Shown: positions 1 through 43,795 of the stretch, one piece after another
Numbering within the stretch: the stretch's first letter is position 1
How the letters are laid out: each line of letters opens with the position of its first letter
IMG/VR virus record: IMGVR_UViG_3300028585_000516
Coordinates: 1-43,795 of that record
Source of the DNA: a virus
Taxonomy: Duplodnaviria > Caudoviricetes
Reading direction: 5' to 3' (one strand)
Length of the DNA stretch: 43,795 bases
The notes under the pieces: model-generated
The model's input: the letters and a program-made list of their open reading frames with translations, nothing else
The model's database searches: none
What the model was told of the DNA's origin: nothing
Position numbers and translations under genes: made by a program

Positions 1-1
1 A

Positions 2-44
2 TGTTACCTAAATCCAAGATCCTGTTACCTCGGCACTGTATAAT
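2..44 (+). promoter_or_regulatory. Integrase promoter (TATAAT at 39-44, probably leaderless) with TGTTACCT direct repeats at 2-9 and 23-30
   Basis: Perfect -10 hexamer 7 nt upstream of the in-frame ATG at 52; no RBS; 8-bp direct repeat. Confidence 0.6.
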
Positions 45-51
45 CCGCGTC

Positions 52-1266
52 ATGGCTACTATCCAACGGCGCGAAACCCTTAAAGGCATCTCTTTCCGCG
101 TCGTTTGGCGCGATGACTCCAAGCAGAAGGTTCGCACTTTTAGCGAAGCCCTGTATGGAACAGAAGCCGAATCCCGTGCCAAAGACTGGAAGGGCGTCAT
201 TGAAGCCCACAATGGCGACCAGGAAGCCGCAGAGATCCGCCTGGCCCAGCGCATGGACGATGGTCGCAAACTCTCCGAGGCGTACCAGCACTATATGGAT
301 CGCCACCGCGGTACCAAGAAGACGCTGCAGGAGTACGAGAGCTACTGGCGCAACCATGTCGGACCCGCACTAGGCGAGCTCCCTGTCCGACAGATCCGGC
401 CCGACGATATCCGCGCCCTGGTCTACACGCTCGAGAGTAAAGACCGGGCGCCCAAGACGATCCACAACGTGTGTGGCTTCCTCTCGCAGGTGCTCAATCA
501 CGCAGTGACGATGGGTTGGGCGATCTCCTCCCCCTACAGCGCGCAGCTGCTGCCGAAGAATCGTGCGATCAAAGCTGAGCGCGACAACTTCCTCACCATC
601 CGTGAGGCGAACATGATCATCGACGCCATGCGCACGCACAACGACGCGACACGGATCCTGCTGGCGACCGGCATGCGGCCGAGTGAGCTCTGCGCCCTCG
701 ACGTGGGAGACGTGAACCTCACCGCGCAGCAGCCGAGCATCCGAGTCACCAAGGCCGTGAAGCAGGATCGTGTGGGCGGCGACTACATCGGTGAGCCAAA
801 GTCGAAGCGCTCAGTCCGCACGATCGGGCTGCCCCCGTCTGCCGTCGAGGTGCTCAAGGCCTGGACCGCCGGCAAGGCGGACAATGAGCCGCTGTTCACG
901 CAGTCAGTGGGCCCCGGCAACAATGCCGAGAAGGTGCGGCTCCGTCGCAAGCGGATCTATCAGACCTGGCAGCGGACCGTGGAGAAGCTACGCGCTGCAG
1001 GGATAGATGAGGACGGCACACCCCTCCCCCCGAAGCTGTCCAAGAAGCCGGCCCTCTACGCTCTGCGGCACACACACGCTTCCCTGATGCTGGATGCAGG
1101 GATGTCGATCTGGCAGTTGTCCCGACATATGGGCCATGCTTCGGTGTCGATCACCGAGACCACCTACGCTCACCTCATGCCCGACGCTCACTATCAAGCA
1201 GCGAGCTTCGCGGCGAAGGCAATGGGCGGAGGAGAAGTAGCGCTAGAACTCCAGGCGGTCACGTGA
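52..1266 (+). CDS. int: Tyrosine integrase
   Basis: TGMRPSE (catalytic R), K, YALRHTHAS (HxxR-box variant), MGH, TTYAH (catalytic Y); N-terminal arm-binding and SAM-like domains; ATG 52 preferred over ATG 1. Confidence 0.95.
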   Translation: MATIQRRETLKGISFRVVWRDDSKQKVRTFSEALYGTEAESRAKDWKGVIEAHNGDQEAAEIRLAQRMDDGRKLSEAYQHYMDRHRGTKKTLQEYESYWRNHVGPALGELPVRQIRPDDIRALVYTLESKDRAPKTIHNVCGFLSQVLNHAVTMGWAISSPYSAQLLPKNRAIKAERDNFLTIREANMIIDAMRTHNDATRILLATGMRPSELCALDVGDVNLTAQQPSIRVTKAVKQDRVGGDYIGEPKSKRSVRTIGLPPSAVEVLKAWTAGKADNEPLFTQSVGPGNNAEKVRLRRKRIYQTWQRTVEKLRAAGIDEDGTPLPPKLSKKPALYALRHTHASLMLDAGMSIWQLSRHMGHASVSITETTYAHLMPDAHYQAASFAAKAMGGGEVALELQAVT

Positions 1267-1316
1267 CAAGTAAGATTCGATCCAAGGTTCGTGCAGGTTC
1301 TAGTAAGGGATTGGTT

Positions 1317-1850
1317 ATGAGGCTTTTGCCTGTTGGCTTATTGGCGGTAGGTGGCTTGTTGTTGTCGGGTTGTGTGCCTTTGTCGTCTTCGGATGATGAG
1401 AAGTCTGCGGTGCCGGTTGCAGTGGAGTCTTCTGAACCGGCGGTGTCTGATTCTCCGGAGCCTGAGCCGTCACCCGCTGAGGAGTCAACCCCTTCACAGA
1501 CTCAGACGCCCACACCTACGCCATCGCCTGAGACGTCCGAGGCTTACCCTGAGCTTGGTGAAAGGGTGGAGGAAGCAGCGCTGTCGGCCTATGGCGTGGA
1601 TTCGTTCACGGCTATGACTGGTAGCCCGGTGGTTGCGGTGACCGGCTTCGAGGATGTGAACAGTGAGACTGTACGCATCAACGTGCAGGAGTCACTTACT
1701 GATGCGGGTAAGGACGATGTGGCCCGCTGGTTCTTTAACATGACGTGCGAGCAGGTGCCCGAGGTGCAGACTTTCGTGGTGCGCGACCTCTCCGGCGTGG
1801 ACAGCAATCATTACGCGGGCGAGCTCTCCCGAATGCCCGCTTGCCAGTGA
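1317..1850 (+). CDS. Lipoprotein (candidate superinfection-exclusion cargo)
   Basis: Signal peptide ending in lipobox LLSGC, S/P/E/T-rich linker, small globular C-terminal domain with two Cys. Confidence 0.8.
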   Translation: MRLLPVGLLAVGGLLLSGCVPLSSSDDEKSAVPVAVESSEPAVSDSPEPEPSPAEESTPSQTQTPTPTPSPETSEAYPELGERVEEAALSAYGVDSFTAMTGSPVVAVTGFEDVNSETVRINVQESLTDAGKDDVARWFFNMTCEQVPEVQTFVVRDLSGVDSNHYAGELSRMPACQ

Positions 1851-2128
1851 TCTTTCACCGCCCGCTCCCCGAGATGCTGATCTACGGCGAGCACAGTATC
1901 GACCCTGCCGAGGTGCAGTCCGCCCCGTATCGCCGTGAGCCCTACGTCCGCGTGGAGCTCCCGGACCTGGGCACCGTGGACGCGAAGGCCACACGGTGGA
2001 CCAAGGAGCGCGTGCTCATCCGGTGGGTGAACGCCGACCACGACAACCAGTCCGCCTGGGTGCCCGCAGAGTGGGTTACGCGGATCGACCGGGCCGAGTC
2101 GAGTTGGCGGGATCCGTACGACCTGTAG
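1847..2128 (+). CDS. Hypothetical protein (Trp-rich, small beta domain)
   Basis: GTGA overlap with the lipoprotein stop; coherent ~93 aa ORF. Confidence 0.7.
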   Translation: MIFHRPLPEMLIYGEHSIDPAEVQSAPYRREPYVRVELPDLGTVDAKATRWTKERVLIRWVNADHDNQSAWVPAEWVTRIDRAESSWRDPYDL

Positions 2129-2662
2129 CTAGGCACTGCTTGCCCGACGCTTCACCTTAGCCGCGAGGCTGCGAATGCGGTTGCACTGCTTGCAGGTCTT
2201 GTGGACATATCCGTTGCGATCCACGCGTACATAGATGTTCTCGGGGATCCATGGGTGACCGTGTGCACATTTTTCCTTGGTGCGGATAGGCGGGCGCCCA
2301 CGGCTGCCCCGGACGCCGAACTGCCATTCCGGGAAGGGTGCTGCCCGTTCGTAGTTCTGGTAGTTCGTGACGAGTTCCAGGTGATCCGGATTCACGCACT
2401 TGCGGTTGCGACAGAGGTGGTCAATCTGCAAGCTCGGGTCAGGAATTTCGCCCCGGAAGACAAGCCACGCGATGCGGTGAGCTCCGGACGAGCGTACTTT
2501 CCCAGCCAGCGTGATGCGGAATCGACCGTATCCGTACCGGTCGAGAGCTTTGTTCCATTCCCAGCAACCATGCGGCGAGACGTCCGTGTTGCGGGTAATC
2601 CGCAGTCGAGCGATCTCGGCCTGGGACTCGGGGATGGATGTGATCGGGGTAGGCTTTTTCAT
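2129..2662 (-). CDS. HNH homing endonuclease with C-terminal Zn-finger
   Basis: GCWEW, GYGRF, AHR, IDHLCRNRKCVNPDHLELVT; CxxGH...CxxC; RBS AGGAGG. Confidence 0.92.
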   Translation of the reverse strand: MKKPTPITSIPESQAEIARLRITRNTDVSPHGCWEWNKALDRYGYGRFRITLAGKVRSSGAHRIAWLVFRGEIPDPSLQIDHLCRNRKCVNPDHLELVTNYQNYERAAPFPEWQFGVRGSRGRPPIRTKEKCAHGHPWIPENIYVRVDRNGYVHKTCKQCNRIRSLAAKVKRRASSA

Positions 2663-2695
2663 AGCCCCTCCTTGCAATCTCAAGTGAGTGGGTCA

Positions 2696-2742
2696 GGCCC
2701 TGGTGAGTGTTGGTAGCACTCTCTGGGGCCGCTCTCATTCTA
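2696..2742 (-). promoter_or_regulatory. HNH gene -10 (TAGAAT) followed by 5' leader hairpin
   Basis: TAGAAT at 2737-2742; GGCCC/GGGCC outer stem and GAGTG-CTACCAA-CACTC inner stem. Confidence 0.5.
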
Positions 2743-2766
2743 CCTGGCTAATCGTGTTTTGGACAC

Positions 2767-2809
2767 AAAAAAAGCAACCGCCCCACCCTCGAATGAGGAT
2801 GGGGCGGTT
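2767..2809 (-). terminator. Intrinsic terminator ending the late/lysis operon
   Basis: AACCGCCCCA...TGGGGCGGTT stem followed by a U7 tract on the minus strand. Confidence 0.85.
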
Positions 2810-2922
2810 CTGGTTTATCAAGGTTAGTCCGGTTTTGCTCGGGCGACTAAACCTGTGCCAGTTGTAAAAGACCGGCCTGTTTCTTTACACGTCGGCGCAA
2901 CCTGCAAAGAATCCTTGCAGGT

Positions 2923-3159
2923 TCAAACCTGGTGCTCGGAGCTGATTGGTGACGCACCCTTCTCCACGGGTGCCACCTTGCGTCGGACCAAGTAGGCAAC
3001 GACTGCCACGATGGCAACGACGAACGCCTGGGTGGTGGCGAGTTGATCGGCGCTGAGGTCAACACCGAACGCAACCAGCATCGGGCCAAGCGCCACGAAC
3101 GCTGCGATGATGAGGCCGCCAAGTGCGACGGGCTCCTTGGGTTTAGCTGTCTGTGTCAT
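2923..3159 (-). CDS. Holin
   Basis: 78 aa, two TM segments, KEPV...VRRKVAP pattern; TGATG-coupled to the endolysin. Confidence 0.85.
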   Translation of the reverse strand: MTQTAKPKEPVALGGLIIAAFVALGPMLVAFGVDLSADQLATTQAFVVAIVAVVAYLVRRKVAPVEKGASPISSEHQV

Positions 3160-4280
3160 CAGTACACCTTTCCTGTGTAGCCGCGCAGCTTGGGCATTGC
3201 GGATGCTGGTTTGGGGGTGAAGTAGCGGCGCTGATCGTTGAGGAATTCCTTCTCAGCGCGGACGGTCTTGCTGTCACGCTTGTTGTCGATCGCGCCGTCG
3301 TAGTAGCCGCGGAGCTTGAGGAAGCGTTGGATCCGCTGGACATAGGCGCCGGCGACTCCCTTGGTGCCAAGCCATTCATGCAGGTCCGAGTACGGGGAGC
3401 CCTTGTGCGCGCCCAGCCGGTAGAGCAGTTCCTCCCATGCAAGGTCAAGCTCGGTGGTGCGGGTGCCGTTGAGGGGCATGGCCCGGTCTGGGAAGTTGCC
3501 GTGGAAGAGCTTGCGGGAAGCGTCCCCGTTGCCCTTCGCGACGGCGCTGCGTGGGATCCAGTAGTCGCCCACCTGGATCCACCACTTGGTCACCTCAGCG
3601 TCGGAGGCAATGAGCAGCGGCTCACCCTTGCGGACTGTGCGCACCTTGCGAGACTTGGACGACGGCAGCGTGTGCAGGGCCGAATGCTTGTCTGCCACAC
3701 ACCAACCCTTGTGCGCCGACTTCTCAGCCGCCACGGGCTTGACACCTGATGCGCCGCGCTCGTACGCCCGGTAGTAGGTGAAGAACTCGTCCCACGGGAA
3801 GTCCTTGCCGGGGTCCGTGCGGTCTGCAGGCTGGACCTCTTCGTGGGTGATGAAGCCCTTGTGCCCGTTGTCGGCCTGCCATCGGGTGATGACCTTCGCC
3901 GGCACAGTGCCGCGCCCGTTGCGCTTGTGCCACTGGCTGGTGATGTGTGCACCCTCAGCCCCGGAGCGTAGGAGTGCCTTGCGTGCGCGGTCTGAGAGTT
4001 TCTTCCAGTCTGCGGCGCGAGTTACGAATGACAGGCTGGATGCGTACCCGTTGATGGCCGGCGCGTGCCAGGTCTTTGTGGAGAGCCCCGAGAGTTGGAA
4101 CAGCTCATCGTAGGTGTCGCAGATCATGTCGTATGACCCATAGTCACTGCGGCCGCGGATGAATACCGCCAGCGCTAGGTTGCGAGTTCCGGGCGCGTTC
4201 TCTGAAGTGTGCATGCCGATCACTGGCCGCGTGTTCCGGTGCCCGCCCTGCTGCTTGGTTCCGTCGAGGTAGAAGCTCAT
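3159..4280 (-). CDS. Endolysin (N-acetylmuramoyl-L-alanine amidase with SH3-like and PG-binding domains)
   Basis: IGMHTSE, TWHA, ITHEE...RTDPGKDFPW amidase_2 motifs; C-terminal IQRFLKLRGYYDGAID PG-binding motif. Confidence 0.9.
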   Translation of the reverse strand: MSFYLDGTKQQGGHRNTRPVIGMHTSENAPGTRNLALAVFIRGRSDYGSYDMICDTYDELFQLSGLSTKTWHAPAINGYASSLSFVTRAADWKKLSDRARKALLRSGAEGAHITSQWHKRNGRGTVPAKVITRWQADNGHKGFITHEEVQPADRTDPGKDFPWDEFFTYYRAYERGASGVKPVAAEKSAHKGWCVADKHSALHTLPSSKSRKVRTVRKGEPLLIASDAEVTKWWIQVGDYWIPRSAVAKGNGDASRKLFHGNFPDRAMPLNGTRTTELDLAWEELLYRLGAHKGSPYSDLHEWLGTKGVAGAYVQRIQRFLKLRGYYDGAIDNKRDSKTVRAEKEFLNDQRRYFTPKPASAMPKLRGYTGKVY

Positions 4281-4465
4281 CAGTGACCCACCACCTCTCC
4301 GCGTTCTTCTGCTTCCTTCATGCCTGCGACCTGCTCCTCAACCTCTGCACGCTGGTGTTCTGGCAGGTCATCGAGTTCGAGGTCGTGACCGGTGGTGCCC
4401 TGACCGTCGTCACCCTCTAGCTCGAGGTCCCGGTCCGGGTCGATCTCTTCTGGCATGTCACTCAT
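4280..4465 (-). CDS. Small acidic hypothetical protein
   Basis: RBS AGGAGG, MSDMPEEID..., TGATG coupling to the endolysin. Confidence 0.7.
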   Translation of the reverse strand: MSDMPEEIDPDRDLELEGDDGQGTTGHDLELDDLPEHQRAEVEEQVAGMKEAEERGEVVGH

Positions 4466-4480
4466 GGCTGCCTCCTGGGC

Positions 4481-4514
4481 AAAGAAATAGCCCCGTCCGT
4501 GTGGAGCGGGGCTT
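4481..4514 (-). terminator. Intrinsic terminator
   Basis: AGCCCCG...CGGGGCT stem followed by ATTTCTTT. Confidence 0.7.
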
Positions 4515-4529
4515 GGTGGTTCGGTGTGG

Positions 4530-4790
4530 CTATTCGCCGGCTGGCGTGTCGGGCAGGTTCGCGATCTGGTCGGCTGGCACACCACCTCTTATGGCGGCGA
4601 TCCGCACCGAGTGGTAGGCCGATTCGGCTTCACGGCGACGCCGCACCTCGGCGTCGAGTCGTTTCTGCACCTTGTGGGCTTGATCCATACGACCCTTGGT
4701 CCAGTCGCGCACCCAGTCGAACAGCTTGATGGCAATGGCTCCCAGAGGACCGGCGACCAGCGCGGTGATCAGTTCGGGGCTCACGTGCAA
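4530..4790 (-). CDS. Membrane protein (lysis cassette; one TM plus coiled coil)
   Basis: N-terminal hydrophobic helix then charged helix. Confidence 0.75.
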   Translation of the reverse strand: MHVSPELITALVAGPLGAIAIKLFDWVRDWTKGRMDQAHKVQKRLDAEVRRRREAESAYHSVRIAAIRGGVPADQIANLPDTPAGE

Positions 4791-4796
4791 ACCCCC

Positions 4797-5363
4797 TTAT
4801 TTGGTCGCTAGTGGTTCTCTGCGACGTGCGTAGGGGCGGTCCCATATCCACATCGCCCTCGCCGTCAGCATAAGTATGGTGAAGCAGACGATGCTTATTT
4901 GTAGGTCCCGGTTACCCTCAGCTTCGACCTGGCCGAGCCAGACGACGAGCACGCAGTAGATAATGGTGGCTACCCCCGCCAGTAGGACACCCCCTCGCTC
5001 GAGCCAGTTCCAACCGGGTAGGCAGGTCAGTGCGCCGATGATTCCACCAGTGACCAGCATGATTGAAAGCAGGGTCATTGCGACGTTACCGGCGGCGTAG
5101 GTGATTGTGAGGGGCGGGTCGGTAAGTGCTGACTGCCCTCCCCAGGTCAAGATGATGTAGCCAATGAACACCAGTAGCGAGATCCCTCGGGGTTCGTTGA
5201 CCAGGTGCCAGAAGTTCCGTGACGCCTGCCGTGGATGGTGGATTGAAAGGACGACGACGCGGGCCGCCCAGAGGGTGGTCGCCCAGCACCAGGCGACCAC
5301 CCCTCCCGCTGTGCGCGGCTCCGGTGGCCGCGGTCGGTTTGTCAGATGAGTCTTATGTGGCAT
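4797..5363 (-). CDS. Multi-pass membrane protein (lysis cassette)
   Basis: About four TM segments; located between fibre and endolysin. Confidence 0.8.
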   Translation of the reverse strand: MPHKTHLTNRPRPPEPRTAGGVVAWCWATTLWAARVVVLSIHHPRQASRNFWHLVNEPRGISLLVFIGYIILTWGGQSALTDPPLTITYAAGNVAMTLLSIMLVTGGIIGALTCLPGWNWLERGGVLLAGVATIIYCVLVVWLGQVEAEGNRDLQISIVCFTILMLTARAMWIWDRPYARRREPLATK

Positions 5364-5422
5364 CAGATTACCGTTCCTGTTCGTAGCGGCTCGTCGCCGG
5401 GGATGTACTGGGAATGCGGCAT
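5363..5422 (-). CDS. 19-aa micro-ORF MPHSQYIPGDEPLRTGTVI
   Basis: RBS AGGAG, fills the intergenic gap, TGATG overlap with the next gene. Confidence 0.45.
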   Translation of the reverse strand: MPHSQYIPGDEPLRTGTVI

Positions 5423-5431
5423 GGTGGGCTC

Positions 5432-7438
5432 CTATGTGAGTCGCAGTTGGTCGAGAATGCCAGGTGCCACCACGTGCACGTACTCTCCTGAGAACCGATG
5501 CACCAACCCAGCTGGGATGATGGTTCCGGGTGCGAATAATCGCTGGTAGTGCTTGAGTACGCTGGTGTTGCGGTGCTCTAGGAATGACCGCATGGCCGCG
5601 GGGTCTTTACCGAACGCGCCCCGCCGCACGGTCTCTGCCCCGTTGTCGTACTTGAATGCCATCCCGATGTTCGGGTTAGACGATGACAGGAACGCGAACG
5701 AGTTAGCCTGGTCGGTCTCATCCGCAAGATAGGTGGATGAACCGTCTGTGAGGGTGGCCGGATATTCGTTGCGGAATGACGTCACCATCCGGTCGAAAAG
5801 GTCGTTTCGGACTGGTCCCATCATCACGTAGCAGGTCCCCGCCACCAGCTGGGCGAGGGTCTTCCACTTGCCGTTGATGGCAAGCCGACCGTCTGGGTGA
5901 ATGCGGTGAGATGTCCACACCTCAATCAGGTTCTTCGTCCCACTGTTCGGGTTGCGCCCATAGATGCGTTGCACGAACTCGAACGCTTTGAGCTCCCGAA
6001 CCTCCCCCACCCCAATGGTTGTCGGGTTAATGGCGGTAGTCCCGTCATAGATCATTGGCGGGTCAGCTGCCACAGAGGTGGGGTGTCCGTGACTGGGGAC
6101 GAACTCTGTTGCTGTTCCCGGTTCAGCGATCCGCAGCGCGAAGTCCCGGTTAGACCGGGGTGCCACAAGAGTGTCCTTCGAAATGTTCGGAGAGACCACG
6201 AGCACAAAGGGCCGTGCTGGTCCGCTTCCTACCCACTGCAGCCAGCCTCTAGCGGGGGTAGAGCTTGGAGGGTTGGCCGGGTCTGCTCCCATGAACTCAC
6301 CGCGTAGCACGTAGCTGCCCTTCGCCACGTCCTCGAATCCGCTGTTGACGTTGTCGGTGATGTTTGTGCGGTAGGTGGAGATAATCTTCTCTTGGCCCCC
6401 TAGGGTGAGCTTCCAGATGCCACCACGGTTGTCGGTGTAGTGCTGGAGGTACACCGAGGAGCCGTCTGTCAGCACCTTGACGGCGCGTTCGAACGTGGCG
6501 CCCACGTTCCCGGTCCAAATGGTGGTGGCCTGGGTGTAGGTGCCCGTGGTTGTAAGGTCTGCCCACCCGTAGGACTCGGTGGTCTGACGGGTGACCGCGC
6601 CCGCCCAGACTTCCCCGACATACCAGTACTCATCGCCGGGCCGCCCAAACTCGTAGGTCATGTGGGTCGAACCATCCGCAGGCAGGCACGAGACTTGGAC
6701 GATGCCGGTAGATGTGCGGCGCAACTGTAGGCGCGTGGTGTTGGAGCGCGAGGCCATACCACCGAAGCAGTCAGACTCAGGGCGCACCGCCAACTTATCC
6801 GCCGGCGACATAAGCCCTGGGTCGGAGCTTGTTGCCAGTTGAGTGGGCATCGGCCCCTGTGGACCAGTAGCCCCTGGTGAGCCCTGTGGCCCCTGTGGTC
6901 CGGTCAGCCCTTGTGGTCCAAGTGGTCCCATGTTTCCGTTTGCGCCGCGGGGGCCTGCCGGTCCGGTTGGCCCCCTAAGACTTGATAGCCACGACTGAAT
7001 GGTGCCGGTGAAACCATTGCGCACTGCAACCTGGTACGCGTCGGATCCCTCTCTGCCGGGAATGCCTCCCAGTTCGCGAATGCTCGCGAGCTGGGACCAC
7101 CAGTTAGGGTCTGGCTCGTAGGCCAGCCCTGCTTTTGGGTCGAACCTCACCAGGCTCTCAAAGTCGTGGTCCCCATTGGGCGGGACCAGCACGTTCGTGG
7201 AGAAGCTGTAGGTGCCGATCCGCCCACGCACCGCGTAATACCAGTCAGTCCCGCTCCCGAGAATGTTCAGGCTGTTCATCCCAGCGACCAGGTTCATCTT
7301 CCTCGGCTTACCGGAGATCACGTCAGGACCGTTCAACACAGGCCGGTTGCCATCCACGTGTTTGGCGGCGAATGAGATCTCACCTGCTTCCGCTGTCCCT
7401 GTTGACGGGTCGATTCCTCGTACGCGGATTGTTGTCAT
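5432..7438 (-). CDS. Tail fibre / receptor-binding protein with collagen-like repeat
   Basis: (Gly-X-Y)n run at about 6848-6973, GLMSPADK fibre motif, beta-rich C-terminus; ATGA-coupled start. Confidence 0.85.
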
Positions 7439-7752
7439 TCGGTTTCTCCATCCTGTACGGGCGACCATGCTTCGGGGTCGGTGCCGGGTTCGGTCATATT
7501 CAAGTGCTTCAGTGATTCGTGGAGCTGTTCTCCGTGGGTGACGACCGCCCCGTACGGGTAGGAGCACATGAGGTTCTCGGGTTCCACCCAGTCCCCGCCG
7601 CCAGCCCTGCCTAGAGCTCCTTGGTACTGCTGCACCAGCTGGTCTACTTGGGCGGGGGTTTCTCGGAGTATCTTGCGCCGTTCGGCCTCAGCCCGCGATG
7701 CTTGGGCGCGAGCTTCTACCTGCTCGTCCGTCAGATTTGAAAGGTCATCCAT
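7435..7752 (-). CDS. Minor tail protein with CBM5/12-like C-terminus
   Basis: W..P....YPYGAVVTHG...ES....N..EPG....W pattern. Confidence 0.7.
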   Translation of the reverse strand: MDDLSNLTDEQVEARAQASRAEAERRKILRETPAQVDQLVQQYQGALGRAGGGDWVEPENLMCSYPYGAVVTHGEQLHESLKHLNMTEPGTDPEAWSPVQDGETE

Positions 7753-10186
7753 CCGAAGTTCCCTGCCCATCTGCAGTAGCGGTGGTGGTGTGCAGTCGTG
7801 CGAATGTCTTGTCCCTGCGCAGGACACCCGCCGCCTGGTTGTTCTGCGCCCCACCAGCCCAGCCTTGCCAGCCGAGCAGTATCGCGGCCCGCGCCTGGGA
7901 ACCCTGCATCTGGGCGTGCATCTCCTCCAATGGGAGTTGGCGCGTAGAACCAGCGCCGACACCGAATAGGTCATCGAGTCGCGTGCTAGCCGTGCTGGCG
8001 TCGAAACTGGCCGGAGGTGCGCCCGTCATGCTGACAAGCCCTGACTGGACGACCTGGCCTGCGCTTGTCGCCCACCGTTGAGGGGTGACGTTGATGTCGA
8101 CATTCACCAGGGATCCGCCTTGGTTCCATGGTGCAAATTGGACGAGAGTCAGGTAGTAGAGACCGTTAGGCCAGTACCCGAACCTTGGTTCGACGTCGAT
8201 GCCCTGACGGGTAGCGGTGCCCGTTGATGGGTTCCACGTGTAGGTGGCCGTCTGTGTGACCGAGTAGGGCAGGGTGACCAGGTCTGCCGGTGCCGCTGAC
8301 TCTGTGGTGGATGCCGGGTTCCGCCAACTCACCCGTCCCCCGTCGCCTGTGCGTGGGCCTAGGTCTTCGATCAGCGCACGCGGGTTGGTGGCAATCGAGT
8401 TCGATGAGCCAAAGGTGACGCTGCCGCCGCCGTACCTGCCGACAACGATCTGAACCCGGATCCATCGCTCAGTGGTCGGGATGAACACCTTCCGAAAGGA
8501 CAGTGACGTCGTAGGCCAACCCAGACCGGAAGGTGGCACGACGCCAGCGACCGTGCCAAGGAGAGCCGTGTTTGAAGTGGGTAGAGCTGGCCGCACTTCT
8601 GGGTTCGCGCTGGTCGTGTAGTAGCAGCTCAGGTAGTAGTCCTGCCGGTCCCCCATCAGAAAGTCGGGAATCTCGATCCGGTAAGAGCGACCTGGCTTGA
8701 CCTTCTTCTCGATGAAACCGATGCCCTGAGGTGACGCTCCGACCGCTCCGGTGAAGGGGCGGACCATCACTCCAGACGCACCAAGGCTGACGGTCTCGAG
8801 GATGGACTCGGATGCGGCCGCCTGGGGGGACTCGAACAAGTCGCCCATGAGCGGCTTACCACCAATGGTGGGGTCCCACTGGGAGTTCAGGTGCATCACA
8901 GACAGCCCACCGGCTCCGGTGATTGTCACCGTGGGGTCGCCAGTCTCAGAGTCATAGAGCGACAGAAGGTCGCCGCCCGTGAAGTTGCCGAGCTGGATCA
9001 TCAGGTTGCTGGTGGTCGTGTCGAATACCTGGAGACCCTGACCGGATACCTCTGTGCGGCGGCCCTGCCCAGTGTTGGAGAGGGTGATACCGATAGCTTC
9101 GAGATAGCCGATCATCCCTGACATGGCGATGAATTCGTTCATCTCTACTTTGTCAGCGACCAAGTGCAGGATTTGCGCGAACTCTGCCACCATCTCCTCG
9201 GTGACATTCAGCTTTGGCACGTCAATGGTGCCGTCCTTCAAGAGAGCTCCACCGATGAAGCCCACCTCTGCGGTGATCTCCAATGCCTGCACTACTGCGG
9301 CGCGGAGCAGGTTCAGTACTGCGGTATTGCCGAAGAACTCGTTGACGTTAATCCGGTCAACACCGATCTGTCCCGCCGTGATGCTGCCAGCGTGAAGTTG
9401 GATCACCGTGGCGATGCGCGCAGCGAGATCGTCAACATTTATGCGGATCTCGGTTTCTACTGAGGACAACCGCTCGCGTGCGTCCTCGACGCGCTGCTCA
9501 TTCTCGGCAAGCTCCTGGGCCAAACCTGGAAGCGTGTCAACGTTGAGTCCTGCTAGGGCTGCTTCGAGCTCGGCTTTAGCGGACTGCCATGCGGCTGTGG
9601 ATTCATCGATCCTCTTCTGTGCTTCCTCGAGCGCTTCCCGGATCGCGTCTGTGTCAACAAGCGAAACGATCTCCACTGACGATGCCGCAGACATTTCACC
9701 CTTGGTGGTGCGGTCTTGCCCGACCAGGCGGAGGCGCACAAACCATGTGCCCGGTGTGGGGCAAATGATCGTGGTCGCCCCACCTTGACGGTCACGGATC
9801 GTGGACGCGAGATGGTACTCAGACTCTTCTGGCTCCGAACCATCTTCTGAGAAGACCGACAGCACCTCTGTGTGGCCGTGGACCTCCCAGGTCGGAAAGT
9901 CTGTCGTGCCACCATCCCAGGTGACCTCCACCGCGCCCAGATCACCTGCTGCGAGCAGAGGTGCGGTCGGTGTGGGTTGCGCGGGAGAGTCGCGCACAAG
10001 ACCACCGAAAGACCCGTCTGGCTGCTTCCCGAACCCACCCTTGCTCACACCGAAACGGTCGAACATCTCCAGCCACGTGTCCTCAAGAGACGCGTAATCC
10101 AGACGTGACGACACCGTGGTGTTTCGGGACTGGTTCTCAAGCTGGGCCATCTTCTCTGCGGTCTTCTGCACGAATGACTTGCCCAC
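7745..10186 (-). CDS. Minor tail protein (Fn3-like domain, coiled coil, fibre-like repeats)
   Basis: TWDG...GTWFVRLRLVG Fn3 motif, heptad region, AGSITAGQI repeats. Confidence 0.85.
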   Translation of the reverse strand: MGKSFVQKTAEKMAQLENQSRNTTVSSRLDYASLEDTWLEMFDRFGVSKGGFGKQPDGSFGGLVRDSPAQPTPTAPLLAAGDLGAVEVTWDGGTTDFPTWEVHGHTEVLSVFSEDGSEPEESEYHLASTIRDRQGGATTIICPTPGTWFVRLRLVGQDRTTKGEMSAASSVEIVSLVDTDAIREALEEAQKRIDESTAAWQSAKAELEAALAGLNVDTLPGLAQELAENEQRVEDARERLSSVETEIRINVDDLAARIATVIQLHAGSITAGQIGVDRINVNEFFGNTAVLNLLRAAVVQALEITAEVGFIGGALLKDGTIDVPKLNVTEEMVAEFAQILHLVADKVEMNEFIAMSGMIGYLEAIGITLSNTGQGRRTEVSGQGLQVFDTTTSNLMIQLGNFTGGDLLSLYDSETGDPTVTITGAGGLSVMHLNSQWDPTIGGKPLMGDLFESPQAAASESILETVSLGASGVMVRPFTGAVGASPQGIGFIEKKVKPGRSYRIEIPDFLMGDRQDYYLSCYYTTSANPEVRPALPTSNTALLGTVAGVVPPSGLGWPTTSLSFRKVFIPTTERWIRVQIVVGRYGGGSVTFGSSNSIATNPRALIEDLGPRTGDGGRVSWRNPASTTESAAPADLVTLPYSVTQTATYTWNPSTGTATRQGIDVEPRFGYWPNGLYYLTLVQFAPWNQGGSLVNVDINVTPQRWATSAGQVVQSGLVSMTGAPPASFDASTASTRLDDLFGVGAGSTRQLPLEEMHAQMQGSQARAAILLGWQGWAGGAQNNQAAGVLRRDKTFARLHTTTATADGQGTSDG

Positions 10187-10204
10187 GATGAGCCCCCTAT
10201 GTGG

Positions 10205-11341
10205 TTAGCCCCAGCGCTCCAAAGTCAGAGCCACCGAGTTGTCCGACAAGCGCCGCTCCATGGCGACAATCCGGCACTTCTGTGAATGGTTGTTATCCCA
10301 GGCGGTGCGACCTTTGACCCAGATGATGTCGCCCTTATCGAACGTGCCCACCCGCGCTGCCGGTGAGTCCATGACCCGGCAGGTCGCGATGAACCGTTGC
10401 TCCCGGTCGGCCTTGTTGACCAGCTCCTGGGCCAGCGCTTTGCACCGTTTATTGCTGGTGAGCCCCTGATCGGTGACCACCTTCACGGTGCGGTGCCTGT
10501 AGGTCTCTTTACGGGCCGCTTCACCGCGTCGCTTCTTGGAACCATCACCATTGCCGAGAACCAGCACGTGGGTGAAGAAGTCCTCGTCTTCTGGCTGCTG
10601 TGGCTCGGTGACGTTGAACCCGATCTCGAAATGGTGATCCTCGCGTGGGACCGCCTCGATGCGGGGGTAGCCCAGACGGATTCTGAACTGTGGAGGATCG
10701 TCCGTGTCCCTGTTCATGGTGGTCTGTTCAGCCCACTCAAACGGGGTCTCTGCAGCTAAGTCCTCGAGCTCCTTGTACAAGTCTGCGGTGGACCACCAGT
10801 TCAGCCGGTAAGGACCAGAATCAAAGGACACGTCCTCACCGTCTCCGGTGGTGAACTCCGTCGTGGTTTCCTCTGACCCCACCCACTCGGACTTTGGTGT
10901 CACCGTCTGATCGACGCTGATGTTGATGGTCCCTGGCTGGCCGGTGACGTAGTCGAAGAGCTTCCGGACGATCACCATCGGGTCGACCTTCACCCCGTCA
11001 TACTTCGGCGCATCCCACGGTGTTTCCTTCAACACCCAGCCGAACCCGACACCAGTGATGGCAAGGACGTCTTGGGATTGCTCGACCTCGTCTTCCGCCT
11101 CCACGATGAACGCTTGTTGACGTTCCCCGTCGTCCGCGATGATCAGGGTGCCACGCCGGCGGATCAGTGGGGCGACACGATTCGTTCCCTCAATGCGGAC
11201 CTGCCTGTACGCCATGGCCCGTTTCAACGTGCCAGTGAGCTCATCCGGCTCATTGATCGCCTCACGGATCACCACGTCACCCAACGGCACGTCACCGTGC
11301 AACGTCTCTAACTCAGGGAGGGACAGCGCAACATACTTCAC
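10205..11341 (-). CDS. Minor tail protein (baseplate hub)
   Basis: Position in tail module; LGYPR and GDIIWV motifs. Confidence 0.8.
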   Translation of the reverse strand: MKYVALSLPELETLHGDVPLGDVVIREAINEPDELTGTLKRAMAYRQVRIEGTNRVAPLIRRRGTLIIADDGERQQAFIVEAEDEVEQSQDVLAITGVGFGWVLKETPWDAPKYDGVKVDPMVIVRKLFDYVTGQPGTINISVDQTVTPKSEWVGSEETTTEFTTGDGEDVSFDSGPYRLNWWSTADLYKELEDLAAETPFEWAEQTTMNRDTDDPPQFRIRLGYPRIEAVPREDHHFEIGFNVTEPQQPEDEDFFTHVLVLGNGDGSKKRRGEAARKETYRHRTVKVVTDQGLTSNKRCKALAQELVNKADREQRFIATCRVMDSPAARVGTFDKGDIIWVKGRTAWDNNHSQKCRIVAMERRLSDNSVALTLERWG

Positions 11342-11352
11342 GGCCCCACCCC

Positions 11353-12348
11353 CTAAGCGTTCGTTGGATTCTCCACGAATGAGACACGCACCCGGTAAGC
11401 AGCAAGGTCAGAGCTCACACTCAGGCCACCGGATCCAGTGGTGCGGCGGACCTGGAAGCGGATAAACGCCCGCCGGCCGCGATCGTTGTTGTCCAGCTTG
11501 ATCGTGCCGAACGCGGGAAGGCTGAACCTTGACCAGGCGTCAGACTCGTTGAACGGGACACTGTTCGTGTACTTATTCCCCGTACCAGGCGAGAATGAGA
11601 ACCGGGTCTCCCCGTTCACATTCCCGGACCCTGTTGCCGCAGCGCCAACGATTTCCCCGTCGAGCTTCACGTGGGTAGCCCACTGCGGGATGATGATGCT
11701 GTTGATCTGATCCAGCGACACCCACTGGGGTGTGCTGAACACGTTGAGCGTCTGTGACGACGCGGGGCGCTGCACCACACTGTCCTGGGCTGACCGTTCC
11801 ACCGCCAAGAAGCGAAGGTCGGTGATCATCGCATTGGTGATCGTCTGCGTATTCGCCGGGACCACAACCCTCGCCAACGGGAGGAACGGCCTGGATAAGC
11901 CGAACTGTTCCGCCCGATTAGCAGAAGATGACGCGTTCTCGATCACATGGAACGACCAGAACTGGTGATCCTCCAGTTGCTGGTCCGACATCGAATCAGC
12001 GGTCCCCTCATACTGGGGGTCATTGATCACAATGCCGACCACGTCTGTGCGCGAACCAGAAGAGCCCGTCGCCCGGATCGGCACAGTGTTCGTCTGATAC
12101 AACGCCTTGCCGTAGGACTGCCACGGCGCCGAGGTGTAACCCACACTCCCGCCCGGTGTCGCCGCAATAGCGAACCCACCAGGCATCACACGAACACTCG
12201 CACCAGGAGTCGACTGGGCACGAACCTCCAAAGAGGACGGTCCAACAATCCCCGTCTGCCCACCCGTGTTGATCCACGTCTGCTCACGGGCCAACTGCGG
12301 ATCATGATCAGCGCCACTAACCGCCCAGACCACATTTTCATTCGCCAT
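11353..12348 (-). CDS. Minor tail protein
   Basis: LEVRAQSTPGASVRV, RTDVV...DPQY, LPLARVVVPA...ITDLR motifs. Confidence 0.85.
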   Translation of the reverse strand: MANENVVWAVSGADHDPQLAREQTWINTGGQTGIVGPSSLEVRAQSTPGASVRVMPGGFAIAATPGGSVGYTSAPWQSYGKALYQTNTVPIRATGSSGSRTDVVGIVINDPQYEGTADSMSDQQLEDHQFWSFHVIENASSSANRAEQFGLSRPFLPLARVVVPANTQTITNAMITDLRFLAVERSAQDSVVQRPASSQTLNVFSTPQWVSLDQINSIIIPQWATHVKLDGEIVGAAATGSGNVNGETRFSFSPGTGNKYTNSVPFNESDAWSRFSLPAFGTIKLDNNDRGRRAFIRFQVRRTTGSGGLSVSSDLAAYRVRVSFVENPTNA

Positions 12349-12360
12349 ACTGAAGACCTC

Positions 12361-13269
12361 CTAGGCCAAAGTCGAGAAAGCCTCACGCCACTGAATCAGC
12401 GCGGAAGACGAATTAGTCGGGTCAAGAGCCGAGAAGAAGACGTTCTCCTCCCCCGGCTCCAAGAGGATCTGGGACAACGTGGAGCGACCGTCCAAAGCGC
12501 CGAACCGGTCGATACGCCGGTCAGGGTTGTCGTCCTTCCAGGACTGGACTGTCCCGGAGAGCGGGTCGATCTCGAGGTGCTCGTCGTAAGCAAGCACGAC
12601 CTTCGATTTCAGGCCCACATGCCAGCCTCGGTTGCCGTTCAAACTGAATGACGAGCCGGGACCATGGAACGTGATCACAGGGGGTGTAGGTTCAGTGCCG
12701 CCGACGCTGAGGAACCCTGCCCTGGAGCCGGTCGCACGCTCAGACCGCAACGGGAACCGAAACGGTGTCCGCCACCCTCCAGACGACGACTCCGGCAGCT
12801 TCGTCAGCCTGGTCTCATTCGGCTCACCACCGCTGAAAACCAGCGGCTCAAACTGCTTGAATTCACACGTGATGCGACCAACACCGGAACGCATCATCGC
12901 CCCGAACTCCGGGTCATCAGACTGACGTGGCCGGCCATACACGCGCCGCCACGTCGGATCATCAACCGTCTGGAACTCCAACGGGAACAACCGGCCCGAC
13001 TCATCGCGCAGGCTCTTATTCCGCCACGCCGTCAAGAACAACGCCGCAGTCTGCTTCGCCTCCCGCATAGAGTCCCGGTTCGTTGCCAGGTCGAACTTCA
13101 AGATGCGAGCACCCAGAAAATCTCGACCCGGCAACAACCCGTCACGACCCTCACGCTCATAATCCGAATCCCGGATATCCGTGTGCGCGAAGTCCACACC
13201 ACTAATCAGCATGTCCCCGGCGCGTGAGCCAGTGTGGCCAACCTCGAGTCCTTGAAAGCGGATACGCAT
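12361..13269 (-). CDS. Distal tail (Dit-like) protein
   Basis: Immediately after tape measure; GRDFLGAR, RRVYGRPR, LEPGEE motifs. Confidence 0.85.
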   Translation of the reverse strand: MRIRFQGLEVGHTGSRAGDMLISGVDFAHTDIRDSDYEREGRDGLLPGRDFLGARILKFDLATNRDSMREAKQTAALFLTAWRNKSLRDESGRLFPLEFQTVDDPTWRRVYGRPRQSDDPEFGAMMRSGVGRITCEFKQFEPLVFSGGEPNETRLTKLPESSSGGWRTPFRFPLRSERATGSRAGFLSVGGTEPTPPVITFHGPGSSFSLNGNRGWHVGLKSKVVLAYDEHLEIDPLSGTVQSWKDDNPDRRIDRFGALDGRSTLSQILLEPGEENVFFSALDPTNSSSALIQWREAFSTLA

Positions 13270-16200
13270 TAAACCCCCACTCTCTGAGCTCGCCGATAGA
13301 ATCGCTGGAAGTCACTCGCATCCTCGTACTGCGAGCCAGCACTATGAGCGTGATAATGCAGCTGTTCGGCCAGACCACCACCGCCGGACTCAGCGAGCCG
13401 GTTGAGGTTGTCGAACTGCTGCTGGTTGAAGATGAACTCATTGCCGCCCGTGTTGTTGAGCACCTGAGAGATACCCTGGGGCAGCAGTCCGCCCTTGTCG
13501 CGGAATAGTGAGTTCACTTCACCGGGGTTGTAGAACCCGCCTGGGTGCCGCTCGAAGTGCAAGTGGCTACCCAGTGAGCCGCCGGTGTTGCCCTGCCGGC
13601 CAATGATCTGACCACCCTTGACCGTCTGACCCGGCTTTACCGCATACCCGTTCAGGTGGGCATAAGCGGTGTCGAACCCGCCGTGGTTCAGGACGATCAG
13701 GTTTCCGAGCGTCCCGAAGCCACCGGATGCACGCTTGACCACGCCACCCCATGCCGCACGGACAGGAGAGTTATGCGCTGCAGCGAAGTCCACGCCGTGG
13801 TGATAGTTGCTGTACGCGCCGGCCAGGTTACGCGGACCAGCCCACGATGTGATGACGCCCTGTGAGGGCCGGTTGAACCCACCAGGGTTAGCGGTGAAAG
13901 TGCCCTCGTAGTTGCCGCCAGCAGACACCTCAGTGTCCTTGCCGCGGATCCAGTCGAGAACCTCATCGACGCCCCAGTTGATGAGCCCACCACCGAGCTT
14001 GCCCATGGGACCAAACTCGGTCGCATGGTCCGCGATACCCGAAGTGAACGGCTTGATGAACTTCTCAGCCGTGTTAGCCAGACCGCCGCGGACCCAGGAG
14101 AACGCAGACGCCACGGTGTCCTTGATCCAGCTGCCGAAGCCGCCCAGTGGCAGACGATGCTGACCTTCTTCGACATCTCCACCCGTTATGAGCGTCTTCC
14201 GCCAGTCATAGACGCCTTTATGACCGCCCATGGCTTTCACCTCGGCGGCGGTGAGAACATGCTCTCCATTCGAAAGCTTCGCAACGACGTCGTCCGACGT
14301 CCCACTTCCAGGTCCCCGGACAGCACCACCCTTCGCGAACGCAGGGATTTTGCTGATCTCCCCAAGCCGCGCATCCGAGTTGACCGCTTTGGCGACCGAA
14401 TCAAACATGGCTTTGATGCCGTCATTCCAGACGAAATCGATCACAGAGTTGATCGGCTTGCGGAAGAAGTTCGCAACCTTCCGCCACGCCTTGTCGATAG
14501 CCGACACGCCATCCTTGACCATGTTGACCACATCGTTCTTCACGAAGTCGCCCACGGCCTTGAATACCGGCTTTAGCTTGTCGTTCCAGAAGCCCGAGAT
14601 GCGACCGACCAGCCATGACCAACGTTCGCTGATCCAACCAAGCGCGGGCTTGATGTAGTCGCGGTAGAGGACTCGAATCGCGGCGCCGAACCAATCAAGG
14701 ACTGGTTTGACGTACTGGTTGTACTTGTCGCGCATCCACAGTGCGGTGGTCATCCACTTATTAGCGATCCACCCGAGAACGGGTGAGATGACCGAGTCCC
14801 AGACCCATCGCATAATCGCGCCAAGCCGGTCTATCACTGGCTTCAGTATCGAAACCCATACGAACTGGACGGCGGTTGCCATAACTCCGAATGCGAGGCC
14901 AATGAATCCGAAGATCGGTTTAGCGATGGTGTTCCAAAGCCATCCAATAATGGATGCGACCGCGTCGAAGACAGGCTTAATGAATGCCAGCCAGATGCCG
15001 GTCAGGATTGTGCCCATGTTAGAGAAGGCGAACCCGATCCGCTGGAACATGGGCATAGCCACGTTGGTCCACAGGAACTTGATGATGTCGATCAGCAGGG
15101 TGAATACTGGCGCGATGACGCCGTTCCATACCCAGCCGAGCACGCTCCCAAGGACACTGAACGCTGTGCCGATGAACCCGAATATCGGGCTGGCGATGTT
15201 CGTCCACAGCCACGAGATGACCGAACCAATGGCGCTGAATACCGGGCTGAGGATCGTAGTCCAAGCCCAAGAGATGCCAGTGACAACCGCGTCGAACGCT
15301 GTCTTCACGTAACCGAAGACGGTCTGGATCGCACCCCACAACCACGTCGCGCCGGCTACGATCCCAGACCATGCACCCTGCAACATCTGCCACACCCAGG
15401 TAGCCCCGGTCACGATCCCGGACCAGACCTGCTGGAAGATCGGCAGAGCTGTACCCGTGAACCATGAGGCAACACCAGCGGCGGCGTCCTTGATCCACTG
15501 CCACACGCCAGCGATAACACCACCCTGAGTGGTGGACTGATCACGGAGGGTCGCGAACCAGGCGCCCAAGACGCCGAGCTTCTCGCCTACCCAATCAAGT
15601 GCGACACCAACCACGGAGAACACAACATCCGCCAGCCAGGTCAGTCCACGAGTGAGCCAGGTAAGCGCACCAACGGCGAGCTGAATCATGACCGAAGTCA
15701 GCTGGATCATCATCTGAGCCAGCCAAGTGAGCGGGGTGATCATCCAAGAGATGACCGTGCCCAGCTTCTCCATGATCCCGGTCGACTCGCCGCCGCCCGA
15801 GAACAGGGTTGAGAACAGGTCCCCCAGTGCGGAGCCGAGATCCTTGACCATCGGCCAGATCGCCTGGAACGCGCCAACTAGGGAGCCCCAGATCGTAGAA
15901 CCAAGATTGCCCAGGGACTCCCGGAAACGCTCGCTACCAGACCAGACAGCAGCCAATGCTGTAGCGACCCAGCCGATGGGACCACCAATAAACTTGAGGC
16001 CGCCGCCCAGTTTGGAGAGGCCGGCTCGCATCAGAGCCATTCCGCCACCGGCGTCACTTGCTGTTTTTGCCAGTCCGCCGATCCAACCAGCGACGGTCCC
16101 TGTGGTCGTGATGAGCGAACCCATCACGGTGACAATCTTTCCGAGCACCAGAAGTACAGGACCTGCTGTCACAGCCAGTCCAGCGAGGCTAATCAGAGCC

Positions 16201-17609
16201 TTCTGCTGACTACCCTCAAGGTTGTTCCACCATGTGACCGCACCGCGAATGTTCCGGATGAGACCAGTGAATAGCTCCCCGAACTTCACCCCCCATTCGG
16301 CAGCCGTGTCACCAGATACATCGACCAGAGCAGTGAACTCCGCCATCAACGGCTTCATCTGCGAGAAGAAACCGCCACCCTTGCCGCCCGCATCCAAGAA
16401 TGATGCGCCAACACGGTTCACAGCCGCCCACACGTTCGCCCACGCCGCCGTGAACGACTCAGCACCCATAATGGCCGCCGCGCCGCCCAAGTTATCTTGG
16501 ACCGCCTTCAGGTACATCTCGGAGGAGATCTTGCCCGCCGAAGCCATCTTGTAAACCTCATCCGAGGTCAGGCTCAACTGCTCACCCAGGTACTGGACGA
16601 TGGGAATACCCCGGTCGCCCAACATCATCAGGTCACCCGTGTAAGCGCGCCCCGATGTAGAGACCTTGTTGAACATCGAACCCATCTCAGCGAGTGATGT
16701 CTCAGCGATAGCCGCAGCATCACCAGTTGAGGTCAAGTACGCCTCGAGTTCTTTACCCGGCTTGATGCCAGCGGCGACAGCAGAAGCCGCAACAGTGGCA
16801 GCCTCGTCAAGACCGAAGGAGGTTCCCTTCACCGCTGCGAGTGCGTTCTCCATGATCGCTTCGACAGATGTCGCGTCGTGGCCCAACGCCTTCAACTTGG
16901 CCCGCGCAGTGTCGATACCGACCAGGCGCCGGAAACCGCCCGCCACCACAATGCCGCCGATCGCGGCCGCCGCGCCCGCAGCAGGCAGGGTGATGTTCTT
17001 CGTCATCGTGGAACCCACCGATGAGATCTGCTGTCCCACCTTCTGGAACTGAGTCCCAAGCCCCTTTAACTGCTCCCCAATGACCGGGAACGATGCGCCC
17101 ACTTTGTGGAGCGTGGTCTGTTCTTTCTTCAGGGCAGACTCGTGGGCTTTGGTGGCGGTGGTCGCCGCATCTTTGGCCTTGGTGACGGACTTCTGGGCCT
17201 CTTCGATGGCGACCAAGGATCCACGGTGTGTGCGGCGGGCCTTGTCCAGGTCCGCCTCAGCCTTGAGCACGTCGCCTGCGGACGCTTTGCCGGAGTCACG
17301 GACCTTCTGCAGGTTCTCCTCGGCCAGCACTACGCGTGCATGGGTAGCTCCTTGGGCCTGTCGTGCGCGGGTGAGCTGCTCCTCAGCTTTACCGATGTCG
17401 CGGGTGGCAGCCTCGACCTGCTGCATCGCCCGTGTGGATCCCGCCGTGATCGAGCCCCGGACAGCTTCACGTAGGGATGTCTGGATCGGCTTCGCCATAG
17501 ATGCGGCCGCCATATTGCCCAGGCCCACAAACTGCTTACTGACAGCCTTATGTGTTCCAGAGAAGGTGGGCACCACACGTACGGAAACTGAACCGATCAC
17601 TGAAGACAT
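13269..17609 (-). CDS. Tape measure protein with C-terminal M23 peptidase
   Basis: 1446 aa, Ala/Gly-rich, periodic W/F; HHGVDF, YAHL, HLHFE M23 motifs. Confidence 0.95.
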   Translation of the reverse strand: MSSVIGSVSVRVVPTFSGTHKAVSKQFVGLGNMAAASMAKPIQTSLREAVRGSITAGSTRAMQQVEAATRDIGKAEEQLTRARQAQGATHARVVLAEENLQKVRDSGKASAGDVLKAEADLDKARRTHRGSLVAIEEAQKSVTKAKDAATTATKAHESALKKEQTTLHKVGASFPVIGEQLKGLGTQFQKVGQQISSVGSTMTKNITLPAAGAAAAIGGIVVAGGFRRLVGIDTARAKLKALGHDATSVEAIMENALAAVKGTSFGLDEAATVAASAVAAGIKPGKELEAYLTSTGDAAAIAETSLAEMGSMFNKVSTSGRAYTGDLMMLGDRGIPIVQYLGEQLSLTSDEVYKMASAGKISSEMYLKAVQDNLGGAAAIMGAESFTAAWANVWAAVNRVGASFLDAGGKGGGFFSQMKPLMAEFTALVDVSGDTAAEWGVKFGELFTGLIRNIRGAVTWWNNLEGSQQKALISLAGLAVTAGPVLLVLGKIVTVMGSLITTTGTVAGWIGGLAKTASDAGGGMALMRAGLSKLGGGLKFIGGPIGWVATALAAVWSGSERFRESLGNLGSTIWGSLVGAFQAIWPMVKDLGSALGDLFSTLFSGGGESTGIMEKLGTVISWMITPLTWLAQMMIQLTSVMIQLAVGALTWLTRGLTWLADVVFSVVGVALDWVGEKLGVLGAWFATLRDQSTTQGGVIAGVWQWIKDAAAGVASWFTGTALPIFQQVWSGIVTGATWVWQMLQGAWSGIVAGATWLWGAIQTVFGYVKTAFDAVVTGISWAWTTILSPVFSAIGSVISWLWTNIASPIFGFIGTAFSVLGSVLGWVWNGVIAPVFTLLIDIIKFLWTNVAMPMFQRIGFAFSNMGTILTGIWLAFIKPVFDAVASIIGWLWNTIAKPIFGFIGLAFGVMATAVQFVWVSILKPVIDRLGAIMRWVWDSVISPVLGWIANKWMTTALWMRDKYNQYVKPVLDWFGAAIRVLYRDYIKPALGWISERWSWLVGRISGFWNDKLKPVFKAVGDFVKNDVVNMVKDGVSAIDKAWRKVANFFRKPINSVIDFVWNDGIKAMFDSVAKAVNSDARLGEISKIPAFAKGGAVRGPGSGTSDDVVAKLSNGEHVLTAAEVKAMGGHKGVYDWRKTLITGGDVEEGQHRLPLGGFGSWIKDTVASAFSWVRGGLANTAEKFIKPFTSGIADHATEFGPMGKLGGGLINWGVDEVLDWIRGKDTEVSAGGNYEGTFTANPGGFNRPSQGVITSWAGPRNLAGAYSNYHHGVDFAAAHNSPVRAAWGGVVKRASGGFGTLGNLIVLNHGGFDTAYAHLNGYAVKPGQTVKGGQIIGRQGNTGGSLGSHLHFERHPGGFYNPGEVNSLFRDKGGLLPQGISQVLNNTGGNEFIFNQQQFDNLNRLAESGGGGLAEQLHYHAHSAGSQYEDASDFQRFYRRAQRVGV

Positions 17610-17630
17610 GTGGTGCCCTCCTCTATGGTG

Positions 17631-18269
17631 TTATTTCGGCAAGTTGCTCGCGTACCAGACGCGACGCATCGCCGGGTCGATAGGTCCTGGTCTAGACACT
17701 TCTTCGAACTTCGGGTCGGGCTCTGCCGGCGCTTTAGGGGCCGGCTTCCGAGGTGGTGCGGGGTCGCCGGACAGCTCCTCGGCGGGGACGCCAAGTCGCA
17801 TCGCCCAGCTATCTGCCATGGACTTCTCGCGCACCTTCCGGCGACGCTCCATAGCGGTCTCCGGCATCGGCCACGGCTCCGGGTACTTCGGCTTAGCCGA
17901 CTTATTCCCATTGGCTCGCGCCGAGATGACCGGGGCCTCCGCCAAGATCTTCTTCAAGGTTGTGTCCATGCTGATCAGCAATGACTCCTTGAAGCCGACC
18001 TGTGAGTAACGCAGCCTCGGAGCTTCGCCCTCTTCTTCATCGCGGTGCGCCTCCAGCTCAAGCAGGAGGTCCGCCATCTCTTCGTCCTGAGACATGGCCT
18101 CACGGAACCGTGAGTACGGGTCAGGCAAGTCAAGGATCCGGTCGAGGAGCCAGCCGAAGCGGCCCTCTCCCAGCTCCTCGTCCAAGTCGATCCCGTACTC
18201 GGTCAACAGGTCCGACGTGATAGGACGCCGGTACCTGTCGAGAAGGTCCGCTAGGCCTTGGATTCCCCC
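17631..18269 (-). CDS. Tail assembly chaperone extension (-1 frameshift product, gpGT-like)
   Basis: Slippery GGGGGAA at 18263-18269; -1 frame reads GIQGLADLLDRY... into ORF 17631..18206. Confidence 0.85.
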   Translation of the reverse strand, partial: GGIQGLADLLDRYRRPITSDLLTEYGIDLDEELGEGRFGWLLDRILDLPDPYSRFREAMSQDEEMADLLLELEAHRDEEEGEAPRLRYSQVGFKESLLISMDTTLKKILAEAPVISARANGNKSAKPKYPEPWPMPETAMERRRKVREKSMADSWAMRLGVPAEELSGDPAPPRKPAPKAPAEPDPKFEEVSRPGPIDPAMRRVWYASNLPK

Positions 18270-18586
18270 AGGTCACCGGACTGATCGCGCACCTCGGTGG
18301 CGACGGCCATGATGATGTCCATCAGGTCTTCCATCGTGGCGTCGTCCTCATCTTCGAGAATCTTGTCCAGCGCCTCAGCACCATCGATCGCGTAGATCTC
18401 AAACATGACCTCGATGTCTGCGTTCTGCTCAGCGACCGCGGCGCGCTTCATCTCGCGGAGGCCTTTGCGCCCCTTCATCCCCTTCATGGGGTTCTGGAAC
18501 TTCACGACGTTGCCCTTGCTCGTCTTGTACTCGATGGGCTGCGACTTCGGGCGGCGGTCGCGCAGGGATGACAGTTCGATGCTCAT
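18251..18586 (-). CDS. Tail assembly chaperone (gpG-like)
   Basis: RBS AAGGAG, ATG 18586, ends LGESKA; between major tail and tape measure genes. Confidence 0.9.
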   Translation of the reverse strand: MSIELSSLRDRRPKSQPIEYKTSKGNVVKFQNPMKGMKGRKGLREMKRAAVAEQNADIEVMFEIYAIDGAEALDKILEDEDDATMEDLMDIIMAVATEVRDQSGDLGESKA

Positions 18587-18696
18587 TGGGTGTTCTCCTT
18601 CGTTAACGACGAAAGGCCCCCGTGTGGAGGCCCTACTGATTGGGTGTGGATGGTGTGAGGGGTGCCGCCGACCACCCAATGAATCGACGGCACCCC
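18584..18696 (-). promoter_or_regulatory. Structured intergenic RNA element upstream of the chaperone
   Basis: 15-bp stem (with GU pairs) and loop CAUUGGGU; complementary CACCCAAU sites at 18639-18646 and 18585-18592. Confidence 0.65.
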
Positions 18697-18719
18697 GGCA
18701 TAAGGAGAGGGCGACCTAG

Positions 18720-18818
18720 TCAGTCGCCCTCCGGGTCCTCGGGGGTATCGGGTTCGCCCGGTTCCGGGTCCGGCTCAGGTGCTGGCTCGGGTTCCGGTTC
18801 CGGGTCGGTCAGTTTCCC
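18720..18818 (-). CDS. Putative -1 frameshift extension of the major tail protein (Pro/Glu/Asp tail)
   Basis: G GGA AAC directly before the stop; -1 frame open for KLTDPEPEPEPAPEPDPEPGEPDTPEDPEGD. Confidence 0.65.
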   Translation of the reverse strand, partial: GKLTDPEPEPEPAPEPDPEPGEPDTPEDPEGD

Positions 18819-19468
18819 TCGGCCCAACCCTGGTTCTCGAGGCTCGCGAAGAACGCCGTGCCGCCAGAGATCTCAATCTCGGGGGTGTTCAGCTCTTCGT
18901 CCACGAACCGCTTGAACGTGACCTCACGGTCGATCGTGGTTTCGTTGCCCCACTGCTCAGCGCCGGCAGACTGGACCTTCACGGTGGGAAGGATCTTCGC
19001 CTTCAGGTGCTCGTTGCCGGCGGGTCCATCCCGGTAAACCGAGATCATGGTCCACTCTTCGTGGCGGGGGAACGCAGGCTTGTACTTCACCAGCTCGTTT
19101 GTGCCGACCTCCAGGTCGCGGTAGTCCGCACCATCACACAGCTCGTTGATGACCCGCTTGTCCTCCTGGAAGGTCACCGAGAAAGTGCCCTCCGAGGACT
19201 GAAGATCCTCGCGGGTGTTGTCGTAGTAGCCGTGCGACGGGGTGCCCTCAGTGGAGTCCTCCCGCTCGAAGCTGAGACCGTCAGCGGTGATGAGGCCGCC
19301 GTACTGGAAGCCATCGGCAATCAGGTCCACCAGCTCGTTGTTTGCGGTGAACAGTGTCACCGGCACATCACCCTCTGAACGGCGACGCCAGAACGTGATC
19401 GATTCGACCGCCTTGCGACGGTTGCTGCGGCGATGCCCGGCAGCCTTGTGTGTGTCAAAAGTGACCAT
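18809..19468 (-). CDS. Major tail protein
   Basis: GLITADG, TPSHGYYDNTRED motifs; position after tail terminator. Confidence 0.9.
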   Translation of the reverse strand: MVTFDTHKAAGHRRSNRRKAVESITFWRRRSEGDVPVTLFTANNELVDLIADGFQYGGLITADGLSFEREDSTEGTPSHGYYDNTREDLQSSEGTFSVTFQEDKRVINELCDGADYRDLEVGTNELVKYKPAFPRHEEWTMISVYRDGPAGNEHLKAKILPTVKVQSAGAEQWGNETTIDREVTFKRFVDEELNTPEIEISGGTAFFASLENQGWAEGN

Positions 19469-19506
19469 TGGTATATCCCCTTACAGGACGCGTTTGCGGC
19501 GAATAA

Positions 19507-19929
19507 CTATTGCGGTATTGGGCGTGACCGTAGATCCACCGCCGCAGAGGCAGGGAATACGGAGTCATTGGGGTAGTTGATCGCGGAAGGACCGACCCTC
19601 TGGCGAATACTGTCGAAGTAGAAAGCTGCCGATGTCTGGGATGCGGGGGTCGTGACGCCATGCCCGACGATCATGGAGAGGATCGCCTCGGCTATATCTT
19701 GCGACTCAAGCGGGGACCTGCCATAGACAACCAGCCGGACCTCTTCGACCCGTTCCCCGTCGCCTTCGGTGACGTTCATCCGTTGCACGTGGACCACGGC
19801 GCGACTGGTGTTGTTGAACACGTCCTCGGGCACTTGCACCACGGGGTGCAACGGGAGGCCGGCGTACTCTTCCCCCCGGAGCAGCGACACGACGCCGCGC
19901 ACCCCATCCGGGTAGATCAGGTTCTCCAT
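19507..19929 (-). CDS. Tail terminator protein
   Basis: Synteny and size. Confidence 0.75.
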   Translation of the reverse strand: MENLIYPDGVRGVVSLLRGEEYAGLPLHPVVQVPEDVFNNTSRAVVHVQRMNVTEGDGERVEEVRLVVYGRSPLESQDIAEAILSMIVGHGVTTPASQTSAAFYFDSIRQRVGPSAINYPNDSVFPASAAVDLRSRPIPQ

Positions 19930-20210
19930 CAGCCACCGCCTCTCATGACGTACTGGTTGGAGATATTCAGCAGGGTCCGACGGTGCACGTCGCCCCATGC
20001 GCGCTCGGTCTCGACCACCTCGGCGCCGGCACGCGCTGTCGCGTTCCAGCCGCCCGTCACCGTCCGCTCGGCCGACTCATACCGGCCCTTGCCTTCACGG
20101 TTGGCCTGCGCTGCCATGTCAGCAGCGATAGAGCCCATGGCGCGACCGACCATAGAAGAGTTCATAAACTCGGACATGCCCTGCGAGTTCGGTGTGTACT
20201 TCGCGCTCAT
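19929..20210 (-). CDS. Neck / tail-completion protein (HK97 gp10-like position)
   Basis: Synteny, ATGA overlap. Confidence 0.7.
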   Translation of the reverse strand: MSAKYTPNSQGMSEFMNSSMVGRAMGSIAADMAAQANREGKGRYESAERTVTGGWNATARAGAEVVETERAWGDVHRRTLLNISNQYVMRGGG

Positions 20211-20554
20211 GACGACCACTCCAGATTCACGACGGTTCCGAGCCGCCAGTGATTCGGTCGGCCCACCACCGACCACACAGAATCGGATCCGGTAGGTTCA
20301 GGAAGCCGAACGCGCTCATCGGATCGAATATCGACGTGCTCGTCCCAGAAGAGCTGTGCCCGATGGGTTGAAGCCTCGGATAGCATCTGGTCTTCACCAG
20401 AGGCGCCGGGTGCGAATATCGCCTCTGGGAGTTCGCCGGCGTCCTGCCAGTTGTTCGTGGTCTGGCCCCACTCGTCAACCCCGCCTCGCAGCAGAGTCGG
20501 GGTGCGATAATCCGCTTTCGGATGCCGGTAACGGCGTCTGCGGTTGTGCCTCAC
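20207..20554 (-). CDS. Head-to-tail stopper
   Basis: DEWG, FAPG, W.VVGRP..W motifs. Confidence 0.8.
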   Translation of the reverse strand: MRHNRRRRYRHPKADYRTPTLLRGGVDEWGQTTNNWQDAGELPEAIFAPGASGEDQMLSEASTHRAQLFWDEHVDIRSDERVRLPEPTGSDSVWSVVGRPNHWRLGTVVNLEWSS

Positions 20555-20565
20555 ACCGCCACCCC

Positions 20566-20952
20566 CTACAAGTAGTTCGGCCTCACGGAGAACGCCCGAC
20601 GGCCAGCACCGCCACCAACCGTGAGGTCACGTCGATCCTGGTCAGTCAGTCGCAGTTCACCGGGTGTGTCACCAGCGAACGTGGTCGATCCTGAGAGTGG
20701 GCCAGTGGAGTCCTGGATAGTCCTGATCCCGTCCGGGTTACGGAGACGGCGGATCACCATCCCGGCCACGACGCGCACCACGCGCAGCTTCGGTATCTCA
20801 TTCGGGACCTGGGCGGTGAGCTTCGGGAACGCCGTCTGCGCGATGTCCTCAGCGTCGAGAATCAAGCTCTCGATATCGTCGTCACCGTAGTCCGCATCCG
20901 CGCCGAGCGCCCGCTTACGGACATCTGCGACTTCAGTCCACAGCTTCGGCAT
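20566..20952 (-). CDS. Head-to-tail adaptor
   Basis: LI.DAE...VV..MV.R.LRNPDG....TGP.S motif. Confidence 0.85.
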   Translation of the reverse strand: MPKLWTEVADVRKRALGADADYGDDDIESLILDAEDIAQTAFPKLTAQVPNEIPKLRVVRVVAGMVIRRLRNPDGIRTIQDSTGPLSGSTTFAGDTPGELRLTDQDRRDLTVGGGAGRRAFSVRPNYL

Positions 20953-21154
20953 CCTCGGCCTCCACCTTCTTCGGGCGACCCCGCTTCGGCTTCGAAGCCT
21001 CAGGCTCGGGGGCACTCTCGGGCTTCGACGTGGCCGCTGCCTGGAGCAGGGACTCGTGCACTTCGACACCGGCGGGGACATCGTCACCCTTGGAAAGCGT
21101 CACGCCCTTACCCAGATGGATCACGCCAATCAGGTCTTCACGAATCTTTGCCAT
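20933..21154 (-). CDS. Small head-associated hypothetical protein
   Basis: L..GDDVP motif, KRGRPKK tail; RBS GGAGG. Confidence 0.75.
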   Translation of the reverse strand: MAKIREDLIGVIHLGKGVTLSKGDDVPAGVEVHESLLQAAATSKPESAPEPEASKPKRGRPKKVEAEDAEAVD

Positions 21155-21184
21155 GCTGCCCTCCAGGTTCAAAGTCATCGGGTA

Positions 21185-21227
21185 CGACGAGAGGCCCCAT
21201 CGAGTCACACTCGGGGGCCTCTCGTCG
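21185..21227 (-). terminator. Hairpin / terminator after the major capsid gene
   Basis: 14-bp perfect inverted repeat CGACGAGAGGCCCC / GGGGCCTCTCGTCG. Confidence 0.65.
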
Positions 21228-21253
21228 GTCTAGCTATTCAGTTATGCGTGGGC

Positions 21254-22231
21254 TCAGAGAACCTTCGCGGAGAACGACAGGTTCGCGTTCTTCAGCAGCG
21301 GCAGCACCGTGGCGTTCGCCCGGATGATCTGAGTGTCCGGGTCGTTCTGCCGGTAGGTGCCCAGCACGATCCCCGACGGTCCGCCCGGAAGCGACTCGTA
21401 GTCGCCCTGGGGGTCCGAGGTGGCACCCCACACGGTGGAACCAAGAGCGTCGACGCCGCGAGTAGCGAAGACGACATGCTCCTGCGACAGTGAGCGACCG
21501 GGGTGCACGGTCAGCGCCGGCAGACCATGAGAGGCCAGCACGGAGCCGAGCGACTCCTGAGAAACGAACGTGGTTGATCCCAGGTAGTCCCGGATCGCCT
21601 GGTTCCGCATCAGGGCGGAGACGACACGGCGAGGGACGATCAGATCGGTCGGCTCTTCACCGTTCTCGGCCACGTACAGGTCGCGCCAGATCTCCAGATC
21701 CGCAATGGGATCCGCGTTCTCGGCGCCCCACAGGACCGCAGCGTTGGCGGTGAAGTCAGGACGGCGACCAAAGTCGACCACCTGCGCCCCACCATCCTCA
21801 AACTCCACCCGCAGCGCGCCAGTCAGGAGAGCCTGACCACGCAGAGCATCGAGATCCGTGACCATACGGCGCACCAGGTTGCGGATGATCGACTGAACAC
21901 GAGTGTCCAGCGCCTCATCCCCCACCTCAGCGCGACGGCCCAGGAACTCGAGCTCCCCGATCGACTCCTTGATCGACTGCGGCTGCAGGAACGCCGAACG
22001 ACGCTCCCCGCCAGCAGTGTGAGCCCGGTTCGACTCCGCATCGAACGCACGGAACGTGGACCCCTTCGAGTCCTGCTTCGCGTCCACGGTGAACTCCACC
22101 GCGGGCTTCGTGGTGGTCTCGGCGGGGAGGATCTGAGCAGTGATGCTCTGTTCCTCCAGCGCCTGCTGCACACCACGCGCAGAAGCAGTCAGCTCAGCCG
22201 GATCCACATCGTAAAGAAGGTTGTCACTCAT
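21254..22231 (-). CDS. Major capsid protein (capsid-E family)
   Basis: FRAFDAE, VDFG, ADPIADLEIW motifs; follows decoration gene. Confidence 0.9.
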   Translation of the reverse strand: MSDNLLYDVDPAELTASARGVQQALEEQSITAQILPAETTTKPAVEFTVDAKQDSKGSTFRAFDAESNRAHTAGGERRSAFLQPQSIKESIGELEFLGRRAEVGDEALDTRVQSIIRNLVRRMVTDLDALRGQALLTGALRVEFEDGGAQVVDFGRRPDFTANAAVLWGAENADPIADLEIWRDLYVAENGEEPTDLIVPRRVVSALMRNQAIRDYLGSTTFVSQESLGSVLASHGLPALTVHPGRSLSQEHVVFATRGVDALGSTVWGATSDPQGDYESLPGGPSGIVLGTYRQNDPDTQIIRANATVLPLLKNANLSFSAKVL

Positions 22232-22237
22232 CGTCTA

Positions 22238-22603
22238 TCACTGACCTTCCGGGGTCGATGCGGACGCCACAGGCGCGTTGAACGTGAACGCCGAACCGGC
22301 AGGAGGAGTGAACTCCTCGTCCGGCAGGTTGTTCACCTTGATGTCACCGTGGATGACCACAGCGACCGGGTAGTCGCCGTGCTCCAGCGGGTAGTCGTTG
22401 TACAGGAAGCCGCGCAGAGTGCCGCCCGCGTAGGGGACAGCAAGCTGGTCGCCATCGAGCTGTACCGCGGTGCCAGACGGCACCGAGTCACCCTCGAAAG
22501 CATCAGCCTTCAGCACGTGCGTCTTGCGAATGTTGTGATCAGAGCCCAGCCAGGTGCGGTCATTAGCGCCCAACTCCGGCCCATGATTCTTGAAGTACGC
22601 CAT
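22238..22603 (-). CDS. Head decoration protein
   Basis: DRTWL, PSGT, GFL, HG.I....LP motifs. Confidence 0.85.
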   Translation of the reverse strand: MAYFKNHGPELGANDRTWLGSDHNIRKTHVLKADAFEGDSVPSGTAVQLDGDQLAVPYAGGTLRGFLYNDYPLEHGDYPVAVVIHGDIKVNNLPDEEFTPPAGSAFTFNAPVASASTPEGQ

Positions 22604-22614
22604 GAAAGCGCTCC

Positions 22615-23139
22615 TTAATGGGTCTTGGCCTGCTCATAGGCCTTTTGCTTGACTTCGTCATAGGTAGGACGCTGCGGCTTCTCGCCACCCGTCCCAGCGG
22701 ACGGAACATGACCCTGCGGCTGTTGACCCTGTGCGCCCTGCTCGCCGCCCTGTGCGGTCGCATCACCCTCGCCAGGCTTGCCGCCACCCAGTGAGCGCAC
22801 GTCGTTGAGGAACTCGTCAGCCGCAGCCTCTAGCTCCTCCTCGGACTCCCCCGACAGGTACTTAGCCGGCACGTTCTTCTTGTGCGCCACCTTCGTCACC
22901 AGGAGTGCGCGTTCACGCTCCCCCACAGTCGACTTGAGACCGCTGATCTCCGTGTCGCGCTCAGCCACCGTGGACTTGAACTGATCCCGCTCCTGAAGAG
23001 CCGACGCCTTCTCGGCCTCAAGCGCGTTGATCTTGTTCAGCTTCGGAGCCAAAGCGTTCTGGATGATCCGGTTCAACTCGTCCTGGTTCGTCGGGAAGTT
23101 CTCAGGGTTCACATGGTCTTCAGACATGGTCGTGTCCAT
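22615..23139 (-). CDS. Scaffolding protein
   Basis: QDELNRII, coiled coil, L.G..EEEL...A motif. Confidence 0.85.
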   Translation of the reverse strand: MDTTMSEDHVNPENFPTNQDELNRIIQNALAPKLNKINALEAEKASALQERDQFKSTVAERDTEISGLKSTVGERERALLVTKVAHKKNVPAKYLSGESEEELEAAADEFLNDVRSLGGGKPGEGDATAQGGEQGAQGQQPQGHVPSAGTGGEKPQRPTYDEVKQKAYEQAKTH

Positions 23140-23219
23140 CCTTTTTCGTGCGGAGTTGTGGCCTCCTGGGCCTGAAACACCGATTACGTCGGTTACACGC
23201 CAACCCGCAGGTCGGAAAT

Positions 23220-23987
23220 CTAGAGCAGCTCAGCCCGGAGGTTGTCGAGCTGCCAACGGTTCGCGTCGATCCACTCGCGGGTCCGCTTCTGATGGTTATC
23301 GAGGATCCGTTGCGCCTTCGCCCGGTCCGCCGGACTCAGGTCGGGGTTGTTGGCCCGTGCGCGGACTGATCCCATCCGCTTGGACGCCTCGTACGCCCGC
23401 ACATCTACTTCAGGCGCGGTGGGATCCCATGAGGGGGCCGCCCGGCACCGGCAGTGGTCATGGGACGCGAAGTCAGCAGTGGCTCGCTTGTAGACCGCGC
23501 CGCGACCGGCGAGCATGACGCAGAAATCGCACCCGTCTGCCCGGGCGATCCGATTCCACCCGACAGCCCTGGTGTCCCGGTTGACGTTCTCCCGGATCGT
23601 TCCCCGAGAGACGTCCTCAACCTGCCGCACCAACGCGCCAGCCAAAGACTCGAACGGTGACACGCGACCCACCTCGAACAACGCCCCGGCCGCGTACCGC
23701 ACATTCCGGCGCACCACATCGGGATCAGGCAATGGACCCAGACGGGCGGAGAAAGTGCCGCCCAGCTCCGAACGGCGAACCCGCTCAAACCACTCAGCAG
23801 ACCCCGCAGCCATCAACTGACCACGCCGATCCACCAACGTCGGGGCGACCTCCAGAAGCGCATCACGCGCCACTGCCGGGGCTGCGGAACCAACTGACCG
23901 GCCGAGTGACCGCAGCTCAACAGCGATACCCGCTGTAACTGAGGCGTTGAACCGCGTCAGCTCATCAACTTGCGCAGCAGTGACCAT
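23220..23987 (-). CDS. MuF-like minor capsid / capsid maturation protein
   Basis: CDFCVMLAGRG, HDHCRC motifs. Confidence 0.85.
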   Translation of the reverse strand: MVTAAQVDELTRFNASVTAGIAVELRSLGRSVGSAAPAVARDALLEVAPTLVDRRGQLMAAGSAEWFERVRRSELGGTFSARLGPLPDPDVVRRNVRYAAGALFEVGRVSPFESLAGALVRQVEDVSRGTIRENVNRDTRAVGWNRIARADGCDFCVMLAGRGAVYKRATADFASHDHCRCRAAPSWDPTAPEVDVRAYEASKRMGSVRARANNPDLSPADRAKAQRILDNHQKRTREWIDANRWQLDNLRAELL

Positions 23988-25567
23988 TAGCCCTCCACCA
24001 GGCCATCACGGATCGTGACGGGCACAGCGCCGGGCCGCATCTGCACTTCAGCGATATCCAGAGAACCAGCAGCGACCTTCGCAGCGGACTCCGGTGTCGC
24101 ACCAGAGCGCACCAGGATCCCGAACGTGTTCGCACGCTCGGACAGCTTCACCTCATCAACAGGCTCAGCTGAACTTGAAGCGCCACCCTCCAGCAAGCGG
24201 TCCAAGATCGAACCGCCAGCGGCCCGCTCATTCTCGAGAGCAATCGCTTCAGCCGCCTCCTTGGAGATCGGCAGTTCCGCCAGCGTCGAAGCAGACCCCG
24301 GCTGGAAGTTCCCAATCTGCGTCTGCTGGTGAACCATATTCGACTGCTCAGCCATCGAACGAGTGCGCGGATCCTCCCAGCGCGCAGTCAGGCCACGCAG
24401 CTCGGCGTAATCCGCCGGCTCGAAATCGCCGTGAATCAAGCTCAGAGCATTCAGTGCCAAGGCCCGCCGACCGCGCCCCAGGATCGGGTTCTGCGCCTTC
24501 ACATTGCGCACCAAGTCAACTTCTTTGGCCTCAATGGCCTGGGCTGAGGTTGGGTTCGAATCCTGAGCCACGCCGAAGTAGTCGATCGGAATCGAAGATT
24601 CACCCGAGCACGCCGCGCCCAGCAGCCGGAACTGCTCAGAGAACGGCAGAAACGACAACTGCTGGAACGAGTGCACGCCCGCACGCCGCAGCGAGTCGGG
24701 CATATTCTCATCGTCCTCTGGGGTCACATCTGGCAGGCCGTTCACCGCGCCCATCACGACATCCCAGGGGGACATCTCGCGACCAGTTTTCGGATCCGTG
24801 AATGCCTCAACACCAGCCCCGAGGAGCAGAACTCGCGGGTGCATATAGATCTGGGCTGCGACCTCCTGCCGCAGCAACGTTCGAATGCCAGCAAGAGTAA
24901 GGTCCATGATCGGCTGCGTGATCCGCGACCGACCAAACGGCTTACCCAGCGTCGCGCCATGCACATGCACCGCGCACTGAACCCGGCGGGTGCCTGTCCG
25001 CGCCTCATTGACCTTGATCCAGCGGCCATCAGCCGCACGAATGCAAGACACCACCCGATACGGGAGATAGAGATTGAACTCGGACCGCCCCGTGGTCTCC
25101 AGCGCCGCAGTAACTTCACCGGTTCGAGGGTTCAGCTCCGCAGTAGCAGTCCTCGCCGTACGCGCAGAGAAGACCACCAGCGGCTCCCCCGCCAGCACAT
25201 CGCCCGGCGTGGAGAACACGAACGAGCAACCCAGCTCATCCGCCGCTTCAATTACCTGCGGCTCACGAGACGCATAGTCGTTGTCCTCGAATACCGACTC
25301 AATATCTTCAAGAAGCGATGTCGGAGTGCGAGTACTAAACCCAGTGGGCACCTGACGGGCAGCAAACGCCGTGACCGCCTTCTTCGGCCACGACAACATC
25401 GTCATGAACCGGTCCATCCCAGGAGGGATCTCCACACCCAGATGCCGGAGCTTCACATCAGACTCCGAGTAATCCACCCGCAGCGTGTTCCGCTTCGTTC
25501 GGGCATGAATCACCTGGAACATGCGAGAAGCGAGAGTCGCCTCATCCTCAGTCAGATAATCAACCAT
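23987..25567 (-). CDS. Portal protein
   Basis: WP.KAV, PFGRSRIT, NP.SA.AI motifs; follows terminase. Confidence 0.92.
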   Translation of the reverse strand: MVDYLTEDEATLASRMFQVIHARTKRNTLRVDYSESDVKLRHLGVEIPPGMDRFMTMLSWPKKAVTAFAARQVPTGFSTRTPTSLLEDIESVFEDNDYASREPQVIEAADELGCSFVFSTPGDVLAGEPLVVFSARTARTATAELNPRTGEVTAALETTGRSEFNLYLPYRVVSCIRAADGRWIKVNEARTGTRRVQCAVHVHGATLGKPFGRSRITQPIMDLTLAGIRTLLRQEVAAQIYMHPRVLLLGAGVEAFTDPKTGREMSPWDVVMGAVNGLPDVTPEDDENMPDSLRRAGVHSFQQLSFLPFSEQFRLLGAACSGESSIPIDYFGVAQDSNPTSAQAIEAKEVDLVRNVKAQNPILGRGRRALALNALSLIHGDFEPADYAELRGLTARWEDPRTRSMAEQSNMVHQQTQIGNFQPGSASTLAELPISKEAAEAIALENERAAGGSILDRLLEGGASSSAEPVDEVKLSERANTFGILVRSGATPESAAKVAAGSLDIAEVQMRPGAVPVTIRDGLVEG

Positions 25568-27063
25568 CAGCGACCCCCTCTCCTTGCCGGTACGCGACCA
25601 TGCGACGCACGGCCTGACGCTCTACTAGATTTCGACGCGCCCGGATTACGTTTCGTTGTCACAGCGCCCCAATGGGCAAGAGTGGCCGCCTCGAGCAGCG
25701 TCACCGTGAACCCATCCGGGGCCTTCCAACCGAAACCACCCTGGGTGCCGATGGGGCGTCGCAGTGCCACCGATACCTGCTCACTCAGAGCCGCATCGGC
25801 ACAGTGAGAAAGGGACGCATCAGTGACCGCCTGCTTGAACATGGCATGAGCCGTAGTGACCTCATCAAGCTTCGGCACAAGGATCAGTTTCGGGTTGCGG
25901 ACACCAGCCGTGTTCAGATCATTGACCAGCGCACCAGTCCCCGACTTGCCGTCAATGACGATCTGCGCGGCGCCCTTCGAGCGCTCCTGAAGCCACTCGA
26001 CCAACCACGTCGTTCCCTCGCTCATCGACACGTGCCGGACACCCGCAACATGCACAGGACCCTGCGCCGGGCGCACCGCAACAGCCAAAGCCACCTGGGA
26101 CCCATCCGCCGAGAACTTCACGCCATACACGGTGCGACCCTCCGAAGGAATCGTCTCCGGGCTGATCGCCAAATTCCCCCAACGCTTCACGTCAAGCACC
26201 TGCTTCTCGGCGCTCTCCTCATCCCACACACCAAGGCCCTCACGGACAAACGACTCAGGCGTCATCTTCTTCTTCATGCGAAGAATCGCGGTCCTAGACG
26301 TTCGATGCGGGAACGACGGATTCGCCTTAGCAAGCTGCTCCCAGTCATCAGGATCAGCATCATCCTCAGCGCCCAGCTCCACATACAGTGCGTCCTTCTC
26401 CTCACCGGAGAGCGCCTGCCTGCGTGCCTGACTGAAAACCTCAGACGGATCAACCGGCTTCGGAGGTGTACCGATCATCACGACCAGGGCATTCTCAACA
26501 CTGTTCGTCGCCGGCAACATGTCATCAATCGCCCGGTCAGTCAGGATCTGCGCCTCATCGAAAACCGCGATGCCAACCTTCGTGAAACCACGCCCGAAAC
26601 CCTGCTCACGAGCTCCGAACATGATCCGAGAACCGTTCCGAAACCGGATCGACTGCTGCCCCGCGCCATTCGTCGGCTCATCCATGTAAGGGGCAATCTT
26701 CGGATTAGCAGACATGCCCTTCATGTCATCGAACGTCTCGTCAGCCGTTCTCGACCGATGCGCAGTCCACAACACCGTCAAGCCCGGGAACAAGATGCAC
26801 AGCGCAAAAATGATGTGCCCGATCGTGAACGTCTTACCAACCTGGCGAGGAATCGACCACGTGATGCCGCCAATCGCAGCCGCATACAAGCCATCCGCAC
26901 GCTTCGCCAACGTCAACTGACCGATGCCGTCCTGCCAGCGGTCAAAAGTGACACCCAGATCCGAGCACTTATCGCGCACCGCCGGCCACCCCGTGGAAAC
27001 AATGCCCTCCGGGATCACTAGGTGCTTGGCGACCTCAGACAGCCTCGGGCCGGAATTGCTCAT
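25567..27063 (-). CDS. terL: Terminase large subunit
   Basis: PRQVGKT Walker A, VFDEAQ Walker B, GTPP, ANPS motifs. Confidence 0.95.
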   Translation of the reverse strand: MSNSGPRLSEVAKHLVIPEGIVSTGWPAVRDKCSDLGVTFDRWQDGIGQLTLAKRADGLYAAAIGGITWSIPRQVGKTFTIGHIIFALCILFPGLTVLWTAHRSRTADETFDDMKGMSANPKIAPYMDEPTNGAGQQSIRFRNGSRIMFGAREQGFGRGFTKVGIAVFDEAQILTDRAIDDMLPATNSVENALVVMIGTPPKPVDPSEVFSQARRQALSGEEKDALYVELGAEDDADPDDWEQLAKANPSFPHRTSRTAILRMKKKMTPESFVREGLGVWDEESAEKQVLDVKRWGNLAISPETIPSEGRTVYGVKFSADGSQVALAVAVRPAQGPVHVAGVRHVSMSEGTTWLVEWLQERSKGAAQIVIDGKSGTGALVNDLNTAGVRNPKLILVPKLDEVTTAHAMFKQAVTDASLSHCADAALSEQVSVALRRPIGTQGGFGWKAPDGFTVTLLEAATLAHWGAVTTKRNPGASKSSRASGRASHGRVPARRGGR

Positions 27064-27325
27064 CGCTGGAGACTTCACTTTCGTGTGCCTCCTCAGCCCA
27101 CTGCTTCCGCAGTGCCTCGATCTCCTTGCTGACCTCACTCAGACGCTTCGTCAAGGCGGCGAGATCTCGGGCTGACGTATTTTCGTCGTCCACGCGACTA
27201 GCAATGACCTTGCGCATCTGCAGCAACTCATCCAGTCGAGTACCGAACTCGATAGCGTCCGAAACCGAAGCAACCTTGCGCAAAGGCTTATCGTCAGGAC
27301 CAACAGCGGTGAGCTTCGTTGCCAT
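27035..27325 (-). CDS. terS: Terminase small subunit
   Basis: ARDLAALTKRL motif; overlaps terL start; RBS GGAGG. Confidence 0.85.
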   Translation of the reverse strand: MATKLTAVGPDDKPLRKVASVSDAIEFGTRLDELLQMRKVIASRVDDENTSARDLAALTKRLSEVSKEIEALRKQWAEEAHESEVSSDEQFRPEAV

Positions 27326-27463
27326 TTCGCCGCCCCCTCCTGTGGAAAAACCTGTGAATAGATATGCTCATTGCCTCTGGGAAAGGCGCGGGCGCGGGTG
27401 GGAGGGGGTCCCCCATCCCGGTGCTGTGAGTTTTCTGTGCGTTACCTGGACGCGGACGCGGTT

Positions 27464-27790
27464 TCACCACTGTTCGGCGTGTTCGGTCCATCCTGGTAGC
27501 GCGTTGTCAAGTGTTTTGCGTGGCCATTTGGCTGTTTTCGCGCCGAGTGATTGGTTGCATCGTCGGCAGCATGTGCGCAGGTTGGTGAAGGCGTCTGTGC
27601 CTCCGTGTGCGACTGGCACGATGTGGTCGACTTCTGCGCTGTTGCGCCGTCCTGCGTTGGTGTAGTCGAGCTTTATGCCGCATTCGGGGCAGTTGGTGAC
27701 GCCGTCGCGTTGGTCGCGCCGCAGGACCTTGACGCGCAGGTTCTTCCACTTGGTTGTTGCGGTGCGCGGCGTTGGTTTGCGTGGCGGCAC
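27464..27790 (-). CDS. Packaging-associated HNH endonuclease
   Basis: CPEC...EVDHIVP...GG....NL..CCRRCN; directly upstream of terS. Confidence 0.9.
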   Translation of the reverse strand: MPPRKPTPRTATTKWKNLRVKVLRRDQRDGVTNCPECGIKLDYTNAGRRNSAEVDHIVPVAHGGTDAFTNLRTCCRRCNQSLGAKTAKWPRKTLDNALPGWTEHAEQW

Positions 27791-27954
27791 AGTGTCACCT
27801 CGTGTGCATGTGTGTCGCCCAGCCGTGGGGAGCGTGGCTCGACCCGATCCGGCTGGGCGACGGTTGGCGCGTTGCCTCTTCGTCCAGGCTTCCCGGCGCG
27901 TGGCTTCTGGGTTGGCTTGGGGGTTGTGGGGCTGGGCGCGTGGTTGGTGGGGTT

Positions 27955-28167
27955 TTAGTCGGTGTGGGTCCAGTCGTGCGGGAGGGTTGCGTCTGGGGTC
28001 CAGTGGGTGGGGCTGCTTGTGGTGGGGGCGTTACTCCCGGGGAGGACTCTCGGGGCTCCGTTGGTCACGGTGGCGGGGGCGTTGACGACTGTGGGGACCG
28101 TGACCGCGGGGTGCACTACGGACGCGCACTGGGGGCACCCGGGTTCCGTGCAGGGGTTATTCGCCAT
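27955..28167 (-). CDS. Hypothetical protein (N-terminal Cys cluster)
   Basis: C...GC..C; overlaps the upstream stop. Confidence 0.55.
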   Translation of the reverse strand: MANNPCTEPGCPQCASVVHPAVTVPTVVNAPATVTNGAPRVLPGSNAPTTSSPTHWTPDATLPHDWTHTD

Positions 28168-28351
28168 CTTCTTCGTCCCACTCGGGAGACATGATCGTCA
28201 CTTTCGCCATTTCCAACATTCCTAGGAGGATCATCTTGTCCTCCTGCCCCTTGTGGCTCACGCCGTGGGTTGGGTGGCCTTCGCTGTCGAGGCTGTACAC
28301 GATGGTGAGTTCCGCTATCGGCATCGCATTCAGGGCGTCGTGGTCGGCCAT
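28157..28351 (-). CDS. Hypothetical protein
   Basis: RBS AAGGAGG. Confidence 0.75.
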   Translation of the reverse strand: MADHDALNAMPIAELTIVYSLDSEGHPTHGVSHKGQEDKMILLGMLEMAKVTIMSPEWDEEDGE

Positions 28352-28434
28352 GTCCAGCCTCCTTGGGTGTCTTCCGGGCTGTACCTATCGGCTTGGTCCG
28401 GGCTTCCGCGTGGGTCTGGGTTGGTTCGGGTGGG

Positions 28435-28866
28435 TCAGGGTTGCGGCTGGAGTAGCAGGCCGAGTCGGTGTAGTCCGTCGTTAACCTCGGAGGTGATGTC
28501 TCCCACCAGGTAGGCGAGGGGTTCGTGGTCGCCTCGGAGGTGGTGGCGTGCTCTGCTGTCCCAGCTCCTCACGCAGTCCATGAAGTAGAACGCTGCGGCT
28601 GCATGGGTTGCTTCGTGTGCGACTATGTGGGCTGTGAGCTGCCCGATCCATAAGCGCATGACGACGATGGGCGCCTGTTCTGGTTGGGGCCATTGGTAGC
28701 TTTGCTGGATATCCAGTGCGCCGCCAATGGTGACTCCATGCGGGGGTTCTTCTCCGCGTGCATTCTTGACCGCTTCGGCCATCTCGTGCTGGTGCTGGTA
28801 GATGTGCACGAATACCTGGCGGCGGATGCCGGTTGCTGTGGTGGCGACTCGGAAGCGTGCCAGCAT
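28435..28866 (-). CDS. HExxH-containing putative zincin-like protein
   Basis: AHEATHAA plus downstream HEPLAY; RBS GAGGAGG. Confidence 0.65.
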   Translation of the reverse strand: MLARFRVATTATGIRRQVFVHIYQHQHEMAEAVKNARGEEPPHGVTIGGALDIQQSYQWPQPEQAPIVVMRLWIGQLTAHIVAHEATHAAAAFYFMDCVRSWDSRARHHLRGDHEPLAYLVGDITSEVNDGLHRLGLLLQPQP

Positions 28867-28876
28867 CGGTGCCTCC

Positions 28877-29029
28877 TCAGTCGGTGTACGGGCAGCCGTC
28901 GCGTGTGGGGTTGTCTTCGTTGTAGTGTGTCGCGAGCTGTTGTGTCGGTTTCACTTCACGCACGTAGCAGCCGCATGATGATCCGGGGTAGCCGTGTGCG
29001 CAGAGTAGTTCGGCCGGGCATTGCTTCAT
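28877..29029 (-). CDS. 50-aa Cys-rich protein (below the ORF-track cutoff)
   Basis: RBS GGAGG; MKQCPAELLCAHGYPGSSCGC...GCPYTD; fills the gap. Confidence 0.65.
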   Translation of the reverse strand: MKQCPAELLCAHGYPGSSCGCYVREVKPTQQLATHYNEDNPTRDGCPYTD

Positions 29030-29040
29030 GGCCGGCCTCC

Positions 29041-29328
29041 CTAGAAGGTGAAGCTAGGTGACTGCTGTGCTACTGCATCTCTACTTGCGCGTGCGCCCTG
29101 GTCTGCGATTGCTTCGAGGTTCGCCAGGTCTACTGCTCCCCGGATGGATGCCTCGACTTCTGGGGAGATGGTTGGCCTTGGCTTGAAGTGGTAGGCGAAG
29201 TTGGACTCGATGGAGAACCGTGCAAGTTCTGCAAGCGTGTGCACTTGCTCTTCCCTCGCGGCCTTCCTGAGTTCTTCATTGATCTCGATGGAGCGTCGGC
29301 CTATCAGCTCAGCGAATGTCTCAGCCAT
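29041..29328 (-). CDS. Hypothetical protein
   Basis: RBS AGGAGGAG. Confidence 0.7.
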   Translation of the reverse strand: MAETFAELIGRRSIEINEELRKAAREEQVHTLAELARFSIESNFAYHFKPRPTISPEVEASIRGAVDLANLEAIADQGARASRDAVAQQSPSFTF

Positions 29329-29401
29329 GCCGCTCCTCCTGTTGGTGTGCGGCCCTCAGCCACGGTAAACCAGGGTGGGTTAGAGATGAGCCGAGGGCCA
29401 G

Positions 29402-29451
29402 TGCGCTTCCGGGGAACGATCCCGGCACCCATGAGGTGGACCTTCAAGCGC
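29402..29451 (-). ncRNA. Miniature tRNA-like element (acceptor stem plus T-arm)
   Basis: GCGCTT/AAGCGC stem contiguous with CCGGG-ATCGTTC-CCCGG arm; small CACC/GGTG hairpin inside. Confidence 0.4.
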
Positions 29452-29459
29452 GATTCCTG

Positions 29460-29741
29460 CTACCTGTTGAACAGGTCTGATCCTTCTGGCATTGCTTCGC
29501 GGTCGCGCCAAGATTCACCGGGCAGGTTATCGGTGCCCTGGGTGTATGCCTGACGCTTGGCCCGCTTGAGAGTATGGATGAGCTTGTCGATGTCTTCGAC
29601 ACTCATGTCTACTCGTGCGGCGTCTCCGGTGTCGGACCAGCCCTCCGGGAAGATGCTGAGCTGAACCCAGCCAATCTTGTTCCATCCGACGACTGCTTGC
29701 TGCCCGGATGCGTCTGGGTGGTTGATCTTTTCGTGTGGCAT
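29460..29741 (-). CDS. Hypothetical protein
   Basis: MPHEKINHPD..., RBS AAAGGTGG. Confidence 0.7.
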   Translation of the reverse strand: MPHEKINHPDASGQQAVVGWNKIGWVQLSIFPEGWSDTGDAARVDMSVEDIDKLIHTLKRAKRQAYTQGTDNLPGESWRDREAMPEGSDLFNR

Positions 29742-29815
29742 AACGCCACCTTTCTGGTCTACTCGGACCACAGCAATGGTTCGAGTTGGATTGTTGACTG
29801 CTCTGAAGTACAGCG

Positions 29816-29903
29816 TCTCCCAGGCCGGAGTCGAACCGGCTTCATGCCCAGCTGCCGTAAGGCGCATGTTGTGTGCTGGTGCACTCCGAGTGCTATCTGA
29901 GAG
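29816..29903 (-). ncRNA. tRNA-like RNA with a non-canonical anticodon arm
   Basis: 7-bp CTCTCAG/CTGGGAG stem, GCAC/GTGC D-like arm, CCAGC/GCTGG arm, canonical GCCGG-TTCGACT-CCGGC T-arm. Confidence 0.55.
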
Positions 29904-29982
29904 TTGCGGGGGTGCCCGACGTGGCGGTGTGAGTCGTCAGCGGCGGGCGCGTCCCCACAGACGCATGCCCCGAGATGGGCAC

Positions 29983-30017
29983 AAAAATAGGGCCGGGAGC
30001 AATGCTCCTCAGCCCTT
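29983..30017 (-). terminator. Terminator just downstream of the late promoter
   Basis: GC stem followed by TATTTTT. Confidence 0.7.
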
Positions 30018-30042
30018 CGATACTTCAACCAACCTACGGTCT

Positions 30043-30071
30043 AGCATAGGTCACTTGCCCGCGATTGTCTA
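30043..30071 (-). promoter_or_regulatory. Putative late promoter
   Basis: TAGACA-N17-TATGCT on the minus strand. Confidence 0.6.
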
Positions 30072-30866
30072 TGCGGCTTTCTCGCGCAGTCCCCCGCGTC
30101 GTTTCTTGACCTTCTCGCGGGCTTCGAGGACTTGCGCGGGTGAATACAGGTGGACACGATCGGCAATCCTGCAACGTGCGGCTTGCAGGTCTCCGTCCTT
30201 GGCCCATCGTCGGGCTGACCTGGGGTCGACCATAATCTTGGCTTTCCTGAGTAGCTTGACGATTTCGGATAACGGCGCTTCGATTCCCGTGGCCTGGGCT
30301 ACGGCTTGGGCCTGTACATCTTCAACGATGTAGGTGGCTCCACACGTCCTGCATCTAGCCTCTGTGTCGCCGTCTCGGGCTTTAATCATCTCGGGGCACC
30401 TCTGTCCTTCAATGACGGTTCCGCATCGTCCGAGCAGGATTATGTTGGGTGGCAGGTCGATGGCGACGAGCAGGTAGCGGGTAGCTTCTGATAGCTCCCG
30501 GAGCATCTCTCCGGCGTCGTCGCGTTTCTTGATGAGGTCGACGCTGAGTCGCAGGTATGTGAGCGGTTCGAGACCGCGCACGTGGGGGTCGGTGTCGTCT
30601 TCGAGGATGACCCGCGCCCATTGGTGGATAGCTTCCACCAGTGTGCGTTTCCGCATACTGGCTTCGAGGTTGAGTGGCGCTGCTGACCCGGCGGCTGGGT
30701 CGTTGGCGCCTGCTCCCCCGCCTAGCTGGTCGAGTTTGGCGATGGTGTCGTCGGCGTCTTCGAGGGTGCCTGGCAGGTCGGCAAGGAGGCGGCGCAGGTC
30801 GGCCTCGTGTTTGGCACAGAGGGTGATTCCGTCGGCGGTTGGGGCGTGGCAGTGGGTGCAGGTCAT
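30069..30866 (-). CDS. Zn-finger plus HTH DNA-binding protein (putative late regulator)
   Basis: CxxC motifs, C-terminal ARRWAKDG.L MerR-like HTH; last early gene. Confidence 0.75.
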   Translation of the reverse strand: MTCTHCHAPTADGITLCAKHEADLRRLLADLPGTLEDADDTIAKLDQLGGGAGANDPAAGSAAPLNLEASMRKRTLVEAIHQWARVILEDDTDPHVRGLEPLTYLRLSVDLIKKRDDAGEMLRELSEATRYLLVAIDLPPNIILLGRCGTVIEGQRCPEMIKARDGDTEARCRTCGATYIVEDVQAQAVAQATGIEAPLSEIVKLLRKAKIMVDPRSARRWAKDGDLQAARCRIADRVHLYSPAQVLEAREKVKKRRGGLREKAA

Positions 30867-31108
30867 GGGCGTGGCTCCTTTGGTCGTGGGCGGATGGGCG
30901 CGGTGAATCCGACACGGCGGTGGTCTTCGTAGTTGTCGCCTTGGTCGCGGTTGTAGTGGGCGTTGAGTTCGTCGGGTTCGTGTTGCCCTGATCGTTCGAC
31001 CATTGCGTCTGCGCCGTCCGGTTGTGGTCCTGGGTCTTCTTCTGGGTTGTTGATGGCTTCGGCGTGGGCTTCGATGAGCACACACACTGCGCGGTAGAGC
31101 CGCCTCAC
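30863..31108 (-). CDS. Hypothetical protein
   Basis: GTGA and ATGA overlaps at both ends. Confidence 0.6.
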   Translation of the reverse strand: MRRLYRAVCVLIEAHAEAINNPEEDPGPQPDGADAMVERSGQHEPDELNAHYNRDQGDNYEDHRRVGFTAPIRPRPKEPRP

Positions 31109-31218
31109 ATCCCTACCGCCTTCCCGATGGCCCAGAGCGCCCAGAGTGCGGCGGTGGTGCTGATGGCGGCGGAGGCGAGGAACGCGGCGGCGCGGAGGGC
31201 TCGCTGCGTGGCGGTCAT
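31105..31218 (-). CDS. Small membrane peptide
   Basis: 37 aa, hydrophobic, ATGA overlap. Confidence 0.55.
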   Translation of the reverse strand: MTATQRALRAAAFLASAAISTTAALWALWAIGKAVGM

Positions 31219-31436
31219 GGCTGAGGCTCCCTCGCCTCGACGTGGGTGAGGGCGATTCCGCCGGCGTAGTCCTCGACGGACACCATTGCGCTGTGACCGC
31301 CCATGACCCATGCCGGAGTCCTGGTCTCGGATTCACGCCCGGGGCCGCTTTTCGTCCACGGCCAGAACAGCACCGGCGTGCCGATGGGGTGTTCAGCATT
31401 GAATTCATCGACGGCCTTCTGGGGCTTCTTGCTCAT
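31215..31436 (-). CDS. Hypothetical phage protein
   Basis: FN..HPIGTPV.FWP...TRTPAW; RBS AAGGAG. Confidence 0.75.
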   Translation of the reverse strand: MSKKPQKAVDEFNAEHPIGTPVLFWPWTKSGPGRESETRTPAWVMGGHSAMVSVEDYAGGIALTHVEAREPQP

Positions 31437-31455
31437 GTCGTGCTCCTTAACGCGG

Positions 31456-31485
31456 AAAGCGCCCTGTGCGTGTGCGTGGGGCGCT
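31456..31485 (-). terminator. Hairpin / possible terminator
   Basis: AGCGCCC/GGGCGCT stem followed by TTT. Confidence 0.45.
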
Positions 31486-31529
31486 GGGTGGGTGTTTGTG
31501 TGTCTGGCGGCTACGGGGCCGCTGGTGGC

Positions 31530-31985
31530 CTATTCGTAGGCCGGGGTGAGGGTGATCTCCGCGTGTGGGGCTTCCCCGTCGCGGACGTAGCGTTTCCGGG
31601 CGTCGATGTGGGTGATCTGTGAGTCGTTGCGGAATGGGCGGGGCAGGCCTTGGAGGTCGCCTTTGTCGAGGGTGAGCGCGTCGCCGCAACTCCTCGCGAG
31701 TTTGTCCGTATCGGGTGGCACCGTATGCGGCAGGTCCCGAAAGCTGGGCTTGATCACCCCGGCGTTGCGGCCTGTCCCGTAGTGCCCGTCCGGCCTCGGC
31801 AGCACGAACACGACCCGCATGGACACGGCGCCCTCGATGGTCTGGGAGCCTGCCTGGCGAACGTACTCGGCGCGCACCCGGTTCCGCCACGGCTTGAGGT
31901 CGTCCCGGTAGACCATCCGGCCCTTACCGAAGCTACGCATGCTGCCCTGCGGGATGGGTGTGCCTGGGACGCGGATCGTGATCAT
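31530..31985 (-). CDS. rusA: RusA-like Holliday junction resolvase
   Basis: G.P.PQGS, PDTDKLARS..DAL, NDSQI motifs. Confidence 0.9.
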   Translation of the reverse strand: MITIRVPGTPIPQGSMRSFGKGRMVYRDDLKPWRNRVRAEYVRQAGSQTIEGAVSMRVVFVLPRPDGHYGTGRNAGVIKPSFRDLPHTVPPDTDKLARSCGDALTLDKGDLQGLPRPFRNDSQITHIDARKRYVRDGEAPHAEITLTPAYE

Positions 31986-32293
31986 GGGCAATCACCTCGC
32001 TCGGTTGCCACGATCCGGTCGATGACGTCCATCATTTCGTTGGCTCGGCGTTCCATCTCGCGGGCTCTCTTGGCGTACTCCCGGATGTTTGAGATGTCAC
32101 GTTTGATCTCGTAGTAGTTCCGCTTGGTGCTGATGCAGTTTTGGCCGGTCATGCGGGCCAGCGCGTTGAGCTGTTCGAGGTGAAGCTCTCGGACGGCCCG
32201 CCATTTGTCCTGGTATGTGGGCAGGCCCTCATCGAACGTGACTGGATCGTTCGCCTTATCGCTGACGACTCTCAGTGCTGGGCGTTCACTCAT
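31982..32293 (-). CDS. Hypothetical protein
   Basis: ATGA-coupled early operon gene. Confidence 0.7.
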   Translation of the reverse strand: MSERPALRVVSDKANDPVTFDEGLPTYQDKWRAVRELHLEQLNALARMTGQNCISTKRNYYEIKRDISNIREYAKRAREMERRANEMMDVIDRIVATERGDCP

Positions 32294-32700
32294 CCCCCGG
32301 CCTCATCGATAGCGCGGCGGATTCGGCGGGCGGCGTCTTCGTAGGCGAAAGCTGCGCCTTGCATTCGCGCCCAGGTGGCATCTATCTGCCCGTAGCTAGA
32401 GCTACGCGACTCCTCTGCGGCCTGATTCAGTTCGCCCACCAGGCCGCTTGCGGCTTCCACTTGCGCGTTCCTCAGCGGCAGGGCGTTCCATGAATGGGCT
32501 AGGCGTTCGGCCTGCGGGCCGTGCATCCCGTCGGCGACCATGTGTGAGTAGCCGAGCAGTCCGGCGTCTTCGTCGTGCTCCTCGAATGCCGCGACGCCAC
32601 GCTCTCCGGTCTCAGGCATCACCTCGACTGTCAGATACAGGTACGGGTAGGCGTTGATGATGCGGCGTTCTTCTTCGAGTGTGCGTTCAAGGTCAGTCAT
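32290..32700 (-). CDS. Hypothetical protein
   Basis: Overlapping early operon gene. Confidence 0.7.
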   Translation of the reverse strand: MTDLERTLEEERRIINAYPYLYLTVEVMPETGERGVAAFEEHDEDAGLLGYSHMVADGMHGPQAERLAHSWNALPLRNAQVEAASGLVGELNQAAEESRSSSYGQIDATWARMQGAAFAYEDAARRIRRAIDEAGG

Positions 32701-32959
32701 CGGAAACCTCGTTCCAGTCGTTTTCACGGTTGAAGCCGTTCATGTTGTTGAGCTTGCCTCCAAGCACTTGGACGGTCATGCCCTCTTTCCATCGCATTTT
32801 TGAGTCGCTGTCGGGCTCTGTGATGGCGACCGGATCGCTGGAGTAGTCAACGCACCCATGGACCAGCCGCGCTATCAGGTGGATGTTTTCGATGGTGATG
32901 GTGGCGACTTCCACGCGCCGGGTTTGGACGCGCTCATATGTGGTGAACAGGTCGCTCAT
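32693..32959 (-). CDS. Hypothetical protein
   Basis: ATGA overlap, RBS. Confidence 0.7.
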   Translation of the reverse strand: MSDLFTTYERVQTRRVEVATITIENIHLIARLVHGCVDYSSDPVAITEPDSDSKMRWKEGMTVQVLGGKLNNMNGFNRENDWNEVSDD

Positions 32960-33261
32960 GCTCCTTCTCCTTCGATTCGGAATCCAGCGGCGCGGAAGAT
33001 TTTGTCTACGGCGTCTTCGTAACGGTCACTTCCGCTATGCACGTCCCACAGCCATAGGGCGCGTATTGCTTTGGCTCGGTTTCCGGCGGTGACGGTGGTG
33101 GGCTCGGCGTCACGGGCCATGAAGCCGGCGATGAAGCCAGCTCTCATTGCCTGGTATCGCTGGCCAAGAGCTGACCTGAGACGCTCGCTCGGCGGCGGGT
33201 ACTGCTCCAGAGCCAAGGCGTCAGCGCGCTCGTTCGGCGTGCGGGTGTCGTTGGTGGTCAT
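32956..33261 (-). CDS. Hypothetical protein
   Basis: RBS GAGAGG, operon context. Confidence 0.7.
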   Translation of the reverse strand: MTTNDTRTPNERADALALEQYPPPSERLRSALGQRYQAMRAGFIAGFMARDAEPTTVTAGNRAKAIRALWLWDVHSGSDRYEDAVDKIFRAAGFRIEGEGA

Positions 33262-33280
33262 GGGTGCCTCTCTCGGGTGG

Positions 33281-33715
33281 TCATCGGTGGGGGTAGTCGT
33301 CGGGGTTGCGGTCGAGTAGCTTCCCGGCCGCTTGGAACTTGAGCAGGACCCGCCGGGGCATCTTTCGCTTGTCGATCTTGGCCGGGGGCAGCTGGTGAGC
33401 CCTGAGTCGTTCTTCGTATTCGAGCCGCTCCTGGATTAGGTGGCCCAGTGTCCCGATGCCCAGGGGCGGACGGTCGGGGTTCTTGGGGTCGTACTTGCGG
33501 TAGTACCCGTGGGCCGCGGTGAGTGCTTCCCCGAATGTGGCGGGGGCGAGCACGTCATGCCACAAGGTGACGTTGGCCGGGGTGACCTGGATCCGTGCGT
33601 CGGCGGACTGGTTGAGGTGCGTGATGAGCGCGGACACCAGGGGTCGGACCATCTGCTCGTCGTCCCGGATGCTGCGGATATCGATTGGCTCTGGTTCGGG
33701 ATCTGGTGGGGTCAC
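33281..33715 (-). CDS. Helicase loader/inhibitor-like protein (SPP1 G39P-like)
   Basis: V.LWHDVL......A..A...YY pattern; directly after the replication initiator. Confidence 0.6.
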   Translation of the reverse strand: MTPPDPEPEPIDIRSIRDDEQMVRPLVSALITHLNQSADARIQVTPANVTLWHDVLAPATFGEALTAAHGYYRKYDPKNPDRPPLGIGTLGHLIQERLEYEERLRAHQLPPAKIDKRKMPRRVLLKFQAAGKLLDRNPDDYPHR

Positions 33716-34605
33716 TGCTCGAGCTCCTTCTGGCGTTGCTGCTCCTGGTACTCGCGGAGCTCATTGGCGACGAGGTTGGCGCCCTGGGCGTAGCGGCGTT
33801 CGGCGGCTGACTGGAACTGCTGTGGTCGGCCCTGTGGTCGCTGTGGCTCCTGGGACTTGAGGCGCAGCTGGTCGTACCTCTCGCGAAACTTTGGCAGGGA
33901 CAGGATGTTGGTCTTCCAGAACCCGTCCTGCTGGCACCAGTCGATGATCCGGTGGATCTCTGCCTCTGGTCGCTTGTCTCGATCGAGGAGGAGCCGTGCC
34001 GAGTCGAGCCACGCCTTGGGTGGCGTATCTGGCACCTTGTTCTCGTTCTCGATGAGCCGTTGGCGCAGGTGGACGTAGATGCCTTGGATGTCCTCGCGGG
34101 CATTCGGGTCTGGTCTCTCCGGGTCCGGCGTCGCGTCAGCGACTTCGGACGAAGAAGTACCTGCTCCCCTGCTCCCCTGCTCCCCTGCTCCAGCACTGAA
34201 TTCCCGTTGAGGGCTCAGTGAGTCGTCAGTGAATGGGTCGTGAATGGTGGTGCCTGGCTGGTCTGACCTGGGGAAACGTGGATCGGCAGGCCTGTTGATG
34301 CGCTGATGTTCGGCCCAATTTACGATCTCCAGGAGGGGCTTCCCCTCGCCGCTTGAGTAACGCCTAATGACCTTCAATTCATGGAGCTTGCGAAGTGCGT
34401 TTGAGACGTCACTGAGGACTCCATGAGGGTTCACTGAAAGATCATGCGCGAAGAGATCGGCGGCGATGAGTGATGCCTGATCTCTTCCGACGCCGTTGTC
34501 ATCGACGTATGACCACAGGCCGATGAATAGTAGGCGCTCCCAGTGGGAGAGCTGACTGATCGTGTCGGATCTCCAGAATTCTGGCTTGATGCTACGAATG
34601 CGCAT
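33712..34605 (-). CDS. Replication initiator protein
   Basis: MRIRSIKPEFW, RLLFIGLWSYVDDNG, W.EHQRI, C-terminal FWKTNILSLPKFRERYDQL. Confidence 0.88.
   Translation of the reverse strand: MRIRSIKPEFWRSDTISQLSHWERLLFIGLWSYVDDNGVGRDQASLIAADLFAHDLSVNPHGVLSDVSNALRKLHELKVIRRYSSGEGKPLLEIVNWAEHQRINRPADPRFPRSDQPGTTIHDPFTDDSLSPQREFSAGAGEQGSRGAGTSSSEVADATPDPERPDPNAREDIQGIYVHLRQRLIENENKVPDTPPKAWLDSARLLLDRDKRPEAEIHRIIDWCQQDGFWKTNILSLPKFRERYDQLRLKSQEPQRPQGRPQQFQSAAERRYAQGANLVANELREYQEQQRQKELEQ
34160..34191 (+). repeat. Tandem 8-bp repeat (CCTGCTCC)x4 in the rep linker, probable origin region
   Basis: Four perfect copies; TCAGTGA/TCACTGA motifs nearby (about 34215-34440). Confidence 0.8.
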
Positions 34606-34960
34606 GAGCGCTCCAATCGGGTCGACGCTGGACATTCCAGATCGGCTGTTGTTGAGCGATGCACTGGGATTCCCAGCGCCGGACGGATACTTGGGCCTCG
34701 TCTCTGCCGGCGCCCTGCACCCGCCAGAACTCGAGCAGGCGCACGCTGGGCCACCATGCCGCTCGCCGCCGGTGCTCGGTGAGCCTGTTGCATGGCGATC
34801 CAGTGACGCCTACATAGAGGAGGTGTCCGTGCTTGCCGTAGGCGCGATAGAGGTATTCGATGCCGTAGCCCATAGGACAGGCGTCATCCCATGACTTCCG
34901 GTTCTCAGGGTTCACCTCTACATCCGCCCAGAACTCAGGCTTGATAATCGTGATGCTCAT
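34592..34960 (-). CDS. GIY-YIG family endonuclease
   Basis: YLYRAY...LLYVGVT...RL.EH...WW...E..CI....P.WN. Confidence 0.8.
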   Translation of the reverse strand: MSITIIKPEFWADVEVNPENRKSWDDACPMGYGIEYLYRAYGKHGHLLYVGVTGSPCNRLTEHRRRAAWWPSVRLLEFWRVQGAGRDEAQVSVRRWESQCIAQQQPIWNVQRRPDWSAHAHS

Positions 34961-35009
34961 AGTGGTGTCTCTCTCGGGGTTTGTAGGGTGCGGCCTTTAT
35001 TGGCCGGGT

Positions 35010-35207
35010 TTAAGGTGTGGGGCTGTTTTGTTCGCGCTGCCGTTTGTCTTGGTCTGCGCGGATTTCGCGGGTGAATTGTTGTGATTCGCGGAGTCGGGTT
35101 TCGGTGGAGGGTCCGGCGTGTTTCCCGAGCCAGATACAGAGGGCGATGGCGGCGAACCATAGGCCGATGAAGTAGATGGGTATCCATGGGACCTGTAGCC
35201 AGATCAT
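35010..35207 (-). CDS. Small membrane protein
   Basis: N-terminal TM segment; ATGA overlap. Confidence 0.65.
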   Translation of the reverse strand: MIWLQVPWIPIYFIGLWFAAIALCIWLGKHAGPSTETRLRESQQFTREIRADQDKRQREQNSPTP

Positions 35208-35527
35208 GCGGCCCACAGCCCACCAGTTGGGACGCCACGGTTCCGGCGTTCAGTGAGCCATTCCTGGGCACGTACAGCGGCGCTACGCAGCTGCTCGTCA
35301 CTGGAATCGAGCCCGTGGATGACCACAGGTTTTGGTGGCGGATCGTACCGAGTGAATGGTTCGCCGAGTTGTTTGCGCAGCCGGTAGCAGTTGAAACACA
35401 GGCCATGGGCGGCGTGCGGGACCGTGTTTGGGTGGTCTGCGGCGAGGTCTTTCTGGAGTCGGAGTCGTCGTCCGCAGTCTTGGCAGGGTTCGCCTCGTGT
35501 GGGTGAATACTTCGGGCGTGTGCTCAT
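35204..35527 (-). CDS. Zn-binding hypothetical protein
   Basis: CQDC...HGLCFNCY. Confidence 0.7.
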   Translation of the reverse strand: MSTRPKYSPTRGEPCQDCGRRLRLQKDLAADHPNTVPHAAHGLCFNCYRLRKQLGEPFTRYDPPPKPVVIHGLDSSDEQLRSAAVRAQEWLTERRNRGVPTGGLWAA

Positions 35528-35691
35528 GGCTGTTCCCGTGGGCTGGTGTGGCGCTTCTTGGGTGCGGTAGCCCGGTCCTGCATGGCGCGAAGGTCAGCGC
35601 GGTGGTGTGGGCACTCGTGGCGGTGTCGGCATACTCCGTGTGGGTTCCAGCAGCAGCCGCGCTTGCATGGCGTGTCTCTGAGGTCGATCAA
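35524..35691 (-). CDS. Small Cys/His-rich protein
   Basis: TTG start after AGGAGA; CKRGCC...C....C.HH. Confidence 0.55.
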   Translation of the reverse strand: MIDLRDTPCKRGCCWNPHGVCRHRHECPHHRADLRAMQDRATAPKKRHTSPREQP

Positions 35692-35758
35692 GGGGTTCTC
35701 CTGGGTATAACAAGGCCCGGTCCCTCGAGATGAGGAACCGGGCCAGGTGGGCTGTGGG

Positions 35759-36259
35759 CTAAAAGGGTGGCTCGTTGTTGTCCGGGGTGCCCCAGGAGCC
35801 GCCGCCGGAGGTTTGTCCTCCCCAGGGGTCCTGTGGCTGGTCGTTGCCCCAGCCGCCTCCACCGGTGCCAGCGAAGCCGCCCGTAGTGGACGCTCCCCCG
35901 CCGCTGTCGTTCTTGGGTGCCCACTTCGAGAGTGCGGGGCCGATGTCGTCCACCTGCATCTCTAGGCTCTTCCCTTCTTCGCCCTCCTTGGTCGTGAAGA
36001 AGCGGGTCTCGATCCGGCCCCAAGCGATGACCATCTGGCCCTTCTGGAGACGTTCGGCTGCCTGCTCTGCGTGGTATCCCCAGAGGGTCACGCGCAGGAA
36101 GGTGGCGCCGGTCTTCTGCCACCGGTCCTGCTGGTCTTTGCGCCCGTGGTCGACGGCGATGCTGAATGATGCCCGGGCCTTGTTGTTCTGTCCGAAGACG
36201 AGCTCTGGGTCGCTGGTGAGTCGGCCTGTGACTTTGGACTGGATGCTTGTGACGCTCAT
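35759..36259 (-). CDS. ssb: Single-stranded DNA-binding protein
   Basis: GRLT.DPEL, AE.L.KG..V, Gly-rich tail ending EPPF. Confidence 0.95.
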   Translation of the reverse strand: MSVTSIQSKVTGRLTSDPELVFGQNNKARASFSIAVDHGRKDQQDRWQKTGATFLRVTLWGYHAEQAAERLQKGQMVIAWGRIETRFFTTKEGEEGKSLEMQVDDIGPALSKWAPKNDSGGGASTTGGFAGTGGGGWGNDQPQDPWGGQTSGGGSWGTPDNNEPPF

Positions 36260-36537
36260 GCGGACACCCCCTCGTAGGTCGCGGTGAAAATACTGGGCTT
36301 GCACGGATAGAACTCGCCCTGCACGCCTCGAATGATCCAGTCGCCCCATGCTGCGTTCATGTCACCTTCGAGCGTGTGGATCGTGAGCCCGAATGGTCTG
36401 CGCTCTCCATCAATCTCGAAGTCGCGGAATCCGTGGCCCATCATCCATCCGGCGATCGCAGACAGGCTCAGGTCCCCTTGCACTTGCATCGCTTCGATCT
36501 CGACGGGCTTCTTACGGAACTTCTGTGGCTTACTCAT
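36256..36537 (-). CDS. Conserved small phage protein (RKKPV...GEFYPCKP family)
   Basis: FRKKPVEIEA, TLEG.M.A..GDWIIRGV.GEFYPCKP.IF..TYE. Confidence 0.85.
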   Translation of the reverse strand: MSKPQKFRKKPVEIEAMQVQGDLSLSAIAGWMMGHGFRDFEIDGERRPFGLTIHTLEGDMNAAWGDWIIRGVQGEFYPCKPSIFTATYEGVSA

Positions 36538-36556
36538 GGCTCCCCTTTCAGGGCAT

Positions 36557-36583
36557 AGAAAAAGCCCCGACTGTGCGGGGCCT
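36557..36583 (-). terminator. Intrinsic terminator
   Basis: GCCCCG/CGGGGC stem followed by TTTTTCT. Confidence 0.75.
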
Positions 36584-36602
36584 GATGGTGTGGGGTGGGT
36601 GG

Positions 36603-36965
36603 TCAGTGGGTGCGTGCTGGGTAGCGTGCGTCTAGTGCTTTCGACTCGGCGCGCCGGGCCTTCTCTCTGTGTGCATTGACGGCGCCGAGGTAGCGGACCA
36701 CGGTCTCGGCTTGCTCCTGCACCGCGGCCAGATACTTCGGGTCCTCTGGGTCGTAGGCGGGCCGGGGTTCATTCAGCAGCGACAGCGAGAATGCTTCCCA
36801 CACCTCGGGCACCTCGAGCTCTGCGATGAGCGCCTTTACCTTTCTCTGCATACGGGCCATCGCCTCGGCCAAGCGATCGAATGAAGCCTTAGCCTTCTTG
36901 GCGGAGGCCATGAATCCGGAGAAGTCAGGCATCACGTTCACATAGGCGGTGCTGATCTCAGCCAT
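36603..36965 (-). CDS. Hypothetical protein with tape-measure-like N-terminus
   Basis: MAEISTAYVNVMPDFSG; RBS AAGGAG; TGATG overlap. Confidence 0.7.
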   Translation of the reverse strand: MAEISTAYVNVMPDFSGFMASAKKAKASFDRLAEAMARMQRKVKALIAELEVPEVWEAFSLSLLNEPRPAYDPEDPKYLAAVQEQAETVVRYLGAVNAHREKARRAESKALDARYPARTH

Positions 36966-37093
36966 CACAGCTCCTTCCGGCTTGGCATGACGTTCAGTGA
37001 GGCGGTAAACCACACGCTGTCGAGGGTGATCCGGGCCTCCTCGGCTGGAAGGACGGTCACGCGGGACCCTGGGGTCGGGGCGAGAGTGGTCAT
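36965..37093 (-). CDS. 42-aa hypothetical protein
   Basis: ATGA and TGATG coupling at both ends. Confidence 0.55.
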   Translation of the reverse strand: MTTLAPTPGSRVTVLPAEEARITLDSVWFTASLNVMPSRKEL

Positions 37094-37692
37094 GAGGTCG
37101 GCTCCTCTGCTGCTGGTGCGTTGAGCTTGTCGATTGCGATCTTCAACTTGCCGGCCTCGTCCGCGGTGATCTCGCGGGGGTCGTTGAGGGTGCGCTCCAA
37201 CTGCTGGGATGCCCAGATGAGGGTCGCCCCGAAGTCGCCCTCAGACTTGGACATCAGGTACTCCCACTGGGCCTGCGTGATGGTCGCAGGGCGGGGCGCC
37301 TGCTCTTGGATTGGGTTGACTGTGACGGGCTTCGTCTTGCCCTGGGCGGCGCGTGCTTGGACGATGCGCCGCTGGTCGATGTGGGACAGGTGGCTGATCC
37401 TGATCCCACCGGGCGATTCCTTGCCGAACTTCACCGACATGTCGGCGTACAGGGTGACCTTGCGGCCCTTCCATTCGTTGGCCTCGTCTCCCCAGCATCC
37501 GACCAGCACGTCCAGGACTGATCCCGGCGGCCGCCAGACCCTGCCTTCCCCTTCCTTGAGGTGGATCTCGTAGGGCTGCTTGTGCCCGTTGTCCGGCTTC
37601 TCCTCCACCTTGGTGATGGTGAATGTGCGCGGACCGTCTGCCAGGTCTTCTGCGCTCCACTGTGTGGAATCGCGTTTGATTTTGATCTTCAT
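37090..37692 (-). CDS. Putative ssDNA-binding/annealing partner of the exonuclease
   Basis: W.G..VTLY.D..VKFG....GGIRISH motif; adjacent to YqaJ; function inferred from context. Confidence 0.6.
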   Translation of the reverse strand: MKIKIKRDSTQWSAEDLADGPRTFTITKVEEKPDNGHKQPYEIHLKEGEGRVWRPPGSVLDVLVGCWGDEANEWKGRKVTLYADMSVKFGKESPGGIRISHLSHIDQRRIVQARAAQGKTKPVTVNPIQEQAPRPATITQAQWEYLMSKSEGDFGATLIWASQQLERTLNDPREITADEAGKLKIAIDKLNAPAAEEPTS

Positions 37693-37710
37693 CTCCTGCC
37701 CTTTCTGGTG

Positions 37711-38397
37711 CTACAACTTGAGTCGGATGGGTGCGTCGAAGTCGATCCGCGGGGCGACGGGCATCCCCTCGCCGGCCTCGCGGTAGGCGTCGGTCAGGCG
37801 CTGAGCCTCGGTCTTGAAGTGGCGCGCCGCGGTGGCGATGGCCTCCTGCCAGGCTGGGTCTGGGTAGACCCGCTGGATGTAGAGCGGGTGGCCGCCGCAG
37901 TAGGAGACGAAGTCCATCCACTTGCGATCCGAGGTGAAGAGGCCGGTCTGGATCTGGGCCATGTACTTGCTGGGCACACGGTCTTCGATCATGGTCTGCA
38001 CGTGGGACTTAGCCCGTGGCGCCTTGATCTCTATGGCGCCTTCGTCTTCCACCAGCCCGTCAGGTGACCAGCCGATTCTCAGGTCGTCCTCTTCGCGCAG
38101 GATGAAGCCGATCTCCTCCACCTCGACCCCCATGTGCCGGGAGTAGAGGTCGCGGGCGTATGGCTCCGACATGGTTCCGCGCTCCATGTCCGCGCTGGTG
38201 AAGTTCTCCTCCACGTAGCCGGTGATCTGCTCGGCCACCAGGTGAGCGATGAGGGCACGAGACGTGTCGTTCTTCGCCACCTTGAGCGTCGAGGAGGTGA
38301 TGAGCTGGCCGGCCACGCTCGCGGTGAGGACACCGGCGCGTACCTGCAGCCATTCATCCGTACCTTGGATGAGATCTCGGTAGGGAGTGATGGTCAT
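37711..38397 (-). CDS. YqaJ / lambda-exonuclease-like recombinase
   Basis: QGT.EWL..R.G.LTAS, SPDGL, IEIK, Y..QIQ motifs. Confidence 0.92.
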   Translation of the reverse strand: MTITPYRDLIQGTDEWLQVRAGVLTASVAGQLITSSTLKVAKNDTSRALIAHLVAEQITGYVEENFTSADMERGTMSEPYARDLYSRHMGVEVEEIGFILREEDDLRIGWSPDGLVEDEGAIEIKAPRAKSHVQTMIEDRVPSKYMAQIQTGLFTSDRKWMDFVSYCGGHPLYIQRVYPDPAWQEAIATAARHFKTEAQRLTDAYREAGEGMPVAPRIDFDAPIRLKL

Positions 38398-38828
38398 GCG
38401 CGCACCTCGGCCTGCTCGACACGGATGTCGAACCCGTACCCGTAGTAGAAGGGGTTGCCCGAAGACCACCCGACCTGCAGCTCGAGAACGTCACCGGCAT
38501 CCGCGTAGATGTGCCAGTGCTCATATCCGCCCGCCGTGCGGACACCGGTGATGATGTGGTCGACGCTCGGCAGGTGCTCGGTGATGCCCTCCAGCTCGGT
38601 GTATGCGCAGCAGTCGTCCGTGTCGGCGAGGGTGACTTCGCGCCCGTCGTCCAGCGTGAGTGCAAGCACTTCACGTGTCGTTTTCATCCAGGTGCCAACC
38701 TCGCGTTCGGCCTTCTCTGCCTTCACGATTCGGTGTCCGATGACGTTCTCAGCGAGCGTCTTGACGTTCTCCGGCATGGTGCCGTCGTCTGCATCCGTGG
38801 GGTCGAAACCCTGCTCTTCGTAGTTCAT
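38394..38828 (-). CDS. Hypothetical phage protein
   Basis: DCCAY and GNPFYYGYG motifs. Confidence 0.75.
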   Translation of the reverse strand: MNYEEQGFDPTDADDGTMPENVKTLAENVIGHRIVKAEKAEREVGTWMKTTREVLALTLDDGREVTLADTDDCCAYTELEGITEHLPSVDHIITGVRTAGGYEHWHIYADAGDVLELQVGWSSGNPFYYGYGFDIRVEQAEVRA

Positions 38829-38853
38829 GGTGTGCTCTCTCTCGGGGTGGGGT

Positions 38854-39030
38854 TCAGCGTGTGGGGTGGGGTTCGGTGAGTTCCGCGACGATGGCGCAAC
38901 CCACACAGGTGATGGGGATGAGGGTCCAGAGGCCCGCGTAGAACGGGATCTGGGCAAAAAGAATGGCCCCCACTGCGAGGAGTGGAAGCCATAGGAGAAG
39001 CAGGCGGCGAAGGTGGAAGGGCGGGCTCAT
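38854..39030 (-). CDS. 58-aa two-TM membrane protein (below the ORF-track cutoff)
   Basis: MSPPFHLRRLLLLWLPLLAVGAILF...; TGATG overlap. Confidence 0.6.
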   Translation of the reverse strand: MSPPFHLRRLLLLWLPLLAVGAILFAQIPFYAGLWTLIPITCVGCAIVAELTEPHPTR

Positions 39031-39290
39031 CAGAAGTCGTCCTCTCCGAAGGCGTATTCACCCTCATATCCGTCGCGGCCGAAGCGTTCTTCGGGAGACT
39101 TCGCGCCGACGTTGTACTTGTCGTAGTAGCCGGTCTTGTTGCGAACCTTGGCGCGGCGCTTGCCCTCAGCGGACCGAACGGGCCACTTCGCTACACGGTG
39201 GCCCTCCTCGGATCGATGCGTGCTAGCCGCGTTCTCTCCGATTAGCCGGGGGTTGCAGCCGGCAGTCAGGCATCGCCAGCGCTCACTCAT
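39030..39290 (-). CDS. Hypothetical protein
   Basis: ATGA overlap. Confidence 0.7.
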   Translation of the reverse strand: MSERWRCLTAGCNPRLIGENAASTHRSEEGHRVAKWPVRSAEGKRRAKVRNKTGYYDKYNVGAKSPEERFGRDGYEGEYAFGEDDF

Positions 39291-39616
39291 GCCACGTCCC
39301 TTTCTTGTTCCCAGCGGCTTTCGGCCAGGCTGTCTGCGCGGTCGCCGTCGTGGTCTCGTGGGCAGTCCCCGTCGCAGTCATCGGGTCCGTGCTCGTCGGG
39401 CCAGCGTTTCTGCCAGTCGATGAGCGCAGCTTCGAGCTCCCGGATCTTGACCAGCACGCCGTCTGATTTCTCAGTGAGGATGGACGCCTCGTGGTGTGCG
39501 AGGTCGCGGTCCTCTGTGATGGCTTCCTTGTGTGCGGCGATCACTTGGTTTCGGAGATCCTGCAGCTCGGCGCGGGCAGTGTTCGCCGCGTCCGTGGTCT
39601 CGATATAGCGGGTCAT
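39287..39616 (-). CDS. Hypothetical coiled-coil protein
   Basis: RBS AAGGAG. Confidence 0.7.
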   Translation of the reverse strand: MTRYIETTDAANTARAELQDLRNQVIAAHKEAITEDRDLAHHEASILTEKSDGVLVKIRELEAALIDWQKRWPDEHGPDDCDGDCPRDHDGDRADSLAESRWEQERDVA

Positions 39617-39705
39617 GCCGTCAGCTCCTTGGGCGCTTGGCCGCATATCTTGCATGGGGTGCGACCGATTAGTGGGTGCAGTAGGGCGCAAATCAGATGG
39701 CTCAT
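39613..39705 (-). CDS. 30-aa peptide (CxxC)
   Basis: ATGA overlaps at both ends, RBS GAGGAG. Confidence 0.45.
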   Translation of the reverse strand: MSHLICALLHPLIGRTPCKICGQAPKELTA

Positions 39706-40010
39706 GAGGTGGGCTCCTCTGCTCGCTTGAATCCCAGGGCGGTCATGGCGGCGTCGGCCTGGCGGAGTGAAGTCAGGTGTACGTCGACATCGAGGATGTT
39801 GTGGTCGATCTGGCAGCGAATCTCTCGGGCGGTTTCATTCCGCTGCGCCTCCCACTGGTCGGCGGTGAGATGGAAGACCTCATCTGCGCCCGTCTTATAC
39901 GCGGTCCGTAAACCGAGGTTCTTGCTCAGCACATCGGGATCGTCACTGTTGATCTCCAGTGGATACCAGTGCGCGACCCGGTCCTGGATCTGCTCTTTTC
40001 GTGTGCTCAT
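39702..40010 (-). CDS. Hypothetical protein
   Basis: RBS AGGAG, ATGA overlap. Confidence 0.7.
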   Translation of the reverse strand: MSTRKEQIQDRVAHWYPLEINSDDPDVLSKNLGLRTAYKTGADEVFHLTADQWEAQRNETAREIRCQIDHNILDVDVHLTSLRQADAAMTALGFKRAEEPTS

Positions 40011-40261
40011 CGTGTGGCTCCTGTCATTACGTTGGTGGTGGCCTGTTCCCCTGTTGGGTCCGGGTAGCCGATTGCTGCGACGAGCTGCTCTGGGGTCATG
40101 CGGATCAGTGCCCCCATATGGCGGTTGATGAATGAACCGGTGAGGTGTGGGTAGTTCTCGGCCAGCAGTGACTCTCGTGCTAGTCCGTTTGGCTGGTCTT
40201 GCAGGTCGTAGAGGAAGTCCTCGACGTGTTCGAGGGCGCGTTCTCGGGGTCTGGTTGGCAT
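40007..40261 (-). CDS. Hypothetical protein
   Basis: IGYPDPTGEQA motif; RBS AGGAG. Confidence 0.7.
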   Translation of the reverse strand: MPTRPRERALEHVEDFLYDLQDQPNGLARESLLAENYPHLTGSFINRHMGALIRMTPEQLVAAIGYPDPTGEQATTNVMTGATR

Positions 40262-40389
40262 GTGGGTACACGTCTCCTATCTCACGTGCGCTACACCTAG
40301 CGTCACGGCCTGCGTCCGGGGACAGGCGATCTACGGACTGGGGGGTGGGGGTGTGCCAGTGCCCGGCTGGCAGTTATGGGGCGGGGTGT

Positions 40390-40617
40390 TCAGGAGGCGA
40401 GTGCTTTGGCGAGCCATTCGCGGCTGCGGGGAACGTACTTCCCTGCCCGTCGTCGGCGGTGTTCTTCGATCGCCTCGGAGGGGATACGCCACGGGGATTG
40501 CTTCTTCTCCCGGAGACGGTATGCGCCGCGGAGTTCCCCGTCTGCGCACATTTTGCGGATGGTCGCGGGGGTGGTGTTGAGTGCTTCGGCGCCTTCGGAT
40601 GCAGTCAGGTCGGTCAT
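40390..40617 (-). CDS. Excisionase-like HTH protein
   Basis: LT..E.AE.L.....TIR....GEL.....WRIP motif. Confidence 0.8.
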   Translation of the reverse strand: MTDLTASEGAEALNTTPATIRKMCADGELRGAYRLREKKQSPWRIPSEAIEEHRRRRAGKYVPRSREWLAKALAS

Positions 40618-40898
40618 GGTTGCGCTGCCTTCCAGACGCGGATGACACCGCCGCGTCGCGATTTGGTGTGCGAGAGGGTGAAGCCTTCCTGGGTGATTGC
40701 GCCCCTGTTGTGGGCTGCCCGGAATGCGATCCCGATCCAGTTGCAGTGCTCGGGCTCACCGATCATGCGACGGAGGTCTTCGGCGGTGAACGTCTGGCCT
40801 GTGCGCTGGTAACGGACAACCAGTGCGTCGATGGCGGTGTGCGCGTCGTACATCCAATCCCGCTTCGGATCGACGCTGAGGACAGCCGGGGCGCTCAT
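40614..40898 (-). CDS. Hypothetical protein
   Basis: FTAEDLR...P.H.NWIG..F motif; ATGA overlaps. Confidence 0.75.
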   Translation of the reverse strand: MSAPAVLSVDPKRDWMYDAHTAIDALVVRYQRTGQTFTAEDLRRMIGEPEHCNWIGIAFRAAHNRGAITQEGFTLSHTKSRRGGVIRVWKAAQP

Positions 40899-41248
40899 GA
40901 GCTGGCCCTCTCGAGTGTTGTGATGGTCAGGCAGGGCCAGGCCGAGGTGGAGTATCCGACATCCAAGATGTGCTCGCCGTCATCCGGGCCTTCCTCCACG
41001 CGCTTACACTCTTCGCAGAGGTCGAACGTGGTGAGTAGCGCGGGGTCCATGTCGTCGTCATAGTCGAGAGCCTGTTCGCGGCTGTTCCAAGACACCTCGG
41101 GGTTCGACTCGTGGATCCAGCGCGTCTCTTTGCGATGCAACTCGAGCACCGCATCCACCTGCTTCTGAGCTTCCTGGGCGTTCGCCTCCCACTCGCCGCG
41201 TTCACGCTTCGTGAGGGCAAGGTTGCTACGCAGGTCGTCGGCACTCAT
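40895..41248 (-). CDS. Hypothetical protein
   Basis: V.ELH...C.EC...WPC.T motif. Confidence 0.75.
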   Translation of the reverse strand: MSADDLRSNLALTKRERGEWEANAQEAQKQVDAVLELHRKETRWIHESNPEVSWNSREQALDYDDDMDPALLTTFDLCEECKRVEEGPDDGEHILDVGYSTSAWPCLTITTLERASS

Positions 41249-41808
41249 TACGCCACCGCCTTGGACTGCTCGGCCATATGGTGCCATTCGGAGAGCTTGA
41301 CCTCTTCCCAGAGGCCCAGGTCTATGTCGCCGACGATGACGCCGCCAGCGTTCGGCGCGAAGGGACGGATCTTCCCGCCTTCCAATGGGATGGTCAGGTA
41401 GGCGTACCAGTCGCTCCCGACCTGCTTGATCTGCCAGGGCTGCATGTACCCGTCGCCGAAGATCATCTCGTCCAACCCTGGTGGCTGGTGGCGCTTATAG
41501 GAGTGCTTGGCGAACTCTTTGTCGATGGCCTTGCCTTCTGCGGTGCGCTTTGCTGGCATCATGGCCCGCGTCTTGGAGTCTCGGCGGAACCCTGGCGCCG
41601 GCTCGTCGTTCCAGTTGACCGGCATGTAGCCCGTGATGCGGATCGACAGTGGCATGGCGTTCCAGACTGCGATGTCCTTGCCGTATCGATCCTGCATGGA
41701 CTCGAGATATCGGCAATAGCTCGCCCAGCGCTTGGCACGGTCCTGCTCCCATTCCTCCACGAGTTCAGGCTGCTTTGCTTTGAAGACGATCGTTGGCTGC
41801 TTGCTCAT
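41248..41808 (-). CDS. Hypothetical protein
   Basis: Coupled early operon gene. Confidence 0.75.
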   Translation of the reverse strand: MSKQPTIVFKAKQPELVEEWEQDRAKRWASYCRYLESMQDRYGKDIAVWNAMPLSIRITGYMPVNWNDEPAPGFRRDSKTRAMMPAKRTAEGKAIDKEFAKHSYKRHQPPGLDEMIFGDGYMQPWQIKQVGSDWYAYLTIPLEGGKIRPFAPNAGGVIVGDIDLGLWEEVKLSEWHHMAEQSKAVA

Positions 41809-42122
41809 GCCTTGACTTCCTTGTGTGTTGTGTAGCGCTCGACTGTATATAGATCGTCAGCAAAGAGCCGACTCCACTTCTTGATGCCTAAAATTTTCAA
41901 AAGGGCAGCGGCGACGTCGCGTCGCACCGTCACCTGGTCCCCATTTGCGAGGTTGTTGAGGGTGGACTTGCTCGCGCCAAGCTCCGGTCGACGATTCTTT
42001 CGAAGCTCTCTGCGCAATTCATCAGACAGGGTGCGATAGCTGTAACCCTGATCCTCAACCAGTTCCGCGAATCGGTCAGCGCTCTTCAATCGCACCTCCC
42101 GAACTTCTACTTTTTTGATCAC
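41805..42122 (-). CDS. Cro-like HTH regulator
   Basis: SYRTL...SKSTLNNLANG; divergent from the repressor; RBS AAGGAG. Confidence 0.8.
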   Translation of the reverse strand: MIKKVEVREVRLKSADRFAELVEDQGYSYRTLSDELRRELRKNRRPELGASKSTLNNLANGDQVTVRRDVAAALLKILGIKKWSRLFADDLYTVERYTTHKEVKA

Positions 42123-42140
42123 CCTTAGCTCCTTTCCCTG

Positions 42141-42293
42141 TGTCCAGCGTTGCTCACAACTGTATACGCAACTGGACGCAGTTGTCCAGACCTTTGGAAA
42201 GATATTTCCGCACCAGTTAAGGAACTGCCGTAATCACAGGCATGTAACTTCTGGACACCCAGGTAACCTAGTGGCTTGCCAGAAGGTGTCCAG
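42141..42293. promoter_or_regulatory. Genetic switch region: divergent promoters and CTGGAC/GTCCAG operator repeats
   Basis: Five half-sites; CTGGAC-N6-GTCCAG at 42172-42189; CTGGACACC...GGTGTCCAG at 42251-42293; minus-strand TGGACA-N18-TACAGT. Confidence 0.65.
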
Positions 42294-42311
42294 CCAGCAG
42301 AAGGTTGCGGA

Positions 42312-42836
42312 GTGACAGACAAGCTCACGAGCCGTTTACGACAGGCTCTAGTGAGGGCCGGTTATACGGACTCCCGAAACGGGAACCCGTCCATTCGAGC
42401 TCTCTCTATAGACCTGGGTCTCAACAACTCCAGGGTCTCTCGCTACTTCTTCCACGGAAGCAAGATGCAGCTGGACGCACGCAAGCAGATAGCCGAGTCC
42501 CTCGGGATGGAGCTATCCGAACTGGACTCAGAAGTTTCCGAAACTCGGGTGGATAGCTACTCCCCCCCGAAAGAGGCAAACCTTCTAACTCCTCGCGAAC
42601 GTCGTCTAGTCAATGACCTCATCCATGTACTAGCAACACGACGCACAGAAGACGAGGAGGTGACCGGCAATGACAACCCGGCCCCCATAGCTAAACCGGA
42701 CGACAAGGTTGCGCAATTGCGACCTGAGCGTCCGGTGACACGGAAGTTCACCCCTCGCTGGGAACGAGATGAAGACGCAGCCAGCGAGGGCGAGAAGGGT
42801 ATCGGCGTCGGCGAGATCCCCGACGAAAGTACCTAA
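42312..42836 (+). CDS. Immunity repressor (XRE-like HTH)
   Basis: SIRALSIDLGLNNSRVSRY HTH; LTPRER.LV..LI second domain; GTG start. Confidence 0.8.
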   Translation: MTDKLTSRLRQALVRAGYTDSRNGNPSIRALSIDLGLNNSRVSRYFFHGSKMQLDARKQIAESLGMELSELDSEVSETRVDSYSPPKEANLLTPRERRLVNDLIHVLATRRTEDEEVTGNDNPAPIAKPDDKVAQLRPERPVTRKFTPRWERDEDAASEGEKGIGVGEIPDEST

Positions 42837-42839
42837 CCA

Positions 42840-42861
42840 TGTCCATGCCAGGCACTACGGT
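42840..42861 (+). promoter_or_regulatory. PafBC/RecA-NDp-like DNA-damage promoter for the protease gene
   Basis: TGTCCA-N10-TACGGT, 8 nt before the ATG, no RBS. Confidence 0.45.
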
Positions 42862-42869
42862 TGTGTGGC

Positions 42870-43232
42870 ATGGACCTCGAAGACATCGCACACGCGCTCG
42901 GCGTGCGAGTGGTCAGCAAGATCCCATCCGGTCAGCGGTGGGGCTCGTACTGCCACCGGACCCGAACTATTCGTCTACACCCAGAAATCGCGGCACTCCA
43001 GCGGCAGTACGTGCTTGCTCACGAGATCGGGCACCACTACTACGGGCACACCGGATGTGACCCACGCTGGGAGTGGGAAGCTGACGTGTACGCCGCTACC
43101 ATGCTCATACGCCGGGATGACTGGCGGAGAGCCACTCAGATTCACGACCGTGTAGAAGCAGTCGCAATGGAACTATCTGTGCTCCCGAAAGTAGTGCGGA
43201 TCTATCATTCACACTTGGAGGCATCATGTTAG
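42870..43232 (+). CDS. ImmA/IrrE family metallo-endopeptidase (anti-repressor)
   Basis: LAHEIGHH...EWEAD.YAA.MLI. Confidence 0.9.
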   Translation: MDLEDIAHALGVRVVSKIPSGQRWGSYCHRTRTIRLHPEIAALQRQYVLAHEIGHHYYGHTGCDPRWEWEADVYAATMLIRRDDWRRATQIHDRVEAVAMELSVLPKVVRIYHSHLEASC

Positions 43233-43795
43233 GAAGTCGCAAGGGCCTGCGTGACATCAACAAGGGCATTAACGACATGCGGTCCGGAGCCCGCCAGATC
43301 AAGTTAGCTGGATCTCCACCAGAGAAACAGATCCCTCTGCTCATCGAGGAGCGCGACGCTCGTCTCAAGGAGTCGGAAGGCGCACGCTCGAAGGCCTACG
43401 GGTTTGGTGCGAAGCGATTCGTCGAACAAGCAGAGCGTGCCGAGCATGAGGCGGCGAAGGCTCAAAAACAGATCGACAAGCTTGTGGCCGAGAACCCGCA
43501 CGTTCAACCTGTACGGAAGCGCACCTTTATGGAGTACACGGAGGCCCTCAACAAGGCTGACGCTGAATCGAAGCGGCGGCACAAGGAGGGCGTCATCAGT
43601 CGGGATCAGATGCGACAGGAGATGAAGGACAATAAGGAACGGGAGAAGACCGAGCCTGTCGACATCGACCCCGTAGTACCCGTCGGGCAGTCCGTCCCCG
43701 AGCGCCTCGAGTCGCTGCGGACGCTCTTGGACCAGGGCGTGGTGTCAGAGGCCGAGTACGCAGCTCAGCGTGCTCGTATTATCGGTGACATGTAG
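43226..43795 (+). CDS. SHOCT-domain protein
   Basis: C-terminal ERLESLRTLLDQGVVSEAEYAAQRARII. Confidence 0.8.
   Translation: MLGSRKGLRDINKGINDMRSGARQIKLAGSPPEKQIPLLIEERDARLKESEGARSKAYGFGAKRFVEQAERAEHEAAKAQKQIDKLVAENPHVQPVRKRTFMEYTEALNKADAESKRRHKEGVISRDQMRQEMKDNKEREKTEPVDIDPVVPVGQSVPERLESLRTLLDQGVVSEAEYAAQRARIIGDM

Follow-up and report, generated by a model that had tools for sequence, protein, structure and literature searches.

Between the major tail (tail tube) protein gene and the tail assembly chaperone (TAC) gene of many actinophage siphoviruses, the late mRNA carries a hairpin whose loop is complementary to two downstream sites, a proximal copy shortly behind the stem and another in the initiation region of the TAC gene. 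That this is a real and widespread cis RNA pairing element, covarying between lineages, is close to certain, and sequence comparison establishes the hairpin, its two partner sites, their covariation with the loop, wobble variation of the RNA type and the polarity of a pseudoknot. As to function, the element is probably a cis translational attenuator of TAC, tuned by the proximal copy as a decoy, that would limit the chaperone relative to the tail-tube protein. In the sample studied the element is restricted to actinophage siphoviruses and is common there without being universal.

The phage and its tail genes

The stretch of DNA analysed (the window) is a virus record of 43,795 nt taken at its full length, and on its minus strand it has a structural module of siphovirus type with portal, capsid, connectors, major tail, TAC and tape measure (Table 1). 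The G part of TAC occupies 18586-18251 (minus strand) and a predicted -1 frameshift at GGGGGAA (18269-18263) leads into GT, which stops at 17631. The tape measure protein has a metallopeptidase-like domain at its C-terminus, at residues about 1250-1370. Homologues of the major tail protein were found in 46 phage records, mostly annotated as major tail protein; the nearest named one, at 55%, is from Nesterenkonia and those in isolated phages are from actinophages, at about 24-34%, so that the host of the phage is probably an actinobacterium.

Close relatives are scarce. The source contig was the only match for the major tail protein in the viral and metagenome scans, the genome scan gave one prophage at 28%, seven further proteins 55-67% identical to it come without DNA, and a tblastn search of 50,697 phage records with the TAC G protein gave nothing. 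Because of this scarcity nucleotide covariation within the window's own family is limited to strain variants. Two strain contigs, X5 (5 differences) and X6 (7), with a number of changes too small to count for much, have the loop of the intervening hairpin H3 and flanking positions altered, with the main hairpin H2 and both target sites intact. Contigs from RNA runs are short, have a depth of 2-4 and lie on both genes, none of them spanning the element. No sigma-70-like promoter was seen on either strand between 17400 and 19700, which is a weak test for actinobacteria.

Table 1. Features of the major tail/TAC region of the window; energies in kcal/mol
Feature	Position	Strand	Basis or remark
Tape measure gene	13269-17609	-	identified as tape measure
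TAC gene, G + GT	17631-18586	-	GT part matches phrog_2624
Start-region target (spacer, AUG and 1 nt)	18583-18592	-	10 bp with loop, -19.5
Shine-Dalgarno (SD)-like AAGGAG of TAC gene	18595-18600	-	sequence
Hairpin H3, weak UUUCG tail	18614-18633	-	folding, -15.1
Proximal copy (decoy)	18639-18646	-	8 bp with loop, stacking energy -15.0; otherwise predicted unpaired
Linker, 12 nt, C/A-rich	18647-18658	-	may be long enough to span stem S1 as H-type pseudoknot
Main hairpin H2	18659-18696	-	stem S1 of 14 bp plus closing U-G, -28.8; 3' U-tract absent
Loop (guide), UCAUUGGGUG, 10 nt	18673-18682	-	loop-target pairing
Hairpin H1, on stop codon of major-tail extension	18707-18731	-	folding, -18.8
Slippery heptamer G GGA AAC and likely -1 extension	18720-18818	-	third-position variation in repeat
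Major tail (tail tube) protein gene, 219 aa	18809-19468	-	phrog_476, E 3e-29
Two further 8-bp loop matches (19572-19565, 19524-19517)	19517-19572	-	inside end of presumed tail-terminator ORF; membership uncertain

The hairpin and its partner sites in the window

The first-pass annotation, made from the letters of the window, had described a 15-bp stem with G-U pairs that work on the mRNA strand, a loop with two complements downstream and a second GC hairpin between these, and had thought the matches unlikely to be due to chance. Measurement bears this out with small adjustments. The stem has 14 bp (18696-18683 with 18672-18659), or 15 if the closing U18682-G18673 is counted, and holds three G-U pairs; the hairpin folds at -30.2 kcal/mol on the mRNA strand as against -22.5 on the other, 7.7 better, and the 161-nt region around it folds with z = -4.0. 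The octamer CACCCAAT is present three times in the window, at 18585-92 and 18639-46 on the minus strand and, in the loop itself, at 18673-80, and the match at the TAC start extends to 10 bp, one longer than had been claimed. This start-region match is the best site for the loop on the entire 43.8-kb minus strand, -19.4 kcal/mol being reached by two of the 2303 overlapping windows on that strand, both of which contain it. Shuffling the 84 nt downstream of a fixed hairpin produced two or more 8-mer complements once in 20,000 trials.

H3, which is the GC hairpin between the targets, shortens the path from H2 to the TAC start. H2 is not called as a terminator, with UCACACCAU coming directly behind its stem, and for H1, which the first-pass annotation had not listed, a matching partner site was looked for without one being found. 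In a genome-wide scan H2 was the sole minus-strand case among 35 strong hairpins, and two of the 41 long-loop hairpins on the plus strand passed a loose threshold; these two, at 31431-31489 and 37071-37128, have complements downstream of their long loops and are probably chance occurrences in GC-rich sequence.

Upstream of the hairpin, frameshifting at the heptamer at the end of the major tail gene (18818-18812, minus strand) would add 30 codons, rich in Pro, Glu and Asp, up to a stop at 18722-18720. The codons of a 6-nt repeat within this extension differ at third positions and a change at 18732, present in four other DNA runs, is synonymous, so to judge by its sequence the extension looks to be really coding in the window's phage. 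Of 27 lineages, that of the window alone has a canonical slippery heptamer where its major tail gene ends. The stop of the extension lies 23 nt ahead of the H2 stem, one nucleotide less than had been reported, and a ribosome terminating there is likely out of reach of the stem. Pseudoknots that stimulate -1 frameshifting begin 5-9 nt behind the slippery heptamer. The H2 stem starts about 115 nt behind it, and with the heptamer absent in 26 of the 27 lineages H2 does not belong with them. Behind H1 there is a 7-nt anti-SD stretch (18708-18702) able to pair with the TAC SD; it was rejected as a candidate, since three of the four related runs differ from the window in it, at 18703 and 18705.

Occurrence among phages

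In the first six distant phages compared (MrSmee, Elesar, ArV2, Popper, AbbyDaisy and xhp1) a hairpin follows the major tail stop in each, the loops differ in sequence while each matches a proximal copy and the TAC start region, and an ORF of 50-58 aa separates the two copies. The same architecture is present in Kumotta, GTE8, BiPauneto, Mollymur, D29 and TM4, and in Terror, LimaBean, Phabuloso, Pons and EstebanJulior. A pipeline blind to these matches took in 262 loci and placed the TAC start in 229; 24 were excluded as no TAC was found, seven as they were cut before the major tail stop, and ChewyVIII and P1201 as the next gene is not TAC. The 229 loci reduced to 210 distinct regions, 186 of them with a hairpin, and to 33 lineages at 60% tail-protein identity. 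The hairpin was chosen by lowest energy without regard to targets, and one member of median score represented each lineage; in unannotated loci the TAC start was set by homology and SD score, and the lineages are not fully independent of one another.

A hairpin was present in 27 of the 33 lineages and absent in six (L153, L210, L221, L222, lambda and Javan7). Three lineages failed the pipeline test: in the window and in Rousseau the rule took a neighbouring hairpin, both being counted as misses, and in L229 (the L226/L229 lineage) the hairpin has a U-run and a short loop for which targets are absent. Among phages obtained after the rule was fixed, Che8 was positive and the pairing was absent in Corndog, phiC31, HK97, SPP1 and TP901-1. 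As these five and the six lineages lack the element, tails can be built without it. The sample consists of tail-protein homologues and a few model phages and is not an estimate of prevalence.

Many lineages are without the small ORF between the two copies; where present, it has its stop about 30 nt before the TAC AUG. In phages of the Arthrobacter/Actinomyces type it is conserved, has 49-58 aa (L002:2249-2401, L007:2259-2435, L091:2246-2395) and gave no PHROG match; the GTE8 ORF at the corresponding position matches a virion structural protein family. At L032:2400-2700 an insertion behind the small ORF splits it from TAC, with the hairpin and decoy retained. In G101 (L260), where no TAC homologue was recognised, two perfect complements of the loop stand in tandem ahead of the next gene, and this hairpin is probably another member. 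L213-L218, L237 and L239 have a different hairpin after the major tail gene, long, imperfect and AU-rich in its loop, with no TAC homologue behind it. Most cluster A loci (L093:2590-2612 and others) have a 13-mer, which we take to be stoperator-like, in a small hairpin between the major tail stop and the element.

Covariation of loop and targets

The first-pass annotation had named loop-target covariation among homologues as the way to check it, and across lineages loops on average suit their own targets better than those of others. For the 27 lineages the mean stacking energy of a loop with the TAC window of its own locus, from -22 to +15, was -17.8 kcal/mol as against -9.35 when loops were swapped, and the sum of -479.5, compared with a null of -260.9 +/- 18.3, was reached in none of 200,000 permutations. 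The own TAC window ranked first in 13 of the 27 and first or second in 21, and in 20 it was in the top 5% of all windows along its locus. The proximal copy behaves likewise, with -16.7 for own and -9.9 for swapped pairs over 25 lineages, and again none of 200,000 permutations reaching the observed value.

Controls were run on 25 lineages, being the 24 that pass and the window with its hairpin set by hand. Loops had no signal where the major tail gene itself starts (43,143 of 50,000 permutations) or at the predicted tail-terminator start (7,002 of 50,000), which rules out generic matching to SD sequences. In a sliding version of the swap test the signal peaks on the TAC start, with z -11.7. The TAC-side targets lie between -22 and +14, mostly on the SD and spacer with peak coverage from -11 to -3, and in the annotated cases the decoy ends at least 20 nt ahead of the next annotated AUG. 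Of 22 lineages compared, the start site is predicted to be stronger than the decoy in 14, equal to it in 3 and weaker in 5.

RNA nature and pseudoknot geometry

Stems of the 27 lineages hold 55 G-U pairs on the mRNA strand as against 11 on the other, and the mRNA strand is the more stable in 22. Cluster A-like regions, 54 of 54, have a 9-nt start target that varies solely between C and U opposite a loop G, at four positions, and variation opposite a loop C or U is never seen. When 24 of 30 Arthrobacter-type loci were aligned, 9 of 14 stem pairs had double-sided changes, with no compensatory change in the five loop:decoy core pairs of the same alignment. Beside that core a loop U goes with a target A in 17 of the 30 loci and a loop G with a target C in 8; in the remaining five, which are off the pattern, the search had landed on the stem or on a shorter loop. 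The G/C type needs four changes on the tail-protein tree, at least two of them forced, and the two types could come from block recombination.

The positions of the paired bases within the loop point to H-type pseudoknots. At the proximal site the loop bases that pair lie directly against the 3' arm, L2 being 0-1 nt in 21 of 25 lineages, and the spare loop bases are on the 5' side in 23 (L1 > L2), equal in two and on the 3' side in none; at the TAC site the corresponding counts for 5', equal and 3' are 20, 3 and 2. The linkers are C/A-rich across lineages and range from 12 nt across 14 bp in the window to 0-4 nt in several others, with the decoy 0-4 nt behind the predicted stem in the GTE8 type, Pons, L255, L259 and the first cluster A copy. 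Since a linker of 0-4 nt is too short for an H-type fold, the base of the stem would have to open there. The stem is intact in the nested folding ensembles of 20 of 25 lineages, so loop pairings, if they form, must be pseudoknots. The distance from stop to loop is uncorrelated with that from loop to decoy (rho 0.30, p 0.17, n = 23).

In the window, equilibrium folding of growing 3' ends with ViennaRNA is dominated, once the RNA reaches 18560, by a nested state (P 0.75-0.93) in which the 5' arm and loop are zipped onto the TAC start and first codons. Strand invasion of this kind was rejected as a general state, swapped arms being equally good (24,960 and 12,978 of 50,000).

Proposed function and alternatives

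Two mutually exclusive partners for the loop had been proposed for the window from the start, and swap-test covariation, wobble-only variation and H-type polarity now speak for them; the direction of the ON and OFF states and the consequence for tail protein stoichiometry are what we infer. With the element as an attenuator, the loop on the late mRNA would pair, as an H-type pseudoknot, with either the decoy or the TAC initiation region. The decoy, being transcribed first, would capture the loop and leave the TAC start open, and the start-region copy, made later and predicted to pair as well or better in 17 of 22 lineages, would then take the loop and block 30S loading. A strand paired there is expected to block 30S binding, as is established for SD-sequestering RNAs. 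On each mRNA, TAC G/GT may then be initiated in a burst of limited size or at a fixed fraction, the element acting as a timer or as a partition, and ribosomes terminating on the small ORF between the sites might strip the start-region helix and so couple TAC to upstream translation. A ligand would be dispensable in such a mechanism. The ordinary terminator at the same junction in Corndog and TP901-1 fits a need for a step-down there; the lineages with the decoy predicted to be the stronger site, 5 of the 22, go against attenuation.

One late transcript has to provide hundreds of tube subunits and far fewer copies of the chaperone and tape measure protein, and for this there is so far a partial explanation. 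The frameshift in TAC adjusts G relative to GT and not tube relative to chaperone. An attenuator at this junction would offer a concrete and mutable mechanism in D29, TM4, Che8 and Muddy, with M. smegmatis genetics at hand. If confirmed, the loop-plus-decoy module would be a compact translation attenuator that is tunable and can be re-targeted, and phage genomes edited close to the major tail gene would need a loop that still fits its targets.

A wider role for the loop, as a programmable tethered guide or hub of the actinophage tail operon, is a tentative reading of the sequences that we consider rather unlikely. The loop would go in order to the major-tail leader, closing the tube-protein cistron, then to the decoy and then to the chaperone start, and tube protein, chaperone G/GT and tape measure protein would be timed and proportioned without protein or ligand; a switch widespread in phages, D29, TM4, Che8 and Muddy among them, would then be hidden from sequence-profile searches, its logic alone being conserved. 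For the third site that this supposes the signal is weaker and falls between -100 and -20 relative to the start of the major tail gene (16 of 50,000 permutations; z -2.5 to -3.5), and a leader match is clear in Phabuloso (12 bp), L208, L190, L232 and Che8. As this signal is unevenly spread within families, |z| 3.5 was reached by one control window and the matches of the window itself lie within coding sequence, the leader site is suggestive only. The major tail leader also has a short inverted repeat at 19488-19515 (minus strand), possibly a processing site, that is kept in two related runs diverging beside it, and small hairpins are found in the major tail leaders of many relatives.

Improbable, though it draws on the same structural evidence as attenuation, is autoregulation gated by protein, in which TAC G, the tube protein or the product of the small ORF would lock one of the pseudoknots and so sense free tail protein. 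A stem that is alike in length across lineages and not in sequence would suit it, as does the precedent of T4 gp32 acting on its own leader, described in the part of the report available (PMC10690425). Against it, lineages share no nucleotides that would suggest where a protein binds, their TAC G proteins have diverged far and many of them lack the small ORF.

Quite improbable as well is that the hairpin without U-tract, with its proximal pseudoknot, protects an mRNA 3' end or steps transcription down, and that the match at the TAC start is secondary. On this account the loop may pair in addition with the major-tail leader and close that cistron, to which the leader signal (16 of 50,000) and the two 8-bp matches in the window lend something, and terminators do stand in the same place in TP901-1 and, going by the accessible passages on it, Corndog (PMC4351075). 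The signal at the TAC start is much stronger than that in the leader, however (z -11.7), the latter being patchy and matched by a control window, five or more U in the next 9 nt are found behind the stem in two of the 27 lineages, and the accessible passages on D29/L5 RNA-seq mention late termination only after gene 32 (PMC5712189).

A very unlikely alternative is activation, with loop pairing near the TAC start opening or presenting the SD and the proximal copy giving the OFF state. In the IncI repZ pseudoknot loop pairing exposes the SD and is activating. A target 5' of the SD or at its edge in a few lineages (Muddy -21, L257 -22) and a small local hairpin into which the window's SD can fold would be compatible with this, but the helix mostly lies on SD, spacer or AUG, and that of the window covers spacer and AUG, where it cannot favour initiation.

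It is still harder to credit that the copies are DNA-level repeats, either protein boxes or scars of recombination or duplication by the optional ORF, with an incidental inverted copy in the loop of a terminator: both copies are direct repeats and flank the small ORF in many lineages, but variation by wobble only, the strand bias of G-U pairs, the loop-side polarity and a motif different in nearly every lineage do not go with it. That ribosomes frameshifting into the major-tail extension flip the switch, as the first-pass annotation suggested, has next to no plausibility as a general mechanism, for although the extension looks coding, H1 sits on its stop and the TAC SD has a possible partner in the anti-SD stretch behind H1, the heptamer is found in one of 27 lineages, the stop is 23 nt from the stem and the anti-SD stretch is changed in three of four runs.

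Comparison with known systems

The view that the element has no named family agrees with searches of Rfam 15, in which the best match within 18400-18950 of the window has E 0.1, all being well under the gathering score, and 14 loci gave none. Titles and the beginnings of abstracts in the full-text literature do not describe the element, and subscription papers and the supplements of PMC5737381 and PMC10690425 may differ in this; six loop motifs were absent from six of the nine supplementary files of PMC10690425. The available passages of PMC4351075, PMC3203893, PMC5712189, PMC10690425, PMC5737381 and PMC4615214 contain no such loop-target pairing.

Terminators occupy the same junction in some phages without the element. 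In Corndog, according to the accessible part of the report, an intrinsic terminator follows the major tail gene (PMC4351075), in HK97 one is annotated there, and TP901-1 has an ordinary U-tailed one at the major tail/TAC junction. They are in the same place and are likewise GC-rich stem-loops able to step expression down, but they have short loops, U-tracts and no loop-complementary sites, whereas the element has loops of 7-20 nt, mostly no U-tract (five or more U in 9 nt in two of 27 lineages) and covarying targets.

The SAS/ESAS motifs of Cluster K mycobacteriophages are, in the passages available, multi-gene motifs with inverted repeats read as DNA sites (PMC3203893). They resemble the element as repeated motifs near phage translation starts, and the element differs, as far as those passages go, in having a motif that changes with the lineage, is confined to one junction and has its match in the loop of an RNA. 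In the window the 8-mer is at one junction alone, and there is no signal at neighbouring starts.

The IncI/IncB repZ/repA pseudoknot is formed by a hairpin loop with a downstream initiation region, has a short upstream ORF in between and activates; a trans antisense RNA blocks it and its target is 5' of the SD. The pairing of a loop with a distant initiation region and the intervening short ORF are common to both, but the element has its target on SD, spacer or AUG, a decoy in cis and no antisense RNA that has been seen. In the window the target is on spacer and AUG and no sigma-70-like promoter was found, a weak test for actinobacteria, so that it does not fall within this class.

The E. coli rpsO/S15 leader pseudoknot is bound by its own product and has one conserved fold. 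That of the T4 gene 32 leader, in the accessible part of the report, controls initiation and is also bound by its own product (PMC10690425). In both, as in the element, a pseudoknot governs the start of the adjacent gene; compared from sequence, the element has no known binding protein and two or three alternative partner sites.

Nearest in its working is the 5' UTR of the MS2 maturation-protein gene, in which, as given in the available passages, long-distance UCS:SD pairing is delayed by a metastable hairpin (PMC4615214). There too a strand in cis pairs with the ribosome binding site of a low-copy virion gene, and an earlier competing structure gives a window for initiation. In MS2, to follow the same passages, the antisense is hidden in a transient hairpin, the end state is a nested helix and the genome is ssRNA, whereas in the element a stable hairpin presents the antisense in its loop, competition comes from a copy of the target sequence, both states would be pseudoknots and the genome is dsDNA. 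The element thus shares with the levivirus switch a cis strand complementary to the ribosome binding site and works alike, without its cloverleaf 5' UTR, transient hairpin and ssRNA genome and so without being a member. It is likely an undescribed RNA switch, a variant of ribosome-binding-site sequestration that has no named family, and an RNA family defined by the logic of loop and target and not by sequence, such as would be missed by libraries of covariance models, hints at how others may be found.

Follow-up and report, generated by a model that had tools for sequence, protein, structure and literature searches.

A tRNA-shaped sequence with an intact T-arm and a replaced anticodon loop, here termed element 1, lies ahead of the packaging genes of a provirus and raises the question of whether it is a working tRNA, the remains of one, or an RNA that serves through its shape. 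It was analysed within the window, by which we mean the whole 43,795-nt stretch of DNA, a 43.8-kb provirus record with an integrase, siphovirus-type head and tail genes, and a repressor. The structural genes are on the minus strand, the terminase is nearest to those of Arthrobacter, Propionibacterium, and Rothia phages, and DNA of the window was found in leaf-litter metagenomes. Feature coordinates are collected in Table 1; an initial annotation of element 1 had given no strand, and the element was placed on the minus strand.

Structure of element 1 and its surroundings

Element 1 folded alone as a cloverleaf in both the MFE and the centroid structure, with a stability (z -2.1) that was equalled by 4 of 200 shuffles. 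When the flanks were included, all 21 stem pairs were intact at probabilities of 0.73-0.98: the seven acceptor pairs reached 0.87-0.98, the five of the T-stem 0.88-0.89, the five at the anticodon position 0.75, and the four of the D-stem ~0.73. The T-loop agreed with the consensus at 7/7 positions. The 7-bp acceptor stem, short D arm, and textbook T-arm of the initial annotation were thus recovered, as was its CCAGC/GCTGG stem at the anticodon position around about 22 nt, the loop being exactly 22 nt long. The GCC-TTAC-GGC sub-hairpin that it had placed within this loop is present in the centroid but is marginal, having only 3 bp and giving way in the MFE to another 3-bp pairing; the 5' part of the loop is predicted to be unpaired. 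The variable region is 7 nt long and unpaired, and the 3' end reads A73-C74-G75 (C74 at 29815), so that CCA is not encoded, as had been noted. Across both strands of 300 dinucleotide-shuffled windows no foldable T-arm with a stacked acceptor arose, and the cloverleaf is real.

Table 1. Coordinates of element 1, its parts, and neighbouring features in the window
Feature	Position	Strand	Description
HTH protein P0001 (phrog_908)	30069..30866	minus	E 7e-34
Predicted SigA/sigma70-type promoter	30043..30071	minus	overlaps the stop of the HTH gene; start probably near 30036
Predicted hairpin	29905..29959	minus	immediately 5' of element 1; folded with flanks
Element 1	29816..29903	minus	read from 29903 to 29816; 88 nt including discriminator A at 29816
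Acceptor stem, 5' strand	29897..29903	minus	7/7 pairs with 29817-29823 in the fold
Short D arm	29881..29893	minus	4-bp stem, 5-nt loop; from sequence, fold, and covariance-model alignment
Anticodon-position arm	29848..29879	minus	5-bp stem around 22-nt loop (29853-29874)
Canonical T arm	29824..29840	minus	5-bp stem, 7/7 consensus loop
P0002, 93-aa ORF	29460..29741	minus	between elements 1 and 2
Element 2, tRNA-like	29401..29451	minus	6-bp acceptor, one hairpin, T-like arm, ends A-C-T
HNH endonuclease, terminase small and large subunits	25567..27790	minus	first packaging genes; same strand as element 1

With a tRNA covariance model trained on 36 phage tRNAs, element 1 was the top match of the window (23.8 bits, E 6.6e-5; runner-up 13.4), while true tRNAs in related loci mostly scored 50-83 bits on the same model, so the score of an ordinary tRNA, which would have spoken against the initial annotation, was not obtained. 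ARAGORN called 0 genes on element 1, in line with its expectation of a pseudogene or no call, and Rfam returned 0 matches at the gathering threshold and 0 at E<=10 within 28900-30200. Of the features of a canonical tRNA, element 1 has the 7-bp acceptor stacked on a 5-bp T-stem with a consensus T-loop; it departs from the canonical D-arm (A14, R15, G18-G19, A21), from the 7-nt anticodon loop with Y32-U33 and R37, and from the expected ARAGORN/RF00005 call. The D arm retains GG and the terminal A, lacks equivalents of A14/G15, and is reached by a connector of 3 nt rather than 2. Because the 22-nt loop, which starts A-C-A, has no Y32-U33-anticodon-R37 register and A14/G15 are absent, element 1 cannot decode in the ordinary way, which upholds and sharpens the earlier judgement that it was unlikely to do so.

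Other known classes were compared in turn. A tmRNA assignment was rejected on account of a C3-G70 pair in place of G3-U70, the 88-nt length, and the lack of an ARAGORN call, and a YrlA Y RNA on account of arms in ordinary rather than permuted order; no Ro60 was found beside element 1 in a subset of neighbouring ORFs searched against PHROGs (37 ORFs) or Pfam (18 ORFs). An allo-tRNA was rejected since element 1 has a 7/5 branch with its short unpaired variable region, as opposed to 8/4 or 9/3 with a long variable arm, and the C4/CI class since no Rfam C4-type match was found at E<=10. The fold does agree with that of t-elements and mascRNA, being tRNA-like with a T-arm motif and no conserved anticodon. 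Element 1 is probably a shape-only tRNA mimic, as are t-elements, mascRNA, and YrlA, and falls outside the tRNA, C4, YrlA, allo-tRNA, and tmRNA classes tested.

Element 1 starts 166 nt past the stop codon of P0001 and ~130 nt downstream of the predicted promoter. P0001 is a putative late-gene regulator, a role suggested by its position; its C-terminus has a weak match to PDB 6AMK/6AMA (E 0.04-0.09), and MerR_1 was present on 21% of one atlas cluster. Downstream of element 1 the order is P0002, element 2, small ORFs, HNH, and terminase, and a search of the minus strand from 27300 to 30300 found no terminator. From this gene order the packaging transcript is presumably late, and the initial reading of a non-decoding tRNA mimic heading the packaging-gene transcript is supported, expression itself being presumed. 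Its grouping of element 1 with the element at 29402 (element 2) as one set is plausible but weaker, as element 2 scored 11.8 bits (E 0.26) with the tRNA covariance model, has a non-consensus T-loop, and changes its fold once the downstream flank is included. The atlas matches of P0002 were all <0.9, and homologs of P0002 (L006-L009) were often near tRNA genes or T-arm hairpins.

Four leaf-litter RNA runs, chosen by this stretch, yielded five contigs, each 151-155 nt long and located between 28947 and 29796; they cover P0002, and none lies on element 1. The contigs are of single-read length and carry no strand or ends. Two of the four runs had no other contig over 25000-35000, which hints weakly at transcription of the leader region apart from the structural genes, as a constitutive lysogen promoter would give. 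A relative contig matches 29912-29981 and 29321-29401 with 243 other letters replacing 29402-29911, and these matching flanks indicate that element 1, P0002, and element 2 were swapped as one cassette ending at the discriminator of element 2.

The slot in related loci and similar RNAs elsewhere

Neither blastn against 50,697 phage records (a single 44-nt chance match), nor an IMG/VR search with its exact T-arm pattern, nor a search of 401 genomes from the G592 family yielded a close homolog of element 1, and for this reason the HTH gene was used to trace the slot. The matches L385 and L386 from the G592 family comprised the upstream hairpin alone and adjoin apparent host genes. The related-loci search found none with P0001 in viral contigs and none with A1 in genomes. 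The actinobacterial HTH loci studied were the best 100 of ~160 overlapping match rows, taken with 2.5 kb on each side, from source searches centred on one Arthrobacter genome and two other genomes.

Strict T-arms in the downstream sense numbered 38, in 28 of these 100 strongest loci, against 1, 0, and 1 in three control regions of ~240 kb each, and ARAGORN made 21 downstream-sense calls against 0 in controls. A similar promoter was predicted behind the HTH gene in 40/100 loci (sense controls 3 and 0, antisense control 10), and a hairpin 5' of the tRNA-like element was frequent in the relatives too. Covariance-model matches sorted by eye comprised 20 elements with a normal anticodon arm (17/100 loci) and 19 in which it was deleted, shortened, or enlarged (18/100 loci); 31 loci had either type and 69 had neither, among them L165, the closest HTH relative. 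The anticodon arm was deleted in L172, short in L198, L173, and L227, and enlarged, as in element 1, in L166, L236, and L231 as well as in L216 from a looser scan; L169 and L175 have large D-loop inserts, and tandem arrays were present in L168, L173, L182, and L242. By an automatic parse 17/19 altered elements end in A73-C74, like element 1. The slot behind the HTH gene is a hotspot for tRNA-shaped elements.

Cultured phages are represented by Sonali (enlarged arm), TripleJ (short form), and Glutamicibacter phage BIM BV-113 (true tRNA-Gln), and members in Gorpy and Aoka were located via similarity to TripleJ and MrSmee. ARAGORN labelled the Sonali element tRNA-Trp and the L236 element tRNA-Leu, and GenBank carried no annotation of these altered RNAs in the regions examined.

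Several further observations were made in these leaders. In L153, L024, L167, L169, L227, L235, L236, and L239, the sequence AACTGAATA and a hairpin behind it, whose loop is often ACATGAG, stand directly 5' of the tRNA-like element; AACTGAATA occurs in 10/100 leaders and 0 controls and is absent from the window leader. In a second motif, 300-750 nt past the HTH gene (L021 3820-3906; also L167, L169, L175, L178, L179, and L186), TTGACGGC pairs with its complement to close a long stem that encloses unpaired ACACAAC or CCCACAC; this motif had no Rfam match in L021 and is possibly an undescribed RNA family. Trp-/Thr-type tRNAs with a normal anticodon arm carry acceptor-stem mismatches that recur between loci (L193 4854-4925, L232 4856-4929, L173 3858-3931, and L194 3375-3447). 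L182 (3732-3805) and L242 (3561-3634) carry an atypical tRNA that may decode Tyr; its anticodon stem is 7 bp long, its loop has GUA, and it shows compensatory changes.

Beyond the slot, a pattern of D-arm and T-loop at long spacing gave 120 matches in IMG/VR, of which 37 were distinct with paired acceptor and T stems; 22 of these were tRNAs with a long variable arm, and the other 15, from loci of 28-72% GC, had an enlarged anticodon arm, so anticodon-enlarged tRNA-shaped RNAs are widespread in viral contigs. For 11 such elements in other phages, no phrog_908 or terminase neighbour was found among 30/52 ORFs in 8 loci. In L289 and L333 (about 1194-1290), an Arg(UCU)-like tRNA with an intron-like hairpin insert of variable length after position 37 lies in tRNA clusters. 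An acceptor-like stem with a T arm was seen at further intergenic sites, namely the right end of Mycobacterium phage LittleCherry (L031, ~730-775) and between primase and polymerase of Arthrobacter phage Soondubu (L029, ~1465-1527). A repeated element of hairpin and T-arm in Stenotrophomonas genomes (L152, L156-L158), present twice within 420 nt in L157, also matched the RNA pattern used in the scan for slot-like elements.

Apparent selection on shape and rival explanations

Whether such elements are held in shape or eroding was examined in 19 pattern-found elements (16 high-GC scan matches and three Arthrobacter loci), nearly all without an ARAGORN call; the RNA-pattern scan itself gave mostly ordinary tRNAs, 94 of its 120 matches having such a call. 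Among eight high-GC elements with flanks, phrog_908 or phrog_1467 lay upstream in three, terminase lay downstream in one more, and four had neither. At the T-stem positions left free by the pattern (the three outer pairs), 56/57 pairs still pair, with 4-6 pair types each; shuffles averaged 30.6 and none of 5000 reached 56, a count that is not a probability as the sequences are related. In four subfamilies, with L145 left out of the count, variable T-stem positions were paired 6/6, five of them with two-sided change; L182/L242, one of the covarying pairs, has a loop of 7 nt and possibly decodes. L169/L175 hold their anticodon-position stem (6/6) by two-sided changes around a 4-nt loop, with D-loop inserts that are divergent and poorly alignable.

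Compared with 371 distinct tRNA top halves, element 1 differs from the closest at 8/32 positions, and its D loop, anticodon loop, connector, and variable region have all been remodelled, yet the stems are intact. In a neutral simulation, 5 substitutions left the whole element intact in 4.6% of trials and 10 substitutions in 0.2%, figures to be read with the caveat that element 1 was noticed because it is intact. Scans that require a T arm leave decayed copies invisible, which biases the intactness argument accordingly; an independent D-arm search gave nine real matches, with the T arm intact in 9/9, the anticodon arm non-canonical in four (one slightly), and acceptor mismatches in four decoding-type copies, which indicates that acceptor stems do erode in the slot. 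The compensatory changes in T-stem and anticodon-position stem within subfamilies make the RNA family look selected for shape, not decoding, and at the family level the random decay that would have told against the initial annotation is replaced by compensation. Selection on element 1 itself would be read across from these relatives in kind, and we regard it as likely that the element is a selected, non-decoding tRNA mimic.

Several accounts of its function or origin compete. As a cis-acting processing signal, the fold would direct RNase P and 3' cleavage, cutting the leader and P0002 message from the packaging transcript and leaving the freed RNA as a by-product. Plant mitochondrial t-elements act exactly so (PMC1920247), elements 1 and 2 flank P0002, the 5/5 contigs downstream of element 1 agree weakly, and the acceptor and T arm that RNase P requires vary least, in contrast to a freely variable interior. 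Such a signal is nevertheless possible rather than probable, since some subfamilies keep D and anticodon-position stems that are needless for cleavage, tandem arrays exceed what punctuation needs, and the 69/100 loci without a listed element imply that the packaging transcript does not require one. We think it unlikely that element 1 is a decaying gene, a former true tRNA whose anticodon was destroyed by insertions and whose remainder has so far escaped erosion: all 21 pairs are intact although four loops were remodelled, and anticodon-less subfamilies recur across separate genomes with two-sided changes. That account does draw on the true tRNAs in the same slot, on acceptor mismatches in several of them, on the lack of a close homolog, and on the fast turnover seen in the relative contig with its 243 other letters.

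The tRNA scaffold might instead display the 22-nt loop as antisense or protein-binding cargo. P1 C4 and P4 CI act by an antisense mechanism. This account, close to the C4/CI-type antisense regulator first suggested for element 1, is improbable: besides the missing Rfam C4-type match, no loop complement of at least 7 nt was found on the same transcript (27000-30040; six 6-mers only), the longest complement anywhere in the genome (9 nt) did not exceed the shuffle median of 10, and the most stable duplex in the phage genome (-25.6 kcal/mol) lay inside the shuffled range of -23 to -31.6. The proposed target search for the loop thus found nothing in the phage beyond shuffle expectation, and the inserts differ among orthologs. 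In favour of cargo are the predicted unpaired 5' part of the loop, its heptamer ACACAAC within 1 kb in the downstream sense in 15/100 loci (controls 4, 1, and 1), similar C/A-rich stretches in the L166 and L216 inserts, and a C4 precursor that is reported to be an RNase P substrate. AACATG and CCTTAC were tried as leader motifs and rejected, with no sense-strand enrichment in leaders. An unusual decoding tRNA, or one with an anticodon-loop intron, is very improbable indeed; bacteria are not known to have the archaeal splicing endonuclease. The cloverleaf with A73 and the Arg-like loops of the unrelated phage loci L289 and L333, with their insert after position 37, speak for it, and against it stand the A-C-A start without Y32-U33, the failure of intron removal after position 37 to yield a 7-nt loop, the silence of ARAGORN, and a score far under most true tRNAs.

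Known systems and a possible decoy role

Among known RNAs, plant mitochondrial t-elements (PMC1920247) and mascRNA (PMC9976931) resemble element 1 in that their fold is tRNA-like and the T arm, but not the anticodon loop, is conserved. Both are handled by tRNA-processing enzymes, and t-elements gain CCA or a partial CCA after cleavage (PMC1920247, PMC9976931). They are, however, eukaryotic or organellar, whereas the slot elements occur in bacteriophages, share their slot with true tRNAs, and have processing that is predicted. The bacterial Y RNA YrlA is a tRNA mimic with T and D arms in actinobacteria and mycobacteriophages, and a YrlA-type RNA of M. smegmatis is cut by RNase P and gains CCA (PMC4201824); YrlA is permuted, with a loop-closed, acceptor-like stem between T and D arms, and lies beside Ro60, while element 1 has the ordinary order and no Rfam match. 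P1/P7 C4 and P4 CI are, like element 1, small structured phage RNAs with an exposed loop, and C4 is reported to be an RNase P substrate; unlike them, element 1 has no model match and no phage target and lies outside an immunity/anti-repressor region.

Allo-tRNAs are irregular cloverleafs of soil bacteria and phages, some translation-inactive and near toxin-antitoxin genes; their acceptor branch is 8/4 or 9/3, and they have a long variable arm as well as an anticodon (PMC5389517), whereas element 1 has a 7/5 branch and no anticodon. Phage tRNAs of the slot, such as the tRNA-Gln of BIM BV-113, share position, orientation, acceptor, and T arm with element 1 and usually have no encoded CCA, but retain an anticodon loop of 7 nt and are able to decode.

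RNA C and RNA D of T4 have tRNA-like ends. They are small, late phage RNAs from the tRNA region (PMC3014915, PMC9697503); T4, however, is a lytic coliphage, and no Rfam match ties them to element 1.

The reading we prefer, tentatively and short of calling it probable, is that element 1 is a decoy for host proteins that recognise the shape of tRNA, a proposal that takes its lead from known tRNA-targeting defence systems. Phage tRNAs and tRNA-targeting defences are engaged in an arms race. The predicted promoter just upstream would likely transcribe element 1, and host tRNA-processing enzymes would likely excise it (RNase P and 3' processing) and add CCA, which is suggested by the A73-C74 ends of the altered elements and by the finding that RNase P needs no more of its substrate than acceptor and T arm (PMC11143913). 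The processed and presumably stable RNA would then act in trans as a decoy for host proteins gripping the acceptor end and elbow of tRNA, most plausibly tRNA-targeting anti-phage toxins; PrrC, for one, senses tRNA features besides the anticodon (PMC3014915). Arms conserved beyond the RNase P minimum, as in L169/L175, indicate a role for the whole shape, and a mimic acting in trans is favoured by these extra arms, by the slot held in common with trans-acting tRNAs, and by a turnover that is fast and patchy. Against a decoy role count the minority of loci in which elements were listed, the missing A14/G15 core contacts, and the report that C+1 is not a favoured RNase P start (PMC11143913); no defence system was linked to element 1 in the analyses run. 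No account of these tRNA-shaped slot RNAs was found in the literature searched, which covered few subscription papers.

In its widest form the decoy proposal, a possibility that we hold with some doubt, is that a fast-swapping RNA slot behind the late promoter of temperate actinobacterial phages holds either true tRNAs or anticodon-free decoys, the latter an undescribed toxin-absorbing counter-defence, with anticodon-enlarged tRNA-shaped RNAs also widespread in other phages. If true, slot RNAs would soak up host toxins that recognise the tRNA acceptor end or elbow. Annotation tools miss or mislabel these RNAs. The proposal would bear on two questions of long standing, namely why phages carry tRNA genes and what role RNA C and D of T4 play. 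A single slot spans a natural series from true tRNA to anticodon-free mimic, and its members in the cultured phages TripleJ, Gorpy, Aoka, and Sonali on Arthrobacter globiformis make decoding versus shape-only function directly testable.
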